Source of the DNA: Octopus sinensis
Taxonomy: Eukaryota
Length of the DNA stretch: 15,930 bases
Assembly: GCF_006345805.1 (NCBI RefSeq)
Contig: NW_021825368.1
Coordinates: forward strand, 1 to 15,930
Direction: 5' to 3'
Part shown: one piece after another, positions 1 through 15,930 of the stretch
How positions within the stretch are numbered: the stretch's first letter is position 1
Layout: each line of letters begins with the position of its first letter
Translations under genes and position numbers: made by a program
Notes under the pieces: generated by a model
Told to the model about the DNA's origin: nothing
Databases searched by the model: none
Seen by the model: the letters and a program-made list of their open reading frames with translations, nothing else

Positions 1-207
1 GTCTGTATGTGTGTCTATATATCTACCTGTCTATCTGTATCGTTTTGTTTTCTCTCTGTCTCTGCCTGTCTCTCTCTCTCTCTCTCTTTTCACTCTCTAG
101 TTACTTATCTACGTTGTACATTATTACAGGTGACTAAGTATGTATATATTATGCATGTATGTGCGTGTCTATGTATGTATGTATGTAAGTATGAATGTGT
201 GTATATA

Positions 208-250
<43 letters not shown>

Positions 251-1132
251 TAATATTATATATATATATATTATATATATATATATTATTATAGGTGTGT
301 GTATGCATATTTGTGGGTATGTGTATATGTATATATATATATATAGTGTGGGTGTGCGCATGCGTGTGTGCTCGTGAGTGTATAAATAAGCTCATACTTG
401 TGCGACCAAGTAATGCTGAAAAGGCTATGCGCATACGTTTCCGCAAATTTGCACTTACACGCATATTCATATGTATAAGTGTCACTTGGAGTATATATTC
501 ATATGCACACGCAATTTCATGCGCAATTTCATTCCTTGTAATATACAGACAGAAACGGAGATAGCCTATTGTACACGCACAGATGCACACACACACACAC
601 GGACACAAACACACACATACACACACGGACACAAACACGCACACAATATACACATATAATGTATGTATGTACTTGTTTACACGTGTCTATCTATCTATCT
701 ATCTATCTATTATATATCTATCTATCTATCTATCTATCTATCCATCTATCTATCTATCTATCTACTATCTATCATCTACCATCTATCTATCTGTATTTCT
801 ATCTATCATCTATCTATATATCTATCTATCTATCCATCTATCATCTATCTATCTATCCATCATTATCTATCTATCCATCTATCTATTTGTAAACCCATTA
901 TTTATCTACCTGCCTGTTTGTCCGTCTCTGTATTGAATGTCATATATATATATATATATATGCAGGTGCACGCACACATACACGTTCACAGGCATATATA
1001 TATATATACACACCTTAAAAGTATATATATTATATATATATATAATATATATATGTGTGTATATATATATAATATATATATGTATATATATGTATATGCC
1101 TGTGAACGTGTATGTGTGTGTGCGTGCACATG

Positions 1133-1189
<57 letters not shown>

Positions 1190-1315
1190 GTATGTATGTA
1201 TGTATGTATATGTATATACACACGAAGGAATAACAAGAAACCGAGCGAGACAGGAAACATTCTATGCTTGTGTATGTGAATTTCTATGATCCGATACCAA
1301 TATGTATGTGTGAGC

Positions 1316-1362
<47 letters not shown>

Positions 1363-1400
1363 TACATACATATGTGCGTATGTTGTGTGTGTATGTGTGT
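1..1400. repeat. Compound microsatellite field: (TC)n, (TATG)n, (TA)n, (CA)n, (TATC)n
   Basis: Seen directly: TC run ~50-97, TA-rich ~203-290, CA-rich ~585-655, (TATC)n ~686-905, (CA)n ~1136-1178, (TA)n 1317-1352. The [16 protein letters not shown] ORFs here are translations of these repeats. Confidence 0.97.
686..905. repeat. (TATC)n / (GATA)n tetranucleotide microsatellite, interrupted
   Basis: ctatctatctatct... with occasional tatc->catc and atc slips. Confidence 0.95.
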
Positions 1401-1696
1401 ATTCGTGTGTGTTAGTGCACTATTTGAAGAATAATACGGAAAACTAATGTCTTCATCGTAGCTTCTTCAAAGATTTTCCAGTTGGATTAACGTCAGATTA
1501 GAACTAGCTGGGATTTGCCACCATGTTCGAATATAGCAACAGCTTCTAGCTTTTGGATTCAATATTCTCTTTTGATTCCAGATTTCCTTTTAAATACCAT
1601 CTATTTATGTATTTACATACGTACGTGTGTATACACTTACCTAACTTCTTTGCCAAATTCCAACCGCTAATAATAGTTTCGTTCACAATGGTTTCA

Positions 1697-2398
1697 AATT
1701 TTGGAACAAGGCCAGCAATGTTGAAGAGATGAAGTTCAGTCGATTATATAAATCCTATTGCTTGACTGCTATTTATTTTATCGATTCCGAGGAAAATAAA
1801 AAAATTCAAGTCGACCTTCGCGGCATTTGAACTCAGAACGTAAAAAGCTGGACGTAATACTGCTGGACGTAATGCCCCTAATGATTCTGCCATCGCAATG
1901 CTTTTCTAAATAATTCGGAGGCAAGTTGATTACTTTGTTTTTGAAGGACTGAGTAGACTGGTACTTATTTTATCGACTGTGAGGGCAAAATCGATGTCGG
2001 TGAGATTAGAACCCAGAATGTAAAGAGCCGAAAGAAAACATCAATAAGCATTTTGTCCGACACGCTAACGATTTTGTCTGATTGCCTCCTTCTTAATAAC
2101 TCTAATTTGGCACAAGGCCGGCGATTTTGAAGAGATGGTCTTTCTGGTTGATTACATCGAGCCCCATACTTGTCTGCTACATATATTATCGACCCGAAAA
2201 GGATGCATGGCAACGTTTACCCCGATGCAATTTGAACTCAGAATGTAAAGAGCCGGAACAAATGCAGCTAAGCATTTTCCGACATATTCTCTTCTACTCT
2301 AGGTACAGGGCCCGAAATTTTGGGAGAAGGGGGACAATCGATTAGATCGACCCCAGTACGTAATTGCTACTTATTTAATCGACCCCGAGAGGATGAAA
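1697..2398 (-). mobile_element. Cluster of four diverged, co-oriented tRNA-derived SINE copies (family C), about 1697-1897, 1915-2091, 2100-2290 and 2292-2398
   Basis: Each contains variants of gtcgattacatcgacccc...tacttattttatcgacccc..aaggatgaaa...tttgaactcagaacgtaaag, the same body as the cleaner copies at 9177-9406 and 10554-10787. On the minus strand the head carries A-box (TGGCAGAATCG) and B-box (GAGTTCAAATTCC)-like motifs. Boundaries are approximate. Confidence 0.8.
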
Positions 2399-2765
2399 AT
2401 GGAAAAGTGAATCACCTGGATTGTGCTGTTCAAATGGAAAGATGAAGTTGAAACTATTACCTGAACCAAGGGAACCTTTGAAGGGACTGATGATTGGTAC
2501 AACTATTGGATCAAGATATTTTCTTCAAAATATACAGAAGTACAACAATGCATTCCAAATGACATCATTTGGTGCAAATGTCATCTATGAAGGTGGCTTT
2601 ATGCCCACTTTCAAGATCCGAAGAGAAGTGTACCATAGAATAGAAGAAGAACCAAAATATCTACAATTGTATTTCATCGGTGATAGGAAAACCCAAGCAC
2701 AGACAAGTCATGAAAGGAATAAAGAAAGAAGGCATGGAATCATGTTATAACCACAAGATATGTTA
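2397..2765 (+). pseudogene. Helitron RepHel N-terminal fragment 1
   Basis: KWKSESPGLCCSNGKMKLKLLPEPREPLKGL...RYFLQNIQKYNNAFQMTSFGANVIYEGGFMPTFKIRREVYHRI..EEPKYLQLYFIGD matches the conserved Helitron pre-Rep block (CCxxGKVxL...FLxNIRxYNxAFQMTSFG...FKIQGQVYHRIG...PKFLQIYFxGD). Frameshifted towards its end. Confidence 0.9.
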
Positions 2766-3186
2766 CAGGAGTGGCTGTGTGGTATGTAGCTTGCTAACCA
2801 ACCACATGGTTCCGGGTTCAGTCCCACTGCGTGGCATCTTGGGCAAGTGTCTTCTGCTATAGCCCCAGGCCGACCAATGCCTTGTGAGTGGATTTGGTAG
2901 ACGGAAACTGAAAGAAGCCTGTCGTATATATGTATATATATATATAAGTGTGTGTGTGTATATGTTTGTGTGTCTGTGTTTGTCCCCCTAGCATTGCTTG
3001 ACAAACGATGCTGGTGTGTTTACGTCCCCGTCACTTAGCGGTTCGGCAAAAGAGACCGATAGAATAAGTACTGGGCTTACAGAAAGAATAAGTCCCGGGG
3101 TCGATTTGCTCGATTAAAGGCGGTGCTCCAGCATGGCCGCAGTCAAATGACTGAAACAAGTAAAAGAGTAAAAGAGTAAAGAGTAA
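2766..3186 (+). mobile_element. tRNA-derived composite SINE (family A; CORE-like; Octopus OR-type by recollection), copy A1
   Basis: Head gtggctgtgtggta...ggttccgggttcagtccc (A/B-box-like), then cttgggcaagtgtctt (CORE-like start), internal TA/TG microsatellite, right arm ...gcggtgctccagcatggccgcagtcaaatgactgaaac and (gtaaaaga)n tail. No clear TSD, but the flanks rejoin as Helitron codons atg tta ca|t aca aaa aac agc tat. Confidence 0.9.
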
Positions 3187-3339
3187 TACAAAAAACAGCT
3201 ATATTAGGAGTTTGAAATATGCCATAGGAAATGAGCTTGCAGAACTCGAAGTAGGGATAAATGCTGACAAGAGACCATCAGGAGAGCATTCACGCCGATA
3301 TAATGCACCTGAATGTAATGAAATAGCTAGTGTAATATC
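3187..3339 (+). pseudogene. Helitron RepHel fragment 2
   Basis: NSYIRSLKYAIGNELAELEVGINADKRPSGEHSRRYNAPECNEIASVI matches the Helitron ADKRPxGEHxRRxNAPxxNEVA motif. Confidence 0.88.
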
Positions 3340-3722
3340 GTGGAGGCGCAATGGCCCAGTGGTTAGGGCAGCGGACTCGCGGTCATAGGATCGCGGTTTC
3401 GATTCCCAGACCGGGCGTTGTGAGTGTTTATTGAGCGAAAACACCTAAAGCTCCACGAGGCTCCGGCAGGGGATGGTGGTGATCCCTGCTGTACTCTTTC
3501 ACCACAACTTTCTCTCACTCTTACTTCCTGTTTCTATTGTACCTGTATTTCAAAGGGCCGGCCTTGTCACTCTCTGTCACGCTGAATATCCCCGAGAACT
3601 ACGTTAAGGGTACACGTGTCTGTGGAGTGCTCAGCCACTTACACGTTAATTTCACGAGCAGGCTGTTCCGTTGATTCGGATCAACCGGAACCCTCGTCGT
3701 CGTAACCGACGGAGTGCTTCCC
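3340..3722 (+). mobile_element. tRNA-derived SINE family B, copy B1, with 11-bp TSD
   Basis: Head gtggaggcgcaatggcccagtggttaggg...gtttcgattccc (A box TGGCCCAGTGG, B-box-like GTTTCGATTCC). TSD agtgtaatatc at 3329-3339 and 3723-3733; removal restores ...A S V I S G E K... Confidence 0.95.
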
Positions 3723-3733
3723 AGTGTAATATC

Positions 3734-4025
3734 AGGAGAAAAGCATGGTAAGTATGACATAATCCTTCATGGGAGAGATAATCAATTACAGAGAATGAAT
3801 GAAACACATCGATGTTATGATGCTCTCCAATAATCTTTAATTTATGTGAATGGGGAAGATAGATACTATTTTAAAACCCCTCAAAATGATGGAAATGATA
3901 ATATGAGAAAGACTTACTCCCATCATTTTACGGTTCATCAAGATAATTTCAATTCACTCCGCCGAATGTGAAGTTTGTTCCATCAATTTGTATGCAAAAG
4001 TCGAGGCGGAAAGATTAGCATTCAT
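3734..4025 (+). pseudogene. Helitron RepHel fragment 3
   Basis: GEKHGKYDIILHGRDNQLQRMNETHRCYDALQ*SLIYVNGEDRYYF...NFNSLRRM*SLFHQFV/(frameshift)YAKVEAERLAF matches ETHRSYDALQYPL..GEDG and LFHQFxVDMYAKIESERL; two stops and a frameshift. Confidence 0.88.
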
Positions 4026-4423
4026 GAATGGAACGGAAGCACTCTGTCGGTTACGACGACGAGGGTTCCGGTTGATCCGAATCAACGGAACAGCCTGCTC
4101 GTGAAATTAACGTGTAAGTGGCTGAGCACTCCACAGACACGTGTACCCTTAACGTAGTTCTCGGGGCTATTCAGCGTGACACAGAGAGTGACAAGGCCGG
4201 CCCTTTGAAATACAGGTACAAGAGAAACAGGAAGTAAGAGTGAGAGAGAGTTGTGGCGAAAGAGTACAGCAGGGATCACCACCACCCCTGCCGTAGCCTC
4301 GTGGAGCTTTTTTAGGTGTTTTCGCTCAATAAACACTCGCAACGCCCGGTCTGGGAATCGAAACCGCGATCCTATGACCGCCGCGAGTCCGCTGCCCTAA
4401 CCACTGGGCCATTGCGCCTCCAC
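4026..4423 (-). mobile_element. tRNA-derived SINE family B, copy B2 (inverted relative to B1), with 12-bp TSD
   Basis: Reverse complement of B1. TSD attagcattcat at 4014-4025 and 4424-4435; removal restores E R L A F I R S H Q K. Confidence 0.95.
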
Positions 4424-4435
4424 ATTAGCATTCAT

Positions 4436-4690
4436 AAGATCCCACCAGAAAGAATGAAGACCTGAGTCATACATTCATTTACGCGATGGCATCAGTAACG
4501 AAGTTGCTGCTGAAGACATTGGGACGTTGTGCATCCTTCCATCTGGCTTTACTGCTAGCCCCAGATATATGCATGAAAGAACGCATGACGTATGCTAGGA
4601 ACTTTGGTAAATCAAACCTATTCGTAACTTTCACATGTAATCCAAGACGGAAAGAGATTCAAAATGAATTGCTTCCAGGTCAAACACAAT
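4436..4690 (+). pseudogene. Helitron Rep fragment 4, including rolling-circle motif 1
   Basis: RSHQKE*RPESYIHLRDG...ILPSGFTASPRYMHERTHD/(frameshift)MTYARNFGKSNLFVTFTCNPRRKEIQNELLPGQ matches ILPSxFxGSPRYMxExxQDAMTYVRxxGxPDLFITFTCNPxWxEI. Similarity stops before the HUH motif. Confidence 0.92.
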
Positions 4691-4923
4691 GCTGGAAGTT
4701 CAAAACATCATTTCATTTCTACTCCACTGGGAAAAACTCATAATGTTGTATGTAAAGAAGTTTTATCATAACTTGCTTTTATGTGTTTTCTATTTCAAGA
4801 ATGTCGTTGCTGTTGACCTCACTGAATTTGCTATGTCAGTAATGTTAGAATCACCAATCATGACAATTATTAAAAGAAGAACTCATATATCAAATTTTTG
4901 AATGAAATCTCATTATTACATTT

Positions 4924-4953
4924 AACCCGGGCAACGCCGGATTCTTCTACTAG
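4924..4953 (+). other. Helitron 3' terminal signature (GC-rich hairpin + CTAG)
   Basis: aacccgggcaacgccggatt hairpin (4924-4943), 6-nt gap, CTAG (4950-4953), then T: the canonical Helitron 3' end. Confidence 0.88.
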
Positions 4954-4956
4954 TAG

Positions 4957-4966
4957 ATATATATAT

Positions 4967-5023
<57 letters not shown>

Positions 5024-5046
5024 TTGGGTGTGTGTGTGTGTGTGTG
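4957..5046. repeat. (TA)n followed by (TG)n microsatellite
   Basis: Seen directly, just after the Helitron terminus. Confidence 0.95.
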
Positions 5047-5282
5047 TAGTTATGTTTATATAGTAGATAGTACTTTGGCAATGCGTAGAAACTATTTAAA
5101 ATTCATACGTCGCACAACTATTCCTAAGATTATGAACAAAATAAACGCTGCTGTTTTGACAAGTAACAAATCATAAAGCTAATGAAAAGATCCATATTTC
5201 ATTTGTGAATAATATGCCGTGGAGAGCATAGAATGCTTTTATGTATGGTGAGAAAATGTTTTTTTCTGGGCAATGAAAGAAA

Positions 5283-5470
5283 TGTGATAATTACAACGAC
5301 GTTGTTGAAAAATTGCTTAAGAATTTTTATCGTTCAAGAAAAGATATGAGAATTACAACCACGTAGTTGAAAAATTGCATGCGAATTTTTATCGTTTATG
5401 TGGCACCATAAGAAAACGTATGAGAATTACAAAGATGCAGTTGAAACATTGCATAAGAACTTTTATCGTC
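5283..5470. repeat. Three diverged copies of a 52-bp unit (5283-5334, 5345-5396, 5419-5470)
   Basis: Consensus about tatgagaattacaa.gacgtagttgaaaaattgcataagaatttttatcgtt; start-to-start spacing 62 and 74 bp. Confidence 0.85.
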
Positions 5471-5576
5471 CGCGGGTACCAAATGGATAAAAGCTCATTG
5501 TTTCATTGTTTCTTGAATTTTCTGATATTTAGGCGACGTAAGTGATAAGTATTATGAAAAATTCTCCCAGGATATA

Positions 5577-5924
5577 CAAGGGGAAGGTCAAAAATCTTCC
5601 ACACTTTTGCCAAAACTTTGTTTATATTGACCGCACTGCCTTCAGCGCTCGCATGCTAAAAGATGGTACCGTTGTGGTCACATTACCGACGTTTGGCCTT
5701 CCTCGCTCCAGTTTTGTTTCTTGTGTTACATATTAAACATGGCCACTCCGCTGGCAATGTGCACCAAGGTTGAACAAAGATCAGTGGTCCGAATTCGTTA
5801 GGGTGTCAGGGGCTGAAATTCATCGCAGGCTTTTTGTTACATTGACAGCTCTCAAACGCTTAACAGAGTGTATGAGTGGATCGAAAAGTTAAAAAATGGC
5901 TGGACAAGCATGAAACTCGATGAG
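5577..5924 (+). mobile_element. Tc1/mariner-family DNA transposon 5' relic (putative left TIR + transposase N-terminal HTH), frameshifted and truncated
   Basis: ATG at 5739: MATPLAMCTKVEQRSVVR, then (other frames) VSGAEIHRRL and NRVYEWIEKLKNGWTSM, matching mariner CTxxEQRSVIRFL..EGxxGAEIHRRL...VYEWIExFKNGRTS. TA|caaggggaaggtcaaaaa at 5575 resembles a mariner TIR start (lower confidence). Confidence 0.8.
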
Positions 5925-5934
5925 ATAGTAGGAC

Positions 5935-6050
5935 ATCAATCTTCCGGAGTCGATAAAACAAGTACCAGTTGAGTGCTGGGGGTCGATGTAATCGATTTAA
6001 CCTCCCCCCCCGAAACTGCTGGTCTTCTGCCATTTTTAAAAATCAATATT
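5935..6050 (+). mobile_element. Headless family C SINE fragment
   Basis: cttccggagtcgataaaacaagtaccagttgagtgctgggggtcgatgtaatcgattt is the reverse complement of the family C body. Confidence 0.8.
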
Positions 6051-6645
6051 AGCACATTTTAAATCAGTTTGATGCAACGGAACAAATATTTATATATTTT
6101 AAATACATTTGTGTATTTGATACGTTTGTAATATACAAACGGGTCCATTGGCCACAGGAAAACATTAGCGTTGTGAGATACTTGTGGAAGCTCTTAGTTG
6201 TAACTCTGCACAGTGGTGACATTCAGGTGAGGTTATCGAAAGTCAATGAGTATTTATTCAATATGTGTCCATGTTTGCAAGAAAACATGGTTTTTTCAGG
6301 CGTAGAATTACTTTTATCGAACAGGGAAGGAGCGATTAAAGGAGCTTAAAAGTTACACGGCTTGTTAGATAACTGTATCTGACTGCTTAACCAATTTTAG
6401 TAGCGGAGTCATTAAAAAAAGGATGTTAAGAAAGCTGTCAAGGAAATAAAAATAAAAAGTGTGAAAAAATAAAAATGAAACGAATTCGATATTGAATTTT
6501 ATTGAAATGAGCGAATTCTTCTGTATAGTAATTGCTTTCAGATGACAGCTCTTATCTCATAGCTTTTGTAACAATTGTTACTACTGGTCTTATTAAAACC
6601 TGTTTTCTTGGAATACATCAATAAAGAGGAAGTTAAACATACATA

Positions 6646-6830
6646 ATTGCATATGGTACCAGAAATATGTGGTTCATCTCCTTTCATGATTGCAAATGGT
6701 ACCACAATCTTGTCATGATACCGTATGGTACCTCAGTCTTGTGGTTCACCGTCTGCCATGTATGATTTCACGTGGTAACACAACCCTATAATTCATCTCC
6801 TGTCTTTATTGCATATAGTACAGAAATGCT
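6646..6830. repeat. Degenerate ~43-bp minisatellite, about 4.5 units, with a central GGTACC palindrome
   Basis: Unit starts 6646, 6689, 6718, 6765, 6808 (lengths 43, 29, 47, 43); unit 1 attgcatatggtaccagaaatatgtggttcatctcctttcatg. Confidence 0.8.
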
Positions 6831-6922
6831 GATTGAAAAGAAAAAACGACTGGTATTTTGCACAAAATGGAAGGATGAATTTGTCTGGAAGAAAAGAAAC
6901 AAAAATATAAAAAAAGCTAGAT

Positions 6923-7523
<601 letters not shown>

Positions 7524-7532
7524 GGGTAATTT

Positions 7533-8991
7533 AGTGTCGGGTTTGCAGTATAAACAAACCATTGCAAGCAACAACTATCATAACTTCCGCAAGATGAAAA
7601 TGATCACGTTATGACTCTGAAAGTAGATCTGATGGAGAGGCACTCGACGTATTTAGTAAGTTGCCGTATTCGAGAAATACGCGACATATCTAGTTACTCA
7701 GAAGGTAATTGAAATATTTGCTAAGCTGCCTTACTTATGGATATGTCAAAATACGATTTTAACGTTCGATAATATTCCGTCATCTTAAGATTAACTCGTC
7801 CTGGCAACGCGTTACTGTTTGTGGGTGGAGGCGCAATGGCCCAGTGGTTAGGGCAGCGAACTCGCGGTCGGAGGATCGTGGTTTCGATTTCCAGACCGGG
7901 CATTGTGAGTGTTTATTGAGCGAAAACACCTAAAGCCCCACGAGGCTCCGGCAGGGGGTGGTGGTGAACCCTGCTGTACTCTTTCGCCACAACTTTCTCT
8001 CAATCTTTCTTCCTGTTTCTCTTGTACCTGTATTTCAAAGGGCCAGCCTTGCCACTCTCTGTGTCACGCTGAATATCCCCGAGAACTACGTTAAGGGTAC
8101 ACGTGTCTGTGGAGTGCTCAGCCACTTGCACGTTAATATCACGAGCAAGCTGTTCCGTTGATCGTATCAGCTGGGACCCTCATCGTCGAAACCGACGGAG
8201 TGCTCCTAATAAATAACTGTTTGTGGACTTTAATGTCAGGAAGGCTCGTTTTCGGAAAGTTGGTTGTGATGTAATGAACAAGCACAGTATAGAGATAATA
8301 GTTAGCAGTGGGTTGCATCTGGTGGCTTTTCTTTTGGTCATGAATCTGGCCTCTCTGTTACAAACATATTGGTCCAGCAATCACATAATTATAAATAACT
8401 TGGTACACCCTCGGTACACCAGGGCTCACCTGTAATCACACAATCACCGTGAAAGACATAAACGATGTTATTTTCATTTGCTCATTTACAGCCGCTTGTA
8501 TTCTCCAGCGTTTCATGTAAACAACGACATTAAAATACCAAAGTCTCTCGATGTGTAAATGTCAAGTCATCCAAGGTTGAGGAGAGAAAACGTGAGCTCA
8601 CAAATTAGATGGGAATCTGTCAAACGTAAATACAATAGAAAATGTTAAAGAATCGCAGAGGTGCCTCAGAGCAACCGTATATTCTGCTTCCTTTAAAGTA
8701 ATAGGATTGCCCCGAGGCAATCATCGACATTGGTTCGATTAGTATAACCTTAAACTTAGATCCGTCTCTGGATAGTATGCATATTACACACAAACAACAT
8801 TGGATATCGGTGAAAAGTGTCAAGCTGAAAATAAATCTTTTCTTGAGCTAAAACGATCGGTACAAATGTTTTTGGGAAGTATTAAAGAAACACGATGGAC
8901 ACAAAGAGCAACTGAGATTGAATCTTCTCCAGATAGGAAACATATTACATCGGTTTATGACGGTTTCAAAACAATACAGGAACCAACATAG
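7533..8991 (+). pseudogene. Decayed RTE-clade (BovB-like) non-LTR retrotransposon ORF: APE endonuclease domain + linker; RT not present
   Basis: VGFAV*TN...LPQDENDHVMTLKVDL (cf. GVGFAIK...LPxGINDRLMTLRLPL); LLFV|DFNVR across the SINE B3 TSD (GDFN motif); HPR..HL..DINDV; ATVYSASFKVIGLPRGNHRHWFD at 8671-8739 (cf. xVYxxAxExLG...RKHQDWFDEN); KRSVQMFLGSIKETRWTQRATEIESSPDRKHITSVYDGFKTIQEPT (cf. VQxKLRxMQDxWWxxKAxEIQxxADxxDMKxFYxALKxVYGP). Many stops and frameshifts. Confidence 0.82.
7825..8215 (+). mobile_element. Family B SINE, copy B3, with 11-bp TSD, inserted in the LINE endonuclease motif
   Basis: Same head and body as B1; TSD actgtttgtgg at 7814-7824 and 8216-8226; tail taataaata. Confidence 0.95.
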
Positions 8992-9176
8992 AACCTTGCC
9001 TAATATCATTGGTACTCTGTCTTGGTTCCTGTATTTGCTATTATGTCTTCCAGTTATGCCACATTGCTCTTTTAAAAACTTTTGAAAAGCGAGTCAGATA
9101 TGAGTTTTGTTTTAGTGGAGAAGATTTCTAATCACGTAAGATGCAAAACAAAGATACTAAATCGGGCAAATATATA

Positions 9177-9406
9177 TTTCTTTACTGCCCACAAAGGGCT
9201 AAACATAGAGGGGACAAACAAGGACAGACAAAGGGATTAAGTCGATTACATCGACCCCAGTGCGTAACTGGTACTTTATTTATCGATCCCGAAAGGATGA
9301 AAAAGGCAAAGTCGACCTCGGCGGAATTTGAACTCAGAACGTAACGGCGGACGAAATACGGCTACGCATTTCGCCCGGCGCGCTAACGATTCTGCCAGCT
9401 CACCGC
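9177..9406 (-). mobile_element. Full-length family C SINE with TSD of up to 13 bp
   Basis: gcaaatatatatt at 9166-9178 and 9405-9417, overlapping the element ends by ~2 nt. Minus-strand head gcggtgagctggcagaatcgttagc...gttctgagttcaaattccgcc; tail gtgggcagtaaagaaa. Confidence 0.92.
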
Positions 9407-10204
9407 AAATATATATTCTTGATGTGCTGCTTGTTGACGGTGCAGCATTTGTGGCATATCTGATGAAGAAAACTACTGAATGCTTTTCGTGTGTTAGTGA
9501 AGCCATTGATCTCAAGCCTAAAGAAAACTGAAGTAGACAAACCCAAGACAAAGAAAAGGAGTAAAACACAGCTAACCTATCCATATTCTCCTCTAACAAA
9601 TCCCATTAAATAGAATAGCCAAGATTTAATACAAATTTAGAATCGTAAATAGATAATCCAATGTAATCGACTCTTTGGTTACTTGCAGCGTCATTTCTGC
9701 TAAAATCTGAAAAAGAAAATTGATGTAGTTCGTATTAACATTGTTTATAGATCTGAGATCCAAAATCCTTTTAAGACCTATATCGAACGTTTGGATACTT
9801 TCCATAATTGTAGCATCTGTTGGTTCACCTACAAGGACAAAATCCAGTGTCAATATTTTCCAAGGAAATTGTTTAGACACATTACGTGTTGGGCTTCAGT
9901 TTAGTTGGCTTAGCCATAGCATTTGAGTGAGCGAACGCCTACCCAAAAGTCTCTTACACAAGTTATTTCTATAAATGTGTGCGGACCGATAAGAGACATG
10001 CTTTAAAGTACAAATATGATGTGAAATCGAATTTATCTTTTAGGTTGGAAAGAGAGTCCTGTCGCATTTTAAGATGAGGGGAAAAAAAAACAAATATTTC
10101 TTGGGGCTTAACTGATATATTTAACCAAATAAATATTTTCCCCCATTATTAATGATATAATCCCAACTATTAGGCAAATTGTTGATCCCTCAAACGTAAA
10201 ATTC

Positions 10205-11259
10205 TTCAAGTATCCTAATAGATTTCATCGAACCCCAGAGCTCAACTGGTACTTATTTTATCGATCCCTAAAAGATAAAGGGTAAAGTTGACCTCGACCA
10301 AATTTGAACTCAGAACATAAAGACGGACGAAATACTTATTTCTTTACTACCCACACGGGGCTAAACACAGAGGGGACAAATAAGGACGGACAAACGGATT
10401 AAGTCTATTACATCGACCCCAGTGCGCAACTGGTATTTATTTAATAGGACCCCGAAAGGATGAAAAGCAAAGTCGATCTCGGCGGAATTTGAACTCAGAA
10501 CGTAACTGCAGACGAAATACCGTTAAGCATTTTGGCCGGCGTACTAACGATTCTTATTTCTTTATTGCCCACAAGGGGCTAAACATAGAGAGGACAAACA
10601 AGCACAGACAAAGGATTTAAGTCGATTACATCGACCCCAGTGCGTAACTGGTACTTAATTTATCGACCCCGAAAGGATGAAAGGTAAAGTCGACCTCGGC
10701 GGAATTTGAACTCAGAACGTAAAGACGGACGAAATATCGCTAAGCATTTCGCCCCGCGCGCTAACGATTCTGCCAACTCGCCGCCTTTCGAGGGAGGGAG
10801 ATAATGAACGAAAGAGAGTAATAATTCTCTTATTATTCTTATTTTGGCACAAAGGAAGCAATTTTGAGGAGTGGGGAAAAGTCGATTACATTGACCCCAA
10901 TAGCCAACCGTTACTTATTTTATCAACTCCAAAAGGATGAAGAGCAAAGTCAACCTCGATGGCATATGAACTGAGAACGTAAAGCTCGGAAGGAAATACC
11001 TATTTCTTTACTACCCACAAGGGGCTAAACACAGAGGGGACAAACTAGGACAGACATAGGTATTAAGTCGATTACATCGACTCCAGTGCATAACTGGTAC
11101 TTAATTTATCGACCCCGAAAGGATGAAAGGCAAAGTCGACCTCAGCGGAATTTGAACTTACAACGTAACGACAGACGAAATACGGCTACGCATTTCGCCC
11201 AGCGTGCTAACGTTTCTGCCAGCTCGCCGCAGTAACGATAATGCTAGCTCGGCGCCTTA
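10205..11259 (-). mobile_element. Head-to-tail stack of five family C SINE copies (about 10205-10335, 10336-10553, 10554-10787, 10830-10999, 11000-11230, plus orphan head 11231-11259)
   Basis: The gtcgattacatcgacccc...tttgaactcagaacgtaa body recurs in each copy. Junctions gaaatac|ttatttcttt, ctaacgattc|ttatttcttt and gaaatac|ctatttcttt. Confidence 0.9.
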
Positions 11260-11482
11260 GAGTTTTGCTGTAATAATAATTATTGGAAAATAACTGACAG
11301 AAACAATATAAGCTGTTGGATTATTATTGCTATAATAAATGAATTTAGACGCAAAGCGTTAATCATTTACGTGCTTAGCGTTTTAAAGTACTCTATATAA
11401 CAGTAAAGGAGAAATAATAAAATATAGCAAATTATGAAGCACCGAATTTCTACTTAGGTATTCGCTGTATCAGTTAACAGAT

Positions 11483-12815
11483 AATTTCAGGTGTGACATT
11501 ATTGAGAAGAAAAAGGTAATTAGCGGATAATTCAGGTAAGATGCTATCTAAAACAGAAAATTAGTAGAGAATTTCAGGTGAGGTAATCCATGAAGTAGAA
11601 AGTTAGCTAACATTTTTCGGTGGGATAATACATGAAACAAAGATTTAACAAAATTTCAGGTGAGTGAGATATTACCTGCAATAGATAATTTGATGGTCTT
11701 TCAGGTAAAATATGATCTAGAACTGAGATTTGGTGGACACTTTTCTGGTAAGGTTTTTATCTTGAACAGAATAATTCAGTAGAATTTCAAGTGAGAACGG
11801 AAAGTAGACGATATGAGGCAAAATATTACCTGGAACTAAACATTACCAAATTCCAGGTGAGATATTGACTGGAATAGAATGTTAAAATACTATTTCAGGT
11901 AGAATATAACCTGAGAATAATATTCATCAAACTCTTTGTGGAAACAAAATAATATCCAAATTTCAGGCCCGTGAGAGTAAGTTATCAGACGATTTTTAAT
12001 GATAAACTGCGATATATTGTGATATATTACGCAGAAGAGAATGTTGGCAAACAATTCCAGTTGAAATATTGCCTGAAGTAGAGAAATTAATGGATAATTT
12101 CAAGTGAGATACAACCCAGGAGAGTATGGTAGCAGAAAAATTTCAGGTTATATATTACTTGAAATAGAAAAGTTGAACACGATTTCAGGTGAGATATTTA
12201 CAGAGACAGATATTCACCAGACTAACTCAAAGAGTCATCAGACAATTACAGGTGATATATTCTGATATATTATGTTATCGAATAGTTCCAGGTGATGTAA
12301 TACAGGGTGCAAAGAAATTAGTAGGGTATTGCAGGTTGGATTTACCTTTAACTGTAAATGAGCAGACTAATTATTTCAGGTCAGACAATACCTGAGATAA
12401 GCTATTTCGAGGAGGTGGGGCACAATAGTAGAATCTGAGTATCTGGTACAGGAATATCTGTAGAATATTTTCAGGTGTGATATTACCTGAAATAAATAAG
12501 AAAAAGGTTAATTTCAGGTTATACAACGATAGAAATTAATTAAACTATGTTCAGGTGAGATATCACCTGCTAAAGAAACTGGGAACAGGGAAATTGGTTG
12601 GGTATTTCAGGTGAAATGTACCTGGAACTGTAAGGGAACAGGTATGTTGTAATATGAAAAATAAAGTCATCAAATTATTTCAGGTAAGATAACGACTGGA
12701 ATAGGTATTCAGCAAGCTACTTCAGGTGAGATATAGCGTTGGGCTTATGTCAGGTGAGTTACCAGAAAATTCAACCGAATATTTTCAGGTGTGATATGAC
12801 TTGAAATAAGAAAAG
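11483..12815 (+). repeat. Degenerate 42-43-bp tandem array with palindromic core TTTCAGGT-GAGATATT-ACCTGGAA (block 1)
   Basis: 22 intact CAGGT cores counted by eye (11488, 11533, 11575, 11657, 11702, 11854, 11896, 12144, 12186, 12249, 12289, 12332, 12377, 12472, 12515, 12552, 12608, 12639, 12681, 12723, 12751, 12786) plus in-register variants (11618, 11745, 11788, 11964, 12058, 12101). The commonest spacings are 42 and 43. Rough consensus AATTTCAGGTGAGATATTACCTGGAATAGAAAATTAGCAAAC. Confidence 0.88.
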
Positions 12816-13052
12816 TTACGCGTCAGTAGAAATATAGAACTTTATTGAATTAAAGACAGAAGCTGCACTATTCATCCGGTTGAATATTCCTTTATTGACG
12901 TATTCACTTAAAAAAAAAACCACAATATACTTCTGAGCGAGGTTAAAAGGGTCTTTTCCTGGATGAGCAATCCAGTTTCTGGCTTTTCTATGATATACAT
13001 AAGTTATGTATGTCATATTATCATGAAGATTTTAATTAAGAGCCGATTACAT

Positions 13053-13820
13053 TTTTTTGTCTTTTACCTTTTATGTCATTCGGTTACTAAACTTTCGGCC
13101 ATGCTTGGGCACCACCTAGAATAATTTTTAACCGAATCAACTCTCGTACTTATTCTATCGGTCTCTTTTGCCGAACGGCTACACATCCCAAAACCGTAGG
13201 ACAAACAAACATTCACACAATCATATATATATATACTCTTTTACTTGTTTCAGTCATTTGACTGCGGCCATGCTGGAGCACCGTCTTTAGTCGAGCAAAT
13301 CGACCCCGGGACTTATTCTTTGTAAGCCCAGTACTTATTCTATCGGTCTTTTTTGCCGAACCGCTAAGTGACGGGGATGTAAACACACCAGCATCGGTTG
13401 TCAATCAATGCTAGGGGGACAAACACAGACACACAAACATATACACACACACTTATATATATATACATATATACGACAGGCTTCTTTCAGTTTCCGTCTA
13501 CCAAATCCTCTCACAAGGCATTGGTCGGCCCGGGGCTATAGCAGAAGACACTTGCCCAAGATGCCACGCAGTGGGACTGAACCCGGAACCATGTGGTTGG
13601 TTAGCAAGCTACTTACCACACAGCCACTCCTATATATATATATATATATTATATACGATGGACTTCCTTCAGTTTCCGTCTATCAAATCCACTCACAACG
13701 CTTTCGTCAGCCTGAGGCTATAATAAAAGACACTTGCCTAACGTGCCCTGCAGTGGGACTGAACCCAGAACCATGTGGTTGGGAGGCAAAATTGTTACCA
13801 CACACCCACGCCCACGCCTG
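13053..13820 (-). mobile_element. Older, diverged family A SINE (A4), split by the younger A3 inserted in its internal (TA)n
   Basis: Diverged right arm ~13053-13225 (cggccatgcttgggcacc...gtacttattctatcggtctcttttgccgaac) and diverged left arm ~13652-13820 (ttcagtttccgtctatcaaatccactcacaa...cagtgggactgaacccagaaccatgtgg) flank A3. Confidence 0.8.
13235..13631 (-). mobile_element. Family A SINE, copy A3 (young, full length)
   Basis: Reverse complement of A1/A2 from the tail (actcttttacttgtttcagtc) to the head (ccacacagccactcct); (TA)n on both sides. Confidence 0.93.
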
Positions 13821-13944
13821 CATCTATACAGCCACGGCGGCGCCTCTTTCTATATTTGTCCTGAAATATATAAGTTTAGTACGTCATATAGATAAACATT
13901 TTAATCTAGGGCTTATTTAGCTGCATAATTCGCATTTTATTGAA

Positions 13945-14400
13945 CAAATTTCAGGTAAGGTAATTACCTGAAAATGAAAATCAGTAATCTAAAAAATTCC
14001 AGGTATTAACCCAGAAATATTTTCATTGAAATATATAAGACAAGACGTTACCTGGAACAGAGCGTTAGCAAAATATGTCAGGTGTGATGTTATCTGGAAC
14101 AGAAAGATATTTCTTGGAAGAGAAATTGAGCAAACTAATTCCAGATGAAATATTTTACCTGACACAAGAAATTTAGCGGACAATTTCTAGTGAGATCTTT
14201 CAAAGACCGAGAAAAAATCAACGGAGTATTTCAAATTAGATGTTCACTGGAATGGAAAACTAGAAATGTATCTCAGGTGAAATATTACAGTTACTAAATT
14301 TCTCAGGTGAGATTGTAAATGAAGCAGAAAATTACTAAACAATTCAGGATGAAATAATACTAGGAATTGAATACATGCAGGATACTTCAAGTAACTGAAA
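13945..14400 (+). repeat. Palindromic 42-43-bp array, block 2
   Basis: CAGGT cores at 13952, 14000, 14079, 14274, 14304 plus variants (ccagatgaaatattttacctg, ttctagtgagat, ttcaggatgaaat). Perfect 10-bp-arm palindrome tttcaggtaa-ggtaa-ttacctgaaa at 13949-13973. Confidence 0.82.
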
Positions 14401-14689
14401 ACGCGTGGCCTAGTGGTTAGGGTATTGCACTCATCATCGCTAGATGGTGGGTTCTGTTCCCGGACAGGGAGGTGCTTTGGGTTCTTGAGCAAACAGCAAG
14501 TTGCTCCGGTCCATTTAGCTGTAAATGGATCACCCTGCGACGGACTAGTGTTCCGACCAGGAGAAATGTTGGCCTACTCGCCTAGTCAGCATGGTGGCAT
14601 CATTCGAAAGCTAAAGCGATGCAAAGGGCATTGTGACCAGCGATGTATAACAATGTCCGTTAGTCTGGCCGATCACGTGATCATGTGAT
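14401..14689 (+). mobile_element. tRNA-derived SINE family D (single diverged copy, CORE-like middle)
   Basis: Head gcgtggcctagtggttaggg (A box TGGCCTAGTGG)...ggttctgttccc (B-box-like); then gttcttgagcaa...ttgctccggtccatttagctgtaaatgg; ends gatcacgtgatcatgtga. No second copy in the window; no TSD found. Confidence 0.65.
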
Positions 14690-14870
14690 TTCAAATAAGA
14701 TGTTAATTAAGAAATTTATTCATCACACTATTTCAGGCGAGATATTACTTGACACAAGACATTTACCAGTTAATTCCCGAGAAGTAATAAGAAGCTAATT
14801 TATTAATTATCCATAATATACTCATTAAAAAAATCGTCACCAGTTAACTTTTTCCAGTTTTGTTATTCAT

Positions 14871-15048
14871 AGGCGCAAGTACGGGTTTCAGTCCTACTGC
14901 GCGCGGCACCAAGGGCAAGTACTTATTCTATCGGTCTCTTATAGCAAAGCGTTTCATTACGGGGACGTAAACACACCAACACCGGTTGCCGAGCGGTAGT
15001 AGGGGTCAAACAAAGACACACACACACACACACACACACATACACACA

Positions 15049-15100
<52 letters not shown>

Positions 15101-15149
15101 CGACGAGCTTCTTTCAGCTAAATCCACTCACAAGGCTTTCATCGACCCG
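14871..15149 (-). mobile_element. Rearranged family A SINE (A5): plus-strand head fragment 14871-14920 fused to a minus-strand body with internal (CA)n
   Basis: aggcgc...gggtttcagtcctactgcgcgcggcaccaagggcaagt (sense head) runs directly into acttattctatcggtctc (antisense right arm); (CA)n ~15016-15088. Confidence 0.75.
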
Positions 15150-15492
15150 GCGCTACAGTAGAAGACACTTGCAGTGGGACTGAACTCAGAACCATGTGGT
15201 TGGTACGCAAGCTTCTTACCACACGCGCTACAGTAGAAGACATCTGCCTAAGGTGCCACGCAGTGGGACTGAACTCAGAACCATGTGGTTGGTACGCAAG
15301 CTTCTTACCACACGCGCTACAGTAGAAGACACTTGCCTAAGGTGCCACGCAGTGGGACTGAACTCAGAACCATGTGGTTGGTACGCAGGGCTTCTTACCA
15401 CACGCGCTACAGTAGAAGACATTTGCCTAAGGTGCCACGCAGTGGGACTGAACTCAGAACCATGTGGTTGGTACGCAAGCTTCTTACCACAC
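15150..15492 (-). repeat. Four tandem copies of an 89-bp unit made of the family A SINE tRNA head + CORE-like start
   Basis: Units start 15150 (75 bp, 14-bp deletion ctaaggtgccacgc), 15225 (89), 15314 (90), 15404 (89); nearly identical. Confidence 0.95.
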
Positions 15493-15534
15493 AGCATGAC
15501 TGGATATCTTTGGCTATTTGATTTTTGATTTTTC

Positions 15535-15575
15535 CAGTTTCAGCTAATGAGCTGTGGCCATGCTGGGGAACCGCT
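15535..15575 (-). mobile_element. Short family A-like 3' arm fragment
   Basis: gtttcagctaatgagctgtggccatgctggggaaccgc resembles gtttcagtcatttgactgcggccatgctggagcaccgc. Confidence 0.6.
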
Positions 15576-15783
15576 ATTTTTTTTTTTTTGAATAATTTTT
15601 CTAATTTTTGTAATGATTTTTCTTTTTAGGCGTGTCTGCTCTTTTGTGCACCGACATTTTTTTTTATAATTTAATCTCCAGTGTACTACGAAATCACAAA
15701 GCTACAGAACCACTGCTGTGCTATATCTTTCTTATAAAGTCCCCTGTATACCGTAGTATATAGACAGACATTCAACAAATCAT

Positions 15784-15890
15784 TATTTCAGGTATTATCT
15801 CACTCAAAGTAGGAAGTGAATGGATTAATTCAGATGAGATATTATCTGCAACAGGAAATTAAGAGACCATTTGAGATGTTTTACTATGTC
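15784..15890 (+). repeat. Palindromic 42-43-bp array, block 3 (may continue beyond the window)
   Basis: tatttcaggtattatctc (15789) and taattcagatgagatattatctgcaacaggaaatt (15831), 42 bp apart. An isolated unit tatttcaggcgagatattacttgacac also lies at 14729-14755. Confidence 0.7.
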
Positions 15891-15930
15891 CTGTATATTA
15901 TTGATTTCTAATACAAAAAAATGTCCTCTG

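What the first reader, a model, noticed from the sequence alone, without database searches (positions are those of the whole stretch)
11483..15890. Long, old 42-43-bp tandem array with a conserved dyad core (8-bp inverted arms, 8-bp asymmetric spacer) and pairing-preserving variation
Seen: 28 intact CAGGT cores plus in-register variants, in blocks spread over ~4.4 kb. Units are heavily diverged, yet TTTCAGGT persists and the mirror arm ACCTG(G/A)AA often does. As + strand RNA the consensus folds into a 10-bp stem (UUUCAGGUGA/UUACCUGGAA, two G-U pairs, GAUA loop). Variants tend to keep pairing: U-G becomes C-G at 11852 and U-A at 12469-12492; G-U becomes G-C at 12552-12569; 13949-13973 has perfect 10-bp arms. 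Inference: the core may be under constraint, as (i) an array of dimeric-protein sites spaced ~4 helical turns, (ii) recombinase-like sites with arm-8N-arm geometry, or (iii) a multi-hairpin lncRNA. CAGGTG/CAGGTA is an E-box-type site for Snail/ZEB factors, and ZEB binds bipartite CACCT sites. I do not recognise this as a described cephalopod satellite.
Basis: partly seen in the sequence, partly recalled or inferred. Interest (0 to 1): 0.75.

Follow-up and report, generated by a model that had tools for sequence, protein, structure and literature searches.

The report
Old decayed 42-bp tandem repeat array
This is a real but very old and decayed tandem repeat in transposon-rich non-coding DNA: its hairpin-like symmetry is an inherited leftover, not something kept by selection, and only one short motif (ATTTCAGGT) has decayed more slowly than the rest.

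Summary
The array is real. About 48 head-to-tail units, modal length 42 bp, all on the + strand, lie in four blocks (11446-12812, 13946-14376, 14689-14760, 15783-15880). Three younger transposon or SINE insertions separate the blocks.

An alignment that was not anchored on the core converges from four unrelated seeds on AATTTCAGGTGAGATATTACCTGAAATAGAATGTTAGCAGAT.

- CAGGT columns match the consensus at 0.93, against 0.73±0.04 in neutral-decay simulations (0 of 120 reach it).
- Without any alignment, core 5-mers survive in 22-28 units, ACCTG in 10, and tail 5-mers in 4 or fewer.

The dyad reading fails:
- The right arm is no better conserved than background.
- The left arm is better conserved than the right (0.83 vs 0.74, p=0.0009).
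- There is no covariation: 70.7% of cells pair, against 71.1% after shuffling.

The palindrome is therefore ancestral and is decaying one arm at a time. This argues against a hairpin RNA, a dimeric protein site, or a recombinase site.

What protects the left motif is unresolved. It fits a CAGGTR zinc-finger site and also a juxtaposed 3'/5' splice-site motif. No cephalopod genome, RNA or chromatin data were reachable. Interest is modest.

The parts
11446..12812 (+). Block A of the array: about 34 units of the 42-bp repeat, the longest uninterrupted stretch
   Evidence: Wraparound DP alignment. nhmmer hits run from 11446 to 12808, all on +. Lag-42 autocorrelation. The flank 12809-12870 is no more similar to the unit than shuffles are.
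12813..13945 (.). Interruption 1: non-array DNA with SINE-like copies, including a 182-bp x1.8 repeat at 13454-13782. Not part of the repeat; serves as an age marker.
   Evidence: No unit hits. Segments 13234-13634 are 93-98% complementary to copies at 2764-3170 (I1, I4, I15), so they are far younger than the array units, which are about 62% identical to each other.
13946..14376 (+). Block B: about 11 units, including the best palindrome (13949-13973, perfect 10-bp arms)
   Evidence: nhmmer hits 13948-14373. DP units. Lag 42 = 0.368.
14377..14688 (.). Interruption 2: a 312-bp insert whose head looks tRNA-like by eye (SINE-like). Not part of the repeat.
   Evidence: No unit hits. ARAGORN and Rfam are negative, so the tRNA-like reading is only by eye.
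14689..14760 (+). Block C: two units
   Evidence: nhmmer two-unit model hit 14689-14756, E=2e-5. DP units.
14761..15782 (.). Interruption 3: SINE-like cluster with (AC)n and an 89-bp x3.6 tandem repeat at 97% identity. Not part of the repeat.
   Evidence: TRF, the repeat finder D8 and D14, no unit hits.
15783..15880 (+). Block D: two to three units. The window ends 50 bp later, so the array may continue beyond it.
   Evidence: nhmmer 15785-15866, E=2.2e-8. DP units. 15876-15930 is not unit-like.
12467..12496 (+). Example of a well-kept unit head: ATTTTCAGGTGTGATATTACCTGAAATAAA (core, loop, right arm)
   Evidence: Sequence. The surrounding stretch 12327-12626 folds better than shuffles (z = -3.4), whereas 11483-11780 does not (z = +0.7).

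Best explanation
This is the relic of an ancient minisatellite. A 42-bp unit that happened to carry an 11-bp-stem palindrome (TTTCAGGTGA-GATA-TTACCTGAAA) was amplified head-to-tail by slippage or unequal exchange into at least 48 copies (inferred). Homogenisation then stopped. The copies diverged independently, in a star-like way, to about 62% pairwise identity and picked up many small indels. Three much younger SINE or transposon insertions later split the array.

The dyad symmetry is inherited from the founder unit and is not maintained. Each arm decays on its own, the right arm at the background rate.

The one feature that does not look neutral is that the left motif ATTTCAGGT(R) has decayed about half as fast as the rest. 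I read this as a single, strand-asymmetric recognition motif. It could have been favoured while the array was still turning over, or it could be weakly protected now. The more likely reader is a DNA-binding protein of the CAGGTR-recognising zinc-finger type (Snail/ZEB class). A present function for the array as a whole is not shown, and I consider it unlikely.
For: Shown:
- Same-strand 42-bp periodicity in four blocks.
- Convergence on one consensus from four unrelated seeds.
- No linkage between variable columns: smallest p = 0.0038 over 251 tests. No higher-order period. Both point to star-like divergence.
- Units are about 0.62 identical to each other, while the inserted SINE copies are 82-98% identical to copies elsewhere in the window.
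- No covariation.
- Right-arm conservation is ordinary: 28 of 120 simulations as high.
- Consensus match in the left and right arms correlates no better with each other (r=0.15) than either does with the tail (0.23, 0.24).
- The core is over-conserved against a star null (0/120) and against mixed tree/star nulls matched to the observed score and identity spread (0/100).
- In blocks B-D, which were not used to train the profile, the best window again falls on (A)TTTCAGG.
- Compared base by base, the core is better kept for every base: C 37/38 vs 76/123, p=4e-6; all bases together p=3e-10.
- Alignment-free 5-mer survival is 22-28, then 9-10, then 4 or fewer.
- CAGGT 28 vs ACCTG 10 on the + strand.

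Inferred: how the array was amplified, and what reads the motif.
Against: - Purifying selection on each of about 48 individually dispensable sites would be very weak, so a neutral cause of the gradient is not excluded. Candidates are turnover that favours units with an intact core, indel-prone A-rich tails, or ancient tail variants (there are hints of a TCATCAAAC tail type).
- A fully coalescent null reproduces such a conserved window in 41 of 100 runs. That null misfits the data (identity sd 0.167 vs 0.095; score 1178 vs 755).
- The finding was picked because of its core, so some selection bias applies.
- No expression, chromatin or cross-species data could be reached, so 'no present function' is a judgement, not a result.
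Confidence: 0.6

Rival explanations
1. The array is the internal tandem-repeat module of a transposable element, for example the central repeats of a non-autonomous Helentron/Helitron as in oysters. The core is the element's protein-binding motif, and many related arrays exist genome-wide. This concerns origin and can coexist with the relic reading.
For: - In another mollusc, satellite-like arrays are carried and spread by non-autonomous Helentrons (PMC7492417).
- The window does hold a Helitron_like_N fragment on the + strand near 4500-4700 (E=9.7e-9) and is a transposon graveyard.
- A conserved box plus variable remainder is what selection at the level of element copies would give.
Against: - The Helitron fragment lies about 6.7 kb upstream, separated by unrelated SINE clusters.
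- No terminal structure or inverted repeat bounds the array in the window.
- At least 48 units over 2 kb is long for a central-repeat module.
- No second copy in the window, and none in any reachable collection, though those collections hold no cephalopod DNA.
Confidence: 0.2
2. The array is a working cluster of single CAGGTR sites for a Snail/ZEB/Scratch-type zinc-finger protein (or CAGGTG for E-proteins). It would act as a silencer, an enhancer or a protein sink, and the sites are kept by selection today.
For: - The most invariant columns are C, A and T of CAGGT. C is 37/38 and is never the expected C-to-T transition.
- CAGGTR is intact in 24 units on + against 4 in the other 11.4 kb.
- The asymmetry between the arms fits one site per unit.
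Against: - The strict E-box CAGGTG survives in only 16 of about 48 units.
- The conserved span also includes the upstream ATTT, which a CAGGTR core does not explain.
- The second CACCT-type site needed for two-handed ZEB binding is not kept.
- Spacing is not phased.
- No binding or accessibility data. The motif assignment is from memory of published motifs.
Confidence: 0.1
3. The array works at the RNA level as a string of juxtaposed splice acceptor and donor motifs (TTTCAG|GTRAG, like a recursive-splicing ratchet point) in a + strand transcript. It would recruit U1/U2AF, for example to tether or trap the RNA or to direct stepwise splicing.
For: - The kept motif matches both splice consensus sequences over about 11 positions. 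The upstream TTT is explained by this reading.
- CAGGTRAG is present in 11 units on + and 0 on -.
- Ratchet points are defined as juxtaposed acceptor-donor pairs that need a downstream donor about 50 nt away (PMC8605326). The next unit would supply that donor at 42 nt.
Against: - Conservation does not follow the splice-site pattern. Position -3 C is the best kept column, +5 G is kept in only 0.67-0.71, and +1 G is no better than its neighbours.
- No conserved branch point: the tail is the least conserved part.
- The pyrimidine tract is only TTT.
- Cryptic splice sites in introns are normally selected against.
- Transcription of the + strand is unknown.
Confidence: 0.06
4. One reading: a multi-hairpin structured RNA, an array of sites for a dimeric protein, or recombinase-type arm-8N-arm sites, with both arms under constraint.
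For: The consensus hairpin is stable (-13.4 kcal/mol, z=-4.7). One 300-nt stretch folds better than shuffles (z=-3.4). Individual units with perfect or compensated arms exist.
Against: - No excess pairing and no excess double changes.
- The right arm decays at the background rate.
- The arms are unequal.
- Another 298-nt stretch folds no better than shuffles (z=+0.7).
- No Rfam match.
- No recombinase gene in the window.
- Only 16 of 43 units keep 8 or more of the 10 pairs, as expected from inherited symmetry.
Confidence: 0.04
5. The conserved core is an artefact of anchoring, of alignment feedback, or of chance in a tree-like array history. Decay is in fact uniform.
For: - A pure coalescent null gives windows as conserved in 41 of 100 runs.
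- A high-information core attracts the aligner.
- The finding was selected for this very property.
Against: - Alignment-free k-mer counts show the same gradient.
- Seeds that do not start at the core converge on the same profile.
- The coalescent null misfits the identity spread and the score.
- No column linkage.
- Held-out blocks B-D repeat the pattern.
- Base-matched tests are significant.
Confidence: 0.08

Closest known systems
Minisatellites or satellite DNAs with a conserved box inside an otherwise variable monomer (e.g. the 17-bp CENP-B box in alpha satellite; dyad symmetries in many satellites)
   Same: Head-to-tail array. One short motif per unit is much better kept than the rest. There is a short inverted repeat in the monomer. 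The review PMC8122249 lists dyad symmetries and inverted repeats as common satellite features and CENP-B as a box-binding protein.
   Different: Only about 2 kb of units at this locus, very decayed (about 62% identity), no higher-order structure, embedded in transposon-rich DNA rather than shown to be centromeric. No binding protein is known. Genome-wide abundance is unknown.
Satellite-like central repeats of non-autonomous Helentrons (Cg_HINE) in the Pacific oyster
   Same: A mollusc; short satellite-like arrays scattered among genes and transposons (PMC7492417). A Helitron-type fragment is present in the same window.
   Different: No shared flanking modules or termini were seen around this array. 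The Helitron fragment is 6.7 kb away. No second copy is available for comparison.
Drosophila intronic ratchet points (recursive splice sites)
   Same: Juxtaposed acceptor and donor (CAG|GTRAG) with a further donor some tens of nt downstream (PMC8605326).
   Different: Ratchet points are single, deeply conserved sites in long introns with long pyrimidine tracts. Here there are about 48 tandem copies, a weak tract, no branch-point conservation, and no evidence of transcription.
Arrays of short conserved sites separated by free spacers (Su(Hw) sites in the gypsy insulator; miR-7 sites in CDR1as; Xist A-repeat). All recalled from memory.
   Same: Architecture: a conserved core of 8-25 nt plus a variable spacer, many copies, one orientation.
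   Different: In those cases binding or function is demonstrated and the cores are conserved across species. Neither could be tested here.

Membership tests
Tandem repeat / minisatellite array | Head-to-tail copies in one orientation with a constant period | tested here: met
   Lag-42 autocorrelation peak. All nhmmer hits on the + strand. About 48 units, modal length 42-43 bp.
Tandem repeat / minisatellite array | Copies descend from one founder unit (a common consensus is recoverable) | tested here: met
   Four unrelated seeds converge on the same 42-mer. The repeat finder family D7.
Satellite DNA family (genome-wide) | Many arrays or high copy number across the genome | not testable with these tools
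   No cephalopod genome is reachable. Metagenome and prokaryote scans gave only chance hits.
Structured RNA repeat (hairpin lncRNA) | Base pairs kept through compensatory change (covariation) | tested here: not met
   70.7% of cells paired vs 71.1% shuffled; 9 vs 9.1 double changes. 289 vs 286±4 on the DP alignment.
Structured RNA repeat (hairpin lncRNA) | Folding energy beyond that of composition-matched shuffles | tested here: inconclusive
   z = -3.4 for 12327-12626 but +0.7 for 11483-11780. The consensus gives z = -4.7.
Structured RNA repeat (hairpin lncRNA) | Transcribed from the + strand | not testable with these tools
   No RNA data. No Rfam family.
Dimeric-protein or recombinase site (arm - 8 nt - arm) | Both inverted arms conserved alike | tested here: not met
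   Left arm 0.83 vs right arm 0.74, p=0.0009. Right arm ordinary in 28 of 120 simulations. CAGGT 28 vs ACCTG 10.
Dimeric-protein or recombinase site (arm - 8 nt - arm) | A cognate recombinase or transposase gene nearby | tested here: not met
   The only Pfam match in the window is a Helitron_like_N fragment 6.7 kb upstream. No ORF of 90 aa or more lies in the array.
E-box / Snail-ZEB site cluster | Intact CAGGTG (E-box) or CAGGTR core in most units | tested here: inconclusive
   CAGGTG in 16 and CAGGTR in 24 of about 48 units. C, A and T of the core are the best-kept columns.
E-box / Snail-ZEB site cluster | Bipartite CACCT pair for two-handed ZEB binding | tested here: not met
   The second site (TACCTG) is intact in 8 units and is not over-conserved.
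E-box / Snail-ZEB site cluster | Occupancy by the factor in vivo | not testable with these tools
   No ChIP or ATAC data.
Recursive splice site (ratchet point) | Juxtaposed AG|GT with donor-like downstream bases | tested here: met
   TTTCAG|GTRAG consensus. CAGGTRAG in 11 units on + and 0 on -. Definition from PMC8605326.
Recursive splice site (ratchet point) | Pyrimidine tract and branch point upstream; conservation pattern of splice sites | tested here: not met
   Only TTT lies upstream. The tail, where a branch point would sit, is the least conserved part. +5 G is kept in 0.67-0.71 while -3 C is kept in 0.97.
Recursive splice site (ratchet point) | Lies in a long intron of a gene transcribed in the same direction | not testable with these tools
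   No gene model or RNA data. No coding exon was recognised in the window.
Helentron/HINE central tandem repeats | Array bounded by element-specific flanks and termini shared among copies | tested here: inconclusive
   No bounding inverted repeats were seen. The 3' side is cut by the window end and no other copy exists for comparison.

The most novel reading that the evidence does not exclude
The left motif is under present-day constraint. The array would then be a working multi-site platform: either about 25-30 live CAGGTR sites that load or soak up a Snail/ZEB-type repressor, or a + strand RNA carrying dozens of acceptor-donor (U1/U2AF) motifs that tethers or traps its transcript. The decayed palindrome would be a fossil of how the unit arose. 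A tandem array of ratchet-point-like motifs has, to my knowledge, not been described.
Probability: 0.12. Interest if true: 0.7.

Novelty: new member of a known kind. Interest (0 to 1): 0.3.

Why it matters
If the relic reading is right, the finding is ordinary. It adds one old minisatellite to a repeat-rich genome. It also gives a worked example of how inherited dyad symmetry can pass for 'pairing-preserving variation'.

The part worth keeping is the threefold gradient of decay within a 42-bp unit, with one arm of a palindrome outliving its mirror image. Simple neutral decay does not predict this. If orthologous arrays show the same protection since speciation, the locus would be a compact natural experiment. 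It would show what protects a short motif in an array: protein binding, splice-factor binding, or biased turnover.

Tried and rejected
- TRF at minimum score 30 does not see the array. I wrote a wraparound profile aligner instead.
- tRNA and Rfam searches, at gathering threshold and at E up to 1, gave nothing relevant.
- ORF listing shows nothing coding in the array.
- A metagenome scan for the dyad unit gave 32 single hits, about the chance number, and none sits in an array.
- A prokaryote-genome scan for three phased cores gave only unrelated coding repeats. No unit-profile hit at E up to 1e-4.
- Exact-protein look-ups of two window ORFs, tried to fetch longer contigs, found nothing on record.
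- Seven literature searches found no description of this repeat.
- My first covariation count (323 vs 306) looked positive. It was an artefact of gaps being moved by the shuffle, and it vanished once only cells with letters on both sides were shuffled.
- Subfamily or higher-order structure as the cause of uneven conservation: no significant column linkage, no lag-84 or lag-126 signal.
- A possible extra unit at 12823-12865, seen by eye, is no better than shuffles.
- A mariner-like HTH near 5700-6000, recalled from memory, has no Pfam support.
- Internal 14- or 21-bp sub-periodicity of the unit: checked by eye, not convincing.

Full report
**Context.** The window is AT-rich eukaryotic DNA full of microsatellites and interspersed repeats.
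- It has no tRNA gene, no Rfam family at gathering score and no convincing coding ORF.
- The only protein-domain match is a degraded Helitron_like_N fragment on the + strand near 4500-4700 (E=9.7e-9).
- The array therefore sits in a transposon graveyard, either intergenic or intronic.

**Is the array real?** Yes.
- CAGGT occurs 28 times in 11483-15890 and 5 times in the remaining 11.5 kb. Composition predicts about one in the array sequence.
- Lag 42 is the highest autocorrelation in block A (0.341 vs 0.284 expected, about 4.7 sd) and in block B (0.368). Two control stretches show nothing.
- TRF misses the array because the copies are below its identity range. The repeat finder recovers a 14-copy family at 60-73% identity (D7).
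- I wrote a wraparound profile aligner (cyclic 42-column profile, not anchored on any motif). From four unrelated 42-mers in different phases it converges on the same consensus, AATTTCAGGTGAGATATTACCTGAAATAGAATGTTAGCAGAT.
- An HMM built from the aligned units finds units only on the + strand and only in four blocks: 11446-12808, 13948-14373, 14689-14756 and 15785-15878. The flanks of these blocks are no more unit-like than shuffles.
- In total there are about 48 units. The modal length is 42-43 bp and the range is 28-50.

**Age and integrity.**
- Units are about 62% identical to one another even after a generous alignment.
- The three gaps between blocks are filled with SINE-like sequences that are 82-98% identical to copies elsewhere in the window (I1, I4, I15, D8, D14). 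The array is therefore several-fold older than the insertions that broke it.
- There is no higher-order period.
- There is no significant linkage between variable columns: the smallest p is 0.0038 among 251 tests.
- The units thus look like independent, star-like descendants of one founder.

**Is the core really better conserved, or only an anchor?** It is really better conserved.

*Aligned evidence.* With the unanchored alignment, the CAGGT columns match the consensus at 0.93 and TTTCAGGT at 0.88, against a column mean of 0.75.

| Null model | Fit to data | Runs reaching the observed best 5-column window |
|---|---|---|
| Uniform-rate star (same pipeline, indels, AT-biased replacement) | core columns 0.73±0.04 | 0 of 120 |
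| Mixed tree/star | matched to observed score (about 760) and identity spread | 0 of 100 |
| Pure coalescent | misfits: identity sd 0.167 vs 0.095, score 1178 vs 755 | 41 of 100 |

*Further support.*
- Blocks B-D were not used to train the profile. Their best window again falls on (A)TTTCAGG.
- Compared base by base, the core beats non-core columns for every base: C 37/38 vs 76/123, p=4e-6; G p=3e-4; T p=1.5e-5; overall p=3e-10. AT-biased mutation would predict the opposite for the G and C columns.
- Without any alignment, consensus 5-mers survive in 22-28 units across ATTTCAGGT, in 11-21 across GTGAGATATT, in 9-10 across TTACCTG, and in 4 or fewer across most of the tail.

**Is the dyad maintained?** No.
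- The right arm ACCTG is conserved at 0.76, which 28 of 120 neutral simulations reach.
- The left arm is better kept than the right: 0.83 vs 0.74, p=0.0009.
- CAGGT outnumbers ACCTG 28 to 10 on the same strand.
- For the 10-pair stem over 36 units, 70.7% of cells form a standard pair, against 71.1% when the 3' letters are shuffled (350 of 500 shuffles at least as high). Cells changed on both sides number 9 against 9.1.
- On my own alignment the count is 289 of 391 against 286±4.
- An earlier apparent excess was an artefact of gaps being redistributed by the shuffle.
- Consensus match in the two arms correlates no better with each other (r=0.15) than either does with the tail (0.23, 0.24).
- The consensus does fold well (-13.4 kcal/mol, z=-4.7). 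Real stretches are mixed: z=-3.4 for 12327-12626 and z=+0.7 for 11483-11780. This is what decaying inherited palindromes would give.

**What it most likely is.**
- It is an old minisatellite whose founder unit contained a palindrome. Homogenisation stopped long ago and the array is now a relic interrupted by younger insertions.
- The dyad is a fossil.
- This removes the basis for a hairpin RNA, a dimeric site or a recombinase-type arm-spacer-arm site.
- It also removes the two-handed ZEB idea, which needs both CACCT-type sites.

**What remains unexplained.** One arm and its 5' flank, ATTTCAGGT(R), have decayed roughly half as fast as everything else. Two readings fit the letters.
- *A single CAGGTR site per unit for a Snail/ZEB/Scratch-type zinc-finger protein.*
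  - For: the best-kept columns are C, A and T of the core, and C is never replaced by the expected T.
  - Against: the strict E-box CAGGTG survives in only 16 units, and the ATTT flank is not explained.
- *A juxtaposed splice acceptor and donor, TTTCAG|GTRAG, the sequence definition of a recursive-splicing ratchet point.* The next unit would supply the downstream donor that such sites need (PMC8605326).
  - For: this reading explains the TTT flank.
  - Against: the conservation profile is not splice-like (+5 G at 0.67-0.71, -3 C at 0.97). There is no conserved branch point, because the tail is the least conserved part. The pyrimidine tract is minimal.

A neutral cause also cannot be excluded.
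- Candidates are array turnover that favoured units with an intact core, or ancient tail variants (hints of a TCATCAAAC tail type).
- Selection on each of about 48 redundant sites would be very weak.

**Comparison with what is known.**
- The architecture matches the common picture of satellite or minisatellite monomers with a conserved box and short dyad symmetries (review PMC8122249).
- In molluscs, satellite-like arrays are known to be carried by non-autonomous Helentrons (PMC7492417). A transposon origin is possible but unsupported here, because no termini or second copies are available.
- I found no description of this repeat in the searchable literature.
- I found no related array in the metagenome or prokaryote collections, which do not hold cephalopod DNA. 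I could not consult Dfam, Repbase or any cephalopod assembly, so 'not described' is unproven.

**Verdict.**
The array, its period, its age and the conserved core hold. The persistent mirror arm and the pairing-preserving variation do not.
The core may be constrained, but not as a dyad.
- I classify it as a new member of a known kind (a decayed minisatellite with a conserved box) and rate interest at about 0.3.
- The decisive test is a per-column substitution count between orthologous units in sister species, together with stranded RNA and chromatin data at the locus.

Noticed in passing
window 2421-4750 (+ strand): Degraded Helitron Rep-like reading frame in pieces. One piece near 4500-4700 matches Pfam Helitron_like_N (E=9.7e-9). 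The upstream pieces look similar by eye but gave no Pfam hit. The frame is interrupted by a SINE-like insert at about 2764-3170, which is 93-98% complementary to 13234-13634.
   Followed up: partly
window 15171-15492: An 89-bp unit repeated 3.6 times at 97% identity, made from an internal SINE segment that is also present at 13519-13803. This is a young tandem duplication, in sharp contrast with the old 42-bp array around it.
   Followed up: no
window 9168-11230: At least five head-to-tail copies or fragments of another SINE-like family (62-89% identical to the reference copy, including a 217-bp x2 tandem at 10335-10771), packed directly upstream of the array. More diverged copies lie at 1792-2408.
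   Followed up: no
window 3570-3721 / 4035-4186 and 4081-4288 / 7955-8162; also 3340-3577 vs 7825-8062: Inverted repeat pairs at 98% and 95% complementarity and a 94% direct pair. These are copies of a further repeat family nested in and around the Helitron fragment, possibly a young foldback or TIR element.
   Followed up: no
window 5274-5469: Three tandem 60-nt repeats (starts 62 and 74 nt apart; the flanking copies 80-83% identical to the middle one) that translate to a similar peptide each time (..NYNDVVEKLLKNFYRS..). They look coding-derived, but there is no Pfam match.
   Followed up: partly
window 14377-14688: A 312-bp insert splitting the array. Its first ~70 nt look like a tRNA-derived SINE head by eye (box A/B-like GGCCTAGTGG ... 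GGTTCTGTTCC). ARAGORN and Rfam do not call it.
   Followed up: partly
window 7088-7299, 686-886, 15016-15088: Very long simple repeats: (TA)106, (TCTA)52 and (AC)36. Several sit at the ends of SINE-like copies.
   Followed up: no
window 11446-12812: About a quarter of the units carry a variant tail (TAT-TCATCAAAC instead of AATGTTAGCAGAC). Linkage between the variant columns is only nominal (p = 0.02-0.06). It may mark an ancient second unit type.
   Followed up: partly
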